From a bacterium (GTDB lineage: Bacteria > JADJOY01), in NCBI GenBank assembly GCA_046331705.1, contig JAXLQJ010000032.1, positions 1 to 64,000 of the forward strand: DNA of 64,000 nucleotides, read 5' to 3'. The notes beneath the pieces were generated by a model that saw only the letters and a program-made list of their open reading frames with translations, was not told where the DNA came from and did no database searches. The position numbers and the translations under genes were made by a program. Positions 1 through 64,000 of the stretch are shown one piece after another. The stretch's first letter is position 1. Every line of letters starts with the position of its first letter.

Positions 1-204
1 GGACGATGGTGCGTCGCGCCGGGCGAGGCCACGCCGATCCCCGTGACGCGCCCCGAGTCGCTGACCGTGCACGACCTCGATGGCGACGCCGCGAGCGACC
101 TGATCGCCGTTCACGGCACGGGCGGCAAGGATTCGACGGTGGAGGTGCTGTTCGCCGATCGCACGCCCGGCGCCCCCAGCTTGCGAGCCGAACCCGCCCA
201 CTGA
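1..204 (+). CDS. 3' end of an FG-GAP/VCBS-repeat protein (partial, runs off the window start)
   Basis: Frame 1 reads ...SLTVHDLDGDAASDLIAVHGTGGKDSTVEVLF... to TGA 202-204; the DLDGDxxSDL motif is typical of FG-GAP repeats. Not in the ORF track. Confidence 0.6.
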   Translation, partial: GRWCVAPGEATPIPVTRPESLTVHDLDGDAASDLIAVHGTGGKDSTVEVLFADRTPGAPSLRAEPAH

Positions 205-284
205 CCCCACGCCCGCGAGCCATAGCGCGGCGCGCTGCCCCGACCCGGCGCCGAAAAGCGGTGAGTTATGTTCCTGCGTCGGCC

Positions 285-1067
285 ATGAGAGAGCTGCTGC
301 GCGTCGTCGAGGCACCGCGAACTTGCTCGTATCTGCCGAGCGAGGTCGCCTCTCTCGAATACCGAATCATCCCGGAGCTCGACCGCGAGAGCTACGCGCG
401 GATGCTCGCGCGGGGCTATCGGCGCTTCGGCATCCAGTATTTCCGTCCCGCGTGCCGCGACTGCCGGCGCTGCCGCAGCATCCGGGTGCGGGTCGCGGAT
501 TTCGAGGAGGGACGCCGTTACCGCCGCGTGTTGCGACTCAACCGGGACGTCCACGCGGTGGTGCGCGCGCCGGAGCTCACGCGCACCCATCTCGAGCTCT
601 ACCAGCGCTACCACCGCTTCATGGCGCACCATCGCGATTGGCCGCGCCACGACGGACGCGCGCAGAGCTACGCGCAGGCGTTCCTGGTGGGCGGCGAGGG
701 CTTCGCCCGCGAGGTGGCGTACTACCGCGCCGGCGAGCTGGTGGGCTGCGCGTTCATGGACGACGTCGGCGACGCCGCGTCGCTGGTCTACTTCTATTAC
801 GCGCCCGAATGGCGCGCCGCGAGCCCCGGCGTGTTCTCCATCCTCACGCAGATCCAGTATGCCCGCGCGCGCGGCTATCCGTACGTGTACCTCGGCTACT
901 GGATTCCCGAGAACCGTTCGATGTCGTACAAATCGCAATATCGGCCTCACGAGCTGTTGGTGAGCTATCCGCGCGACGGCGAGGAGCCGGTGTGGCGCGA
1001 GCCCGCGGACGACGTGGAAGCGAGCCGAGAGCCCCTCTTTTCCGCGCACGAAAGGAACCTTCCATGA
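285..1067 (+). CDS. Arginyl-tRNA-protein transferase family (ATE/Bpt-like aminoacyl transferase)
   Basis: CSYLP, GYRRFG..YFRP.C..C..C.SIR, YVYLGYWI...SMSYKSQYRP motifs; ATG at 285; ATGA overlap with the next gene. Confidence 0.9.
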   Translation: MRELLRVVEAPRTCSYLPSEVASLEYRIIPELDRESYARMLARGYRRFGIQYFRPACRDCRRCRSIRVRVADFEEGRRYRRVLRLNRDVHAVVRAPELTRTHLELYQRYHRFMAHHRDWPRHDGRAQSYAQAFLVGGEGFAREVAYYRAGELVGCAFMDDVGDAASLVYFYYAPEWRAASPGVFSILTQIQYARARGYPYVYLGYWIPENRSMSYKSQYRPHELLVSYPRDGEEPVWREPADDVEASREPLFSAHERNLP

Positions 1068-1846
1068 CGGCAACTCGACGTTTCGACGGCAAGCACGTGA
1101 TCGTGACCGGCGCCGGCACCGGGATCGGTCGCGCCATCGCCGAGCGCCTCGCCAGCGAGGGCGCGCTCCTCACGTTGTTCGCGCGCGACGCGGCGCGCCT
1201 CGACGCGACGGCCGCGGCGCTGCCCGCTGCCGCGAGCGTCCACGTCGCGTCGCTCGACATCCGCGATCGCGCGGCGGTCGACGCCGCGTTCGGCGCCGCG
1301 GCCCAGCGCAACGGCAGCGTCTACGCGTTGGTGGCGAACGCCGGCATCGGCGGCGAGAACCGGCCGGGCGACGACGATCGATTCGACGACCTGATCGCCA
1401 CCAACCTGACCGGCACCTACAACTGCGTGCGCGCAGCCGAACGCCACCTCGCGTCCGGTCCCGACGCACGCCACCTGGTGATCGTCGCGTCGGTGCTGGC
1501 GCGGATCGGCGTGCCGGGCTACACGGGCTACTGTGCATCGAAAGCAGGGCTGCTCGGCTTGGCGCGCGCGCTCGCGGCCGAGCTCGCGGAGAGCAACGTC
1601 CAGGTCAATGCGGTGTGTCCCGGCTGGGTCGACACCGAGATGGCGCGCCAGGGCATCGCCGGCATGGCGCAGGGCATGGGCACCACGTACCAGCAGGCGT
1701 ACGAGCTGGCGATGTCGGCGGTCCCCATGCGCCGAATGAGCAACCCGGCCGACATCGCCGGGTTGGTCGCGTGGTTGCTCTCGAGCGACGCGCGCGGCGT
1801 CACGGGCCAGGGGCTCGACATGAATGGCGGCTCGTTCATGATCTGA
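1064..1846 (+). CDS. Classical SDR oxidoreductase
   Basis: TGAGTGIG, ANAG, YCASK, VNAVCPGWVDT, DMNGG motifs. Confidence 0.93.
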   Translation: MTATRRFDGKHVIVTGAGTGIGRAIAERLASEGALLTLFARDAARLDATAAALPAAASVHVASLDIRDRAAVDAAFGAAAQRNGSVYALVANAGIGGENRPGDDDRFDDLIATNLTGTYNCVRAAERHLASGPDARHLVIVASVLARIGVPGYTGYCASKAGLLGLARALAAELAESNVQVNAVCPGWVDTEMARQGIAGMAQGMGTTYQQAYELAMSAVPMRRMSNPADIAGLVAWLLSSDARGVTGQGLDMNGGSFMI

Positions 1847-1866
1847 GCGGCGGGGCGGGCGCCGCA

Positions 1867-2643
1867 TCATCCCCGCGTGCTGCCGGGAGGCGGGCTGGCG
1901 GGCGGCGAGCCACGTCGCCCACGCGGGCTTCTCGCCGCCATCCATCGCGCGCAGCCCGCACGATTCGAAGAAGGCGATCTGGCTGGGCGCCAGTGACCCG
2001 GACGGTGGCTCCGACAGATCGGGATCGTGCAGGAACGACCCGATCGAGACGTCGATCGGCAGGCCGCCCACGAGCGCACGGTAGCGGGCGACGAACGCGG
2101 CCTGATCGGCCTCGTTCGCCCGCAGGAAGATCAGCGACGCACGCGACGGGTAGCCAAGCTCCGCCACCACCAGCGGATGCGAGGGCGCCGGCGCCAGCCG
2201 CGCGTAGCAGTCCGCCGGCAACGCGGTGGCGCTCCCGGCGAGGCCACCGAGCAGCGCCGGGTAGCTCGAAATCCGATCCGATCGAGCTTGGGCTCGAAGG
2301 GCGCGACCAGCGCCGCGAGGTTCTGGGCGGCGGCCGCCGGCCCGCCGAGAAAGTCGCGGTAGATGGCCTCGTACTGGAAGTGGACGAAGACGAGCGTCTG
2401 CGGGCGGATCGACCTCACTCGGTCGTAGGCTTCCCGTGCAAGCGATGCGAACGCGTCGTACTCGTCCGGATGTGCGAGGAAGTCGCCCTGAATCTCGGTG
2501 GCGAGCGAGCGACACGCGGGCCGGATCTCGCGCACCAGCCACTCGACCTCCGCGAGGAGGGCCGCACGCACCTCCGGGTTGGTGAAGCGCGCCGCGCCGC
2601 CGTATCCCGGCGACAACCCCAGCCGGTCCCGGCTCGGCCCCAC
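1867..2643 (-). pseudogene. Frameshifted, 5'-truncated glycoside-hydrolase-like (clan GH-A-like TIM barrel) gene
   Basis: Protein-like text ...SLATEIQ...AYDRVRSIRPQTLVFVHFQYE...KLDRIG in one frame continues as ISSYP...PLVVAELGYPS...EADQAAFV...CGLRAMDGGEKPAWATW in another. The switch is at about 2270. No clean start and no in-frame stop. Confidence 0.6.
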
Positions 2644-2710
2644 GACGGCAAGAGCGCGAGCACGAACGCCAATCCCCGCTGCCGTGCCTGCACGGCGATC
2701 TCGCGGGCGC

Positions 2711-3610
2711 TCAGCGGGCGAGCGGCGCGAACGCGAGCACCGCGGCAGCCCAGCGCGCGGGATCCTCGAGCATCGGGTAATGACCGAGCTCGTCCAACCA
2801 GGTCAGCGCGGCGCCCGGGATCTCGGCAGCGAGCGCTTCGGCGATCGCGGGCACGGCGATCGGATCGCGCCGCCCCCACAGCACGTGCGCGGGCCGGTCG
2901 AAGCGCGTGAGCGCCCCGATCCAGCGATTCCAGAACCGCACCCGTTCATCGAGATAGGACGAGATGGGCGCCAGGCGACGCCGCCCGTCGTTCAACGAGA
3001 CCGCCTCCCACAGCAGATCGAGCTCGGTCTCGCCGACGGCCTGGGGCCGCCCGAAGATGCGCCGTAGCTGCAGCTTGAAGACCGGGCGGCTTCCCAGCGC
3101 CGCGAACGTGGGGCCGACGAGCTTGCTGCGCAGCAACCGCTGCGGCAGCGAGAGACGCGCCAGCTCGATGTGAACGCTGCCGTTCGCGAGCGTCAGGCTC
3201 TCGATCTCCACCGGAAGCCCGCCGCGCTCGCGCCGCGCCACCAGCTCGGTGGCCACGCTGGTGCCGTAATCGTGCGCGAGGACGTGACCGCGCTCGACGC
3301 CCAGCGCCCGCCACACGGCGAGCGCCACCTCCGCCTGTTCGAGCAGCGAGTACGAGTAGTCCGCGGGCTTGTCCGAGAGCCCGAATCCCAGGTGGTCGTG
3401 GGCGATCACCCGATGGCGCTCGGCGAGCGGCGCGAGGACTGCCCGGAAATCGAGCGAGCAGGTCGGAAAGCCATGCAGCACCAGCAGCGGAGGTGCGTCG
3501 CGCGGGCCCGCCTCGACGACGAAGACCGCGCGGCCGAAGACGGAGACATACCGCCCTCGGTCGCGCCAGGCGGCGAGCTCGGGCGAGATTCCGGGGGCGG
3601 GTCGAGTCAT
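2711..3610 (-). CDS. Alpha/beta hydrolase (epoxide hydrolase/MEST-like)
   Basis: HGFPT, GFGLSDKP, AHDYG nucleophile elbow, WGRRDP, GHYPMLE. Confidence 0.9.
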   Translation of the reverse strand: MTRPAPGISPELAAWRDRGRYVSVFGRAVFVVEAGPRDAPPLLVLHGFPTCSLDFRAVLAPLAERHRVIAHDHLGFGLSDKPADYSYSLLEQAEVALAVWRALGVERGHVLAHDYGTSVATELVARRERGGLPVEIESLTLANGSVHIELARLSLPQRLLRSKLVGPTFAALGSRPVFKLQLRRIFGRPQAVGETELDLLWEAVSLNDGRRRLAPISSYLDERVRFWNRWIGALTRFDRPAHVLWGRRDPIAVPAIAEALAAEIPGAALTWLDELGHYPMLEDPARWAAAVLAFAPLAR

Positions 3611-3923
3611 TCGCGCCTCGTGGGGCGCGGGCTCGCCGCGCCGGAGCCGCAAGCTACCACGACGTCGGCGCACGCCCCCTGGCAGACACCCGGATCGCCG
3701 CGGCCACGCGCCCATTCGGGACGCGCGGCTCGGGAGCCCGGGCTCGGGTCGCCTTGACCCGCTCGGAAACCGCCTGGTACGCTCGAAACGAGTCGTCGGG
3801 GGGACGGCGGGCAGTCAGGAAGTGCAAGTGGTTCGATGGTCTTCGCGGTTCCGAATACGTATCCCCTCGATCCGTCCGAAGTCGAGCGTGGCCAGTCGCG
3901 GCCGGGGCCGCTGGGTGGCGAAG

Positions 3924-4694
3924 ATGATGTTTCGCGTTTTCTCACACCAAGACATCAGCCAGACCGGGACGACACCGCGCGCGACGCCGCGCACGTCGCG
4001 CCGAGTCGCCATGACCTCGTGGCTCGCGGGCGCGCTGCTCGCCGCCAGCTCCGCCACCGCGCTCGCCACGACGATTCCCAACGGGGCGCGACCCGACAAC
4101 GGCGAGACCAACGAGGTCGGGATCACCATTACGCCCGAATCCCCGGTGCTGAGCCCGCGCAACGCCACCTCACAGATCCAGCCCGCCAGCGTTCTCTACC
4201 TGACGTACGACACGGATACCCACCTGCTGACCGTCCAGAACGCCGATTGGTACGGCTCGTCGGTGACTTTCAACTTCGGTCAGTTGCTGCAGGTCACCGC
4301 GAACGGCCTGCGGGTTCGCAGCACCTCCGACATTCCCAACGCGCCGACGCCGGTCGTGAGCGTGAACCCGAGCACGGGTGCGTTCTCGAACCTCAACGTG
4401 CCCGTGCTGTTCACGGCCAACGTCCAGCTCAATCAGAATCCGACGATCATCGCCGTGTCTGCGCAGACCACCGTGGTTCTCGCCGGAACCCTGTCCGTCG
4501 ATAGCGGCACGGGGGCGATGGCGCTCACCGACGTCACCGGCACCTACGGCGATCTGCCGGTCGTGCTGGGAGGATTCGTGCTGCAGGTGAGCGGATCGTT
4601 CGCCTTCAACTTCTCGGCAGGCCCGACGGATTTCGTCTTCCGCGATGGATTCGACGTCGGGGGCATCTCCGGGTGGACTTCGCACGTCCCCTGA
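3924..4694 (+). CDS. Secreted beta-rich hypothetical protein, paralog 1 (start may be ATG 4011)
   Basis: Signal peptide WLAGALLAASSATALA; Thr/Asn/Val-rich; ends FVFRDGFDVGGISGWTSHVP. Confidence 0.8.
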   Translation: MMFRVFSHQDISQTGTTPRATPRTSRRVAMTSWLAGALLAASSATALATTIPNGARPDNGETNEVGITITPESPVLSPRNATSQIQPASVLYLTYDTDTHLLTVQNADWYGSSVTFNFGQLLQVTANGLRVRSTSDIPNAPTPVVSVNPSTGAFSNLNVPVLFTANVQLNQNPTIIAVSAQTTVVLAGTLSVDSGTGAMALTDVTGTYGDLPVVLGGFVLQVSGSFAFNFSAGPTDFVFRDGFDVGGISGWTSHVP

Positions 4695-4703
4695 ACGAGG
4701 TCG

Positions 4704-5450
4704 GTGAACATGCACAACTCGCAGCACTCGCGCTCACGTTCCGCTCGGACCCCGAGCACGCGCTCTTCGTGGCTGCCGCCGCGCAGGGTGACGCCGCTGG
4801 TCGCGGCGATCATGCTCGCGATCGGAGGCTCGGCTCCGACGGCGTCCGCGACACCGGTCTCGGTCCAGCTCACGCCCACCAACGGCCAGACGAATCAAGC
4901 GGTGCTCACCGTGCGGATCTTCTCGTCGCTCACCGCGACCAGCCTCGTCGAGTCGACCAGCACGCTCGACGTCGACTACGACCTCGCGACCCACGAGCTC
5001 ACGCTCACCGCGGCCTCGCTCGATGGCACCGACGTCCACTACGGCTTCGGGATCGGCCCCGTCGACGGCAAGAACATCAACGTGTCGCTCGCCGCAGCCT
5101 CCACGCCAGTCGCCGTCGATCCGGTCACGGGTGCCTTTTCGGGGCTCAGCGTCGACGTGCTGGTGGCGGCGGACCTCTACTACAACAACAGCCTGATCCA
5201 GAGCGGCACCACCTTCACGACACTCAATAATCTCACCGGCAAGCTCACCGTCGATCCCTTCGGCCACGTCGCCGGCACCAACATCGTCGGGACGATCCCG
5301 GAAACCGGCTACCCGATCCCACCGCTTCCCGGCAGCGTGTACTTGAGCGGAACGCTGACCCTCAACTTCACGGGCAGCCTGCCGGGCGTCGTGTTCCTGG
5401 ACGGCTTCGACGACGGCAACTTCACCGAGTGGAGCAGCCACGTGCCGTGA
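4704..5450 (+). CDS. Secreted beta-rich hypothetical protein, paralog 2
   Basis: Signal peptide LVAAIMLAIGGSAPTASA; ends VVFLDGFDDGNFTEWSSHVP. Confidence 0.82.
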   Translation: MNMHNSQHSRSRSARTPSTRSSWLPPRRVTPLVAAIMLAIGGSAPTASATPVSVQLTPTNGQTNQAVLTVRIFSSLTATSLVESTSTLDVDYDLATHELTLTAASLDGTDVHYGFGIGPVDGKNINVSLAAASTPVAVDPVTGAFSGLSVDVLVAADLYYNNSLIQSGTTFTTLNNLTGKLTVDPFGHVAGTNIVGTIPETGYPIPPLPGSVYLSGTLTLNFTGSLPGVVFLDGFDDGNFTEWSSHVP

Positions 5451-5514
5451 GGCGTACGCATCGCGCTCGCGGCCCGAGCGCGATGCCCGCTGCCGGCTCG
5501 ATTCGACTGGAAAC

Positions 5515-6213
5515 ATGAAACGAAACTCGCTTCGCATCGCGCGCTCGCTGCTCTTCGCGGGACTTTCGCTGCTGGCGGCTGGCGGTGCGCACGCCGCGAA
5601 CTTCGGTCTTCGCCTCTCGCCCACACCGGCCGCCACGAACCAGGCGGACCTGACCCTGGCGGTGAGCGGCACCGCTTCGACCGAGAACGCGACGATGCCG
5701 GTGCTCGCCGGCAGCACCATGGACATCCTCTACGACAGCTCCTCGGGCGTCGTGGCGATCACCCAGGCAACGCTTCTCGGCGGCCCGGTCCAGTTCACGT
5801 TCGGTGCCTTCCTGCACCCGTGCGTGGTGAGCGCGTCGCTCACCCTCGACACCACCGACGAGAACTTCCCGCCGCGAGGCGGCACCGATCTCGCCGGCGA
5901 GTTCGACATCCTGGTGCCGGTTCGTTTCGCGGGAATCCTCGGCAACAACTGCAACGGCGACCAGCTCCCCTACAACCAACAGCTGCTCGTCAGCTTGCAC
6001 GGCACGATCGCGTACGACTCGAACTCGGGCCTCGTCGAGCTCACCGATCTCGCGACGCCCACCCCGTTCGCACCCCTCACCTTCACGTTTCCCGTGTGGA
6101 CGTTCGAGCTCACCGGCACCGTGACGCTGAACTTCGAGGGCACCGTGCAGACGATCTTCGACGGCGACTTCGACTCGGGCGACACGAACGACTGGTCGTC
6201 CGAGAGTCCGTGA
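5515..6213 (+). CDS. Secreted beta-rich hypothetical protein, paralog 3
   Basis: Signal peptide MKRNSLRIARSLLFAGLSLLAAGGAHA; ends TIFDGDFDSGDTNDWSSESP. Confidence 0.85.
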   Translation: MKRNSLRIARSLLFAGLSLLAAGGAHAANFGLRLSPTPAATNQADLTLAVSGTASTENATMPVLAGSTMDILYDSSSGVVAITQATLLGGPVQFTFGAFLHPCVVSASLTLDTTDENFPPRGGTDLAGEFDILVPVRFAGILGNNCNGDQLPYNQQLLVSLHGTIAYDSNSGLVELTDLATPTPFAPLTFTFPVWTFELTGTVTLNFEGTVQTIFDGDFDSGDTNDWSSESP

Positions 6214-6410
6214 GCGAGCTCGCTGCGTAGCGTGCGGCGCGCGGGGGCCGCGCACCGCGCCTCCCGATCGGTCTTCTCCAACCGAGCGCTCACCGCGCCG
6301 CGCGCGGCGGCTCGGCGCCGAGCACGCTCGCTGCGTACGCGGCGAACGTGGCCGCTCTGCTACGCTCGCGTCGCCCCAACCCCGCTGGCTCTCTCGTTCG
6401 AGGTCTCGAC

Positions 6411-7943
6411 ATGGACATCGTCGCCCTCCATGCCGCATCCAAGCCGAACGCCGTGGCGCTCGTGGAAGGGGATCGAAGCGTCACCTGGGCCGAGCTGGCC
6501 GCCCTTCGCAACCGCTGCGCGAACGCCCTCGCCACGCTCGGGCTCCGCGCGGGCGAGCGGCTCGTCGCCTATCACGGCAACTCGATCGACGGCTTCGTGA
6601 CCAGCCTGGGCGCGCAAGCGCTCGGGCTCACGGTGGTGCCGCTCAACCATCGGCTCACGGCTCACGAAGCGCGCTTCATCCTCGAGGATTGCCAAGCCGC
6701 GGCGCTCGTTCACGGCGAGGAGTTCGACGCGGTCGTCGACGAGCTCGAACGAACGCCCGGCGAGACGCGCCACTGGATCCGGTTCGGCGACGCACGCGGC
6801 CGACGGGCCTCGCTCGACGAGCTGCTCGCCGCCGCGAGCCCCGAGCTACCCGCCGATCCGGCGCCCACGGCGGCGACGATGATCTATACGTCGGGGACCA
6901 CCGGAAAGCCGAAGGGCGCGCTCCGCACCGCGGCCTCCTCGCTCGCGCAGATGGGGTACTTGCAGACGCTGGTGCGCGAGCTCGACCTGCGCGTCGACGA
7001 CGTGCACCTGGCGGCCGGTCCGCTCTACCACTCGGCCCCGCGCGCGTTCGCGGGCATCGCCATGGCGCTCGGCAACACGCTCGTGCTCATGCGCAAATTC
7101 GACGCCGCGCGCGCGCTCGACCTGATCGAGCGCCACGCCGTCGGCGAGACGTTCATGGCGCCGGTGCTGATCAAGCGCTTGCTCGCGCTTCCCGACTCCG
7201 CCTGGCAAGGGCGCAAGCTGGGCTCGCTGCACACGCTGATCGTCGCGGGCGCACCGTGCCCCATGCCCATCAAGCGCGGCGTCGCCGAGCGGATCGGGCC
7301 GGTGCTCTACGAGTTCTACGGTTCCACCGAGCTGGGCGTGAACACGCTGCTCAAGCCCGCCGATCAGCTCCGCAAGCCCGGCTCGTGCGGCCAGGTCTTC
7401 CCGGGTGTCGCGATTCGCTTGCTCGACGCCGACGGCAACGACGTGCCCGACGGTACTCCCGGCGAGCTGCACGTCGGGCGCAACCAGCAATCGTTCGACG
7501 GCTATCACAACCGGCAACGCGAGGGACGCGACGGGGCGAGCGCCGAGTGGATCTCGGTCGGCGACATCGCGTATCGAGACGCCGAGGGCTACTACTTCAT
7601 CTGCGATCGCAAGAACGACATGATCATCTCGGGCGGCGTGAACATCTACCCGGCCGAGATCGAGCAGGCGCTCGCCGAGCACCCGTCGATCGCCGACGCC
7701 GCCGTGTTCGCGATTCCCGACGACGAGTGGGGCGAATCGGTGCACGCGGTCCTCGAGCTCGAGCCCGGCACCCGCCTGAGCGACGCCGAGATCCACGCCT
7801 GGCTCGAGCCCCGGCTCGCGCACTTCAAGCACCCCCGCTCGATCGAGCGCGTCGAGCGGCTGCCGCGCGACAACGCGGGCAAGCTCTTGAAGCGCGTGCT
7901 GCGCGACCCCTTCTGGGCCGGTCGCGAGCGCCGCGTGAACTGA
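6411..7943 (+). CDS. Acyl-CoA synthetase (AMP-binding family)
   Basis: YTSGTTGKPKG, FYGSTE, GDIAY, DRKNDMIISGGVNIYPAEIE, GKLLK. Confidence 0.95.
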   Translation: MDIVALHAASKPNAVALVEGDRSVTWAELAALRNRCANALATLGLRAGERLVAYHGNSIDGFVTSLGAQALGLTVVPLNHRLTAHEARFILEDCQAAALVHGEEFDAVVDELERTPGETRHWIRFGDARGRRASLDELLAAASPELPADPAPTAATMIYTSGTTGKPKGALRTAASSLAQMGYLQTLVRELDLRVDDVHLAAGPLYHSAPRAFAGIAMALGNTLVLMRKFDAARALDLIERHAVGETFMAPVLIKRLLALPDSAWQGRKLGSLHTLIVAGAPCPMPIKRGVAERIGPVLYEFYGSTELGVNTLLKPADQLRKPGSCGQVFPGVAIRLLDADGNDVPDGTPGELHVGRNQQSFDGYHNRQREGRDGASAEWISVGDIAYRDAEGYYFICDRKNDMIISGGVNIYPAEIEQALAEHPSIADAAVFAIPDDEWGESVHAVLELEPGTRLSDAEIHAWLEPRLAHFKHPRSIERVERLPRDNAGKLLKRVLRDPFWAGRERRVN

Positions 7944-7986
7944 TCGACCTCGCGCGAGGATCCGCGCCCCCGGGAGGGCGCCGTGG

Positions 7987-9120
7987 TCAGGCGCGCGCGG
8001 TCTTGCGCGGCTCGGGCTTGCCGCTGGCCTTGGCGCTCGGCGGCGTGGCGGCGGCGAAGTGCGGCACCACGTGCTCGCCGAAGGTGCGAATCGATTCCAT
8101 CACCAGCTCGTGGGGCACGGTCCCCGCCTGCATCACCAGGATCAGCTCGTCGACGCCGACCGCCGCGTAGCGCGACACGATCTCGCGGCAATGCTGCGGG
8201 TCGCCGATCACGTTCATCGCCGGCGCATCCGGCGAGCCGCGGAAAGCCATCGCCTCGTCGAGCTCGTCGTCGGGGAGGAAATCCCGCGACACGTCGAGGA
8301 GGCCCGTCGGACGGCGGCCGCTGAAGTAGTAGGTCGCCAGCGATTCGGCGAAGAAGTTGGCGCCGCGCATGCCGTAGCGACACGCCTTGCGATCGTCCCC
8401 GAGACAGAGCGCCACCGGCGTGCACGCGAAGTGGTCGTTCTTCGCGTAGCCCTTGGGCGCCGCGGCGGCCACGGCCTTGCGGTACTCGCTCACCTTCTTG
8501 CCGAGATACACGTCGTTGCCCACGGCGAAGTTGAGCGCTCCGATTCCGAGCTTGCCGACCTCGACGGCGGATTCGGGCTTCGAGCACGCCGCGAAGATCG
8601 GCGGATGCGGCGTCTGCACCGGCTTGGGAATCACCTGCGTGGGCGGAATGCGGAAATGACGCCCCTTCCACTCGAAGACGTCCTGCTGCCACATCCGCGG
8701 GATCATCTCGAGCGCCTCCAGCCATTGATCGTGGATCTGGCTCACGTCGTTCTCGAACGCGAGCTGCTCGGTGCGCGACGAGCTCTTCCCCGAGCCCCAG
8801 CTCACGCGCCCGCCCGACAGGATGTCGAGGGTGGCGACCCGCTCGGCGATTCGGATCGGGTGGTTGTAGCGATGGGGCGTGAGCGTGATGCCGTGCCCCA
8901 GGCGCACGTTGCGGGTCTTGGCGGCGACGAACGCCAGAAAGACCTCCGGGGCCGACGAGTGCGAGTACTCGTAGAGACCGTGATGCTCGACCTCCCAGAC
9001 GGTGTGGTACCCGAGCTGATCCGCGAGCACCGCTTGCGCGACGCAATCGTGAAAGGTCTGCGCCTCCTTCTCGCGCGTGGGGTTGGCGATCTGCATCTCG
9101 AAGAAGAGCGAGAACTTCAT
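7987..9120 (-). CDS. LLM-class flavin-dependent oxidoreductase (luciferase-like monooxygenase)
   Basis: VWEVEHH, SSAPEVFL, HPIRIAERVATLDILSGGR, PKPVQTPHPP. Confidence 0.92.
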   Translation of the reverse strand: MKFSLFFEMQIANPTREKEAQTFHDCVAQAVLADQLGYHTVWEVEHHGLYEYSHSSAPEVFLAFVAAKTRNVRLGHGITLTPHRYNHPIRIAERVATLDILSGGRVSWGSGKSSSRTEQLAFENDVSQIHDQWLEALEMIPRMWQQDVFEWKGRHFRIPPTQVIPKPVQTPHPPIFAACSKPESAVEVGKLGIGALNFAVGNDVYLGKKVSEYRKAVAAAAPKGYAKNDHFACTPVALCLGDDRKACRYGMRGANFFAESLATYYFSGRRPTGLLDVSRDFLPDDELDEAMAFRGSPDAPAMNVIGDPQHCREIVSRYAAVGVDELILVMQAGTVPHELVMESIRTFGEHVVPHFAAATPPSAKASGKPEPRKTARA

Positions 9121-9151
9121 CCACACCTCCACTCGCCGCGCGCGAGCGCGT

Positions 9152-10594
9152 TCACGATCCGGCGGGGCGATCCGCGCCGGCCTGGCGCAGCACGAACTGG
9201 GCGAAGCGGCGACGCGGCAGCCCGCGCCAACCCTTGGCCTTCCGCGCTTGCTTGAACTGCTCGACGATCGCTCCCAGGATGATCGCCAGGTTGCCGTCGC
9301 CGCGGTAGCGGATCTTGCCGGTCATCTGGGCGCGCATGAAGGGCAGCTTGCCGGAGAGCATGTCGAAGAGCACCGATTCCTTCAGGGTGACGGTGCCGTC
9401 GGCGAGCGGATCGAGGCCCGCGAGCATCTGGACGTCGCCGTCGTCGAGGCGGATGCGCCATTCGCTCGGGTGATCGCCGGTCAGCACCAGGTTGAGGGTG
9501 CCGCGCACGCCGCGCAGCTCGGCCCGCTCACGCCGGCTCACGGGGATCCGCCCGAGGGTGCGGGTGGTCGCGACGCCGAGGCCGAAGAGCACGCGCGTGG
9601 CGCGGCTCGCCGCCGCCGTGGGGCGCCGCGCGATGGCGCGCAGCACCGCCGCCGTCGAGTCGAAGCGCGGTGTCCAGCCGAGCTCGCGCCGGATCTTCTC
9701 CGACGACGCGACCAGCGGCAGGTCGGAAAACTCGGTCACCCACGCCGGATCGACGTCCACGAGACCGCGGCGGTACGCGAGCCCGTACGCGGCGATCGCC
9801 GCGCGCGGGATCGCGATCGAGGGTCTGCCGAGTGCCGCGCCCCAGCGGCACATCGGCAAGGGATCGTTGGCGGCCACGTTGTACGCACCGCGCGCCTCGC
9901 GCTCGAGCGCCAGCAGGAATGCCTCGACCACGTCGGATTCGTGGGTGACCTGAACCGGGACCGGCGGTCCGCTGGGATGGAGCACGGCAGGCGCACGCAG
10001 GCTCGCGACCCGCGCCGGGTCGGTTCGAGGCCCCAGGAAGAGCGTGGGCCGAAGTCGCGCCACCGCGATCTCCGGGTGCTCGGCGGCGAGCTCCGCGAGC
10101 ATCCGGTCGGTGATCGCCTTGTGACGCGTGTAATAGAAGCCCTCGTCGCCGTGGAGCGGCGCTTCCTCGGTCAGCGCGATCCCCTCGTTCTCCCGCCGAA
10201 CGCCGTAGGCACCCACGCTCGATGCGAACACCAGCTGCCGCACGCCGGCCGCGACGACGGCGTCGGCCACGTTGCGCGTGCCGCCGACGTTCACCGCCTC
10301 GGTGGTGCGCTCGTCGCGACTGCCGCGCTCGACGATGAACGCCAGGTGCAAGACCGCGTCGACGCCGGCGAGATGCCGGGCGAGGTCGGGGTCGCGAACG
10401 TCGGCGGCGACCCACGCGAGACGCGCATCGGTGCGATTACCGGCGCGGCGATCGATGGCCACGACGCGGTCCACGCTCTCGGCCGCGAGCAGTCGATCGA
10501 CGACCAGCCGGCCGAGGTTCCCCGCCGCACCCGTCACCGCGACCACTCGCCCCATTCGCTCGCTCCGATCTCCCGCGCGGCGGCGCGCGCTCAT
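9152..10594 (-). CDS. Extended SDR (NAD-dependent epimerase/dehydratase) fused to a C-terminal SCP2 sterol/lipid-binding domain
   Basis: TGAAGNLG, HLAF, SSVGAYG, YTRHK; C-terminus ADGTVTL...MLSGKL.FMRAQMTGKIRYRGD is SCP2-like; ATGA overlap with the upstream gene. Confidence 0.85.
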   Translation of the reverse strand: MSARRRAGDRSERMGRVVAVTGAAGNLGRLVVDRLLAAESVDRVVAIDRRAGNRTDARLAWVAADVRDPDLARHLAGVDAVLHLAFIVERGSRDERTTEAVNVGGTRNVADAVVAAGVRQLVFASSVGAYGVRRENEGIALTEEAPLHGDEGFYYTRHKAITDRMLAELAAEHPEIAVARLRPTLFLGPRTDPARVASLRAPAVLHPSGPPVPVQVTHESDVVEAFLLALEREARGAYNVAANDPLPMCRWGAALGRPSIAIPRAAIAAYGLAYRRGLVDVDPAWVTEFSDLPLVASSEKIRRELGWTPRFDSTAAVLRAIARRPTAAASRATRVLFGLGVATTRTLGRIPVSRRERAELRGVRGTLNLVLTGDHPSEWRIRLDDGDVQMLAGLDPLADGTVTLKESVLFDMLSGKLPFMRAQMTGKIRYRGDGNLAIILGAIVEQFKQARKAKGWRGLPRRRFAQFVLRQAGADRPAGS

Positions 10595-11484
10595 GCGTAG
10601 GCCGCCAGACGCGGCGTACGGCCCGCGGCGGCGAGCAACATGCCGAGCACGTAGCGCTGGCCCACCAGCCCCGAGCGGTACATCGGGTGCGCCAGCGCCG
10701 CTGGTGCGCGTCGCGGGATCGCGCTGACGCGCGCCAGATAGCGCCGCACCGTCTCGGGCTCGGTGGCGCGCACGTGCAGATCGCCGACGACCAGCTTCAT
10801 GGCCGCGAACGCGGTCAGCAGCGCGGCGAGCCCCGCCATCATCTGCGCGCGCCCGAGCAGGCGCCGCGCCAGCGAGCGATGCCCCACGAGCCGATCCAGC
10901 GCCGCCTCGGCGTCCGCGGCGGCGAAGAGCTGCCCCTTGCGATCGAGCAGCCAATAATCCATCGCGAGGTGCCGCGCCTCATCCTGGTCGATGCGGGTGA
11001 ACACCTCGTCCTGGAGCGGATCGCGCACCTGCTTGCGCAGGGTGGGGATCAGGATGCCGTCGAGGGCGAGCTCGAAGAGCACGATGATCGCCGCCGAGAA
11101 CTCGTGGACGCCGCGGTCGTCGCGCTCGAGGTCGCGAGAGAGGGCGTGGAACATCGCGCGCGTGGGCAGCGGCAGGTCGCGCCAGCGTGCTCCGTAGCGC
11201 CGCGCGAGCCGGATCTCGGCCTCGGCGTGGCGACACTCGTCCGCATCGAACAGCGTGTAGATCCGACGGGCGCGCTCGTCGTCGGCGAAGCGGGCGGCAA
11301 GCCGGAAGATGCGCGCGGCCTGCCGCTCGAGGCCGGCGGTGAAGAGCAGCGCCAGCCCTGCCTCGTGCCGCTGGCGGGGGCTCAACGCGTCGGCGCCCTC
11401 GAGTGGTGCGGACCAGTCGATCTCGTCGAGGGACCACTGACCCTTCCGGGTCTGCGACAGCATGTGATCGAGATCGAGGTTCAT
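10591..11484 (-). CDS. Ferritin-like diiron protein (AurF/desaturase-like superfamily)
   Basis: QWSLDEIDW N-terminus; ligand pattern E...DECRH...E...DEARH. Confidence 0.8.
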   Translation of the reverse strand: MNLDLDHMLSQTRKGQWSLDEIDWSAPLEGADALSPRQRHEAGLALLFTAGLERQAARIFRLAARFADDERARRIYTLFDADECRHAEAEIRLARRYGARWRDLPLPTRAMFHALSRDLERDDRGVHEFSAAIIVLFELALDGILIPTLRKQVRDPLQDEVFTRIDQDEARHLAMDYWLLDRKGQLFAAADAEAALDRLVGHRSLARRLLGRAQMMAGLAALLTAFAAMKLVVGDLHVRATEPETVRRYLARVSAIPRRAPAALAHPMYRSGLVGQRYVLGMLLAAAGRTPRLAAYA

Positions 11485-11527
11485 CGCGACCCTCCCGCTC
11501 ACCGCCTCGGCGCGGCTCGACCGGATC

Positions 11528-11647
11528 AAAAATCTACATGTTTGTATACTAACACTCGAGCCATCGCGGCGCAACCCGATCGGACCCGCGATACGGCTTG
11601 GCCACGCCGCACCGCGTTGCATCGAAAGCGCTGGATTTGTATATTTT
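11528..11647. promoter_or_regulatory. AT-rich divergent promoter region with candidate TetR operators
   Basis: TACA-N4-TGTA at 11535-11546. AAAATCTACA (11529-11538) and TGTATATTTT (11638-11647) are near-inverted copies. TTTGTATA occurs twice. Confidence 0.45.
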
Positions 11648-11651
11648 GCAC

Positions 11652-12431
11652 GTGCCCTCCCGTCGCGCGCGAACGGCCACCCCCGTGTCACGGCGCGCTC
11701 CCGAGCGCTCCCGGCTCCCCGCCGGCAGCGAGCGCCCGAGGGTGCCGCCGTCGCCCATCGTGGAGCTGGCCCTGGCGGGGCTGAGGAGCGCGGGACGCGG
11801 ATCCCCACGCCGACGCGGACGACCGGCCGCGGATTTCTCCGCCAGCGCCGAGATCCTTCAGGGCGCGGCGCTCGCGTTCGGGCGCCGGGGCTACGCCGAC
11901 ACCAGCGTCGAGGACATCCTCGCCGCGGCGCGCGTGTCACGCCGCACGTTCTACCGATTCTTCCGCAGCAAGGAGGACGTGTTCGAGCGGCTCTTCGAGG
12001 TCGCCTCGGCGCTCTTCCTCGAGTCCATCCGCCTCGCGGCGGCCTCCGCGAGCGACGCCTTCGAGAAAGCCGAGCGGTGCGTCGATGCCTATCTGCAGGT
12101 CCCCATCACCGCGGGCCCGATCTACCGCGTGTTCTACGTCGAGGCGATGCGGCCAGGGACGCGGCTCGAGGCACGCCGGCAGCAGGTCATCGACACGCTG
12201 ATCGGCTTGCTCGACGAGGAAGCGATCCGCGCCAAGCGCGGCCGCCTCGACCCGCTGCTCATCCGCGGGCTGGTGGCGGCGATGGAGAGCATCGCGCTGC
12301 ACCTGATCGTCGAGGGCAAGAGTGGCCCCGCCGAGCTGCTGCGCGCCAAGCGCGCGATGCTCAGGATCTTCCTCGCCACCCTCGCCCGCGAGGGGGAAAC
12401 GCCGCCGCCGATCCCGCTGTTGCCCGACTGA
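11652..12431 (+). CDS. TetR/AcrR family transcriptional regulator (start uncertain)
   Basis: GYADTSVEDILAAARVSRRTFYRFFRSKED helix-turn-helix. Confidence 0.9.
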   Translation: MPSRRARTATPVSRRAPERSRLPAGSERPRVPPSPIVELALAGLRSAGRGSPRRRGRPAADFSASAEILQGAALAFGRRGYADTSVEDILAAARVSRRTFYRFFRSKEDVFERLFEVASALFLESIRLAAASASDAFEKAERCVDAYLQVPITAGPIYRVFYVEAMRPGTRLEARRQQVIDTLIGLLDEEAIRAKRGRLDPLLIRGLVAAMESIALHLIVEGKSGPAELLRAKRAMLRIFLATLAREGETPPPIPLLPD

Positions 12432-12466
12432 AGCGTTCCCGCGCTCCGCACCGTGTCGGCACCGCC

Positions 12467-13279
12467 ATGACGCTCTCGACGACGATCCACTCGACGAGCC
12501 CCGCCGCGATGCAGGCGCTGGCGTGCGCGAGCTGCCACGGCGCGCTCGAGCCCGACGCGGGCACCTTGCGCTGCGGCGCGTGCGGACGCGCGTACCGCGC
12601 CCGTGCCGCGATCTGGGACTTCGCCCCCGAGATCCCGCCCCAGCACGGCCTCGCCCAGCGCTTCATGGAGGCGCCACCGATCGCGCGCATCTACGAGCGC
12701 TGGTTCCGTCCCACGCTGACGCGGCTGGTCGCTCCACTCACGTACGCCGACGAGGAGCGCTACCTGGATCGCTGGTTCCAGCCGAGCGACGGCGCGATCC
12801 TCGACCTCGCCTGCGGCACGGGGCGGTACACCCGCTGGCTGGCCGACCGCACCGACGACCGCCGCGTGCTGGGACTCGATCTCAGCCTGCCGATGCTGCG
12901 CGAGGCGCGCCGGCGCGCGCTCGCCGAAGGCCGCACGGATCTGGTGCTGGTGCGTGGGAGCGCGCTCGCGCTGCCGGTGGCGGACGATTCACTCGGCGCC
13001 GCTCATTCCTTCGGCGCCTTGCATCTGTTCCCGGACGCTGCGCTGGCGCTCGCCGAGATCGGCCGCACCTTGCGTCGCGGCGGCTCGTTCACGTGCTTGA
13101 CCACGCACGCCACCGCGAGCGCCTCCGGCGCTCCGCTGGAACGAGCGTTTGCGCGCGTCGCCGGCCTGCGGTTCTTCGCTCGCGCCGAGATCGAGCGCTG
13201 GCTCGCGGCAGCGCGCCTCGAGCTGCTCGACTTCACGGCGCGCGGCCGGATGGTGCTCTTCGCGTGCCGCAAGCCGTGA
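12467..13279 (+). CDS. Class I SAM-dependent methyltransferase with an N-terminal Cys4 zinc knuckle
   Basis: CASC...CGAC; LDLACGTG; GLDLSLPML; GALHLFPD. Confidence 0.88.
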   Translation: MTLSTTIHSTSPAAMQALACASCHGALEPDAGTLRCGACGRAYRARAAIWDFAPEIPPQHGLAQRFMEAPPIARIYERWFRPTLTRLVAPLTYADEERYLDRWFQPSDGAILDLACGTGRYTRWLADRTDDRRVLGLDLSLPMLREARRRALAEGRTDLVLVRGSALALPVADDSLGAAHSFGALHLFPDAALALAEIGRTLRRGGSFTCLTTHATASASGAPLERAFARVAGLRFFARAEIERWLAAARLELLDFTARGRMVLFACRKP

Positions 13280-13327
13280 GCCGCACGCCGAGCGACCGGA
13301 AACCGCCCGCCGGCGCGCTCGCCCCGC

Positions 13328-13765
13328 TCAGCCTCGCAGCACCCAGAGCGAGCCCAGCGTGAGCAGGAAATACGGCACCAGCGCCGCCGCGCCTGCATAG
13401 TCCTTGGCCATGCGCTGGCCGAAGAAGAGGCTCACGATCGCCACGTTCGCGAGAAGCGCACCGAGCCAGGCGACGCTCGTGCCGCCGAACAGCGCGCAGA
13501 CCGCACCCAGCGCCGATGCCGCGCCGGCCGCCACCTCGATCACCGTGATCGCGGCGAACATCCTGGGCACCAGCTCCTTGAGCGGCGAGCGCCCGAAATG
13601 GCTCTCCAGGAACTCGAGATTGCCCTTCGAGTCGAAGACCTTGTCGAGTCCCGACTGAAGGAAGAGGATGCCCAGGAACGCGGAGACCAGCACCTGGATG
13701 ACGCGCAGCGTGCTGTCCCCGCACGCGGCGCACGTCGCGAGCGCCACCATGAACGTCGAGCCCAT
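13328..13765 (-). CDS. DoxX-family membrane protein
   Basis: LFLQSGLDKVFD...FFGQRMAKDYAGAA; strong GGAGGAGG RBS upstream of the ATG. Confidence 0.85.
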   Translation of the reverse strand: MGSTFMVALATCAACGDSTLRVIQVLVSAFLGILFLQSGLDKVFDSKGNLEFLESHFGRSPLKELVPRMFAAITVIEVAAGAASALGAVCALFGGTSVAWLGALLANVAIVSLFFGQRMAKDYAGAAALVPYFLLTLGSLWVLRG

Positions 13766-15308
13766 CCGATCCTCCTCCGGCTCGTGCCGAGTCCCGAGCT
13801 CGAGCGAGCTTTGCCAACACGCTCCCCGCCGGCAAGCGACCGCGGCCGCGCAGCGTCAGGCACGCCGGTCCCCCGCCGCGCTGCTGACCGCAGCGGTGGC
13901 GCTGCTCGTGACGATCGGCGCTGGCTGCGCCGACGGCGGCGATGGCTCCGCCGCAACGAGCGAGCCGCCAGTGGGTGATCCGTCGTGGCTCGCGAAGGTG
14001 GACGAGAGCTACCACCTCGCCGGCGCGCGCATCACCGAGCAGAAGGACACCGCCGGCTATTTCCGCGACGTCTTCGCCGAGATCGATCGGCTGAAGGCGT
14101 TCTGGGCGGACGAGAACGCCACCCAGTTCGTCGATCGGCCGCGTTACACGTTGGAGCAGTGGCTGGTGCTCGTGAACCTGGGGGAGCCGTGGCGCAACGA
14201 GCTCTCGTGGCAGGGCGGCGTCCACCAGCGCGTGTACTTCCTGAACCGCTGGGGCGCCAAGCTCACCGGCGATCTATGGGGCCCGCCCGACCTCTTCGAG
14301 CGGCCCGAGCTCCATCCGCTGGTGGTGATCACCGACGGCTCGATCCAGGCGAGCGCGCGCATGTACTGGTGGGCGGCGCAGACGCTCGCCGAGGCGGGCT
14401 ACATCGCCCTCACGTACGACGTGCAGGGCCAGGGCGAGTCGGAGACCTTCGGTCATCGCGCCGACGGCTCGATCTGGTGCGGCGGCGCCAACCAACCGCC
14501 CGAGACCCTGCCCTTCTTGAAGGAGATCTCGGATTGTCCCGGCTTTCCCTTCCAGCAATCGGCGAATTTCGGCGGCGGTCACGTCGACGCCACCAACTGG
14601 GCGCTCGCGACGCCCGACGCTCCTCACGAGCTCGCTCGCGACGGCACCGGCAGCGAGCCCTGGAATCCGTGGTACGCGTACGTCGATCCCGAGCGCGTCG
14701 GCGCCGCGGGGCACTCGCTCGGCGCGGCGGCCGTCTCGTTCGTGCAGAGCCACCCCGAGCTGCTGCGCAAGCCCATCCGCGCCACGGTCGCCTGGGACGC
14801 CCTCTCCACCTGCGACGCTTTCGGCAGCACCTACGTCGGCACCTGCGAGCCCGCGGACGTGACGCGGCCCACGGCGCCCGCGCTCAACCTCACCAACGAT
14901 TACTTCCTGCCGCGTCGGATCGACGAGCTGCCGGACCCGAGCTCCGCCATCGCCGCCTTCGATCTGTGGCGCCAAGCGGGCCAGCCAGTGATGTCGTTCG
15001 CCCTCTCGTCGGGGACGCACCTCGAGTACACGGCCGGCCCGGTGCTGCCCGCCACGCGCTACGGCACCGAGATCGCCGCCCACTACACCCTTGCCTTCCT
15101 GGACCGCTATCTGCGCGGCGACGCGACCGCCAGCGAGCGGCTGCTGGCCCGCCGGATCTCGCTCGTCCACCGCGACCCGCGCGGCCAGCCCGAGAGCGCG
15201 CCCACGTCGCTCGACGTCGGCGAGCTGGCCTCCTACCTCTACTACTCGGCAGTGGACGTGGACGGGACCTGCTATCGCGATTGGCGCTATCGACGTGACC
15301 GGTGCTGA
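13749..15308 (+). CDS. Secreted alpha/beta hydrolase lipoprotein (start uncertain)
   Basis: Hydrophobic stretch ending GAG-C; YDVQGQGES; GHSLG nucleophile; GTHLEY His. Confidence 0.8.
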   Translation: MNVEPIRSSSGSCRVPSSSELCQHAPRRQATAAAQRQARRSPAALLTAAVALLVTIGAGCADGGDGSAATSEPPVGDPSWLAKVDESYHLAGARITEQKDTAGYFRDVFAEIDRLKAFWADENATQFVDRPRYTLEQWLVLVNLGEPWRNELSWQGGVHQRVYFLNRWGAKLTGDLWGPPDLFERPELHPLVVITDGSIQASARMYWWAAQTLAEAGYIALTYDVQGQGESETFGHRADGSIWCGGANQPPETLPFLKEISDCPGFPFQQSANFGGGHVDATNWALATPDAPHELARDGTGSEPWNPWYAYVDPERVGAAGHSLGAAAVSFVQSHPELLRKPIRATVAWDALSTCDAFGSTYVGTCEPADVTRPTAPALNLTNDYFLPRRIDELPDPSSAIAAFDLWRQAGQPVMSFALSSGTHLEYTAGPVLPATRYGTEIAAHYTLAFLDRYLRGDATASERLLARRISLVHRDPRGQPESAPTSLDVGELASYLYYSAVDVDGTCYRDWRYRRDRC

Positions 15309-15393
15309 CGTCGGGCGTCGCCGCAAGGGCGCGCGCCAGACGGCTGAGGACGCGCGAATCCTCGGGCGGAATCGAGAATCGCAGCGGGGTTCG

Positions 15394-15422
15394 TTCCGAC
15401 GACGCGAAAGCTCTCGTATACT
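15394..15422 (+). promoter_or_regulatory. Candidate sigma70 promoter for the aldo/keto reductase gene
   Basis: TTCCGA-17 nt-TATACT, about 40 nt upstream of ATG 15462. Confidence 0.45.
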
Positions 15423-15461
15423 GGCGGCTCACACGAGCCACGGAATGATCGACAGAACCTC

Positions 15462-16592
15462 ATGGTGAACGGCAAGGCAACGGCCAAGGGCACGGCGCGT
15501 TTCGCGAGCCGGTGTCTGGCCCAAGCGCCCGAGGCCGACCCCAAGCCGCCTCATATCGCGCATTTCCGGCTCACCCCCGGCGACGGTCTCACGCTCTCCT
15601 CGATCGGCCTCGGTACCTACCTCGGCAGCCCGGACCCGGCCACGGATCGCGGCTACGCCGAGTGCATGCGGCTCGCGTTCGCGCGTGGCTGCAACGTGGT
15701 CGATACCGCCATCAACTACCGCTTCCAGCGCAGCGAGCGAGCCGTGGGCACGGCGCTCGCCGAGCTGATCCGCGGCAAGCAGGTGTCGCGCGACGAGGTC
15801 TTCGTCTCCACGAAGGGCGGCTACGTCCCCTTCGACGGCCGTCGCCCCGGCGACGGCGAGCAATGGATCGAAGAGGCGTTCGTGCGCACCGGCATCGCGC
15901 GGCGCGAGGATTTCGTGGGGACTCACTGCATCGCCCCCGCGTACCTGCGCGATCAGATCGCCGCGAGCCGCCAGAATCTGGGGCTCGATCGCATCGATCT
16001 CTACTACGTCCACAATCCCGAGGGTCAACGCCCGATCGTCGGCCCCAAGGAGTTCACGCGCAAGATGCACCTCGCCTTCGAGGAGATGGAGGCGGCGGTG
16101 GGGCGCGGCGAGATCACCAGCTACGGCACCGCCACCTGGAACGGCTTCCGTCAGCCGCCCACCGCCCGCGAGCACCTCTCGCTCGCCGAGTTGGTGACCA
16201 TCGCGCGCACCGTGGGTGGCAACAAGCACCATTTCCGGGCCGTGCAGGCGCCGCTCAACGTGAAGATGCCCGAGCTGATCCGCGGCAAGACCCAGGAGGT
16301 CGACGGGGACCGGATGTCGCTGCTCGAGGCGGCCGAGCGGCTGCACATCGCGGTGTTCGCGAGCGCCTCGATCCACCAGGGACGCCTCGCCGCCGGGCTC
16401 GATCGAAACGTGAAGCGCTACTGCACGGGACTCTCGACCGACGCGCAACGGGCGCTGCAGCTGGTGCGCTCGGCTCCCGGCCTCACCACGGCGCTGGTCG
16501 GCATGAGCGATCCCGAGCACGCGCTCGAGAACCTGCTGCTCGCGTCGATCGCGCCGATGGACGCCAAAGCCGCCCTGCCCGCCTTCCGCTGA
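15462..16592 (+). CDS. Aldo/keto reductase
   Basis: SIGLGTYLG, DTAINYR..SE, STKGG, DLYYVHNPE. Confidence 0.9.
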   Translation: MVNGKATAKGTARFASRCLAQAPEADPKPPHIAHFRLTPGDGLTLSSIGLGTYLGSPDPATDRGYAECMRLAFARGCNVVDTAINYRFQRSERAVGTALAELIRGKQVSRDEVFVSTKGGYVPFDGRRPGDGEQWIEEAFVRTGIARREDFVGTHCIAPAYLRDQIAASRQNLGLDRIDLYYVHNPEGQRPIVGPKEFTRKMHLAFEEMEAAVGRGEITSYGTATWNGFRQPPTAREHLSLAELVTIARTVGGNKHHFRAVQAPLNVKMPELIRGKTQEVDGDRMSLLEAAERLHIAVFASASIHQGRLAAGLDRNVKRYCTGLSTDAQRALQLVRSAPGLTTALVGMSDPEHALENLLLASIAPMDAKAALPAFR

Positions 16593-16628
16593 GGCGGTCG
16601 CGGCCAAGCCGAGCGGATCGCGTCGCGC

Positions 16629-18176
16629 TCAGCGAAACGCCGCGGCCAGCGCCGGCGCGATCAGGCCGAAGAAGTCCACCTTCGGGCGGAATCGGAACAC
16701 CAGCCCGCCGAGGGAGGCGAACACGCGCCCCAGCATCACGAAATGCTGCGGCACGTGGGCGATCGGGTTGGCCTGCACCAGCTCGAGCATGCGCCGCATC
16801 TCCGCCTCGGGGTCGAGCGTCGCCAGGTCGAGCCCGCCCTTGGCGCGGAACACGTCGAGGAACATGTCGGCCATCTTCGCCAGCGCTTGCGGATCGTCGC
16901 CGCGGGAGCGAAAGCCGAGCTGGTCGAGGAGCGCGGCGACCTGCTCGCCGCTGCCGCCCAGCACCGCACCGGCGAGCGCGGCGTACGCGCGTCTGAGCTC
17001 GGGTGGATACGTGACCACGCAGCCGAAATCGAAGATCGCGAGCCGGGGGCCGGGAAGCACCAGGAAATTCCCGGGGTGCGGGTCGGCGTGGAAGGCGCCG
17101 TGCTCGAGAACCTGGGTGCAGAACGAGCCGATCAGCGTGGCGAAGAGCCGATCGCGATCGGCCTCGCCCTCGGCGCCGCGGGTCTCGCACGCCTCCAGAT
17201 AGGGCACCAGCCGCTCTCCATCGACGCGCTCGAGGGTCAGCACGCGACGCGCCGTGAGCTGCGGGTGGACGCGCGGAACGCGCACCGTCGGGTGCTCGGC
17301 GAAGCGCGCCGCGAACGCGGCGGCGCGCTCCGCCTCGTCCGAGAAATCGAGCTCCTCGCGGATCGCGCGATCGATCTCGTCCGCGATCGACACGAGATCG
17401 AGCTGGGGAAAGAGCTCGCCGAGGAGTGGCGCGAGGACCTTGAACGCCGCGAGATCCGTGTCGACGTCGCGGGCGACGCCGGGCACCTGCACCTTCACCA
17501 CCACGCGCGTCCCATCGGCCAGCTCGGCGCCGTGGACCTGCGCCAGCGATGCCGCCGCGATCGGCTCGCGCTCGAAGGCCCGAAAGAGCGCGTCGGGAGG
17601 CCCGCCGAGCTCGGATTCGATGGTGGCGGCGATGGCCTCGAACGGGATCGGCGGCACCCGATCCTGGAGCCCGGCGAGCCGCTCCACCCACGGTTCGGGC
17701 AGCAGATCGACGCGGCTGGACGCGAACTGGCCGAGCTTCAAGAGCCCGCCGCGCAGCTCCGTGCAGAGCCGGTAGAAGCGCTCGGCCTCGCGCTCGTGCA
17801 ACCGCTCCAGCGAGCGTGCGCGCGCCTCGGGCGTCAGCCACTCGGCCTTGAGCGCGTGCACCCGGTAAGCGGCGGCGATCTTGAGCACGTCGCCCACGAT
17901 GCGCGCGAAGCGCGGGCTCGCGCGCCAGGCGGCGCGCAGCCCCACCGAGCGCCGCGCCAGCAGCGTGTAGAGCGATTGCGCGTCCGCCGCCACGGCGGAG
18001 GTGTCGCCGAGCGCGTCCGTCACCAGGCGATCGACGTTCGAGAGCACGTTCGCCGCGAGCGCGCTCGAGGCCCCCACCAGGCGCGCGCCGAGGGCGATGC
18101 CCCGGAGCGTCTGGTCGAGCCACGGCGGCATCGGATACCCGGTCTCCGGATCACGCGTCGTCGTGGTCGTGGTCAT
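16629..18176 (-). CDS. AarF/ABC1/UbiB family atypical kinase
   Basis: LKLGQ, IAAASLAQVH, VVVKVQ, EELDF, FHADPHPGN, DFG. Confidence 0.93.
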   Translation of the reverse strand: MTTTTTTRDPETGYPMPPWLDQTLRGIALGARLVGASSALAANVLSNVDRLVTDALGDTSAVAADAQSLYTLLARRSVGLRAAWRASPRFARIVGDVLKIAAAYRVHALKAEWLTPEARARSLERLHEREAERFYRLCTELRGGLLKLGQFASSRVDLLPEPWVERLAGLQDRVPPIPFEAIAATIESELGGPPDALFRAFEREPIAAASLAQVHGAELADGTRVVVKVQVPGVARDVDTDLAAFKVLAPLLGELFPQLDLVSIADEIDRAIREELDFSDEAERAAAFAARFAEHPTVRVPRVHPQLTARRVLTLERVDGERLVPYLEACETRGAEGEADRDRLFATLIGSFCTQVLEHGAFHADPHPGNFLVLPGPRLAIFDFGCVVTYPPELRRAYAALAGAVLGGSGEQVAALLDQLGFRSRGDDPQALAKMADMFLDVFRAKGGLDLATLDPEAEMRRMLELVQANPIAHVPQHFVMLGRVFASLGGLVFRFRPKVDFFGLIAPALAAAFR

Positions 18177-18645
18177 CGCTGAGCTCCTCCTTCAGGCATT
18201 TGGGGCAGATCACGGTGCGCGGACCGGGCACCTCGCGAACCGCGACGGCGCCCTTGCTGCCCTTCGCCAGGATCTTGTTGCAGCGCTCGCAGACCGCGTT
18301 CACGGCCAACATCGACTCCTGCCAACCCACGATCGGGCTCGGCGACGCGGTGGGCGCGGCGCGAACGCGGCCCTGGCCGGAGACGCGCGCGTCGGCGTGC
18401 GTGGCGCGCGCTTTGGGCTCCGGCTCGCCGCGCGCCGAGCGCGCGATGTTGGCGCTGTCGGAGAGCACGTCCTCGACCAGCCCGAACGTGTTGAGCAGGA
18501 TGTTGCGCACCAGGTTCGACACCGAGAGCCCCAGGCTCGCGGCCTTGGTGCGCAGCTCCTGGTCGAGGGTCTCCGAGATGCGCGCGTGGAGCACCTTTTC
18601 CTTGAGCTCGCGCTCGTCTTTCTCGTCCCGTTCGTCCGCTGCCAT
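18151..18645 (-). CDS. Small protein with an N-terminal ribbon-helix-helix-like segment and a C-terminal Cys4 motif
   Basis: KVLHARISETLDQELRTKAASLGLSVSNLVRNIL; CERC...CPKC. Confidence 0.75.
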   Translation of the reverse strand: MAADERDEKDERELKEKVLHARISETLDQELRTKAASLGLSVSNLVRNILLNTFGLVEDVLSDSANIARSARGEPEPKARATHADARVSGQGRVRAAPTASPSPIVGWQESMLAVNAVCERCNKILAKGSKGAVAVREVPGPRTVICPKCLKEELSDDHDHDDA

Positions 18646-18703
18646 CCGTCGGCCTCCGAAGTATCACGTTGTGACACATTGATCGCACATGTAACACGAG
18701 CCG

Positions 18704-20221
18704 TCAAGGGGATGCGGCGACGATCGACGGGGTGTCCGGCGCCGGCAGCTCACAGCCCACGCCAGCGCGTCCGTACGGCACGCGCAGGATCGAGTTGCCG
18801 ACCCGTACGCCCAGCGTCCGCGCATCGAGATCCGCGGGCGGCAGCTGCGCCAAGGGGGTATCCGCGAAGGGTCCCCAGAAGACCTCGGCCATCACGGGGA
18901 ACCAATCCGCGCGCTCGGGCGGCGCGCGCCCGACCACCGGACGCACCGAGGGATCGTCGATCATGCGCTGGGTGAGCTGCCGCCATTGACAGAGCATCTC
19001 GCGCTTCGCGTCGACGTACGGATCCTCGAAGCGCGCTGCGGCGGCGACGAGCACCAGCGCCGCGAGCGCGCTCGGGAGCGCGCGCAGCCAAGGCTCGATC
19101 CGGCGCCGTGCCCACGCACCGCCGAGCCCGCGCCAGCGCCACGGGAACGCGCCGCTCACGAGCACCGCGACCGCGATCGGGTAGGCAACCTGCGCCTGGA
19201 AGATCGCGCGGTCCAGGTTGACCGGCGCGGTGAGCACGACGTCGACGACGGCCAGTGACGCGAGCGCGACGGCGGTCGCGGACTCGGCGTCGCGGCGGCG
19301 CAGCATCGCCAGCACGGCGCGCAGCGCGAGCACCGCGAGCGCTGCGCGTAGCACCGCGCACGCGACCCACGAATCGAGAAGCGGCGGCGCCAGGAAGCCG
19401 TAGAAACGCGCGTCCAAGGTGCTCGGCAATCGCCACACCAGCGCCGACCACGTCCGCGCCAGCGACTCCACGGAGAAGAGCCCCGAGCTCGCCGTAGGCT
19501 GGTGCGGCGCGAGCGCCAGCGCGTAGTAGACGATCGAGAGCCCCGTGCACGCGAGCAAGGCTTCGACGACACGCCGACCGCGCTCCGCGATCGGCGCCAG
19601 CAGCATCACGGCGAGCGGTAGCGGAAAGAGCAGCGTGGAGTTCTTCGACAGCCACGAGAGCGCGAACAGCACGCACGCCGCGGTCGCGAGCCAGACGCTG
19701 GGCGGTCGCCGGTCGGCGCACGCCCGCAGCGCCACCAGCAGCGTCGCCAGCTCGAAGAGCAGCGCCAGCACGTAGGCGATGCAGCTCGCCCAGCCGGCGA
19801 CCAGCGCGAACGCCGCGGTTCGCGCGAGGTACGCGACGGCGAGCAAGCCCAGCGCCGGACGCCGCGTGGCGTGCGTGACGATCTCGAACGCGAGCGCCCC
19901 GACCGCGAAGAGCAGCACCACTTGCGCGAGATCGAACGCCACGGGGTCGAACCCGACGAGCGCGTGCATCGCCACGAAGTAGACGCGCCAGCTCACCGGC
20001 TGGAAGTACCAATGAACGGGCTCGGTCAGGCGCTCGAGACCCAGCTGGCGAACGCCGTTCAGGAATGCCCAGTCGTCACCCCAGAAGAAGTGGACGGGGA
20101 TGCGCTGATGGACGAGCCAGGCGCCCACGGCGCACGCGGCATGGGCGATCACGCGCGGGATGCGATTCCGCCGCCGATCCACGACCCGCTCCGGCTCGGG
20201 AGACGGCGCGAGCGGCGTCAT
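18704..20221 (-). CDS. Polytopic membrane protein, GT-C-glycosyltransferase-like
   Basis: First TM followed by FFWGDDWAFL..YFQPV; many hydrophobic helices; LSK motif. Confidence 0.6.
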   Translation of the reverse strand: MTPLAPSPEPERVVDRRRNRIPRVIAHAACAVGAWLVHQRIPVHFFWGDDWAFLNGVRQLGLERLTEPVHWYFQPVSWRVYFVAMHALVGFDPVAFDLAQVVLLFAVGALAFEIVTHATRRPALGLLAVAYLARTAAFALVAGWASCIAYVLALLFELATLLVALRACADRRPPSVWLATAACVLFALSWLSKNSTLLFPLPLAVMLLAPIAERGRRVVEALLACTGLSIVYYALALAPHQPTASSGLFSVESLARTWSALVWRLPSTLDARFYGFLAPPLLDSWVACAVLRAALAVLALRAVLAMLRRRDAESATAVALASLAVVDVVLTAPVNLDRAIFQAQVAYPIAVAVLVSGAFPWRWRGLGGAWARRRIEPWLRALPSALAALVLVAAAARFEDPYVDAKREMLCQWRQLTQRMIDDPSVRPVVGRAPPERADWFPVMAEVFWGPFADTPLAQLPPADLDARTLGVRVGNSILRVPYGRAGVGCELPAPDTPSIVAASP

Positions 20222-21402
20222 GGCGCGGCGCGGACCGGCGCGCTCGGCGCGTCCACCTCGCGGCAGCTCTCGGCGGGACGGTCACCCGTCGCGACTGCGG
20301 CCCTGCATGCGATCGCCGCCACCTCGACGTCTGGATCCGTCCGCGCTCGCGACAACGCTTGGCGCGCACCCGCCGAAGAGCTCGCACGCTGGGCGAGCAG
20401 CGCCGCGGCAAGGCGCCGGACTGGCGGCGCGGCCTCGGCGAGTGCCACTCCAAGGGCTTCGGTGGCGCCGTCGCCCATGTCGTCGAGCACCTGCAACGCC
20501 GCCGTCGTCCGGCGATCGCCCGCCGCCGCGACATCGAGCAGTCCCGGCACGCTCGGCGCCCCGATCGCCGCCAGCGCCGCGCCCGCGTGGCCCGCGTCCG
20601 CGGCATCGCCCGTGCGCAGCCGCGCGAGCAGCGGGCCCGCTGCAGGCGCCGCGGCGGGTCCGATCGCCCGCAACGCCGCGGTGGTGCGGCGGAAGAGATC
20701 GGCGTTTCGGTACTCACGCGCCAGCGTGACGAGCGCCGGCACCGCGGGCGCTGCGCGCGGGCCCATGTTCGTCACGACCAGCAATGCCCACGCGCAGCGC
20801 GCGGAATCCACTCCGGTGAGGCGCCTCACGATCGCCGGAGGTGGTGCGGGGGAGACCCGCGCGAGCGCCGCGACGGCCTCGCGACGAACCCATTCTTCGT
20901 CGACGTCCAGCCGTTCGACCAGCGCAGCGACCACCGGCTCGCTGGCATCCGCCGTGCGCCCGAGCGCCCACGCGGCGCTCGCTCGCACCACGGCTGCGGG
21001 ATCGCGAAGCGCGCCCAGCAGATCGGCAACGGCCGGACCGGCCTCGCTGCCGAGCAACCCGAGCCCGATGCACGCTCGTTCCCGCGCGGCCGGCAAGCGC
21101 GCACGCAGCGCCGCGCGCAGCGTCGCGAGCCCGTCACCATGCGCCCGTGCCACCACCGGGAGCGCCAGCTCCCCCGCGAGCCAATCGTCCTCGACGAGCG
21201 CGGCGTGCGCGGCGGCGAGCCGCGAGGGGCGCTCGTCGAGGACCGCGAGCGCTGCCGCCCAGTCGCGATCCCACGAACGGGGATCGGCGGCGGGCGCCGC
21301 CGGGCTCGCGAACGAGAGCGCGCGCAGGCTCAGCCACACCCCGGCGAGCGCCCCGAGCGCCGTGGCGAAGGCGCGCGCGAGGCGTACCGCACAGACCCTC
21401 AA
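20218..21402 (-). CDS. HEAT-repeat protein with an N-terminal hydrophobic segment
   Basis: Repeated units such as L.D....VR..AA.ALG and AVPAL; ATGA overlap with the downstream membrane gene. Confidence 0.75.
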   Translation of the reverse strand: MRVCAVRLARAFATALGALAGVWLSLRALSFASPAAPAADPRSWDRDWAAALAVLDERPSRLAAAHAALVEDDWLAGELALPVVARAHGDGLATLRAALRARLPAARERACIGLGLLGSEAGPAVADLLGALRDPAAVVRASAAWALGRTADASEPVVAALVERLDVDEEWVRREAVAALARVSPAPPPAIVRRLTGVDSARCAWALLVVTNMGPRAAPAVPALVTLAREYRNADLFRRTTAALRAIGPAAAPAAGPLLARLRTGDAADAGHAGAALAAIGAPSVPGLLDVAAAGDRRTTAALQVLDDMGDGATEALGVALAEAAPPVRRLAAALLAQRASSSAGARQALSRARTDPDVEVAAIACRAAVATGDRPAESCREVDAPSAPVRAAP

Positions 21403-21530
21403 GGCGCTCCGCCGCCGGACCGCGAGCGGCCCACCGAAGCGATTCGCCGACCCGCGCGCCGTACCACGCGGTCAGCCGCCTCCCGCCGACCGCCGCACCA
21501 TTCGAGGCCTCGTCCGGCGCTCGGCCTCGC

Positions 21531-22436
21531 TCACGGCGTCTCCGCCAGCACGTCCGGAATCGTGGGTCGCGCCCGCGCCGCGAACGCCAGCACCAGCGGC
21601 CCCAGGATCGAGAGCGCGATGCCCACGCCCCGTGGAAGGTCGAATCGTTCGCCGAAGACCCACGCGGCGGCGAGCATCGGCACCACGGTGGTCACGCCGG
21701 TGCAGATCGGCGTGACCAGCGCGACGCGGCCGTGCGAGAACGCCGCTTGCACGAACACCGTTCCGAGGATCACCCACAAGAGCACGGCGTAGAGCGGCGC
21801 GCTCGACAGCACGTGCAGCCAGGAGCGCAGCGAGCGCAGATCGAGGTGGCCGAGCGCCTCGCCGGCGTGCCAGGTCATCACCTTCATGTAGAGATTCTGC
21901 AGGCCGAAGGAGAGCCCGGCGGCGAGCGACAGCAGGAACTCGACGCTGATCGCGCCCCGCCCCGCCCGCCCGGCGAGCTGCGCCATCGCGATGAGCGTCG
22001 CGGCACCCACGGTGATTCCCGCCAGCGGCAGCAGCGCCGGCCGCAGCGACGTGCTCTCGAGCGGGGAGAGCGACACGACCACGGCCCCCGCGATGCCGAT
22101 GCCCACTCCCACCCACTCCCAGCGACCCAAGCGCTCGCCGAAGAAACCGAGCCCGATGGTCATCGCCCACAGATTGCTGGTGTTGAAGAGCGGCTGCACC
22201 AAGCTCAGATCGCCTTCGGCCATGGCCTGGACTTGCACCAGCCCCCCGCCCACTCCGAGCGCCATCCCCGCCAACCACACCCAGTTTCCGAGCAGGGCCC
22301 GCACGATGGTGCGCCAGCGGTGCAGCAAGGTCCCGAACGCGATCTCCGGGAACTCGCTCGCGACGCCGTGCTTCTGAAGCGAGAAGCCCACGCCGATCAT
22401 GGCGGCGGACGAGAGAGCGAGCACCACGGCATTCAT
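21531..22436 (-). CDS. DMT/EamA-like membrane transporter
   Basis: About 9-10 TM segments; GDLSLVQP, GERL...EW.G, FGE motifs. Confidence 0.85.
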   Translation of the reverse strand: MNAVVLALSSAAMIGVGFSLQKHGVASEFPEIAFGTLLHRWRTIVRALLGNWVWLAGMALGVGGGLVQVQAMAEGDLSLVQPLFNTSNLWAMTIGLGFFGERLGRWEWVGVGIGIAGAVVVSLSPLESTSLRPALLPLAGITVGAATLIAMAQLAGRAGRGAISVEFLLSLAAGLSFGLQNLYMKVMTWHAGEALGHLDLRSLRSWLHVLSSAPLYAVLLWVILGTVFVQAAFSHGRVALVTPICTGVTTVVPMLAAAWVFGERFDLPRGVGIALSILGPLVLAFAARARPTIPDVLAETP

Positions 22437-22510
22437 GAGCGGGTTCCCCGAAGGCGCGACACCGTAGTATTCCTAGGCGATCGTCCGCTGCAACCCGGAG
22501 GCTCTCCTTC

Positions 22511-23389
22511 ATGAAGATCGGACTGTTCGCGGGGCTCGCCAGCCCCTTCGCCACTCGTGACGTGGTGCTCGCGCTGGCGCGCGGCGCCGACGAGCGCGGC
22601 TTCCACTCGATCTGGCTCGGCGAGCACGTGCTGCTCTTCGACGAGTACCGCTCCCGCTACCCGTATTCGGAGGAAGGCCGGCTCCCGGGAAGCGCCGAGA
22701 ACGGCATGCTGGAGCAGTTCACCGCGCTCTCGTTCATGGCGGCGGTCACCAGCCGCATCCGCCTCGCCACCGGCATCTGCCTGGTGCCGCAGCGCAACCC
22801 GATCTACACCGCCAAGGAAGTCGCCGCGGTCGACTGGCTCTCGGGAGGGCGCTTCGACTTCGGCGTGGGCGTCGGCTGGCTGGAGGAGGAGTTCCAGGCG
22901 CTGGGCGTACCGTTCGAGCGGCGCGGCGCCCGCTGTCGCGACTACCTGGCGCTCATGAAGAAGCTCTGGAGCGAGCCCGTCGCCGAGCACGCCAGCGAGT
23001 TCTGGAGGCTGCCCAAGAGCTACCAGGACCCCAAGCCGCTCCAGCAGCCCCATCCGCCCATCCACTTCGGCGGCGAGAGCGACGCCGCGCTCAAGCGTGT
23101 CGCCGACCTCGGGCAGGGCTGGCACGGCTTCTCGCTTCAGCCCGAGGGAGTGGCCGAGCGGCTCGCCGCGCTCGAGCGAATGCTCGCCGAGCGCGGCCGC
23201 AAGCGCAGCGAGATCGAGGTCACGATCTGCCCGTACTTCACCGGCATCGACCTCGACAAGGTCAAGCGCTACCGCGACGCCGGCGTCGACCAGGTCACGA
23301 TCCTCTTCTTCGCACCCAGCCCCGACCTGGTCGAGCCGACCCTCGACTCGCTCGTCGAAGAGATCCTCGAGCCCGCCCGCGCGCTCTAG
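22511..23389 (+). CDS. LLM-class (putatively F420-dependent) oxidoreductase
   Basis: SIWLGEHV, RIRLATGI.LVPQRNP...AKE, GVGVGWLEEEF, PKPLQQPHPPI. Confidence 0.9.
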   Translation: MKIGLFAGLASPFATRDVVLALARGADERGFHSIWLGEHVLLFDEYRSRYPYSEEGRLPGSAENGMLEQFTALSFMAAVTSRIRLATGICLVPQRNPIYTAKEVAAVDWLSGGRFDFGVGVGWLEEEFQALGVPFERRGARCRDYLALMKKLWSEPVAEHASEFWRLPKSYQDPKPLQQPHPPIHFGGESDAALKRVADLGQGWHGFSLQPEGVAERLAALERMLAERGRKRSEIEVTICPYFTGIDLDKVKRYRDAGVDQVTILFFAPSPDLVEPTLDSLVEEILEPARAL

Positions 23390-23425
23390 GGTCGCCGCGG
23401 ATGCTCGTCGCGCCCGTGGTGAGCG

Positions 23426-24595
23426 ATGCGCCCGCATCAACGAATCCTGCTGGGGATCGTCACATTCGGGGTCGCGACAACGGCGTTCGTCGATCCCGCG
23501 GCTGCGTCGCATTCGAGCTCGCCAGCGTCGCAACGCGCTCGCCTCGACCAAGCGGCGCAGCGAGGCGATGACGCGACCGTGCGCGAGCTGATCGCGCAAG
23601 GCACGTCGCTCGACTGTGACGCGTCCGGGTGCCCGATCCTTCACGCGGCCATGGCTCGCGACGGAACAGTCGTACGCACGCTCCTGGAAGCCGGCGCCGT
23701 CATCGACCCCGTGCGCTCGTCGGTGTTGCTGTCGGTCCGATCCGCCGCGGCGGCACGCCTTCTGATATCGCATGGCGCCGACATCGCCGCACGGACGCCG
23801 ACGGGTGATTCGGTCCTGCATCGGGCGGCGTACACCCAGCTCACCGCCCCCCCGCGGCCCGATCTGATTGCTTGCTTGATCCGAGCCGGCGCCGATGTGA
23901 ATGCCCGCAACGCTCGCGGGGAGACCGCGTTGCACACGGCCACACGCGCGTGGTCCCTGGGCGTGATGCGTGTGCTCACCGAAGCAGGGATCGACCTAGA
24001 GGCTCGTGACATCGATGGGCGGACAGCACTCGACGATGCCTACGATCGAGACCGTCTGCTCGTGGCGGAGCTGATCCGCGCTGGCGCCGACGACGATCGT
24101 TCTCGATGGACTCGTGCCACGCAGGCGCTGATGCGGCCGTTTCGAGCCGGGCTGCTCGGGTTGGTCGCAAGACGCGCTGCGCAGAACACGAGCCTGTGGG
24201 TGTGGCTCGCGTGCTGCATCGCGATCGGATTCACGCGTCGGCGTGAGAGACCAGCGCTTCCGTCGCAACCATGGGCTGCGGCGAGCGCTCTCGCCTCGCT
24301 CGCCGCACCCGTGGTGGGGATTCTCGTCTGGGAAGCGACACGCGTTCGCGTCATCCAGGGGTACGTGATCTCGTCGCTCGACTGGGTGACGACTCCCGAC
24401 ATCACCCCGGTCGTCGGTACGGCCGCGGCGATCTGGCTCTGTGCTTGGCTCTGCGCCGTGCCGCTCGTCGATTCGCGCCTGCGCCAACGGCGTCAGCGGG
24501 GAAGCCGGCGATGGCAATGGAGAGACACCATCGACACGATCGTCGTCCTAATCGGGCCGCTCGTCGTCCATCGAGCGACGCTGGCGGCCGGATGA
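23426..24595 (+). CDS. Ankyrin-repeat protein with a signal peptide and C-terminal TM helices
   Basis: GDSVLHRAA, GADVNARNARGETALH, DIDGRTALD ankyrin repeats; hydrophobic C-terminus. Confidence 0.8.
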   Translation: MRPHQRILLGIVTFGVATTAFVDPAAASHSSSPASQRARLDQAAQRGDDATVRELIAQGTSLDCDASGCPILHAAMARDGTVVRTLLEAGAVIDPVRSSVLLSVRSAAAARLLISHGADIAARTPTGDSVLHRAAYTQLTAPPRPDLIACLIRAGADVNARNARGETALHTATRAWSLGVMRVLTEAGIDLEARDIDGRTALDDAYDRDRLLVAELIRAGADDDRSRWTRATQALMRPFRAGLLGLVARRAAQNTSLWVWLACCIAIGFTRRRERPALPSQPWAAASALASLAAPVVGILVWEATRVRVIQGYVISSLDWVTTPDITPVVGTAAAIWLCAWLCAVPLVDSRLRQRRQRGSRRWQWRDTIDTIVVLIGPLVVHRATLAAG

Positions 24596-24649
24596 GCCGC
24601 GCCAACGCGCTACCACGCTGCGGATAATGGAACGCGCCTCAAGGCGCGC

Positions 24650-24740
24650 CGACGAGCGTAGCGAGTCGACTCGGGGGTGGGGCCCCGTCCGAATTCACTT
24701 CGTGAGGGCGGGGCGTGAAAAGCCCCCGAGGGAAAATCGA
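24650..24740. repeat. Nested-hairpin REP/MITE-like intergenic element
   Basis: CTCGGGGG...CCCCCGAG encloses GCCCCGTCC...GGGCGGGGC, which encloses TCAC-TTC-GTGA. Confidence 0.45.
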
Positions 24741-24750
24741 GGAAGCTCTG

Positions 24751-24774
24751 AAACAAGCGCATCGCGCTTGTTTT
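24751..24774. terminator. Hairpin between convergent genes, likely terminator
   Basis: Perfect inverted repeat AAACAAGCGC-ATC-GCGCTTGTTT with A/T ends. Confidence 0.6.
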
Positions 24775-24800
24775 CCAGGGCTACCGCGGCAGCTCGGCGC

Positions 24801-26138
24801 TCAGGTTCGCAGGGCATCGAGGTAGCGGGTGCCGTTGCCTTGGACGATCGCGCCCTCGGTGAGGAAGGCGTCGGACGACGGGCCGCCGATGGCGGGTTCG
24901 AGCTGGCTGCCTTCGTTCCACTCGTTGAACGTGGTGCTCACCACGAGCGGCGCTTCGCCGATGAACGGCCGCACCCAGCGATCCCACGCCTGATCGAGGA
25001 ATAGCGCGCCCGAGTCCCGCTCGCGCGGCACGGTGCAGAACGCCTTGTCGGGGCGCACGCCGCGATCGTTGTAGCCGGGCAGGATCGTCGGCACGAACTC
25101 CACACCCACGCGGCGCGCGGCGTCGCGGTAAGTGACGTAGAGATCGTGGGTGTCCGACAGGAAGCGATCGACTCCCGCGGCGCCGCAGAAGCGGCCGTCG
25201 CTGAAGAGCGGGTTGTAGCTCCACACGGCATCGAACGACGCCATGCGCGTGAGGTTGGGCTCGCGCTCGCCCAGGATGCGCCCGCTCTCGCCCACGACGT
25301 ACCAGTAGACCTCCTCGCCCACCAGGTAGGGATCGAGGCCTTGGCCGCGCATCGCCTCGCGCAGCCGCGCGATGGTGCCGGGAAAGTCCCCGGCGAAGCT
25401 GCGCGTGAGGTAGAGGAAGACCACCGGGCGATCGTCGATGCGCAGATACGAGGGATGCCCGAACACCTCGCGGCCGAGCGTCACGAGGTCGTCGATCAAG
25501 AGCCGCTCGCCCTCGGCGTCGAGGCTCAGGATTCCGGCGCCCGAGACGTCGACCAGGCCCTGCACTTCGTAGAGGATCGCGGAGCGAACCTGACCCAGGC
25601 CGAGGCCCGAGCGGTAATAGTCGAGGACGCGTTCGCGGGCGCGGATCAGCGTCTCGTCGCCCCCCGTTCCCGGCCGCGGCATCGGCCACACGTCGAACAT
25701 CAGGAAGTCGAGACCACCCTGGCGGGCGAACACCGAATGCGCTGCCAGCGTGACCGAGCCCGAGCTGTAGTCGCCGAGCAAGGGCGCGATCGGCGGATCG
25801 AGCTTCTGGCCGTACGTCCCCAGATTCCAGTTCTCGGGAAACCACGAGTAATAGGCGGCACCCAGCGCCGCGAGGCGCGAGCGGCTCTGGAGCGAGCCGC
25901 CGGTGCCGCCGGAACCACCGCCGCCGCACGCCGCGACGAACGCCACCGCGACCCAGGCGGCCGCGACGACGCGACCCACGGGCGGACGGGCTGGCACCGC
26001 GCGGGTGCGCCGATCGATCGAAGCGCTCACGGCGGAATCGGAGGGAAGGAAACCGGAGGGGTGGCGTGAATCGCGCCAGCGAAGAGCACGCGGCGCGCGG
26101 GGGGACGGATTCGTAGCCCGTCTCTTAGACTTCGGCAA
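24801..26138 (-). CDS. GH99/GH71-like glycoside hydrolase lipoprotein (true start probably downstream)
   Basis: VAA-CGGGG lipobox; AAYYSWF, YLRIDDRPVVFLY, PGYNDR, TFNEWNEGSQLEP. Confidence 0.8.
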   Translation of the reverse strand: MPKSKRRATNPSPRAPRALRWRDSRHPSGFLPSDSAVSASIDRRTRAVPARPPVGRVVAAAWVAVAFVAACGGGGSGGTGGSLQSRSRLAALGAAYYSWFPENWNLGTYGQKLDPPIAPLLGDYSSGSVTLAAHSVFARQGGLDFLMFDVWPMPRPGTGGDETLIRARERVLDYYRSGLGLGQVRSAILYEVQGLVDVSGAGILSLDAEGERLLIDDLVTLGREVFGHPSYLRIDDRPVVFLYLTRSFAGDFPGTIARLREAMRGQGLDPYLVGEEVYWYVVGESGRILGEREPNLTRMASFDAVWSYNPLFSDGRFCGAAGVDRFLSDTHDLYVTYRDAARRVGVEFVPTILPGYNDRGVRPDKAFCTVPRERDSGALFLDQAWDRWVRPFIGEAPLVVSTTFNEWNEGSQLEPAIGGPSSDAFLTEGAIVQGNGTRYLDALRT

Positions 26139-26167
26139 CCTCGGACAGCGCGCGGAGAGCCATCACG

Positions 26168-27220
26168 ATGTCGGTCGGCAACTGGGTGGAGATCGTCCGG
26201 ACCTGCAACCTGCAGCCGGAAAAGAAGATGGACGTGGTGAGCAAATGGCTCATCATCGTCCGGGCCTGCGTCTTTCCCATCACCATCCTCTCGGCGGCGA
26301 TCGGTGGGCTCCTGGCGGCCAACGACGGTCGTTTCCACGCCGGCCACTTCGCGCTGGTGACGCTGGCGCTGGTGGTCGCGCACGCCGCCAACAACATGGT
26401 GAACGACCTCTTCGACGTGATCCACGGCGTCGACACGAAGGACTACCACCGCGCCAATTACGCGCCGCACCCCATCCTGGGCGGGCTCACCACCAAGCAG
26501 GGGCTCATCGGCGCGATCGCGCTCTGCAACGTGATCGACCTGGCGGTGGCGTTCTACCTGTCGAGCGTGTGCGGCTGGACCGTGATGGCGTTCGCGGTGG
26601 TGGGGCTCGCGACCAGCGTCTTCTACGTGGCGCCGCCGCTCAAGCTGAAGCACCGCGGTCTCGGCGAGCCCGCGATCTTCCTCATCTGGGGGCCACTCAT
26701 GATCGGCGGCACCTACTTCGTGATGGCGGGCAGCGTGCCCACGCGAGTGTGGCTGGCGTCGGTTCCCTACGGTCTCGCCATCACCGCCTCGCTCATGGGC
26801 AAGCACCTCGACAAGGCGGAGAAGGACCGCGCCAAGGGCGTTCGCACGCTGCCGGTGGTGCTCGGCGATCGCCTCGGGCGGAAGGTCACGCAGCTCATGG
26901 TGTGGGGCTTCTACCTCGGGATCGTCTGGCTCGCGGCGTCGGGCGGTCTGCCGCTCTGGTCGTTGCTGACCCTCGGCACGCTGCCTGCGGCGAGCCGCTT
27001 CATCGAGACGCTCGGCAACGTCGCGCCCGAGACACCGCAGGAAGCCTTTCGCCTGGCGGCCGACGTGATCCCCGCCGATCTCAAGAAGCGGGTGCGGCTC
27101 GACGCACCCGTCGCCGCGTATCCGCTCTGGCCGCTCTGGTACGTGGCGTGGGGGATGTGGTGGGGCCGCTACGCCGGCGGCGCGTTCGTGCTCGGCCTGG
27201 TCATCGCGGCGCTCACGTGA
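26168..27220 (+). CDS. UbiA-family prenyltransferase (MenA-like)
   Basis: NNMVNDLFD...GVD, YVAPPLKLKHRGLGE, HLDKAEKDRAKGVRTLPV.LG. Confidence 0.9.
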   Translation: MSVGNWVEIVRTCNLQPEKKMDVVSKWLIIVRACVFPITILSAAIGGLLAANDGRFHAGHFALVTLALVVAHAANNMVNDLFDVIHGVDTKDYHRANYAPHPILGGLTTKQGLIGAIALCNVIDLAVAFYLSSVCGWTVMAFAVVGLATSVFYVAPPLKLKHRGLGEPAIFLIWGPLMIGGTYFVMAGSVPTRVWLASVPYGLAITASLMGKHLDKAEKDRAKGVRTLPVVLGDRLGRKVTQLMVWGFYLGIVWLAASGGLPLWSLLTLGTLPAASRFIETLGNVAPETPQEAFRLAADVIPADLKKRVRLDAPVAAYPLWPLWYVAWGMWWGRYAGGAFVLGLVIAALT

Positions 27221-27229
27221 GCGCCGGGA

Positions 27230-28546
27230 TCAGGCGCGCACGATCTCGAGCACGGTGATCTCGGACGGGGCGCCGAGCCGCATCGGCGGGCCCCAATACC
27301 CGGTGCCTCGACTCACGTAGAGCCACATCGCTTCCCGTGCGGGGAGGTCCGAATCCGCCGCGGCGCTCGCTCCGCGGGAAATGCGGAAGAGGCCCGCCAC
27401 GTAGGGCGTGACCAATCGCACCGGCAGATGCCAGGGGAAGAACTGGCCGCCGTGCGTGTGTCCCGAGATCTGCAGGTGGGCGCCCAGACGCGCGGCGTGA
27501 CGCGCCGTATTGGGCTGATGCGAGAGGAAGACTCGGAGGTCGGCCGCGGGCGCGCCGCCGAGAGCGGCATCGGCGTCCGCACGGTGTCCCGGCACCATGC
27601 GGCCGGCCATGGCGTCGGTGACGCCGGCGACGAGCACGCGGGCTCCGTCGACCTCGACCAGCCGGTGCTCGTTCACGAGCGGCGTGAACCCGAGTCGCGC
27701 CACCTCGCGAAGCCAGGCATCGGGTCCGCTGTAGTACTCGTGGTTGCCGGTCACGTAGAAGCGTCCGTCGCGCGCCACGATGTCCGCGAGCGGCTGGGTG
27801 TGCTCGCGCAGCGTCGCGACGCTGCCATCCACGAGATCGCCCGTGAGCACCACCAGGTGGGGTTCGAGCGCGTTCACCGCGTCCACGATCGCGCGCACGT
27901 AATCGCTCTTGATGGTCGGTCCGACGTGGATGTCGGAGATCTGCACGATCCGGTATCCCTCGAGCGCCGGCGGAAGCTCCGCGACGGGGACTCGCACCCG
28001 CTTCACCTCGGCGAGCCGCCGCGCCGCCACCAGCCCGAACCCGGTCGCCGCCAGCGACACCACCACGATCCCCAGATTGCCGAACCGCTCGAGCCAGAGC
28101 GCGGAGCTCGAGAAGACCGTCGGGTCGGGCGCGACGAAGCGCGCGTGCGCGGAGGTGTCGGACGCGAGCCGCCACAGGAAGCCGAGCAGATCGCGCACGC
28201 CGAGCATCGGCAGCACCAGGGCCAGGAACCCCATACCGACGTAGGTCACCCAGTAGAACGCGTCGAGACGCCGCGACGGACCGGCGAGACGCGAAGCCAC
28301 GAACGACCCCGGCACGAACACCAGGTGAAGCGCGAGCGCCGTCCACGCCAGCGCCGCGGGCACCAGCGGCAGCTCACTCGCGGTGACGAGGCTGCGGCCG
28401 ATGTAGACGTAGACGGGCGAGAGCAGGACCACCGCGACGCCCCAGAACGCCAGTGCGTGCGGCGCACGAGCGCGCCGCTGCCGCGCCAGCGTGGCCGCGA
28501 TCTCGCGCTCCGTGGGATCGGAAACGTTCGCCTGCGTTGAGCTCAT
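27230..28546 (-). CDS. Membrane-anchored metallophosphoesterase (YkuE-like)
   Basis: N-terminal TMs; SDIH, GDLVD, GNHEYY, SHQP, GHTHGGQ, GTGYWGPPMR. Confidence 0.92.
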   Translation of the reverse strand: MSSTQANVSDPTEREIAATLARQRRARAPHALAFWGVAVVLLSPVYVYIGRSLVTASELPLVPAALAWTALALHLVFVPGSFVASRLAGPSRRLDAFYWVTYVGMGFLALVLPMLGVRDLLGFLWRLASDTSAHARFVAPDPTVFSSSALWLERFGNLGIVVVSLAATGFGLVAARRLAEVKRVRVPVAELPPALEGYRIVQISDIHVGPTIKSDYVRAIVDAVNALEPHLVVLTGDLVDGSVATLREHTQPLADIVARDGRFYVTGNHEYYSGPDAWLREVARLGFTPLVNEHRLVEVDGARVLVAGVTDAMAGRMVPGHRADADAALGGAPAADLRVFLSHQPNTARHAARLGAHLQISGHTHGGQFFPWHLPVRLVTPYVAGLFRISRGASAAADSDLPAREAMWLYVSRGTGYWGPPMRLGAPSEITVLEIVRA

Positions 28547-28669
28547 GCGACCCGACTCGAGCGCCGTCGTGACCGAGAGGTCCACCCGGGATTCCGGCGC
28601 GAAGCGTCGCCAGCATATCCGCAGCACGGATCGCCAGCCCTCCGCGGGCGGCTGGCGCGGGCTCGCGAC

Positions 28670-30331
28670 TCAGAACTGGAAGTAGATGAACCCCACGGCT
28701 TCGCGCGCATGGAACACCACCAGCATCGTCATCGCGTAGGCGCACGCCGCGCTCTTGATCCAGAGCGGAGCGGAGCGGACGCGCGCAGGGCGCCGCTCGC
28801 CCCCCGCCATCCCCTCCAGCAGGAAGAGCGGCGCCGCCAGGTACGCCATGAACGCGAGCGTGGCGACGTCGGCCAGCCCGACCATCGAGATCCCCGCCGC
28901 GAGTCGGTGCAAGAACGCTCCGACCGTCGCCAGCGAATCGGCGCGGAAGAGCAACCAGCCGAAGCACGTGAGGTGGAACATCACGACGATCCGCACGAGG
29001 CGGCGCAGCTTCGCCGCGGCGTCGTTGCCCTCGACCACGTCCGAGAGCCCGAGAACCCGGAACACCACGAGCAGCCCGCCGTGGTACGCCCCCCACGCGA
29101 CGAAGGTCCAGTTGGCGCCGTGCCAGAGACCGCCGAGCAGCATCGTGATCCAGAGGTTCCGGTATTGCTTGGCGATCCCGTGCCGGTTTCCGCCCAGCGG
29201 GATGTAGAGGTAGTCGCGCAGCCAGCTCGACAAGCTGATGTGCCAGCGTCGCCAGAAGTCGCTGGGGCTCTGCGCGAGATAGGGCAGGTCGAAGTTCACG
29301 ACCAGCTCGTAGCCGAGGAACTTCGACACCCCGCGCGCGATCGACGAATAGCCGGAGAAATCGCCGTAGATCTGCAACGCGAACGCATAGAGTCCGATCA
29401 GCGCCTCGAGCCCGCCGATCGCGCCGCCGCCGCCGTTCGCGAGCCGGTCGAACACGCGATTGGCGATGGGCGCCACGTTGTCGGCGATCACCAGCTTCTT
29501 GAAGAGACCCACGACGATCAGCACCGCCCCCTCGCGAAACGCGGCGAGATCGAGCTTGCGCGGGCTCACGACCTGCGGCAGCAGCGTGTGCGCCCGCATG
29601 ATGGGGCCCGCCACCAGGTGCGGGAAGAAGCACACGAAGAGCGCGAAATCGCGGAAGCTGGTCGTGGGATGAGCATCCCCGCGGTAGATGTCGATCGTGT
29701 AGCTCATCGCCTGGAACGTGTAGAAGCTGATGCCGGCCGGCAGCACCAGCCCGAGCGCCACGGGCGAGACCGTGAGCCCCAGGCCGCTCAACAGCTCCGT
29801 CAGGCTCGCGGCGAAGAAGTCGAAGTACTTGAAGAAGCCGAGGATCACGAGGTTCGCCGTCAGGCTCACCCACACGAACGCCCGGCGCCGCGCGCGCTCG
29901 GGGAGTGCGTAGAGGTGCGGCAGCACCAGCCCGTAGATCGCGACGGCGGCGAGCGAGCCGAGGGGGATGGCGAACGCCCGCCACGCGTGCGGCAATGCCG
30001 CGAGCGCCGCGTGCCCATCCCGAGCGCGCAGCGCCTGCGCGAGCTCCGGATAGCGCACCTGGCTGCAGAGCACGAGCGCTGCGCCCACCAGCGCACCCGC
30101 GAGCAGCCACAGCTTGCGCCGCGGCACCTGCACGCCCGCGACCCCCAGCCCACCCACGTAGTCGATCATCGTCGACAGCAGGATCAGGAACAGGAAGCGG
30201 TAGTCCCACGCACCGTAGAACCCGTAGCTCGCGGCGAGCATCAGGGCGTTCTGCGCGCGGTGCGAGAGCCGCCAATACGGCAGCAGCACCGCCGCGAAGA
30301 AGATCCAGAACGTGAGGGTGTTGTAGTTCAC
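28670..30331 (-). CDS. MBOAT O-acyltransferase (AlgI/DltB-like)
   Basis: LPAGISFYTFQ, FPHLVAGPI, GLFKK, YGDFSGYS, FWRRWHISLS, GLWHGA. Confidence 0.93.
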   Translation of the reverse strand: MNYNTLTFWIFFAAVLLPYWRLSHRAQNALMLAASYGFYGAWDYRFLFLILLSTMIDYVGGLGVAGVQVPRRKLWLLAGALVGAALVLCSQVRYPELAQALRARDGHAALAALPHAWRAFAIPLGSLAAVAIYGLVLPHLYALPERARRRAFVWVSLTANLVILGFFKYFDFFAASLTELLSGLGLTVSPVALGLVLPAGISFYTFQAMSYTIDIYRGDAHPTTSFRDFALFVCFFPHLVAGPIMRAHTLLPQVVSPRKLDLAAFREGAVLIVVGLFKKLVIADNVAPIANRVFDRLANGGGGAIGGLEALIGLYAFALQIYGDFSGYSSIARGVSKFLGYELVVNFDLPYLAQSPSDFWRRWHISLSSWLRDYLYIPLGGNRHGIAKQYRNLWITMLLGGLWHGANWTFVAWGAYHGGLLVVFRVLGLSDVVEGNDAAAKLRRLVRIVVMFHLTCFGWLLFRADSLATVGAFLHRLAAGISMVGLADVATLAFMAYLAAPLFLLEGMAGGERRPARVRSAPLWIKSAACAYAMTMLVVFHAREAVGFIYFQF

Positions 30332-30439
30332 GGGCGCTCGGACGCGCGGCGCGCGGGACTCGGTGTGCGGCGGACCTTGTCATCGGCGCTGGCCAGGCTC
30401 AAGGGGCGGCCGTGCCGCTCGGCCGTGCCACCCGGCTGC

Positions 30440-30498
30440 GCCGCTCGACCGTCCGTTGCCGCTCGACCGTTGCCGCTCGACCGTTGCCGCTCGACCGT
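30440..30498. repeat. Short tandem repeat with 14-bp unit GCCGCTCGACCGTT
   Basis: Copies start at 30440 (followed by a 4-nt insertion), 30458, 30472 and 30486 (last base differs). Confidence 0.85.
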
Positions 30499-30544
30499 CT
30501 TGACTCGCCGTCGACGGCGCGCTGTATGTTGCAACCGCATCGTT

Positions 30545-30618
30545 GCGCCCATAGCTCAGGTGGACAGAGCGACGGCCTTCTAAGCCGTAGGTCGCAGGTT
30601 CGAACCCTGCTGGGCGCG
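30545..30618 (+). tRNA. tRNA-Arg (anticodon UCU); 3' CCA not encoded
   Basis: Acceptor stem GCGCCCA/TGGGCGC, D-arm GCTC/GAGC, anticodon stem ACGGC-CTTCTAA-GCCGT, T-loop GGTTCGAAC. Confidence 0.95.
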
Positions 30619-30662
30619 CCCGCCACCGAAGGTGTGCCGTCGAGCGACTGGAAAGAGCGACG

Positions 30663-32939
30663 ATGGGCGAGATCCCGGCCGAGTCCACGGACGCCGTCTC
30701 GACGCTGACCCGCGTCTGGCGCTCGCTGGACCGGCTCATCCCGGAACGGCTGCTCGCGGGAGCGCCGGACATCGCCTTTCGCTCGCGGCTCAACGCCGCG
30801 TTCGCGGTGATCGTGTTCGCCACCGCCATCGGCTACTCGGTGATCCACGCCTCGATCGGCGCTGGCGAGATCGCCACCGCCGACCTGGTGGCCGCGCTGG
30901 GGATCGCCTTCATGCCGGCGGTGCTGCGGCGCACGCGCTCCTTCCGGATCGCCACGAACTACGGGCTGGCGGTGATCTTCCTGCACCTCGGCTTCGTGAC
31001 CGCCGTGACCGGCGGCCTGCTGGCGCCGGCGCTGCAGTTCAACACCGCGCTGGTCGTGGGCGCGCTCTTGCTCGCCGGGGCGGGGTCGGGAGTCTTCTGG
31101 ACGGCGATGTGCGTGCTCGAGGTGGCCGCGTTCTACGCGCTCGAGCGCGCCGGCACGCCGCTACCGCTGCTCCAGACGCCCGCCAGCATCCAGTTCATGT
31201 GGATGCCGACCACCATCGGCATCGAGCTCGTGACGCTGGGCCTCGCCCAGGTCTACGAGAGCTTCAAGAACCGCATGCTCGCCGAGCTGCGCGACACCAA
31301 TCGCGCGCTCGAGCGCACCCATCGCGAGCTCGGCGACACGAACCGGGCGCTCGGCGTCGCCCGCGACCAAGCCGAGGCCGCGACGCGCGCCAAGGCCGAG
31401 TTCCTCGCGAACATGAGCCACGAGATCCGCACGCCGATGAACGCCGTGATCGGCATGACCGGGCTCTTGCTCGACAAGGGCATCAGCGACGAGCAGCGCG
31501 AGTACGTCGAGACGGTGCGCTCGAGCGGCGAGCACCTGCTCACGATCATCAACGACATCCTCGACTTCTCGAAGATCGAGGCCGGCAAGCTCGAGCTCGA
31601 GGTGCAGCCGTTCCGGCTCTCGCGCTGCATCGAGGATTGCATCGATCTGGTGGCATTGCCCGCCACCCAGAAGGGCCTGGAGCTGACGTGGTACGTGGAG
31701 CGCCGCTGCCCGAACGAGCTCGTGGGAGACGTCGGCCGCATCCGCCAGGTGCTCGTCAACCTGCTCGGCAACGCCGTCAAGTTCACCAAGCACGGGGAGA
31801 TCGTGGTGCTGGTCGACGGCCGCGAGCTCGATCGCCAGACCGCGGAGATCAGCGTGCGCGTTCGCGACACGGGAATCGGCATTCCCGCGGACCGGATCCA
31901 CCGCCTCTTCCAGCCCTTCAGCCAGGTCGACGCCTCCACCACCCGCGAGTTCGGCGGCACCGGGCTCGGCCTGGTGGTCTCGCGACGCCTCTGCGAGCTC
32001 ATGGGCGGCACGATCGGTGTGGAGAGCGAGCCGGGACGCGGATCGACGTTCGGGTTCACCGTGCAGTGCGGAATCGCCGAGGCGGCGACCCGTCCCGCGA
32101 CGGCGATCGCCTCGCGCGTGCTCTTCGGCAAGCGCGTGTTGATCGTCGACGACAACGCCACCAATTGCCGCATCCTCCACGACTACGCCGAGCTCTGGCT
32201 CATGCAGCCCGTGGTCACGAGCTCGCCGCGCGAGGCCCTCGCGCGGCTCGACCGCGGCGAGCCGTTCGACCTCGCGCTCCTCGACTTCCAGATGCCGGAG
32301 ATGGATGGCGCGTCGCTCGGCGCGGCGATCCGCGCGCGACGGGACGCACGCTCGCTGCCGATGGCGCTGCTCACGTCGATGAGCAGCGGCGGCAACGAAG
32401 CGCGCGCCCGCGGCGTCACGTTCGAGGGCTACCTGACCAAGCCGATCAAGCCGAGCGCCTTGCTCGAGGTGGTGACCGCGCTGGTCACCGGCACCGTGCC
32501 CGCGGGCCGCGCGCGCGACGGCGCGGTGACGGCGACGGTGGACCCCGAGCTGGCGAGGCGTCATCCGCTGCGGATCCTGCTCGCCGAGGACAACCGTGTG
32601 AACCAGAAGGTCGCGCTCAGCATGCTCGCACGCCTCGGCTTCACGGCGGACGTGGCGGCCAACGGCCACGAGGCGCTGGAATGCCTCACCCGCTTGCCCT
32701 ACGACGTGGTGCTCATGGACGTGCAGATGCCGGAGCTCGACGGTTTCGAGGCCACCCACGAGATCTGCCGCCGCTGGCCGGGCGAGCGACAGCCGTACAT
32801 CATCGCGATGACGGCGAATGCCATGGCCGGCGACCGCGAGCGATGCGTCGCCGCGGGCATGCACGATTACATCTCGAAGCCGGTGCGCATCGAGGAGCTC
32901 GCCTCCGCCCTCACCCGCTGCCCACGCCGCAAGCGCTGA
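30663..32939 (+). CDS. Membrane hybrid sensor histidine kinase with two receiver domains
   Basis: N-terminal TMs; [32 protein letters not shown]; two REC domains (VDDN..LDFQMP; AEDN..MDVQMP). Confidence 0.95.
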
Positions 32940-33197
32940 GACGCGCCGGCGAACGCAACGCCTCGAGCCCATCAAGGCATGGTTGGACTCTCGCCCAGGA
33001 CGAGCACGCGGGTCGCGAGGTCTTTGCAGTCGGCGGCGGCGGGCACGATGTCCACATCCAGGCGACAGCCGAGTCCGCGCCGCGGCCGCAAGCCGCACGC
33101 CAACCGACGTCCACCCGTTCGGGCTGCTGCGCGAAACCACCCCCCTGCTCGACCGTCTCCCTTCACCGCTGCACTGGCCCGTCGCGCGGCGTTGGCG

Positions 33198-34874
33198 TCA
33201 GCGCGCGGAGGTGGGCGCGTCGCGGACCATCGCCATCCCGAAGATGGTGGTGGTGTAGAGGACACCGCCGTCGGGGTGGAGGAAGAGTGAGCCCGCCCAG
33301 TTGTTGAAGCCCTGCCCGGCGCCGACGCGGAGCCGGTACACCGTGCGGCCGGTCGTCACGTCGATGGCGCTCAGATACCACTGGGTGACCGGCTCGAGGT
33401 CGTCGCCGCGGAAGTACGTGTAGACGAGCCCGGCGTCGCGCGAGAGCTTGGCCACGTTCACGCCGCGCACCGGGCTCTCCCACACCGTCTCGCAACGGAA
33501 GCCGCCGTCGGGAAGGCGGATCGCATCCACGCGCGTGAGCCCTGGCTCGGGATGCGCGACCGGGAACGAGTGCGGGCCCCAGTTGTTCTCGAAGATCGCC
33601 GCGAAGTGACCGGTGGGGGCGCCTTGCTCGTCGGCGAGCTCGAGCTCCATGCCGCTGATGTCGGTGGCGCTGCGGCCTTCGGCGAAGAGCGGCTCGCTGC
33701 ACGCGACCGTCCCGTCGGCGCGCCGCACGAAGAGCGCGTGAATGCGCGGCTCCGCGTTGTCGGTGATCACCACCAGCCCGTCGGCGCCGCCGACCAGCGA
33801 CACCGAGGTGCCCGTGCCACGCGTGATCATGCCGGGCTTCGCGGCCGGCCCGCGGTCGTACTCGGCGCGCCAGTCCGTGACGATGCCGCCCTCGTCGTCC
33901 GCGTGGAAGCGGTAGAGCGCGCGATCGGTCGCGATGAAGACTCCGTCCTCGCCGACGGCGAACGAGTTCTCGACGATCTCGTCGCCCATGCGGGTCGCGT
34001 GCACGTGGCCATCGCCCACGTCGACGGTGCCGATCATCCCCCGAGTCGTCGCGTACCAGAACCGACGGCCGCTCCACTCGGGGAGCACCCAGGCGACGCT
34101 GTCCCGCTCGGGCCACTCGAGCGCGGCCACGTGGGCACTCAGGTCGTAGCGCCGCACCGAGCGCATGCCGCGCGCGGGGTCGTCGGGCACCTCGACCACC
34201 TCGATCGCGTTCTCCGTCGTGGGCACGACCGCTCGATCCCGCTCGTCGAGATAGAAGTACATGCCCGCGCCGATGTACTTCCAGGGCGCGATCCCCTCGA
34301 GTGGGAACGACCACGGCCGCGGCGGCAGCGGATAGGCGGCGAGCTTGCGCAGCGTGTCCGGATCGAGGAGTTGGATCTCGAAGCCGCGGCCATTTCCATA
34401 GACGCCGACGATGCGCTTGCGGCGATCGAATGCAATCGTGCCGAAACCGCCGAACCCCTGGGAGCGGGTACGCACCTCGGGCGCGCGGCCGACAGGTCCG
34501 GGCGCCCGGTAGGTGTCGGTCATGGCGGCGTCGTCGTGCATGTTGCTGCCGGGATTCGCCGCCATGAAGGGGTGCTGCGCAGGCGCGACGGTGCGCAGCG
34601 GCTCGGCGAAGTCGAGCGCCTCGTAGCGCTCCAGCTGACCGCCAGGCCGAGCGGGCGACGGAGCGTCGCCGGCCGGCGGCGACAGCAGCGCCCACGCCTC
34701 CCGCGGAAAGAAGAGCCAGCCGGGGATCGGACGCGGCGCGCCGGCATCGTCGCCGCCGCAGGCGGCGATGAGCAGCACCCACGCGGAACCGAGCGCGAGC
34801 GCGCGGGCGATCTGCTTCGTGCGCGCGGGCCCGGTGTCTGCCGCGGCACGGCGGATGCGAAGGTTCGAGGTCAT
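33198..34874 (-). CDS. Hypothetical lipoprotein, probably beta-propeller-like
   Basis: IAA-CGGDD lipobox; beta-rich repeats; ATGA overlap with the sulfotransferase gene. Confidence 0.75.
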   Translation of the reverse strand: MTSNLRIRRAAADTGPARTKQIARALALGSAWVLLIAACGGDDAGAPRPIPGWLFFPREAWALLSPPAGDAPSPARPGGQLERYEALDFAEPLRTVAPAQHPFMAANPGSNMHDDAAMTDTYRAPGPVGRAPEVRTRSQGFGGFGTIAFDRRKRIVGVYGNGRGFEIQLLDPDTLRKLAAYPLPPRPWSFPLEGIAPWKYIGAGMYFYLDERDRAVVPTTENAIEVVEVPDDPARGMRSVRRYDLSAHVAALEWPERDSVAWVLPEWSGRRFWYATTRGMIGTVDVGDGHVHATRMGDEIVENSFAVGEDGVFIATDRALYRFHADDEGGIVTDWRAEYDRGPAAKPGMITRGTGTSVSLVGGADGLVVITDNAEPRIHALFVRRADGTVACSEPLFAEGRSATDISGMELELADEQGAPTGHFAAIFENNWGPHSFPVAHPEPGLTRVDAIRLPDGGFRCETVWESPVRGVNVAKLSRDAGLVYTYFRGDDLEPVTQWYLSAIDVTTGRTVYRLRVGAGQGFNNWAGSLFLHPDGGVLYTTTIFGMAMVRDAPTSAR

Positions 34875-35989
34875 GGCACCGCCGCGAGACGCGGGTAGTT
34901 CCATTCCTCGAGCGCGAAACCCCAACGTCGGCTCACCTGCTCCGCGACGGCTGCGTCGACGCGGTACTCGTTCTTGCGAAACTCGCCGATTCCGTCGAGA
35001 TACGCGCGAAAGCGCGGCAGCGCCGCCTCGAAACCCGCGAGCCCGAGCTCGCCGTACACGCGGGCGAGCTCTTCGAGCGGACGCGCTTCGAGCTCCTCGT
35101 AGCGAACCTCGGTGAGCTGGCCCGGCGGGATCGACGCCCGCTCGGCCAGGTACTTGCGCATCAAGCGGTCGTAGATCGCGAGCACCAGCTCCTCGATCTC
35201 CGCCTCCGAGACCCGCTGCAAGGCCGCCTTGGCGAGCACCACGCGATAGATGCCGAGCGTCGACGGCAGCACGCGGTGCGGATCGCGCACGATGTGCACG
35301 AAGCGGGCGCGCGGAAAGAGCTCGAGCAAGGTCGAGATCCGGCCGGTGTTGCTCGGATCCTTGAGCACGAGCCTACGGCCGCGCGCCGCGTACGTCGCCT
35401 TGCGCAGCACGCCGAGATAGGCATCGATCCACTCGCGCCGCTCACGTGGGGCGAGCCCCTCGAGCAACCCGTAGCGCGCGAAGATCGACAGCCCTTGGCG
35501 GGGCAGCGTGAAGACGTGCAGCGAGGCGCCAGGCGTGACGTTGGCGAGCGCGAACGCTTCCTCCTGGGGCGCGTCCAGGGCGAGGGGCATGTTGTCGATC
35601 TCGCGCGTCGGGTGGCTCCTCGCGAGCGTGCGCTCGAGCCACGGCTTGCCGTGTCGCGCGGCGATCAAGCAGAAGCCCGGCACCATCGCCTGGAAGGTCG
35701 ACACGCAGCCGAACTGCTCGTCCTGGGCCAGCAGGTTGAGCAGGTGGGTCGTCCCCGTGCGCCAATGGCCGAGCACGAAGAGCGGCTCCGGATGGGGCGT
35801 GGACGCGGCGACCGACGCCCCGAAGCGCAGCCGCTCGGCGAACCTGAGCGGGCTGGTCGCCAACGTGGTGAGGCCGACGGCGGCGACCCTCGGCCAGAGC
35901 TCGGGATCGATGGTCTCGGCCGTCCGCACCAGCCGGATCCAGCTCCGAAACGAGCCCAACGCCACGGGGTGCTCGAACCAGTTGGTCAT
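34871..35989 (-). CDS. PAPS-dependent sulfotransferase
   Basis: LFVLGHWRTGTTHL 5'-PSB loop; LVLKDP; FVHIVRDP..V..S; VRYEEL. Confidence 0.9.
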   Translation of the reverse strand: MTNWFEHPVALGSFRSWIRLVRTAETIDPELWPRVAAVGLTTLATSPLRFAERLRFGASVAASTPHPEPLFVLGHWRTGTTHLLNLLAQDEQFGCVSTFQAMVPGFCLIAARHGKPWLERTLARSHPTREIDNMPLALDAPQEEAFALANVTPGASLHVFTLPRQGLSIFARYGLLEGLAPRERREWIDAYLGVLRKATYAARGRRLVLKDPSNTGRISTLLELFPRARFVHIVRDPHRVLPSTLGIYRVVLAKAALQRVSEAEIEELVLAIYDRLMRKYLAERASIPPGQLTEVRYEELEARPLEELARVYGELGLAGFEAALPRFRAYLDGIGEFRKNEYRVDAAVAEQVSRRWGFALEEWNYPRLAAVP

Positions 35990-36133
35990 CGGAGGCAAAG
36001 CGCGCGAATGGCGCCGGGAATGACCGCGGCGCGCGCGCTCGCGAGGGCGCGAGCGCGACGGCGCGCGAGCCTTGATCGAGTGGAGACGCGAAAGTACGCT
36101 CCTTTTTCTCCCGTTGTGAGAGGGGCAAACGCC

Positions 36134-37573
36134 ATGACCACGCTCGCCGACAAAGACACCCACGCCATCCTCGACCGCCTCGCCAAGGCCAACGACGCGT
36201 TCCGAGGCTTCTACCCCGGCGACCCCGTCGATCGCCAGCCGGTTCACACGGTCTACGGCGGGGCGCATCTCTTCAAGGCCGACCTGGCCAAGAAGCTCGG
36301 CGGCCTCGCCCTCAAGGCGCTCGACGAGTACGCGCCCAATTTCGTGTCGTTCGCGAAGGCTCTCCAGATGCCGGGGCACGAGACGTTGCCGGATCGGATG
36401 AGCGACGTGGAGGCACTCACCGAGGCGCTGCGCGCGGGCGGCGGGCACAAGCACACGGTCTACGAGCCGGCCTGGCTCGCCTACACCGTCTATCAGCGGG
36501 TCCGCGAGAAGCTCGCCCGCGAGCCCATCGAAGAGAGCCGCCTGGACTTCGAGGACGGCTACGGCAACCGCCCCGACGCCGAGGAAGATGGCCACGCGGC
36601 GTCGGCCGCGGAGGAAGTCGCGAAGGGCATGGCCGCCAAGACGCTGCCCCCGTTCATCGGCTTCCGCATCAAGTCGTTCACCGAGGAATGCCGCGTACGC
36701 GCGGTGCGTACCCTGGACATCTTCCTGACGAGCTTGGCGACCAAGACCGGCGGCAAGGTGCCGAGCCCGTTCGTGGTGACGCTGCCCAAGGTCACGATCC
36801 CCGAGCAAGTGGCGGCGCTGGCCGACCTGCTCGATCTCCTCGAGGAGCGCCTCAAGATCGCGCAGGGCGCGGTCGGCATCGACATCATGATCGAGACGCC
36901 GCAGTCGATCATCGACGCCGACGGCGGGAACGCGGTCTACAAGCTGGTGCGCGCGGGGCGTGGCCGGGTACGATCGGCGGCGTATGGGACGTACGACTAC
37001 ACGGCGCTCTGCAACATCACGGCGGCCTTCCAGCGCCACACCCACCGCGCCGCGGACTTCGCGCGCCACGTCATGCAAGTGGGCCTGGCCCAGACGGGCG
37101 TGATGATCTGCGACGGCTCGACCACCATCATGCCGATCGGCCCGCACCGCGCCAGTGCCGAGAAGCCGCTCACTCCCGAGCAGCAGGCCGAGAACCGCGC
37201 GGTGGTGCACTCGGCGTGGAAGCTCCACTACGACAACGTGCGGCACTCGCTCTCCCACGGCTACTACCAGGGCTGGGACCTGAATCCCGCGCAGCTCCCC
37301 ATCCGCTACGCCGCGGTCTACCGGTTCTTCCTCGAGAGCCTCGCGGACGCCTCGAACCGCCTCAATCGATTCATCGACGCCGCCGCCAAGGCGACGCTCA
37401 TCGGCAACACCTTCGACGACGCGGCCACCGGCCAAGGCCTCCTCAACTTCTACCTGCGCGGCATCGCGTGTGGTGCGATCACCGAAGAGGAAGCGCTCAC
37501 CACGGGCATCACGCTCGAGGAGCTGCGCGGCCGCTCGTTCGTGAAGATCGTCAAGAACCGCGCGACGGCGTGA
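36134..37573 (+). CDS. CitE/HpcH-like TIM-barrel lyase (DUF6986-type)
   Basis: RQPVHTVYGGAHLF, RLDFEDGYG, TLPKV, MIETPQS, GTYDYTA, YYQGWDLNPAQL. Confidence 0.8.
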   Translation: MTTLADKDTHAILDRLAKANDAFRGFYPGDPVDRQPVHTVYGGAHLFKADLAKKLGGLALKALDEYAPNFVSFAKALQMPGHETLPDRMSDVEALTEALRAGGGHKHTVYEPAWLAYTVYQRVREKLAREPIEESRLDFEDGYGNRPDAEEDGHAASAAEEVAKGMAAKTLPPFIGFRIKSFTEECRVRAVRTLDIFLTSLATKTGGKVPSPFVVTLPKVTIPEQVAALADLLDLLEERLKIAQGAVGIDIMIETPQSIIDADGGNAVYKLVRAGRGRVRSAAYGTYDYTALCNITAAFQRHTHRAADFARHVMQVGLAQTGVMICDGSTTIMPIGPHRASAEKPLTPEQQAENRAVVHSAWKLHYDNVRHSLSHGYYQGWDLNPAQLPIRYAAVYRFFLESLADASNRLNRFIDAAAKATLIGNTFDDAATGQGLLNFYLRGIACGAITEEEALTTGITLEELRGRSFVKIVKNRATA

Positions 37574-37583
37574 GGCGAACCGC

Positions 37584-39668
37584 GTGACGAGGATCCACCG
37601 ACGCCGCGGATCCTCCCGCGTCCCGCTGCTCGCCCTGCTGCTCGTCGCGAGCGCCGCCTGCACCTCGGGCGGCGGCTCGGGCGACCTGGCCGCGTCGGCC
37701 GCCCGGGTTCGCTACGACCTGAGCGACTCCGCGGGCTTCTTCGACTTCCCCTGGCCGTCCGACGTTCGGCTGCGTCCGGACGGCACCGTCGACGCGAGTC
37801 GCTTCCCGAATCCCAAGGGGCTCGGCGGCATCCAGGAGATGATCGATCTCGCTGGCGGCGCGACCCGCAATTTCTCCCAGAGCGGCGCCGTCTTCTTTCG
37901 CTTCGACCGCTCGTTCACCGGTGTCGAGCCGGTGCCGGACCCGCTCGCGACGACCCGCGAGCCGTCGCCCTATTTCCTGGTGAACCTGAGCGACGGGCCC
38001 CGATACGGAACGCGCGCGCCGGTCTGGCTCGACTACCACGACGCACCGGACAGCTATCGCCCCGGCGAGCTGCTGACGATGCTACCGGTCTCGGGCGTGC
38101 TGCTGGAGCGGGAATCGACCTATGGCGCGGTGGTGCTGCGCTCGGCGTTCGTGCGGCCCGAGGACGTGAGCCCGTCACCGACCCTCGCCGCGGCGCTCGC
38201 GGGGCGGAACCCAACCGGCGACGAGACCGGCGCCAAGCTCACGGCATCGCTGGCGCCGCTGGCGAGCTACCTTCGCGAGCACGGCATCGGGGCTCGCGAG
38301 GTCGTCGCCGCCACCGTCTTCTCGACCGGCGACCGCACCACGCGTCTCACCCGCTTCGTGCGCCAGGTCGAGGCGCTTTCCACGATCGCCCTCGACGGCC
38401 CGCTCACCCCGTTCTACGACCACCCCGACTACTGCGCCCTCCAGGGCTCGTATCGGGTTCCCGCGTACCAGGACGGCACCGCGCCGTACATCGTGTCCGG
38501 CGGCGTCATCCAGACCCGCGGCGCGGACGAGATCCTGGTGGAGCAACACCGCGATCGCGTGCCGTTCGTGGTGAGCTTTCCCAAGAGGCCGATGCCGGCC
38601 GGCGGCTTCCCGCTCTTCCTCTACGTGCACGGCACGGGCGGCACCTCCGACCAAGTGGTGACGCGCGGCCCCGTCCTCGAGCCGGGCGGCGACGCGGTCT
38701 ACGGTGAAGGCCCCGCTTACGTGGTGGCGCTGCGCGGCTACGGGGCAGGCAGCTCGGCGGGAACGCTGAATCCGGAGCGCATCGGCAGCCTGTCGGCGGA
38801 GGGCTACATCGCCTACAACTTCACGCGGCCGGCGGCGATGCGCGACAACTTCGCGCAGATGATCCTGGATCAGATCGAGTTCCTGAAGGTGCTGCTGTCG
38901 CTGCGCGTGGACGCGAGCCAGTGCCCGGGCGCCGACCCGGCGGCTGCCGCGGACGGCACGCTGCGCTTCGATCCCTCCAAGGTCGTGGTTTCCGGTCAGA
39001 GCTTGGGCTCGTATCTCACCGGGATGCTCGCCTCGTTGCACGACGGCTTCATCGGCGCCGTGCTGACGGGAGCGGGCGGCGGCTGGGGCGAGTTCGCGCT
39101 CGGCCCGCAGGACCCGCCGCTCTCGGAGATCCTGAAGCTCTACCTCGGCATGGGCGACGACGAAGCGCTGGATCTCTTTCATCCCGTGATCTCGATCTTC
39201 GATCTGACGGTCGGCGAAGCGGACAACGTCAACTACGTGCGACGCATCCGCACCGATCCGCCGCAAGATCGTGGGATCCCCCACGTGCTGGTCATCGAAG
39301 GCACCTACGACCTGCAGACCACCGCCAACCTCCAGCGCGCGCTGGTGGCGGCGATCGGCGTCGACATGCTCGGCGACAGTCAGACCACCGACCCGTACCA
39401 GCGCCTCGAGGACGCGATTCGCTTCGCCGGCGACGACATCCTCACGACCGAGCCCGTGCGCGGCAACCGCTCGCGCCCCGACGGCTCACCGCTGACGTTC
39501 GCGGTCGTCCGCTACGAGAAGGATCCGATTCGCGAGGGCCATTACGTCTCGTTCCAGCGCGACGACGCCAAGCACGATTACGGCTGCTTCCTGGAAACGC
39601 TGCTGACCGATCCTCAGGGCGTGCCCAGCATCATCCGTGGCAGCACGTTCGACGGCCCCTGCCCGTAG
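37584..39668 (+). CDS. Large lipoprotein with a C-terminal alpha/beta hydrolase domain
   Basis: SAA-C lipobox; FFDFPWPSD; YVHGTGG; GQSLG nucleophile; EGHY. Confidence 0.8.
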   Translation: MTRIHRRRGSSRVPLLALLLVASAACTSGGGSGDLAASAARVRYDLSDSAGFFDFPWPSDVRLRPDGTVDASRFPNPKGLGGIQEMIDLAGGATRNFSQSGAVFFRFDRSFTGVEPVPDPLATTREPSPYFLVNLSDGPRYGTRAPVWLDYHDAPDSYRPGELLTMLPVSGVLLERESTYGAVVLRSAFVRPEDVSPSPTLAAALAGRNPTGDETGAKLTASLAPLASYLREHGIGAREVVAATVFSTGDRTTRLTRFVRQVEALSTIALDGPLTPFYDHPDYCALQGSYRVPAYQDGTAPYIVSGGVIQTRGADEILVEQHRDRVPFVVSFPKRPMPAGGFPLFLYVHGTGGTSDQVVTRGPVLEPGGDAVYGEGPAYVVALRGYGAGSSAGTLNPERIGSLSAEGYIAYNFTRPAAMRDNFAQMILDQIEFLKVLLSLRVDASQCPGADPAAAADGTLRFDPSKVVVSGQSLGSYLTGMLASLHDGFIGAVLTGAGGGWGEFALGPQDPPLSEILKLYLGMGDDEALDLFHPVISIFDLTVGEADNVNYVRRIRTDPPQDRGIPHVLVIEGTYDLQTTANLQRALVAAIGVDMLGDSQTTDPYQRLEDAIRFAGDDILTTEPVRGNRSRPDGSPLTFAVVRYEKDPIREGHYVSFQRDDAKHDYGCFLETLLTDPQGVPSIIRGSTFDGPCP

Positions 39669-39870
39669 CCGGTCGTCGTCGATCCGCGGCGCGGGCACGC
39701 GCGGTGCGATCGCTCGACCAATCCGCGCGGGGCGATCGAAGCGCTCGGGCCGCCGCCGACGAGATGTCTTTCCCGAGCGTGGCGGGCGCTGGCGCTCCGA
39801 GGGGCGGAACCTGCCGCGCGGTAGGTGGACTCGCCAGGCGGGATCGAAACACGGCATTCTAGAGTGAGCC

Positions 39871-40524
39871 ATGGCGACCGACACGCTCCTGACCGAGACG
39901 CGCGCCGTGCCCTCGGTGCGAGGGCAATACTCGCGCGCAGCACTGATCCGACTCGCGATCGGGTTCACGATGCTGCAGCTCCTGGTGGCGTGGTCGATCG
40001 ACGGCGTGAGCCCGAGCGCCGACCTCCGGCGCGCGCTGCACTGGGACTGGCGAATCGCGGTCGGCGCGCTCGCCGGCGTCGCGGTGGGCGCGGTGGCGGG
40101 AGTGGGCGTGGCCGTGCTGATCCGGCGCTCGCCGCCGTTCGGCACCATCGCCGAGCGCGTGGTGCCGCTCGCCGACTGGGCGAGCTTCCGGCCAGTGGAC
40201 TACGTGCTCATCGCGCTCTGCGCAGGCCTCGGCGAAGAAGTGCTGTTTCGTGGCGCGCTGCAACCGATCACGGGGGTGGTCGTGCAGGCGATCCTGTTCG
40301 GACTGCTGCACTGGACCTGCAAGGCACACGTTGGGATCGCGGTTTCCGCGGGACTGGCCTTCGGTTTCATCGCCGAGGTCTCGGGCAGCGTGTGGCCCGG
40401 CGTCGCCGCGCACTTCGCCGTGGACCTGACCACCGGGCTGGCCCTCGGCGCGGCGCTGCGTCGCGGCTGGATCGACGCGGCAGGACGCTTCATCGCACCC
40501 GCACCGAGCTCGCCGGCGCTCTGA
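39871..40524 (+). CDS. CPBP family (CAAX/Abi) intramembrane metalloprotease
   Basis: GEEVLFRG, FGLLH, AHFAVD. Confidence 0.88.
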   Translation: MATDTLLTETRAVPSVRGQYSRAALIRLAIGFTMLQLLVAWSIDGVSPSADLRRALHWDWRIAVGALAGVAVGAVAGVGVAVLIRRSPPFGTIAERVVPLADWASFRPVDYVLIALCAGLGEEVLFRGALQPITGVVVQAILFGLLHWTCKAHVGIAVSAGLAFGFIAEVSGSVWPGVAAHFAVDLTTGLALGAALRRGWIDAAGRFIAPAPSSPAL

Positions 40525-40724
40525 GCGACGCGCTCGCGCGAGATCCGCAGATTCACGGCGGATCGGGGTCGGCGAGCGTTGCCCGCCGCTCCCCCACGTT
40601 TGCCGTCCCACGCTGCGCGTGCCAGCGGCACCTCACGCGCGCAGCGAGTCCCTCGGGGCGGAACCGTGCGCGGCTCGGCCGCCGGAGGGTGCGGGGGGCG
40701 AGGAGCACCCCCCGCCGGCGCCCG

Positions 40725-41744
40725 TCAGGCCACGGTCCAGGTCGCGCCGTCGCGCAGCAGCTTGGCGATCTCGCCCGTTCCTTTCTTCTGCTTCGCGTCC
40801 TGGATCTGCTGGTGCAGCAGGTCCTCGTAGGTCGGGCGCTGGACGGCCCGGTAGACGCCGAGCGGCTCCGGGAACAGCGGATGCTCGAGCCTGCTCAGCA
40901 TGTACGCGAGCACACCGTTTTGCTGGGTCTCGTCGTGGGTCACCAGATCGGCCTCGGTGACTCCGTCGCCGAGCGCCACCACCTCGAGCTGGCCGTTGCG
41001 GAACCGAAGCCCCTTGTCGCGCTGCTTGCCGAACACCAGCGGCTTGCCGTGCTCGAGCACGAGGACGTTGTCGTCCTTCGCGTCCTTCTCGGTGGCGTAG
41101 CCGAAGGCTCCATCGTTGAAGATGTTGCAGTTCTGGTAGATCTCGACGAACGCGGTGCCGCGGTGCGCCGCCGCGCGCTTGATGACCTCTTCCAGATGCT
41201 TGGTGTGCACGTCGACGGTACGCGCGACGAACGAGGCCTCGGCGCCCAGCGCCACCGCGATCGGGTGAAGCGGCTGATCGATGTTGCCCCAGGGGGTGGA
41301 CTTGGTCTTCTTGCCTAGCTCCGAGGTCGGCGAGCTCTGCCCCTTGGTGAGCCCGTAGATGCGGTTATTGAACAGCAGGATCTTGATGTCGACGTTGCGC
41401 CGCATCGCGTGGATCAAGTGGTTCCCGCCGATCGAGAGCGCGTCGCCGTCGCCGGTCGCGACCCACACCGTGAGCTCGGGCCGCGCCGCCTTGAGACCGG
41501 TCGCGACCGCGGGCGCACGCCCGTGGATCGAGTGGAATCCGTAGGTGTTCATGTAGTACGGGAAACGGCTCGAGCAGCCGATGCCCGACACGAACACGGT
41601 GTTCTCGCGCGTCACGCCCAAGGTCGGCATGACCTTCTTCACCTGGGCGAGGATCGCGTAGTCCCCGCAACCCGGGCACCAGCGCGGGTCTTGGTCGGTG
41701 GCGAAATCCTTCGCCGTGAGATTCAGCGACGCGATGGCATTCAT
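40725..41744 (-). CDS. korB: 2-oxoacid:ferredoxin oxidoreductase beta subunit
   Basis: WCPGCGD, GIGCSSR, HGRA, GDGD, NNRIYGLTKGQ. Confidence 0.93.
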   Translation of the reverse strand: MNAIASLNLTAKDFATDQDPRWCPGCGDYAILAQVKKVMPTLGVTRENTVFVSGIGCSSRFPYYMNTYGFHSIHGRAPAVATGLKAARPELTVWVATGDGDALSIGGNHLIHAMRRNVDIKILLFNNRIYGLTKGQSSPTSELGKKTKSTPWGNIDQPLHPIAVALGAEASFVARTVDVHTKHLEEVIKRAAAHRGTAFVEIYQNCNIFNDGAFGYATEKDAKDDNVLVLEHGKPLVFGKQRDKGLRFRNGQLEVVALGDGVTEADLVTHDETQQNGVLAYMLSRLEHPLFPEPLGVYRAVQRPTYEDLLHQQIQDAKQKKGTGEIAKLLRDGATWTVA

Positions 41745-43684
41745 CCTTGAGCCTCCGAAACGAGAACGTCTGCGGGGCGCGGCGGCGCGAGGCGCGCGGC
41801 CGCCTTCGAGCTCGCCCGCAACCCGAGCAGCTCGTCCACCTTCTCGACGATCTCGCGCACCATGAAGGGCTTTCCCTTGACCTTGTTGAGCCCGACCGCG
41901 TCCACCAGATAGCGCGCACGCAGGATCGTGCGCAGCTGACCGAGGTTGAGCTCGGGCACCAGCACCGTGCGAAAGCTCGCGAGCAGCTCGCCGAGGTCGT
42001 GAGGCAATGGGTTCAGATAACGCAGGTGCGCCGCCGAGACGCGTTTGCCCTGCGCACGCAGCCGCTCCACGGCGGTGGCCACCGCGCCGTACGTGCCGCC
42101 CCAGCTCACGATCAGCACGTCGCCGCTGCGCTCCCCGATGACGGGCTGCGGCGGATAGTCGTCGGCGATCTTGTCGACCTTCGCTTGGCGAACGTGGACC
42201 ATGTGCTCGTGGTTCTCGGGGTCGTAGCTCACGTTCCCCGTCAGGTCCTGCTTCTCGAGACCGCCGATGCGGTGCATCAACCCCGGCGTCCCGGGCGGAA
42301 CCCAGCGGCGCACCAAGCGCTCGTCGCGCTGGTAGGGAAAGAAGCGCTCGCCGTGACCGTTGCTGTAGAACGGCACGTCGATGCGCGGCAGCGACTCGAC
42401 ATCGGGCAGCTTCCAGGGATCCGAGCCGTTGGCGATGTAGCCGTCGCTCAGCAGCATCACCGGAGTCATGTGCTGCATCGCGATGCGGCTCGCCTCGATC
42501 GCCGCATCGAAGCAGTCCGAGGGCGACGCCGCCGCCAGCACCGGAACCGGCGTCTCGCCGTTGCGGCCGAACACCGCCTGGAACAGGTCCGCCTGCTCGG
42601 TCTTGGTGGGCAGACCCGTGGAGGGCCCGCCCCGCTGGATGTTCACGATCACCAGCGGCAGCTCGGTCATCACCGCGAGACCGATCGCCTCGGTCTTGAG
42701 CGCGACGCCCGGGCCGCTGGAGCCGGTGACCGCCAGGCAGCCGCCGAAGGAAGCGCCGATCGACGCGCCGATGGCGGCGATCTCGTCCTCGGCCTGAAAG
42801 GTGATCACGCCGTATTCCTTGTGGCGCGAGAGCTCGTGGAGGATGTCGGACGCAGGGGTGATGGGATAGCTGCCGTAGAAGAGCTGCTTGTCGGCGAGCC
42901 GCGCGGCGGCGATGAGCCCGATCGCGATCGCCTCGTTGCCGGTGATCTTCCGGTACGTGCCGGGCTCGATCTCGGCCTTCTCGACTCGATACGAGCTCAC
43001 GAACATCTCGGTGGTCTCGCCGTAGTTGAAGCCGGCGTTGAGCGTCCGGATGTTCGCTTCCCTGAGCGTCGCGTTCTTCGCGAACTTCTCCTGGATCCAC
43101 GCGATGGTCGGCTCGAGCGGTCGGCCGTAGAGCCAGCAGGCGAGCCCCAGCGTGAAGAAGTTCTTGCAGCGATCGGCGGAACGCTTCTCGAGCCCCAGGC
43201 CCTCCACCGCGCGGCGATTCATGGTGGTGATGGCGATGGCGTGGAGGCGATAGCCGTCGAGGGAGCCATCGGTGAGCGGGCTCGTCGCGTAGCCGGCCTT
43301 GTCGAGATTGTCGGGCGTGAACGCGTCGCTGTTCACGATGAGCAAGCCGCCCGGGATCAGATCGGCAAGGTTCGTCTTGAGCGCGGCGGGGTTCATCGCC
43401 ACCAAGGCGTCCACCTGATCGCCGGGGGTGTGGATGTCCTGGCTCGAGAAATTGACCTGGAAGCCGCTCACTCCGGCGAGCGATCCGGCGGGGGCGCGGA
43501 TCTCCGCTGGGTAGTCGGGAAACGTCGAGATGTCGTTCCCGAAGATCGCCGAGGCGTCACTGAACTGCCCGCCCACGAGCTGCATGCCGTCGCCCGAGTC
43601 GCCGGCGAACCGAACGGTCGCCGACTCGATCTCGGCGATCTGCTTTGCCGCGGGGCCGGTACTGCCGACTGCGTCGTCTGCCAT
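41741..43684 (-). CDS. korA: 2-oxoacid:acceptor oxidoreductase alpha subunit (gamma-alpha fusion)
   Basis: FAGDSGDGMQ, YPITPAS, QAEDE, QRGGPSTG, ELNLGQL; GAGGAAGAG RBS before ATG 43684. Confidence 0.93.
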   Translation of the reverse strand: MADDAVGSTGPAAKQIAEIESATVRFAGDSGDGMQLVGGQFSDASAIFGNDISTFPDYPAEIRAPAGSLAGVSGFQVNFSSQDIHTPGDQVDALVAMNPAALKTNLADLIPGGLLIVNSDAFTPDNLDKAGYATSPLTDGSLDGYRLHAIAITTMNRRAVEGLGLEKRSADRCKNFFTLGLACWLYGRPLEPTIAWIQEKFAKNATLREANIRTLNAGFNYGETTEMFVSSYRVEKAEIEPGTYRKITGNEAIAIGLIAAARLADKQLFYGSYPITPASDILHELSRHKEYGVITFQAEDEIAAIGASIGASFGGCLAVTGSSGPGVALKTEAIGLAVMTELPLVIVNIQRGGPSTGLPTKTEQADLFQAVFGRNGETPVPVLAAASPSDCFDAAIEASRIAMQHMTPVMLLSDGYIANGSDPWKLPDVESLPRIDVPFYSNGHGERFFPYQRDERLVRRWVPPGTPGLMHRIGGLEKQDLTGNVSYDPENHEHMVHVRQAKVDKIADDYPPQPVIGERSGDVLIVSWGGTYGAVATAVERLRAQGKRVSAAHLRYLNPLPHDLGELLASFRTVLVPELNLGQLRTILRARYLVDAVGLNKVKGKPFMVREIVEKVDELLGLRASSKAAARLAPPRPADVLVSEAQG

Positions 43685-43966
43685 CTCTTCCTCACCTCGC
43701 TCAGGTTCGCGTTCGGGCTCCGAGGACACCGGGCGCGCCGGAATCGGGCCGCGCTCGAAGGCGCGCGGAACGCACCCTCACGGACCGACGTGTCGACGAG
43801 CGATCTCGTCGCGTCGCGCCCGTGCCGCACTTCGGGACAGGCCGTGCGATCGGCGACGGTGCCGCAGATCACACCGTGATCGAGTGTACCGATGGACAGG
43901 ATGAGCCGCAAGAAACGAGGGAAATCTTCGCGTCGAGCGCCCCCGGGCCACGCGTGCGGCGTGCGG

Positions 43967-45052
43967 TCACACCAGCGTTCGCAGCGCTGCGAGCAGCCGG
44001 TCGACGACGTCGAGCGTGGCGTTCGTGCCCATGAGCCCGATCCGCCAGATGCGTCCAGCCAGCGGCCCGAGGCCGCCGCCGACCTCGATCCCGAACCGAT
44101 CGAGCAGCTCCTTGCGCGCGAGCTTCTCGTCGGGAAACGGTGGAATCACCGCGTTGAGCATCGGCAAACGGTGCTCGACGGCGACCGGGAAACGGAAGCC
44201 GAGCGCCTCGAGTCCCGCGACGAGCGCGCGATGCGCGGCGAGGTGCCGCGCGAATCGCGCCTCGAGCCCTTCCTCGAGCACCTCGCCGAGCGCAGCCTCG
44301 AGCGCGAAGATCATCGAGATCGGCGCGGTGTGGTGATAGACGCGCTCGGTGCCGAAGTAGCGACCGATCAAGCTCAGGTCGAGATACCAGCTCGAAACCG
44401 GGGTCTTGCGGGAAGCGAGGCGCTCGAGCGCCGCCGGCGCGAACGTCAGCGGCGCGAGCCCGGGCGGGCACGACAGGCACTTCTGGGTGCCGGAGTACGC
44501 GGCGTCGATCCCCCACTCGTCGACCTTCACCTCCATGCCACCGAGCGAGGTCACGCAGTCCACGACGCTGAGCACACCGAGCGCTCGCGCCGCCGCGGCG
44601 ATCTCGACGACCGGCTGAGCGACGCCCGTGGAGGTCTCCGCGTGCACGAGCCCCACGAGCCGCGGGCGGTGTCGCTCGAGTGCCACCACCACGCGCTCCG
44701 GCGGAATCGTCTCGCCCCACGGCGCCTCGACGCGAACGGGCCGCGCGCCGATGCGCTCGACCATCGCGCACATGCGCTCGCCGAAGGCACCGTTGACGCC
44801 GATGACGGCGGCGTCGCCTGGCTCCAGCAGGTTCACCAGGCAGGCTTCCATACCAGCGCTGCCCGTGCCGGAGATCGGCAGCGTGAGCGGATGGACGGTG
44901 CGGAACGCCTGGCGCAAGCGCCCCTGCACGCGATCGAGGATCGCGAGGAACGCGGGATCGAGATGACCGAGGAGCGGCTCGGCCATCGCCGCGCGCACGC
45001 GTGGCGATGCGTTGCTCGGACCGGGACCGAGCAGCAACCGTTCCGCGCTCAC
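43967..45052 (-). CDS. Alanine-glyoxylate/serine-pyruvate aminotransferase (class V PLP)
   Basis: LLGPGPS, GTGSAGME, HAETSTG, DCVTS, GTQKCL, YHHT, WRIGLMG. Confidence 0.93.
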   Translation of the reverse strand: MSAERLLLGPGPSNASPRVRAAMAEPLLGHLDPAFLAILDRVQGRLRQAFRTVHPLTLPISGTGSAGMEACLVNLLEPGDAAVIGVNGAFGERMCAMVERIGARPVRVEAPWGETIPPERVVVALERHRPRLVGLVHAETSTGVAQPVVEIAAAARALGVLSVVDCVTSLGGMEVKVDEWGIDAAYSGTQKCLSCPPGLAPLTFAPAALERLASRKTPVSSWYLDLSLIGRYFGTERVYHHTAPISMIFALEAALGEVLEEGLEARFARHLAAHRALVAGLEALGFRFPVAVEHRLPMLNAVIPPFPDEKLARKELLDRFGIEVGGGLGPLAGRIWRIGLMGTNATLDVVDRLLAALRTLV

Positions 45053-45128
45053 GGCGACACCGCCGCGCGAGCGCGGGCGAATGCCCCGCTCGGCGAGCCG
45101 CGCGGCGGCGTGGACGCGGCAGGCGCGG

Positions 45129-45533
45129 TCAACCGACCGCGCGCAGCTTGGGGCTCGGCGTGAAGGCGACCTCGTCCGAGCTCACGCTGACGATCTGGTT
45201 GCGATCGTCCACCAGCACCACGGTGGGCTTGTGCTTGATCGCCTCGGCGTCGTTCATCTGCGCGTAGGTCGCGATGATGACCACGTCGCCGACCGCGACC
45301 TTGCGGGCCGCGGCGCCGTTCAAGCAGATGTCGCCGGCCCCGCGTGGGCCTTCGATGGCGTAGGTCTCGAAGCGCTCGCCGTTGGTGACGTTCCAGATGC
45401 AGACCTGCTCGTAGGGGTAGATGTCGGAAGCCTCGAGCAGGTCACGGTCGATGGTCACACTCCCCACGTAGTTGAGGTTGGCATCGGTGACCGTGGCACG
45501 GTGAATCTTGGACTTCATCATCGAGCGGATCAT
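45129..45533 (-). CDS. panD: Aspartate 1-decarboxylase
   Basis: [14 protein letters not shown] self-cleavage site, [14 protein letters not shown]. Confidence 0.96.
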
Positions 45534-45695
45534 CCAGCTCTCCTTCGCAGGTATCCGCCTCGTCCACCGAGGTCGCATCCTGCATTGAGGAATCGAGAAC
45601 ATTGTAGCGCTACCGCGTCATTCGTGCCTGCCCCCCTCCGCGAGGACTCGAAGCGCTCGCGAGGACCGGGACGTTTTCGTCGAGATATCGATCAG

Positions 45696-46553
45696 TTAAC
45701 GGACGACGACCGGATCGAGCGCCACGTTGTCGATGAGCCGCGTGGCTCCCAAATGCAGCGCGACCGCAAGTCGCGCGGGGCGCTCGAGGATCGCGACTCG
45801 AGCGAGGGTGTCGGCGTCCACCACCTCGACGTATTCGAGGCGAAGACGGGCGTGGCGGCCGAGCTCCCGACGCACGCGCTCGACGATCGCCGCGGCGCTC
45901 TTCTCGCCGTCGCGCACCGCGGCCGCCGCGGCGAAGAGCGCGCGTGGGATCTCGCGCGCCAGCTCGCGCTCGTCCGGCGCGAGCCGCACGTTGCGGCTGC
46001 TCATCGCCAGGCCGTCGGGCTCTCGAACGGTGGCGAGCCCCACCACCTCGATGCCCATGTCGAGGTCGCGCGCCATCGTCCGGATGGTGACGAGCTGCTG
46101 GTAGTCCTTCTCGCCGAAGATCGCGACGTGCGGCCGGGTCGCATGGAAGAGCTTCGCCACCACGGTGGTGACACCGCGGAAGTGTCCGGGGCGGAACGCG
46201 CCGCACAACCCCTCGGTGACGCCGTCGACCTCGACGCGGGTGCGAAACTGCGCCGGGTACATGGCCTCGTGCTCGGGGTGGAAGAGCACGTCCGTGCCGA
46301 CCGCTTCGAGCATCCGCGCGTCGCGCTCCACGTCACGCGGATAGCTCGCGAAGTCCTGGGAGTCGTTGAACTGGATCTTGTTCACGAAGAGGCTGACCAC
46401 CACGACGTCGGCGCGCTGGCGCGCTTCGCGCACCAGGCTCAGATGGCCGTCGTGAAGGAAGCCCATCGTGGGGACGAGCGCGATCCGGCGACCGGCGGCG
46501 CGCTCGGCCTCGGCGCGCGACTGCATCGCTGCGATCGAGGTGAGGATCTCCAT
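45696..46553 (-). CDS. panC: Pantoate-beta-alanine ligase
   Basis: VPTMGFLHDGH, RPGHF.GV, FGEKDYQQ, DGLAMSSRN, RLIDN. Confidence 0.96.
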   Translation of the reverse strand: MEILTSIAAMQSRAEAERAAGRRIALVPTMGFLHDGHLSLVREARQRADVVVVSLFVNKIQFNDSQDFASYPRDVERDARMLEAVGTDVLFHPEHEAMYPAQFRTRVEVDGVTEGLCGAFRPGHFRGVTTVVAKLFHATRPHVAIFGEKDYQQLVTIRTMARDLDMGIEVVGLATVREPDGLAMSSRNVRLAPDERELAREIPRALFAAAAAVRDGEKSAAAIVERVRRELGRHARLRLEYVEVVDADTLARVAILERPARLAVALHLGATRLIDNVALDPVVVR

Positions 46554-46567
46554 CGTCGTCGACCTGC

Positions 46568-47386
46568 TCAGTGAAACGTGTGCTCGGGCCCCGGGAAGGC
46601 ACCGCTCTTCACTTCGTCGATGTAGGCGCCCACCGCTTTCACGATCACGTCGTTCAGGTTCGCGTACTTCTTCGCGAACTTCGGGTTCCAGTTGTTGTCC
46701 ATGCCGAGCAGGTCGTAGATCACGAGCACCTGACCGTCGCAGCCCGGCCCGGCGCCGATGCCGATCGTGGGGATGGGGATCGCGCGGCTCACGCGCTCGG
46801 CGAGCTCGCCGGGAATCCCCTCCAAGACCACGGCAAAGGCGCCCGCTTCCGCTAGGGCGAGCGCGTCCTCTTCCAGCGCCTGGGCGGCGTCCTTGGTCCG
46901 ACCCTGGATTCGGAAGCCACCGAGCTGGTGGATCGATTGCGGCGTGAGCCCGAGATGACCCACCACCGGCACGCCCATCCGATGGATCGCGCGCACCACC
47001 GGTGCGACCTCGCGCCCGCCCTCCACCTTCACCGACTCCGCGCCGCCTTCCTTCACGAGCCGCGCGGCGTTGCGCATCGCGTCCTCGGCCGAGACCTGGT
47101 AGCTGCCGAAGGGCATGTCGAGGACGAGGTGCGCGTGGGTGAGCCCACGCGCCACGATCCGCCCGTGGTAGATCATGTCCTCGAGCGTGACCTCCAGCGT
47201 GCTGGTGCGCCCCTGGATGACCATGCCCAGGCTGTCGCCCACCAGCACCATCTCGACCCCCGCTTGGTCGAGGATGCGCATGAAGGTCGCGTCGTAGCAC
47301 GTGACCATGGTGATCTTCTCACCACGGCCCTTCATCGCCACCAGCTCGGGAACGGTGACTTTCCTGGACTTCGCTCGTGCGCTCAT
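46568..47386 (-). CDS. panB: 3-methyl-2-oxobutanoate hydroxymethyltransferase
   Basis: LVGDSLG, DMPFGSY, VKVEGG, GHLGLTPQ, GIGAG, DGQVLV. Confidence 0.96.
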   Translation of the reverse strand: MSARAKSRKVTVPELVAMKGRGEKITMVTCYDATFMRILDQAGVEMVLVGDSLGMVIQGRTSTLEVTLEDMIYHGRIVARGLTHAHLVLDMPFGSYQVSAEDAMRNAARLVKEGGAESVKVEGGREVAPVVRAIHRMGVPVVGHLGLTPQSIHQLGGFRIQGRTKDAAQALEEDALALAEAGAFAVVLEGIPGELAERVSRAIPIPTIGIGAGPGCDGQVLVIYDLLGMDNNWNPKFAKKYANLNDVIVKAVGAYIDEVKSGAFPGPEHTFH

Positions 47387-47613
47387 GACGTCCTCTCGGC
47401 TCCCCGTCGCTCGACGATCGGGTGCCCGTTGGGGGCGGATCGACACGTGCCAGGCGCTCGACGCTCCTGCGGCTCACCGGGCTGCCCGTCGTCGCCGACG
47501 CTCGGACGCCCTGTTCGCGGGTGCGCTCTGAACCCGGCGCCCGCAGATCGAGGAACGGTCGCGGCAGCCGCGGCCCTCACGATCCCGGGACCGCGAGTCG
47601 CCAGCGACGACCG

Positions 47614-48255
47614 TCACCTCGACCCGATGGGCTGATAGTACTGAGTCCCTCCGCGCATGCGCCGGATCTCCCGGACCAGGTTGTCGAAGTCCTCGCGCCG
47701 CTCGACGAAGTCGATCTCCGAGGTGTGCACCACCAAGAGTGGCGTCTCGGAATACTGGAAGAAGAACTCGTTGTAGGCGCGCGTCAGCTCTTCCAGATAC
47801 GGCGCGGTGATGTTGCGCTCGAAGTCGACCCCACGCTTGCGGATGCGTTGCAGGAGCACTTCGGGGCGGGCTTGCAGGTAGACCACCAGATCGGGCTTCA
47901 CGATGCGCGCGTCGAGCAGCCGATAGATCTGCTCGTAGAGTGCCACCTCGTTCTCGTCGAGGTTGAGGTGCGCGAAGATCCGATCCTTCGCGAACAGGTA
48001 GTCCGCGAGGGTGACGCGCTGGAAGAGATCCCCCTGCCCGATCAGCTTCTGCTGCTGGAAGCGGCTGAGCAGGAAGAAGATCTGCGTCTGGAACGCGTGC
48101 TTGGCGCGGTCCTGGTAGAACTTCCCGAGAAAGGGGTTCTCGTCGACCTTCTCGAAGATGCAGCGGGCGCGCAGCTCCTCGGCCAGGAGCTTGGCGAGGC
48201 TGGTCTTGCCGACCCCGATCGGCCCTTCGATGACGATGTACCGGGGGGCCTCCAT
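47614..48255 (-). CDS. Deoxynucleoside kinase
   Basis: IEGPIGVGKT, NPFL..FY, QIFFLLSRF, PDLVVYL. Confidence 0.92.
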   Translation of the reverse strand: MEAPRYIVIEGPIGVGKTSLAKLLAEELRARCIFEKVDENPFLGKFYQDRAKHAFQTQIFFLLSRFQQQKLIGQGDLFQRVTLADYLFAKDRIFAHLNLDENEVALYEQIYRLLDARIVKPDLVVYLQARPEVLLQRIRKRGVDFERNITAPYLEELTRAYNEFFFQYSETPLLVVHTSEIDFVERREDFDNLVREIRRMRGGTQYYQPIGSR

Positions 48256-48468
48256 GGCGCGTGCGACTTGGGGTCGGCGACGGGCGAGGCGAAGCGGTCG
48301 ACCGGCTCCGGACGAGCACCCGAGGGCGGTTCCGTAGCACGCGCTGGTTTTCGGTGTCAAGAAATCTTGGCGCAGCGCGTCAGCGGCATGACGCGCTCCG
48401 GCCGCGGAAAGTTCGAACCATTTTCTGCATTTAGCGCTAGCGACTGAAACACGTTGCCGCGGGAATCC

Positions 48469-48498
48469 TTGACTTGCCCCGAGGCGGTTCCGAATAAT
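48469..48498 (+). promoter_or_regulatory. Candidate sigma70 promoter for the LolA-like gene
   Basis: TTGACT-18 nt-AATAAT upstream of a GGAGG RBS and ATG 48565. Confidence 0.45.
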
Positions 48499-48564
48499 GC
48501 GCGCTCCGCCGCGCCGCTCCCGGCGCGGCGGGTCCACCGTCCCCGCTCGTCCGGAGGCCCGCTC

Positions 48565-49356
48565 ATGGCTCGATCCATCGTTCGAATCGGCGCCGCGCTC
48601 GTGATGCTCGCCGGCGCGTGGTCCGGGAGCGCGTACGCGATCACGGCCGCCGAGATCATGAAGCAGTCCCAGTCGATCCAGGAAAAGCCCGTCACCCGAC
48701 GCGGCAACATGACCATGACGCTGGTCGACAAGAACGGCGACCAGCGGGTCCGCAAGGTCACCACGTACTCGAAGAAGTTCGGCGAGGACACCAAGTCCGT
48801 GCTGTTCTTCCTGGAGCCCGCGGACGTGAAGGGCACGGGGTTCCTCCAGTTCAGCTACAAGTCGAGCGACCAGGACGACGACCAGTGGCTCTACCTGCCG
48901 GCGTTGAAGCGCATCCGCAAGATCACGTCGTCGAACAAGAACCAGAGCTTCATGGGCACCGACTTCTCGTACGACGACATGGCGACGCGCGACGTCGAGG
49001 AGGACGATCACAAGCTCCTGCGCGAGGAGAACGTCGGCGACCAGGCGGTGTGGGTCATCGAGAGCACACCCAAGAAGCTCGAGGAGGACGACGAGTACTC
49101 GAAGGCCGTCAGCTACATCCGCAAGAGCGACAGCCTGCCCGCCAAGGTCGAGTTCTACGACCGCAAGGGCGCCCTCGAGAAGACGCTGATGATCCAGGCC
49201 GTCACCGTGGTCGACGGCATCCCCACACCGCAGAAGCTCGAGATGACGAGCGTCGACACCCAGCACAAGACGCTGCTCGAGATGGACGGGCTCGAGTTCG
49301 ACAAGCCGCTCGAGGACGATCTCTTCACACAGCGCGTGCTCGAAAAGGGCCCGTGA
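48565..49356 (+). CDS. Outer-membrane lipoprotein-sorting (LolA-like) periplasmic protein
   Basis: Signal peptide; F.EPADVKGTGFL, DDQWLYLPALKRIRKI, FMGTDFSYDD. Confidence 0.9.
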   Translation: MARSIVRIGAALVMLAGAWSGSAYAITAAEIMKQSQSIQEKPVTRRGNMTMTLVDKNGDQRVRKVTTYSKKFGEDTKSVLFFLEPADVKGTGFLQFSYKSSDQDDDQWLYLPALKRIRKITSSNKNQSFMGTDFSYDDMATRDVEEDDHKLLREENVGDQAVWVIESTPKKLEEDDEYSKAVSYIRKSDSLPAKVEFYDRKGALEKTLMIQAVTVVDGIPTPQKLEMTSVDTQHKTLLEMDGLEFDKPLEDDLFTQRVLEKGP

Positions 49357-49363
49357 TCCGCCC

Positions 49364-50941
49364 GTGTCCGCGCGCCGCCGTCGAACGAGCTCCCGAGGCG
49401 CGCGCGCAGCCGCGACGCTCGCGCTCGCGTGCCTCGCGAGCCGGGTCCACGCTCTCGAATCCGCGCTCGGCCCCGCCAAGATCGACGTAGACGCGAGCGC
49501 CAAGCTGCGCACGGTGCTGCGCTTCGACGCCGACACCCCCACCGAGCAACCGACCTTCGATCTCGGGCTCAACGCCGACGCCGAGATCGGCGGCAAGCTC
49601 AAGCTGGTGACGCGGACGCTGCTGCGCTCGGACGGGACCGTCGCCGAGCCCACCAACGACCACACCCTCCACGACTTCCGCTCCGTCTTCCAGGACTCGA
49701 CCCCGTACGTGGAGTTCGAGGAGGCGTATCTCGACCTCGAGCTGCCGGCGGCAGCGGTGCGCGCCGGCATCCAGAAGTTCGCGTGGGGAAAGCTCGACGC
49801 GCTCAACCCCACCGATCACCTGAACCCCCTCGACCTCACGCGTCCGCTCGACGAGATCGAGAGCGCCTCCAAGATCGGCGTCCCCGCCATCGACGTGAAG
49901 CTCGTGCCCGAGCAGATCACCTCGACGGGCCCGTTCGAGATGATGGTGCTCGAGGGCGTGCTCGTCCCGATCGCCGGCAGCTTCCGGCTGCCCTCCGAGC
50001 ACGACCGCTGGTACCCGCCGCTGCTGCGGATCCCCGCGGAGGTGGTCGTGGATCCGCGCCTGGTGAGCTCGGAGCCGCCATTCGATCGGCTGTCGCCGTT
50101 TCCCGTCACCACCTCGCTCACTCTCGCCGAGAGCGACGCGCCCGAGGTGAACGCGGCCAACCTGCAGTGGGGAGCGCAGTGGACGACCTTCGTGGGAGGC
50201 GTGGACCTCGACCTCGCGTATTTCGAGGGCTTCGACACGCTGCCGACCGCCGTGCTCACCGGTTCGCTCACGTCGTACTCGCCGGGGCTCGGTGTCGCGC
50301 CCACCGTCAACGCGGACATGACGCTCACGCCCACGCTGGACCGGATCCGGCTCTTCGGCGGCGGATTCGCGGCGTCGGTGCTCGACCTCACGGTCAAGGG
50401 CAACTTCGCGTACATCCAGGGCCGCCGCTTCAACTTCGACATCTCCACCGACGATCTCTTCACCAATCCTCGGTTCGTCGATTTCCAGCCCCTGGTCCGG
50501 CAATTCCTCGACCGGTTCCCGGAACAGCTCTTCAACCAGACGCTCGAGGTGCCGGCGATCCCCATCTCGGTCGAGCGCGACTCGGTGAGCAGCGGTCTCC
50601 AGGTCGAGTACGTCACGGGCGATTGGATCTTCGACGTGGCCGGCTATCTCGACGTCATCCTCGATCCCGTGCCCGATCTGATCCAGGAACCCGTCGAGAG
50701 CCGCATCCTGGTGCAGATCCGGCGAACGTTCCTGCGCGAGACGCTCACCCTCGACCTCACGACCGTGTGGATGGTCGCCCAGGGCGAGCTGGTCGGAATG
50801 CCGAAGCTCGGCTACCAGGTTCTCGATGGGCTGACGGCGGAGGCCGGCGTGCTGGTGATCGAGGGCCCGAAGGACGCGCTCCTCGGCCAGTTCCGCCAGA
50901 ACGACGAGGCCTTCGCCCAGATCACGTACGCGTGGCAGTAG
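49364..50941 (+). CDS. Putative outer-membrane beta-barrel protein (DUF1302-like)
   Basis: Signal peptide; EAYLD, RAGIQ.FAWG..D, GQF..ND, terminal amphipathic strand AQITYAW; typical partner of LolA-like genes. Confidence 0.75.
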   Translation: MSARRRRTSSRGARAAATLALACLASRVHALESALGPAKIDVDASAKLRTVLRFDADTPTEQPTFDLGLNADAEIGGKLKLVTRTLLRSDGTVAEPTNDHTLHDFRSVFQDSTPYVEFEEAYLDLELPAAAVRAGIQKFAWGKLDALNPTDHLNPLDLTRPLDEIESASKIGVPAIDVKLVPEQITSTGPFEMMVLEGVLVPIAGSFRLPSEHDRWYPPLLRIPAEVVVDPRLVSSEPPFDRLSPFPVTTSLTLAESDAPEVNAANLQWGAQWTTFVGGVDLDLAYFEGFDTLPTAVLTGSLTSYSPGLGVAPTVNADMTLTPTLDRIRLFGGGFAASVLDLTVKGNFAYIQGRRFNFDISTDDLFTNPRFVDFQPLVRQFLDRFPEQLFNQTLEVPAIPISVERDSVSSGLQVEYVTGDWIFDVAGYLDVILDPVPDLIQEPVESRILVQIRRTFLRETLTLDLTTVWMVAQGELVGMPKLGYQVLDGLTAEAGVLVIEGPKDALLGQFRQNDEAFAQITYAWQ

Positions 50942-50990
50942 CGCGCCGCCTTTCGCGGCTCGACCCGTCTTGGACGCCGCGCGCGGACGG

Positions 50991-51587
50991 CTAGCGCCGG
51001 CGACGTTTGGCCGGCGGGGGCGGGGCCTCGACCTCGACGGCCACCGGATGGTGGCTGAGCGCCACGACGTTGCCGTCGGGATCCCGCACGTAGAGGGTGA
51101 ACGCCGTCTCGCGGAACACCGGATGGCCGGCGCGCTCGAGGCGCGTGCGCCAGCGCTCGCGCGCCGCAGGCTCGATCGCGAACGCCACGCAATGCCAGCC
51201 CGGCGCTTCGTCCTTGCGTACGGGTCTGGACTGCCCTGCGCGCTCCACCGCGAGAAACGCCCCGTTCCCCAGCTCGAGCCATACCGAGCGGGAGCGCCCT
51301 CCCTCGTCGGTCCAGCGCTTGACGACCTTGAGGCCGAGCACGTCGCGATAGAAGCGCTCGGCGCGCGGCAACCGCGCCACCACCACCGCCACGTGGTGCA
51401 CGCAGAGCGCCTCGCGCCCGCCCAGCCGCGCGAGCAGCTTGCGCGAGCTCTCGACGAGGGGCTTCGACGCCTCGGCGGCGAGCGAGGCGGCCAGCCGCGC
51501 GGCGTCCGCGGCCGATGCCGTGGCAGGAGCGCTCGCGAGCGAGCGCAGCAGCGCCGCCGCCTGGCGTGGGTTGCGAGGGACGCGCAT
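50991..51587 (-). CDS. VOC/glyoxalase family protein
   Basis: VHHVAV.V...AERFYRDVLGL; HCVAF; LYVRDPDGNVV.L. Confidence 0.85.
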   Translation of the reverse strand: MRVPRNPRQAAALLRSLASAPATASAADAARLAASLAAEASKPLVESSRKLLARLGGREALCVHHVAVVVARLPRAERFYRDVLGLKVVKRWTDEGGRSRSVWLELGNGAFLAVERAGQSRPVRKDEAPGWHCVAFAIEPAARERWRTRLERAGHPVFRETAFTLYVRDPDGNVVALSHHPVAVEVEAPPPPAKRRRR

Positions 51588-51597
51588 CGCGTGGGGA

Positions 51598-52635
51598 TCA
51601 GTAGTAGATGGTTCGCGTGCGGTGATACGGCTTGGTGCGCGGCGTCGAGCGCTGTCCGGCGTCCCACAGGATCCAATCCACCTGGGTGCTGGTGACGTTC
51701 GAGCCGCGCGCCGCCAACGCCTCGCGCAGCAGCTCGACCGCCCAGATCGTGGCGGCTCGGATCTCCACCTCCTCGGGCGAGCCCGGGGCGAGCAGCACGC
51801 GCCGCCCCACGCGCGCGGCGAGCGCCGGCGCGTACCGAAGGATCCCCCACGCGCGCAGCACCTGCGGCAGCTTGTAGTCGGCGAACGCGGTGAGCTGATC
51901 GATGTCGCGGAACGCGCCCCAGCGCTCGCCGCCGAACGCGCCCCACAGGTCTGCGACGAGAATCTGCGCGCGCTTGAAGAAGCGCACCTCGCGGCCGTCG
52001 TGGAGCGCGACGTCGTCGAACGAGGAGAACGACTCGGCCACCAAGCGGGCGAGCGCCGGCGCGCTGCCGCCGGCCGCGTCGACCAAGCGGGTCGCGCGCC
52101 CGTCCCAGCGGTCTCGCAGCACCCGTCCCAGCTCGCGCACGTTGCGCCAGCGCGCCTCGACGAGCGGTAGCTCGCCGCGGCCGCGGAAGATCGACGCGAA
52201 GAGCCGCGGCTCGAGCCCCGCCAGCAGATCGGCGTCGAGCAGCGCCGGCATCCGTGCGACGGCGCGGGTCAACGCGGCCGCCAGCGCCCAGTAGCCATCG
52301 AGCCAGCGACCGCGCCAGCGCAGCTGCCAGCGCGGCTCGCCCCAGAAGCAGAAGTTGACGGCGTCGACCAGAAAGACGTACGCGACGCTGCGCGGCCCGC
52401 CGTCGAAGAAGAGCTCGTCGCGGTGCCACGGCGGTGGTGTGCCGGCGCCGCGCGCGAGCCCATCGGCGACGCGCGCCAGACGCTCGTGGTCGATGCGCAC
52501 GTGGCGGGCGTGCTCCACCACGGGCACGGTGGAGACCAGCACGCCAAGCGGATCGGGGCGGCGCGCGAGAAGGGTGCGGAGTCGTGGCACGGAGCGCGCT
52601 CGTGGCACCGCCGCGGCTCGACGGTGCGACGGCAT
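51598..52635 (-). CDS. Queuosine salvage protein (DUF2419 / QNG1-like)
   Basis: DAVNFCFW, GYWALAAAL, FFKRAQILVADLW, LTAFADYKLPQVL, EVEIRA, C-terminal HRTRTIYY. Confidence 0.9.
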   Translation of the reverse strand: MPSHRRAAAVPRARSVPRLRTLLARRPDPLGVLVSTVPVVEHARHVRIDHERLARVADGLARGAGTPPPWHRDELFFDGGPRSVAYVFLVDAVNFCFWGEPRWQLRWRGRWLDGYWALAAALTRAVARMPALLDADLLAGLEPRLFASIFRGRGELPLVEARWRNVRELGRVLRDRWDGRATRLVDAAGGSAPALARLVAESFSSFDDVALHDGREVRFFKRAQILVADLWGAFGGERWGAFRDIDQLTAFADYKLPQVLRAWGILRYAPALAARVGRRVLLAPGSPEEVEIRAATIWAVELLREALAARGSNVTSTQVDWILWDAGQRSTPRTKPYHRTRTIYY

Positions 52636-52727
52636 GGTAGTTTCGCGGTCGCCACGCCATCAACACCCGCGCAACACAACCGCGCAGCCGCTCGGCGAAC
52701 GGGCGAGCGCTCGCGCCGAGGACTCGC

Positions 52728-53876
52728 GTGAACGAGGAAGCGGACTCTCGCGCCATCGACGACAGCGTCATGGACGACAGCGTGCGGTTCCGTCTGCCGG
52801 AACGCCCGGGAGCCAAGCCGGGCGACGCGCCGGGCATCGAGTACGACCAGCTCCTCACGATGCCGCGAGGCGAGCGTCCGGTCACGATCACGGTGATCGA
52901 CTACTGCCCGACGCGCCACGACGTTCGAACCCTCACGGATCTGAGCACGTTCCTGAGCGAGCATCGGCCGCCGGGGACGGTGGTGCGCTGGATCAACGTG
53001 GACGGGATCGACGATCCGCACGCGATCCGCGGCCTCGCCAAGAAGTACAGCTTGCACCCGCTGGCGATCGAGGACCTGCTGCACGTGCCGCAACGGCCGA
53101 AGGTCGATCCGTACGAGGCCGACGGCGACCACCACGCGCGCTTGTTCGTCATCGCGCGCATGCTCCAGCTGGTCGACGGCCGGCTCGAGAGCGAGCAGAT
53201 CGGCATGTTCCTGGGCCACAACACCGTCCTCACCTTCCAGGAGCAGCCGGGAGATTGCTGGGACCCCATTCGCCAGCGCATCGCGCGACAGGGCTCGCGA
53301 CTGCGCCAGAACGACGCGAGCTTCCTGCTCTACGCGCTCATCGACGCCATCGTGGACCACGCCTTCCCGATCCTCGAGGAATACGGCGACCGGCTGGAGG
53401 AGCTCGACGACGAGATCCTCGAGAACCCGAGCCCGGGGCTGATCCGCAAGGTGCACACGCTCAAGCGCGAGCTGTTGGTGCTTCGACGCGATTTCTGGCC
53501 GCTGCGCGAGGTGGTGAACTCGCTGCAGCGCGAGCCGCACGACTGCATGAGCGACACCACGCGCACCTACCTGCGCGACGTCTACGACCACCTCGTGCAG
53601 ATCATCGACATCGTCGAGAACTACCGCGAGATCGCCATCGGGATCGGCGAGTCCTACATGACCGCGATGAGCAACCGCATGAACGAGGTCATGAAGGTGC
53701 TCACGATCATCGCGACCATCTTCATCCCGATCACGTTCTTCGCGGGCGTCTACGGCATGAACTTCGAGTATCTGCCCGAGCTCAAGTGGCGCTTCGCCTA
53801 CCCGGCGTTCTGGATCATCAGTGGATTCGTCGCGGGCGGGATGCTGCTCTGGTTCCGGCGCCGCCACTGGCTGTGA
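52728..53876 (+). CDS. corA: Magnesium/cobalt transporter CorA
   Basis: LHPLAIED, QRPK, NEVMKVLT, GVYGMNF signature, two C-terminal TMs. Confidence 0.95.
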   Translation: MNEEADSRAIDDSVMDDSVRFRLPERPGAKPGDAPGIEYDQLLTMPRGERPVTITVIDYCPTRHDVRTLTDLSTFLSEHRPPGTVVRWINVDGIDDPHAIRGLAKKYSLHPLAIEDLLHVPQRPKVDPYEADGDHHARLFVIARMLQLVDGRLESEQIGMFLGHNTVLTFQEQPGDCWDPIRQRIARQGSRLRQNDASFLLYALIDAIVDHAFPILEEYGDRLEELDDEILENPSPGLIRKVHTLKRELLVLRRDFWPLREVVNSLQREPHDCMSDTTRTYLRDVYDHLVQIIDIVENYREIAIGIGESYMTAMSNRMNEVMKVLTIIATIFIPITFFAGVYGMNFEYLPELKWRFAYPAFWIISGFVAGGMLLWFRRRHWL

Positions 53877-53907
53877 GCGCGCTCCACCGGCGCGAGCGCC
53901 TGTCGCG

Positions 53908-55002
53908 TCACGCCGCGGGGCCCGCTCCGCGGGCTCCCGCCGTCTCGTTCGCGACCACCCAGTCGTCCACCCTCGCCCACTGCTCGTGGAGCCACGCCCG
54001 GCGGCCGGCGTCGTCGCGCGGGATCTCCGCGAACGGCACGCGCCAGAACGCCACCCGCAGCACCAGATCGTTGAGCCCGCCCGCCATGAACTCGCGGAAG
54101 CTCATGGCGCGCTCGAAGCCGACGTGGGCGCAGAACACCACGTCGGCTCCGGGGTTGCGCTCGAGGAGCGCGACCGGGCCGGCGAGCTTGGGCGGCAGCA
54201 CACGGCGTAGCCGCTCGGCCCGCGCGAGCAGATCGGCGTCGCCCTTGGCTGCGATCTGCTCGAGCGCGCGGCGCCGCTTCTCCGGCGTGAAGCGAGTGCC
54301 CTCGGGATAGATCAGCACGCCGTCCGCCGGGCCGAGCGCGCAGGTGAGTCGCAGCACCTCGGCCAGCGCCCGCTCGGTATCTCCCACCCCACGCCGCACG
54401 AAGCCGTTCGGCAAGCGCTGGCCCACGATGTCGAGACACGGATCCCAGAGCAGCTCCGACTTGAGCACGTAGCGCAAGCACACACCGAAGCGATCCGAGA
54501 CCAGCACCGCCGCGAGCACCGTGTCCGCCGTGCTCAGGTGCCGGATGAAGAAGAGCATCGGCCCGCTCGCGGCCGCGGCGTGGTTCTCGATCTCCACGCG
54601 CCATCGAAAGATGCGGCGCGCGCCGTCGAAGAGTGTCCGGGCCCACCAGCGTTGGAGCGCGAAGTTCCAGCGCAGGAAGCGCCGTTCCGCGCGGCCCGGG
54701 AAGACGGCGTCGCCGAGCCACACCGCGAACGCGGACCAGATGCCCGCCAGCTCGCACGAGAAGTAGAGCGTGAAGAAGCGCAGCGCGCGGGTCGCGACGG
54801 CGTGTCCGCGCACCCGATCGACGACCCACCCGGCCAGGAAGGCGGGCACGAAGAGCACCACCAGCGCCAGCGCGATCCCGTGATACGCGGCGATCGTCAA
54901 CGCGCGACGTCGCCAGCGTTGGCCGGTGGGCTCTGGTGGTGGTCGAGGAGGAAGCTCACATCCTTCGGCGAATGCGCGGGACGCCGTGCTCTCGGTGCTC
55001 AA
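53908..55002 (-). CDS. Lysophospholipid acyltransferase (PlsC-like); probable TTG start
   Basis: RHLSTADT (HX4D), YVLK.EL..DP, IYPEGTRF; AGGAGG upstream of TTG 55002. Confidence 0.85.
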   Translation of the reverse strand: MSTESTASRAFAEGCELPPRPPPEPTGQRWRRRALTIAAYHGIALALVVLFVPAFLAGWVVDRVRGHAVATRALRFFTLYFSCELAGIWSAFAVWLGDAVFPGRAERRFLRWNFALQRWWARTLFDGARRIFRWRVEIENHAAAASGPMLFFIRHLSTADTVLAAVLVSDRFGVCLRYVLKSELLWDPCLDIVGQRLPNGFVRRGVGDTERALAEVLRLTCALGPADGVLIYPEGTRFTPEKRRRALEQIAAKGDADLLARAERLRRVLPPKLAGPVALLERNPGADVVFCAHVGFERAMSFREFMAGGLNDLVLRVAFWRVPFAEIPRDDAGRRAWLHEQWARVDDWVVANETAGARGAGPAA

Positions 55003-55285
55003 ACCGCCAACCCCTCCTACCGTGCCACGGCGAAACGTAATCGACCCAGCGGGCGCGGGCACTCGTGCCCGGCAGCCGAGCGAGCGATTCGCGGCGAGGG
55101 CCGCGCTCGCTCGAGCTCCCCTCGGCCGCCCGTGGCCCGTGGACGCGCTCGGCGCACGATGGGATGCTCGCTCCCGAGCGCCACACCGTGCGCTCGCCAG
55201 CGCGCGCAGGCGCCGGCGCGACCACCCAAGCGCGGCGCAAAACCTCACCCGCACGTCGGAGCCGATCAGGTACGATCGTCGACTC

Positions 55286-57979
55286 ATGCGATCCGACTTG
55301 CTCGACAAGCCTCCGGTCGCGACCGCGAGCGATGCCGCCAGCCGTCCGCGAGTGCGTCGCTTCGCGTCGCTGCTCGGCGAGGTGAGCGTCGCGCTGGCGA
55401 TCGCGCTGCTCGTCGGTCGGCTGCTCTCCGCCGTCGTGCCGCCGCTGGCGGGCACGGTGCTCGCTCAGATTCGCGCACTCGGCGCGCTCGGGTTTCTTTG
55501 CTTCGGCGTGGCCGTCGCCGAGCTGGCGCGAAGTCCGAGCCCGCGGCGGCTGCGCGTCGCCGCCCCGACGCTCGCCCTCGCCATCCTCGGCGCGTTCGGC
55601 GTCGCCGCCGCGCTCCCGCCGTTGCGCCAGTTCGCGCTCGTCGAGTGGCTGGTGCGCAACCGACTGGCGGCCGCGCCAGTCACCGCCGCCAGCGACGTGC
55701 TGGCGGCGGCGGCGCTGCTGGAATTGCTGCTCCGACGCCGACCGCGGCTCTTCCAGATGGCGGCGTTCGTGATGCTCTTCGTCGGCGTCGTCTCCATGCT
55801 CGGTCTCACGCTCTCGGCCCGGGAGATCACCGAGGTCCTGGTGTTCCGCGAGATCCACGTGATCGGCGCGATCGGCGACGTGATCATGGGGGTCGGGCTG
55901 GTGTGCCTGCGTCCCGAGGTGGGCTTCCTCGCGCTGGTCACGCGCAAGGACCCCACGGGAGCGCTGGCCCGCCGCATCGCCGTGGGGCTCCTCACGATCC
56001 CCCTCGCGACGGTGCTGATCGACCGCCTCGGCACCCACCAATCCGGACTGTGGGGGGACCACTTCGGGCAAGCGCTCAACGCGACGCTGCAGATGACGCT
56101 CTTCGCCGTGATCCTGTGGGTCGGCGTGGAGGCGCTCGACCGCACCTCGCACGCCCGCAGCCAAGCCGAATCCGAGCTCGCGCAAGCGCGGATCGCGTAC
56201 CGCAACATCGTCGACACCATGGGCGAAGGGGTGTGGGTCTTCGATCAGGACATGCGGATCACGTTCGCGAACCGGCGCCTGGGCGAGATGCTCGGTTTCG
56301 AGCTCCCGGAGCTCGAGGGGCGACGGCTCGAGGAGTTCGTGCTCGCCGAGGATCTGGACGCGACCCGCATGCGGATCGAGCGGCGCAAGGCGGGCATCCG
56401 CGAGTCGTTCGACCAGCGGCTGGTGCGCAAGGACGGCTCGCTCCTGTGGGCGATCATCAACGCGAACCCGATGCTCGACGAGCAAGGCCGCTTCACGGGC
56501 TCGCTCGGCACGCTCACGGACATCACCGCGCGGCGCGCTGCCGAGGATGCGCGCCGCGAGAGCGAGGACCGCTTCCGGCAGATCGCCGAGCACGTGAGCG
56601 AGGTCTTCTTCGTGAGTCAGATCGATCCGCCACGGCTGCTCTACGCGAACACCGCGTTCGAGCGGATCTGGGGGGTCTCGCTCGCGACTCTCGCCCACAA
56701 CCCGAACGCGTGGATCGAGTCCATCCACGCCGACGACGTCGCGAACGTGAAAGCCGCGCTCGCTGCGTGCCACGCCCAGCCCGACGTCCCGTTCGACGTC
56801 CGCTACCGGGTGGTGCGTCGCGACGGATCGATCCGCTGGGTCCACGACCGGGGCCGCTCGTTGCGCGGTCCCGACGGCCGTCCGCACCGCGTGGTCGGCA
56901 TCGCCACCGACGTGACCGACCTGGCACTCGCCGAGGAGCGGCGCTCGCTGCTCATGAGCGAGCTCGACCACCGCGTCAAGAACACCCTTGCCACCGTGGT
57001 GGCGCTCCTCGACGTGACGATCGAGAACGAGACCGACCCCACCGCGCTGCGCGATGCGCTCACCAGCCGCATCTACGCCATGGCGCGCACCCACGACGGG
57101 CTGGCGCGGCTGCGCTGGGAGGCGGTTCCGGTGGCGCGCCTGGCCGAGCTCGCGCTGGCGCCCTGGCTCGGGTTGCCGACCGAGCGGATCACGCTCGAGG
57201 GCGATCCCGCGCGCCTGCCGGCGCGACTGGCCACGCCGCTCTCGCTCGCGCTCAACGAGCTCGCCACGAACTCGCTCAAGTACGGCGCCTTGACCTGCCC
57301 CAGTGGGCACGTGCGCGTGACCTGGCAGAGCGCCGACGGAGGGGATCTCTGCATCTCGTGGGTCGAGCGCGGCGGCCCGACGCCGCGACCGCCAGCGCGT
57401 CTCGGCACCGGGCTCACGTTGATGCGCGACCTGGTGGAATACCAGCTCCACGGCACGCTCACCGTCGCGTTCGCTGACGAGGGCGTCGAGGTCTCGATCC
57501 GCTTTCCGCTTCCGCGTGCCTCGAGCGACGTCGAGGCCTCGTCCGTGCGGCGGACGCCGCTGCCGACGACGCCGTCGACCGACGTCCGCTCCCGCACCCT
57601 CGCGGGTGTGCGCGTGCTGGTGCTCGAGGACGATCCGCTGCAGGCCCGCATGCTCTCACGCCAGCTGGCGCGCATGGGCTGCGAGGTGGCGGAGCTCGCA
57701 TCCACGGTCCAGGCCGCGCTGCGTTGCATCGAGCAAGACTCGCTCGACGGCGCGGTGCTCGACATCAACGTCGGCGGATCGTCGAGCCTGCCCGTGGCGA
57801 ACGCGCTGCTCGATCGCCGCGTGCCGTTCGTGTTCGTGAGCGGGTACGCGCTCTCGGAGGCCTTGCCGGCGGCGCTGGCGCGCGTGCCGCGGCTCACCAA
57901 GCCGGTCGAGCCCGCCGAGCTCGAAGCGTTGGCCAAGCGCCACTTCGCCCGCGGCGCGCCGCAGGCCGAGCCCTCATGA
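55286..57979 (+). CDS. Membrane PAS-PAS HWE-type histidine kinase with a C-terminal receiver
   Basis: TM region; two PAS/PAC domains (DIT, DVT); ELDHRVKN, NELATNSLKYG, W.E.GGP; REC LEDD..LDIN..SGY..KP. Confidence 0.9.
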   Translation: MRSDLLDKPPVATASDAASRPRVRRFASLLGEVSVALAIALLVGRLLSAVVPPLAGTVLAQIRALGALGFLCFGVAVAELARSPSPRRLRVAAPTLALAILGAFGVAAALPPLRQFALVEWLVRNRLAAAPVTAASDVLAAAALLELLLRRRPRLFQMAAFVMLFVGVVSMLGLTLSAREITEVLVFREIHVIGAIGDVIMGVGLVCLRPEVGFLALVTRKDPTGALARRIAVGLLTIPLATVLIDRLGTHQSGLWGDHFGQALNATLQMTLFAVILWVGVEALDRTSHARSQAESELAQARIAYRNIVDTMGEGVWVFDQDMRITFANRRLGEMLGFELPELEGRRLEEFVLAEDLDATRMRIERRKAGIRESFDQRLVRKDGSLLWAIINANPMLDEQGRFTGSLGTLTDITARRAAEDARRESEDRFRQIAEHVSEVFFVSQIDPPRLLYANTAFERIWGVSLATLAHNPNAWIESIHADDVANVKAALAACHAQPDVPFDVRYRVVRRDGSIRWVHDRGRSLRGPDGRPHRVVGIATDVTDLALAEERRSLLMSELDHRVKNTLATVVALLDVTIENETDPTALRDALTSRIYAMARTHDGLARLRWEAVPVARLAELALAPWLGLPTERITLEGDPARLPARLATPLSLALNELATNSLKYGALTCPSGHVRVTWQSADGGDLCISWVERGGPTPRPPARLGTGLTLMRDLVEYQLHGTLTVAFADEGVEVSIRFPLPRASSDVEASSVRRTPLPTTPSTDVRSRTLAGVRVLVLEDDPLQARMLSRQLARMGCEVAELASTVQAALRCIEQDSLDGAVLDINVGGSSSLPVANALLDRRVPFVFVSGYALSEALPAALARVPRLTKPVEPAELEALAKRHFARGAPQAEPS

Positions 57980-58716
57980 GCGCCGACTGGATCGTGCTCT
58001 CCGATCTGCACGAGCACACCGCGCACCTGCGCCACCTCGCCGCGGCCATTCGCGACGCCGCCCTCGTGGTGCTGGCCGGAGACCTGACCATGTTCGGCGG
58101 CCAGCGCGAGGCGGCACGCGTCGTCGACGACGTGCGCGCGCTCAACCCGCGGGTCGTCGCGGTTCCCGGCAACACCGACCATCGACCGGTGCTCGACTAC
58201 CTCGAGGCCGAGCGCTTGAGCCTGCACGCACGCTCCGTCGAGATCGACGGAGTCGCGCTCTACGGGGTCGGTGGCTCGAACCCGACGCCCTTCGGCACTC
58301 CCTTCGAGCTCTCCGAGGACCAGATCGGCGCGCATCTCGCCGCCGCTCACGATTCCATTCGCGACGTCCGCGTGCGTGTGCTGGTGAGCCACGCGCCGCC
58401 CTTCGAGAGCGGCGTCGACCGCTTGTGGACGGGACGTCCCGTGGGCAGCCGAGCGGTGCGCGCCCACGTGGAGCGCACGCAGCCCAGCCTGGTGCTGAGC
58501 GGCCACATCCACGAAGCGCGGGGCGTCGGCAGCGTCGGCTCGGTGCCCGTGCTCAATCCGGGGCCGTTCGTCGCGGGCGGGTTCGTGCGCATCCAATTCG
58601 ACGCCGGCGAGCCGCGCGCGACCTTCGAGCGGATTCGGCTGGATCGCGGCGAGCGGGTCGTGGGCGAGGTCGGACAGGTGGCCCGCAAGCTGCGTCGCCT
58701 TCCGCGCATGCGATGA
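57976..58716 (+). CDS. Metallophosphoesterase (Icc-related)
   Basis: SDLH, AGDLT, PGNTD, SHAPP, GHIHE, NPGP; ATGA overlap with the kinase gene. Confidence 0.88.
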   Translation: MSADWIVLSDLHEHTAHLRHLAAAIRDAALVVLAGDLTMFGGQREAARVVDDVRALNPRVVAVPGNTDHRPVLDYLEAERLSLHARSVEIDGVALYGVGGSNPTPFGTPFELSEDQIGAHLAAAHDSIRDVRVRVLVSHAPPFESGVDRLWTGRPVGSRAVRAHVERTQPSLVLSGHIHEARGVGSVGSVPVLNPGPFVAGGFVRIQFDAGEPRATFERIRLDRGERVVGEVGQVARKLRRLPRMR

Positions 58717-58827
58717 GCGGCGTCGCCCGGCGCGCCCGCGCGGCAGCGCGACGTCCTCGCGCTGCCGGCCACCCCACCTCCGCCGCCGGCCATCGGCCCG
58801 GCGCTTCCCGCGTGGCTCGGCGCGGGA

Positions 58828-59490
58828 TCAGGATGCGGCGGCGAGCGCGCCGATCGGGCAGCTCAGACCCGTGCCGCCCAAGCCGCAATAACCGCCGGGA
58901 TTCTTGTGCAGGTATTGCTGGTGGTAGTCCTCGGCGAAGTAGAACTCGGGTGCGTTCACGATCTCGGTGGTGATCGGTCCGAAGCCGGCACGGCTCAAGA
59001 GCGGCTGAAACGCGTTCTTGGACGCTTCCGCAGCGGCCCGTTGCGCCGGCGAGTACACGTAGATCCCCGAGCGGTACTGGGTGCCGACGTCGTTCCCCTG
59101 GCGCATGCCCTGGGTGGGATCGTGGCTCTCCCAGAAGACGCGCAGCAGCTCGTCGTAGCGCACGCGGGCGGGGTCGAAGATCACCCGCACCACCTCGTTG
59201 TGGCCCGTCATGCCGCTGCACACTTCGCTGTAGGTCGGATTGGGCGTGAGTCCGGCGGCGTAGCCGGCGGCGGTCGTGTGGACACCCGCCACCGACCAGA
59301 ACTTCTTCTCGGCGCCCCAGAAGCAGCCCATGCCGAACATCGCCGCCTCGAGGCCGTTCGCGAACGGCTCGGTCATCGGTGTTCCGAGAACCGCATGGCG
59401 CGGCGCCACCGGCATGCGCTCGGCACGCCCGGGCAGCGCCTCGCCGGGGCGCGGCAGCAAGAGTTTCTGGGGATGAAAGAAGAGAGCCAT
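58828..59490 (-). CDS. msrA: Peptide methionine sulfoxide reductase A
   Basis: [41 protein letters not shown]. Confidence 0.97.
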
Positions 59491-59649
59491 CGGCGTTTCC
59501 TCGTCGTGCGTCGATCGATGGTCGGCAGAATACCCGGTCGCGCCGCGCACCGCGGCCTGACACGTGTCGCGCGCCGTTGCGCGGTTGCCGAGGCCGGGCG
59601 GCTCGTCCACGCTGGGCCGAGCCGCGAGCCCAGCGAGCGAAGGATGGCC

Positions 59650-60141
59650 ATGAGTGAGGCGAGCTCTCCCCGTTTCTGCTCGCGGTGCGCCGCGCCGCTT
59701 CGGCTCGTCCACGACGGCGAGCGCGAGCGGCTCACCTGCAGCTCCGCGGAGTGCGGCTTCGTCCACTACGACAACCCCACACCGGTGGTGGCGGCGCTGG
59801 TCGAGCACGCGGGGGCGGTCGTGCTGGTGCGCAATCGGGGCTGGCCCGAGACCTGGTTCGGGCTGGTGTCGGGCTTCCTGGAACGCGGCGAGACCCCGGC
59901 GGACGGCGCGCTTCGCGAGGTGCGCGAGGAGCTCGGCCTCGATGGGCGCGTGGTCGGCCTGATCGGCGCCTACGCGTTCGAGATGCGAAACGAGCTGATC
60001 GTCGCGTATCACGTCGAAGCCGAGGGCTCGATCGCGCTCTCCCCCGAGATCGCGGCGGTGAAGCGAGTCGCCCCCGAAGCGCTTCGCCCGTGGCCCTTCG
60101 GCACCGGGTTCGCCGTGGCGGATTGGCTGGCGCGCCGATGA
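59650..60141 (+). CDS. NUDIX hydrolase with an N-terminal zinc ribbon
   Basis: FCSRC...C....CGFVHYDNP; Nudix box [22 protein letters not shown]. Confidence 0.92.
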
Positions 60142-61376
60142 ACCCGCCCGCGCCCATGGCACCGCCGATCGACGCCCGCCTCGTGGTGGTCATGGTGGGG
60201 CTGCCGGCGCGCGGCAAGACGTACACGGCGCGCAAGCTCGCCCGCTACCTGGGATGGCTCGGCTACCGCGCGCGGGTCTTCAACCTCGGCAGCTACCGGC
60301 GCGAGCGGGTCGGCCCCAACATGCCGGCGGCCTTCTTCGACCCCGACAACCTGGAGGCCGACGCGATCCGCACCGACCTCGCGATCCGCGCCCTCGACGA
60401 CCTGCTCGGCTGGCTGCGCGACGGCGGCGGACAGGTGGGGATCTTCGACGCCACCAACAGCACCATCGAGCGGCGCCAGCGGGTGCGCCACCAATGCGAG
60501 CGCGCGGGTATCGCCGTGCTCTTCGTGGAGCTGATCTGCGACGAGCCGTGGGTGATCGAGGCGAACATCCGCGAGACCAAGGTCACCTCGCCGGATTACC
60601 AGCACCTGACACCGGACCAGGCCGCCGACGACTTCCGCAGCCGCATCGCCAACTACGAGCGCGCCTATCAGCCGCTCGGCTCGGACGAGGCGAGCTACGT
60701 GAAGGTGATCAACGGCGGGCGCAAGATCGTGGTCAATCGGATCGAAGGGTACGTGCCGGCCCGCATCGTTCAGTTCCTGGTGAACCTGCACACCGTGCCG
60801 CGGCCGATCTGGCTCACGCGGCACGGCGAAAGCCTGGACAACGTGCGCGGCGTGATCGGCGGCGACTCGTCGCTGAGCGACCGCGGGCGCGCCTACGCCC
60901 AGCGGCTCTCGAGCTTCGTCGACGAGCACGGGCCGCCGGTGCTGCACGTGTGGACGAGCACGCTCAAGCGCGGCATCGAGACCGCGTGGGCGCTCGGCCG
61001 CTCGTTCCTGCCCATCAAGGCGCTCGACGAGATCGACGCCGGGATCTGCGACAACATGACCTACGGCGAGATCGAGGCGCAGATGCCCGAGGAGTTCGCC
61101 GCACGCAAGGCCGACAAGCTCCACTACCGTTACCCGCGCGGCGAGTCCTACGAAGACGTGATCCGCCGCCTCGACCCGGTGCTCGCCGAGATCGAGCGCC
61201 ACCGCGAGCCGGTGCTGGTGATCGGCCACCAGGCGGTGATCCGCTGTCTCTATGCGTATCTCGCCGACGTGCCGCGCGACCAGGTGCCGTTCGTGGGCGT
61301 GCCGCTGCACACCCTGATCGAGCTCACCCCCAAGGCGTACACGGTCGAGGAGAAGCGCTACCCGCTCGGGCCGTGA
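60138..61376 (+). CDS. Bifunctional 6-phosphofructo-2-kinase/fructose-2,6-bisphosphatase (PFKFB-like)
   Basis: Kinase domain [40 protein letters not shown]. Phosphatase domain [32 protein letters not shown]. Confidence 0.93.
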
Positions 61377-61395
61377 CCGGGCGCTCGCGGTTCGC

Positions 61396-62052
61396 TCAGC
61401 GCGGCGAGTCTCGCTCGAGCCAGGCGCGCGTCACGCGATCCATCTCGCCGAGACTGGCGGCGAAGAAATGGTCCGCGCCGGCGAAGGTCACCAGCTCCGC
61501 TCGCGCGAGTGGCGCGAGCGAGCTTGCGAGCCGCGGCGGTGGCGCGATGCGGTCGTGCTCGCCAGCGAAGACCAGCATCGCTCGCGCCAGCACGGCGAGT
61601 GCCGTGGCGTCGAGCATGAGCGCCGGCGGCGCGACCAGCACCAGCCGATCGACGCGCGAGGCTTCCGCCGCCGCCCGCACCGCCGCCATCGCGCCCCACG
61701 AGTAGCCGCCAGCGACGAGCGGTCCGGGCACGCGGCGCGCGGCCTCGCCGAGCGCGGCCAGGTAGTCGGCCACGGCCGCTCCGGGGTCGTCGGTGGCGCG
61801 GCCCGCGCTTCCCTCGACTCCGCGCCAGTTGAAGCGCAAGACAGCGAGGCCCGCCGCGCGCGCCGCGCGCTCGAGCGTCACGAGGATCGGCGAGTCGAGC
61901 GTGCCGCCGTAGAGCGGATGGGGCGGCGCGAGCACGCAAGCGCGCTCCGTCGCTGCGCGCGGCTCGAGCCAACGCGCTTCGAGGTCCGGGGTTGCCCCGC
62001 CGCCGAGGATCCGGATCGGCGTCGCCGATCCCGCCGCTTCGATTCCATTCAT
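61396..62052 (-). CDS. Small alpha/beta hydrolase
   Basis: PPHPLYGG, LRFNWRGV..S.G, GYSWG, GEHD, ADHFF. Confidence 0.88.
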   Translation of the reverse strand: MNGIEAAGSATPIRILGGGATPDLEARWLEPRAATERACVLAPPHPLYGGTLDSPILVTLERAARAAGLAVLRFNWRGVEGSAGRATDDPGAAVADYLAALGEAARRVPGPLVAGGYSWGAMAAVRAAAEASRVDRLVLVAPPALMLDATALAVLARAMLVFAGEHDRIAPPPRLASSLAPLARAELVTFAGADHFFAASLGEMDRVTRAWLERDSPR

Positions 62053-62218
62053 CGTGGATCGCTCCTCCCGCCACCCCCGCGCATCCGTTTCCCGGCGCGC
62101 CCGCGCGCGCCGTCGCGGTACGCCGCCCACGACACGAAGTCCTTGCGCATGCCGGTGCGACTCCCTACGATCCCCGTGTCCGTCACCGCGCTCCCGCGAC
62201 GACGACGAGGCTCGGCCG

Positions 62219-63634
62219 ATGTCCGAAGCGATCACCGCGCGCGCCGCCGCCAGCGTCGTGCTCATCGACGACAGCGACGCGATCCGGTCGGCACTCAAGC
62301 TCGCGCTCGAGGACGCTGGCTACCGGGTGCTCGACGCGGCAACCGGCGAGGCGGGGCTCAAGCTGGTGCTGACGTCGTCTCCCGACGCGCTCGTCACCGA
62401 CTACGAGCTGCCGGGCATCAACGGCATGGCGGTGATCCATCGCGTGCGATCCCACCCCACGGTCCAGAGCCTGCCGTGCATCCTCCTCACCGGCGCCGAC
62501 GCCGCCCCCGCCGAGGCGCGCGGCCTGGAGGGTGGCGCAGATGCCTACATCCGCAAGACCTCCCCACTCGAGGTGATCGTGGCGCGAGTGGGCGCGTCCG
62601 TGCGCCGCGCGGGATCGACGGTCACGCCCACGCCCACCGCGCAGCCGAACGACGGCGCCGCCGGCGCTCGCCGCGTGCTGGTGATCACCGCGGACGCGGC
62701 GCGCTCCGAGCTCCTCTTCGTGCTGGCGGGGCTCAAGCACCAAGGGCTCGAGGTGCGCATCTCGTCGGAGCAACCGACCGAGGCCGAGCTCGGCGCCGTC
62801 GAATGCGTGCTGCTCGACCGCACGGACGCGCTCGCCGCGCGCATCGCGGCGATCAAGGCTCACGCGCAGAGCGCATCGGTGCCCGTGGTGGTGCTGGGCA
62901 GCGAGGACGACCCCGACGGTGTCGTTCTCGCGCTGCGGGCCGGCGCCGACGATTGGGTGGCGCTGGCGAGCGGGCTCGACGTCATCGCCGGCCGGATCCG
63001 TGCCCATCTGCGTCGGCGCCAGGCCGAGGACCATCAAGCCCACCTGCGGGAGCAAGCGCTGCAGCGCGAGCTCGCCGACCGCGAGGCGCGCGCCCAGCGG
63101 GAGATCGCCGACGCACGCGCCGAGCTGCTCGCCGAGCTCGCCCGCAAGAACGCCGAGCTCGAGGAAGCGAACTCCAACCTGGCGGCGAGCCTGCGCGAGG
63201 TGCGGGTGCGCGACGAGCAGTTCCGTACCGTCGCTCGCTGCGTACCGGGCGTGGTCTATCTGATGCGTCACGGCGAGCATCGGACACCGCTCTTCATGAG
63301 CGTCGCCGTGGAGGTCCTCACCGGCCATCGCGCGCCCGATTTCGTCGCGGGCCGCGTGAGCTGGACGAACCTCGTCCATCCCGAGGACCGCGACCGCGTG
63401 TTCGCCCGCATCGATTCCGCCATCGGCCAGCGCAAGCCCTTCGAGACCACCTACCGGATCCAGCACGCCAGCGGTGCGTGGCGCTGGGTGGAGGAGCGCG
63501 GCCGCGCGATCTTCGACGAGGACGAGGTTCGCTGCGTGGGCGGCACGGTCTTCGACGTGACCGAGCGGCTCGAGGCCGAGGAAGAGCTCGAGCGCTTTCG
63601 CGCGCGTCAGCGCCCCGCGACCCCTCGCCCGTGA
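62219..63634 (+). CDS. Signalling protein: receiver - pseudo-receiver - coiled coil - PAS
   Basis: IDDS..VTDYELP..LTG..K; degenerate second REC; heptad-rich linker; PAS with VHPEDR, WRWVEERG, DVTER. Confidence 0.85.
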   Translation: MSEAITARAAASVVLIDDSDAIRSALKLALEDAGYRVLDAATGEAGLKLVLTSSPDALVTDYELPGINGMAVIHRVRSHPTVQSLPCILLTGADAAPAEARGLEGGADAYIRKTSPLEVIVARVGASVRRAGSTVTPTPTAQPNDGAAGARRVLVITADAARSELLFVLAGLKHQGLEVRISSEQPTEAELGAVECVLLDRTDALAARIAAIKAHAQSASVPVVVLGSEDDPDGVVLALRAGADDWVALASGLDVIAGRIRAHLRRRQAEDHQAHLREQALQRELADREARAQREIADARAELLAELARKNAELEEANSNLAASLREVRVRDEQFRTVARCVPGVVYLMRHGEHRTPLFMSVAVEVLTGHRAPDFVAGRVSWTNLVHPEDRDRVFARIDSAIGQRKPFETTYRIQHASGAWRWVEERGRAIFDEDEVRCVGGTVFDVTERLEAEEELERFRARQRPATPRP

Positions 63635-64000
63635 CGAGCGCGAACCCCACCGCGAGTGGCACGCCATCCGCCGCCGCGAAGCCGGTGCTGGTCGCGTACG
63701 AGACACGCTTCGGCTCGACCGCGGAGGTCGCCCGCGCGATCGGCGCGGTTCTCGCCGAGGCGGGATTCGCCGCCGAGATCCGGCGCGCCAGCGAGGTGGA
63801 CGATCCGACTCGCTACGCCGCCGTGATCGTCGGCGCGCCGGTCTATTCCCGGCGCTGGCTCCGCGCCGCGTGCGCGTGGGTGCGACTCCATCGCGATGCG
63901 CTTGCGCCGCGGCCCGTGTGGTTCTTCGCCCTCGGGATCCGGGTGCCGGACGGACCGCACGCGAACGAGCGCCACACGCTGCGCCTGCTGCGCCGGCTCC
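63631..64000 (+). CDS. Flavodoxin-domain protein (HemG-like), partial
   Basis: GTG overlaps the upstream TGA; PVLVAYETRFGSTAEVA..I, YAAVIVGAPVY, PVWFF; runs off the window end. Not in the ORF track. Confidence 0.85.
   Translation, partial: MTSANPTASGTPSAAAKPVLVAYETRFGSTAEVARAIGAVLAEAGFAAEIRRASEVDDPTRYAAVIVGAPVYSRRWLRAACAWVRLHRDALAPRPVWFFALGIRVPDGPHANERHTLRLLRRL

Follow-up and report, generated by a model that had tools for sequence, protein, structure and literature searches.

A native bacterial PFK-2/FBPase-2 gene with both catalytic sites conserved, paired with a Nudix hydrolase gene in one small phylum

Results and discussion

Genes at the locus

We detected a two-gene unit in the window, by which we mean the whole 64,000-nucleotide stretch of DNA that was analysed, from the 8.17 Mb, 70% GC genome of a sludge bacterium. 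The first gene encodes a small Nudix hydrolase and the second, on the same strand, a PFK-2/FBPase-2 (PFKFB-type) protein of 412 amino acids. The unit is bounded upstream by a gene for MsrA and downstream by a gene for an alpha/beta hydrolase. The features are, in order:

58828..59490 (start approximate, inferred from the open reading frame), minus strand: MsrA, peptide methionine sulfoxide reductase, the divergent upstream neighbour (Pfam PMSR, 2.1e-60)
59644..60141, plus strand: Nudix hydrolase gene, 165 aa, with a zinc ribbon (C12, C15, C32, C37) followed by a Nudix domain (Pfam NUDIX and Zn_ribbon_Nudix)
59872..59940, plus strand: intact Nudix box GX5EX7REUXEEXGU, residues 77-99 (regular-expression match)
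60138..60141, plus strand: ATGA overlap, in which the Nudix TGA (60139-60141) overlaps the PFKFB ATG (60138-60140)
60138..61376, plus strand: PFK-2/FBPase-2 (PFKFB-type) gene, 412 aa, core-only form (Pfam and PDB matches)
60171..60797, plus strand: 6-phosphofructo-2-kinase domain, residues 12-220 (PF01591), with Walker A at 21-28 and FDATN at 103-107
60807..61343, plus strand: fructose-2,6-bisphosphatase domain of the histidine phosphatase type, residues 224-402 (PF00300), with RHG at 228-230, E298 and H364
61396..62298, minus strand: alpha/beta hydrolase, the convergent downstream neighbour (Pfam Abhydrolase_1, 4.9e-09)

The overlap between the PFKFB start and the Nudix stop that had been read from the letters is thus present at 60138-60141. 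The Nudix gene also has a second in-frame ATG at 59650, which was its start in the original prediction and gives a protein of 163 aa. An Rfam scan of 58500-62000 at E ≤ 0.1 returned zero matches, so there is no riboswitch of a described family in that interval. Scans of 59300-61700 yielded 0 promoter-like sites and one minus-strand terminator-like site, which is no more than shuffled sequences yield.

Conservation of both catalytic sites

The PFKFB reading frame is uninterrupted, with zero stops on translation, and profile searches bore out the complete two-domain architecture that had been proposed for it. Pfam 6PF2K (PF01591) matched with an E value of 6.2e-76 and 255.1 bits (cut-off 27), a full-length match that spans positions 11-222 of the 223 in the profile, and His_Phos_1 (PF00300) matched on the same chain, also at full length, with 2.8e-36 and 125.5 bits against a cut-off of 21.7. 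The kinase and histidine-phosphatase motifs named earlier as intact were all seven recovered, each exactly once, starting at residues 21 (GLPARGKT), 103 (FDATN), 151 (SPDY), 228 (RHGES), 298 (EID), 335 (GESY) and 364 (HQAV). The best solved structure for the protein was human PFKFB3, with an E value of 1e-126 and an alignment that spans residues 10-402, followed by PFKFB2 and the liver and testis isozymes, and the phosphatase half alone matched structures of the rat FBPase-2 domain at 3.8e-61.

Across both domains about half of the residues are identical to PFKFB3, including those of Walker A, YRRE, FDATN, the lysine of E(T/V)K, SPDY, RHGE, EIDAG, YRYPxGESY and HQAV, and these motif residues are invariant across 23 aligned bacterial homologs. 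The same holds for the GxPxRGKT nucleotide loop, for FDATN as the acidic motif and for the basic Fru-6-P-site residues. The phosphatase catalytic set (R228-H229-G230, E298 and H364) is likewise in place, aligned to that of PFKFB3 and invariant in the bacterial homologs. Both catalytic sites of the 412-aa protein are therefore conserved. The bacterial proteins differ from PFKFB3 at residue 278, where an invariant arginine gives LKR in place of LKS; we take an arginine here to be typical of isozymes with strong bisphosphatase activity. Together with the conserved sites, LKR makes both the PFK-2 and the FBPase-2 reactions plausible for this protein.

Compared with the animal enzymes (human PFKFB3 2AXN/6IC0, PFKFB2 5HTK and rat testis 1BIF), the bacterial protein has the same domain order, aligns end to end with E values of 1e-126 to 1e-115 and carries identical nucleotide-loop, Fru-6-P-site and phosphohistidine-site motifs. 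PFKFB enzymes are typically head-to-head homodimers held together through their kinase domains, and the N- and C-terminal extensions of the animal isozymes carry phosphorylation sites. The 412-aa protein lacks these extensions and consists of the core alone. A similar compactness was seen in the 120 bacterial homologs among the matches listed, with lengths of 398-467 aa and a median of 416. By contrast, the 150 best representatives at 50% identity, of which those with a name mostly carry a eukaryotic one, were 298-1112 aa long with a median of 570.

Proposed function of the protein

The most likely function of the 412-aa protein, judged from its sequence, is that of an enzyme that both makes and degrades fructose-2,6-bisphosphate (Fru-2,6-P2). 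The kinase half would use ATP to phosphorylate C2 of fructose-6-phosphate, and a phosphatase half of the phosphohistidine type would reverse that step, so that the two opposed halves may allow the cell to set its pool of Fru-2,6-P2.

A different possibility is that bacterial members have kept the PFKFB fold for another job, acting mainly as phosphatases or on another sugar phosphate, with Fru-2,6-P2 serving as no regulator at all. Our literature search turned up no characterised bacterial member, protein lengths show that the bacterial enzymes lack the regulatory tails of their eukaryotic counterparts, and NCBIfam holds no equivalog for the protein, its best matches there being other histidine phosphatases that all fall below their cut-offs. 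Many homologs are also named in JGI only as 'broad specificity phosphatase PhoE/predicted kinase'. However, the identity to PFKFB3 extends over both domains, and active-site motifs that are invariant in 23 bacterial homologs are the outcome expected from selection on the same two reactions. We consider another job for the protein unlikely, and favor the synthesis and breakdown of Fru-2,6-P2.

The Nudix partner

The Nudix protein matched Pfam NUDIX (PF00293) at 9.9e-16, with 58.4 bits vs 21.1, and Zn_ribbon_Nudix at 1.9e-07; the motif GX5EX7REUXEEXGU is the pattern that we take to define a Nudix box. Its best PDB matches (2.4e-08 for 8ZB3, an NAD(+) diphosphatase, and 5.1e-08) and its nearest structures, which include 3CNG and NUDT12 (6O3P), share with it a common plan in which a zinc ribbon precedes the Nudix fold. 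In NCBIfam the top match was likewise NAD(+) diphosphatase, and many close homologs are named NudC by JGI. We nevertheless rejected NudC in the strict sense, because the protein scores only 54.4 bits against the cut-off of 158 for the NudC equivalog NF001299 and because GAYAFEM stands at the position of SQPWPFP in 8ZB3; the motif SQPWPFPxS downstream of the Nudix box marks NADH pyrophosphatases. The N-terminal domain of NudC is also missing, with 165 aa set against 263 profile positions.

According to the original prediction, the Nudix hydrolase might act in the same system as the PFKFB protein. The two proteins would then be parts of one signalling system, in which the Nudix enzyme could, for example, act on an effector of the sugar-bisphosphate signal or on a nucleotide-linked precursor of it. 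In favor of such a link, the genes share a strand and overlap by 4 nt, and the pair has been kept within the GTDB phylum of the window genome, which comprises six species genomes: the 6PF2K domain was found in 6/6, and in all six the Nudix gene lies directly upstream of PFKFB on the same strand. The genes overlap in three of these genomes and are separated by gaps of about 17-50 nt in the other three (tblastn coordinates, with approximate starts), and the pair spans two genera and Nudix identities down to 70%.

Outside the phylum, however, a Nudix of the window's type was found in the flanks of none of the other bacterial PFKFB loci (0/76). A Nudix-box scan of those loci revealed just one Nudix, an unrelated one lying downstream at two closely related loci (L020 and L080). 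The family to which the Nudix protein belongs is large, with 1160 homologs at E ≤ 1e-10, some of them 63-72% identical and found in MAGs that carry Myxococcota, Bacteroidetes and Rhodothermales labels; it is thus common without PFKFB. Bacterial PFKFB genes also have no widely conserved neighbor of any kind, since clustering of 2291 ORFs from 82 loci revealed nothing beyond synteny in about 18 Sorangium genomes. Conservation of the pair therefore held in 6/6 genomes of the phylum and failed at the other bacterial PFKFB loci, and the coupling, though real within the phylum, amounts to roughly a single evolutionary event, given that the six genomes are related. Because the coupling is confined to this six-genome phylum and the Nudix family is widespread without PFKFB, a shared pathway is not indicated, and we regard membership of one signalling system as quite improbable. 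The link looks like a lineage-specific operon arrangement and not like a conserved two-component system: PFKFB would be co-transcribed, and probably translationally coupled, with the small zinc-ribbon Nudix hydrolase in this small phylum alone.

A native bacterial gene

The PFKFB gene is native to the genome, as had been proposed. Its host-like codon usage, first suspected from the letters, was borne out by a GC3 of 0.954, compared with 0.889 ± 0.035 across 1340 long ORFs that served as the genome's reference, and by an RSCU correlation of 0.96 with those ORFs (0.90-0.98 for neighboring genes). The junction between the Nudix and PFKFB genes is crossed without a break by contigs from two other public runs belonging to two studies (59314-60415 and 59315-60304), and these two belong to a set of 14 DNA runs, from 9 sludge or wastewater studies, that each contain 70% or more of the words sampled from the stretch; one of the runs is possibly the source of the window. 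The surrounding genes on the contig are ordinary bacterial ones, encoding a PAS/HWE histidine kinase, a metallophosphoesterase, MsrA, an alpha/beta hydrolase and a PAS-containing response regulator. The nearest relatives of the 412-aa protein are bacterial, at 57-95% identity. Although every one of the best matches among solved structures is an animal enzyme, an origin as eukaryotic contamination or as an assembly chimera is effectively refuted by the host-like codons, the bacterial relatives, the bacterial genes around PFKFB on the window's own contig, the bridged junction and the identical arrangement in 6/6 related genomes, and those contigs together with the shared gene order make misassembly unlikely.

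Contigs from RNA libraries give a weak hint of PFKFB expression, which is not proof of transcription. Contigs of two metatranscriptome runs from two studies were 100% identical to the window over 60297-60543 and 60305-60570, both in the kinase domain. Six RNA runs contained 9-13% of the sampled words of the stretch, and the two that were mapped each yielded one short contig inside the kinase domain; the remainder of the stretch had no RNA cover and is uninformative.

Distribution among bacteria

The PFKFB gene is not new: the bacterial family is abundant and already annotated, and databases hold thousands of copies. A two-motif scan of one genome per species recovered 388 relatives among 400 matched stretches, and 61 of the best 80 of these 388 carried a Myxococcota label. 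The best 80 loci include 21 records labelled Sorangium, 19 of them complete genomes and Sorangium cellulosum So ce56 among them, as well as Minicystis rosea DSM 24000 and Polyangium. Among Myxococcota genomes sampled evenly across the phylum of Sorangium, 82/401 had the kinase domain (6PF2K, E ≤ 1e-20), and metagenomic data contained at least 4052 clusters at 90% identity with E ≤ 1e-20 among 7999 candidates scored; an exhaustive search of representatives at 50% identity gave 1252 clusters at E ≤ 1e-30. Above the cut-off, 6PF2K was found in 0/35 genomes from other families across the domain.

Some homologs already bear the NCBI name '6-phosphofructo-2-kinase/fructose-2,6-bisphosphatase' (Minicystis and Methylomirabilota) or 'fructose-2,6-bisphosphatase'. 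These numbers and names overturn the original view that bacterial homologs are only sporadic. The homologs thus proved to be widespread, but our literature search for bacterial PFK-2/FBPase-2 biochemistry with another function, or with any, found none; a compound name containing a comma is unsearchable, so absence from print is unproven. Bacterial homologs have been on record for about two decades, through 2004 work cited in a passage of PMC9721465.

The window's protein belongs to a large bacterial clade centered on Myxococcota, its top matches beyond its own phylum reaching 57-62% identity. The Myxococcota homologs (in Sorangium cellulosum So ce56, Minicystis rosea DSM 24000, a Polyangium sp. 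and MAGs) share with it a length class, the domain pair, 54-62% identity and the clade; their genomes lack the operon Nudix, whereas the window's copy has it and sits in a separate, very small GTDB phylum. We claim no archaeal or rickettsial carriers, as the loci labelled 'Nitrosopumilus', 'Nitrosotalea' and 'Rickettsiales' have 65-73% GC, and we distrust the NCBI taxon labels of several MAG loci.

Phylogeny

In trees that included eukaryotic PFKFB proteins, the bacterial sequences formed essentially one clade. We named 30 tree representatives by exact look-up; these comprised bird PFKFB3, dipteran, choanoflagellate and four fungal enzymes, sequences from Acytostelium, Rhodelphis, a diatom, Phytophthora, Spironema and Pygsuia, and one further Myxococcota cluster. 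In a FastTree analysis of 126 rows, the 24 labelled bacterial rows formed one clade with support 93, and in a short IQ-TREE search of 61 rows under a site-mixture model, 17 bacterial rows formed a clade with an SH-aLRT of 97. Within the latter tree the window's protein joined Polyangiaceae- and Myxococcota-labelled sequences in a clade of 7 rows (support 97), and a second Myxococcota cluster was placed elsewhere with weak support. Constraining 19 bacterial rows to a single clade gave a log-likelihood 49.9 above that of the free short search, and with a p-AU of 0.991 the single clade is not rejected.

We then considered an 84-row tree with 23 Myxococcota sequences added, the most divergent ones included. 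FastTree placed 41/42 bacterial rows in one clade with support 96, and the lone exception (L117) grouped with the Phytophthora group with support 83. The sister of the bacterial clade was a group containing Phytophthora (support 88-91), in a tree that is unrooted and has a weak backbone. The trees thus point to what is essentially a single clade of bacteria, in which the phylum of the window genome is nested among sequences with Myxococcota labels.

With essentially a single bacterial clade in an unrooted tree, the trees are compatible with transfer in either direction, a bacterial origin included. We may imagine that Fru-2,6-P2 signalling is a widespread regulatory system of Myxococcota-like bacteria that acts on class I FBPase and, in some lineages, on PPi-PFK, and that the PFKFB fusion was born in these bacteria and passed to stem eukaryotes rather than the other way round; this scenario is speculative and we hold it to be improbable. 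A myxobacterial role has been argued for the origin of eukaryotic steroid biosynthesis (PMC8237579), and a myxobacterial origin for eukaryotic plasmalogen biosynthesis (10.1101/2025.10.10.681575).

Candidate receivers of the signal

The window genome has one PFK-family gene, the sole PF00365 match, which lies on contig C29 and matches the PPi-PFK equivalog NF041103 with 616 bits, above the cut-off of 550. A class 1 FBPase (contig C79, 500 bits vs 368) and GlpX are present as well. Across the phylum, class I FBPase was present in 6/6 genomes, and a PPi-PFK match was also found in 6/6, with five above the cut-off and the sixth divided between the ends of two contigs.

In plants, Fru-2,6-P2 is an activator of PPi-PFK. 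The window genome resembles that plant-type control in joining PFKFB, PPi-PFK as the only PFK and class I FBPase, but the plant PPi-PFK is an alpha/beta enzyme and that of the window genome is the short Thermotogales-type equivalog NF041103. We know of no bacterial PPi-PFK that responds to Fru-2,6-P2.

Among the 401 Myxococcota genomes, class I FBPase was found in 74/82 genomes with PFKFB compared with 138/319 others (odds ratio 12, Fisher p 1e-15, kinship ignored), and GlpX in 0/82 compared with 71/319 (p 2e-08, kinship likewise ignored). The absence of GlpX from PFKFB genomes indicates that the excess of class I FBPase is not mere genome completeness. Because the counts ignore shared ancestry and take in genomes whatever their completeness, the pattern may reflect clade structure only. 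The counts fit the eukaryotic rule in which Fru-2,6-P2 inhibits FBPase-1, as stated in a passage of PMC9721465.

PPi-PFK was not enriched as a general partner in the same sample, occurring in 15/82 PFKFB genomes and 94/319 others, and Sorangium So ce56 has PFKFB and no NF041103 match at E ≤ 1e-150. In the flanks of the best 80 loci we found no PFK or FBPase within 4 kb of PFKFB. Three of the 82 Myxococcota genomes (loci L102, L103 and L104) carry PFKFB head to head with a divergent PPi-PFK-like gene, with about 74-160 nt between the matched parts of the two; two of the three are closely related, at 83% identity, and the remaining one shares 59-63% identity with them. From co-occurrence, and from adjacency in other genomes, the likeliest receivers of Fru-2,6-P2 would be class I FBPase and perhaps PPi-PFK. 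Taken as a whole, we think it likely that a native, intact bacterial PFKFB core sets a Fru-2,6-P2 pool received by FBPase and possibly PPi-PFK, within a Nudix operon that is specific to the lineage.

Implications

Switching between glycolysis and gluconeogenesis by means of Fru-2,6-P2 is taught as a property of eukaryotes only. Both PFKFB active sites are intact in about one fifth of the sampled Myxococcota genomes and in the separate small phylum of the window, and their retention suggests that a bacterial version of the switch probably exists and is simply unstudied. The association with class I FBPase and not GlpX in Myxococcota, and the head-to-head pairing with PPi-PFK in some genomes, are new leads, and carriers of PFKFB that can be cultured are at hand in Sorangium and Minicystis. 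The bacterial PFKFB proteins also bear on where the eukaryotic Fru-2,6-P2 regulator came from.

Genomic setting of PFKFB in the window and its relatives

The genome to which the window belongs is 8.17 Mb in 118 contigs at 70% GC, and its GTDB phylum holds only six species representatives. The stretch carrying its PFK-2/FBPase-2-type gene (PFKFB), window positions 59600-61400, recurs near-identically in sludge, wastewater, and digester metagenome runs from nine studies. Two signalling genes flank this locus, one on each side, and we found no evidence tying either to PFKFB:

54926-57979, large histidine kinase (PAS/PAS/HWE) that also carries a receiver domain
62054-63634, response regulator with a PAS domain

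Elsewhere, a different Nudix gene lies near PFKFB at two loci that are close relatives of each other:

L020 6064-6525, same strand as PFKFB, Nudix
L080 4348-4776, same strand as PFKFB, Nudix

These genes encode 142-153 aa, sit ~0.3-0.9 kb downstream of PFKFB, and showed no Zn ribbon, and their proximity is probably due to chance.

The taxon labels of the bins holding L020, L080, and the PFKFB loci L058, L059, L061, and L071 look unreliable: the MAG contigs, at 65-73% GC, are labelled Nitrosotalea, Nitrosopumilus, Rickettsiales, Limnocylindria, or Verrucomicrobiia, the PFKFB genes of several are near-identical (tree branches of 0.05-0.1), and the "Nitrosotalea" carrier has a genome of 4.6 Mb. 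One Myxococcota PFKFB (L117, genome G302) fell outside the bacterial clade of the tree, beside a Phytophthora-containing group with weak support (83), a placement that may mark an independent transfer or be an artefact of long branches. A marine eukaryote transcriptome also yielded a family member of 1069 aa (P0123), which bears a tandem pair of complete PFKFB units at residues 63-489 and 594-1043.

Association with fructose phosphate enzymes

Among 401 Myxococcota genomes, raw counts that ignore phylogeny placed class I FBPase in 74 of the 82 PFKFB-bearing genomes, and GlpX in none of those 82 versus 71 of the 319 others. In three Myxococcota genomes (G173, G113, and G283), a gene resembling PPi-dependent phosphofructokinase (PPi-PFK) divergently adjoins full-length PFKFB:

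L102 about 2605-5035, divergent, PFKFB and PPi-PFK-like pair
L103 about 2589-5033, divergent, PFKFB and PPi-PFK-like pair
L104 about 610-3186, divergent, PFKFB and PPi-PFK-like pair

The PPi-PFK-like genes score 537-547 bits against the NCBIfam model NF041103, slightly below its cut-off of 550. Their divergent adjacency to PFKFB suggests that the two genes share a control region at these loci.
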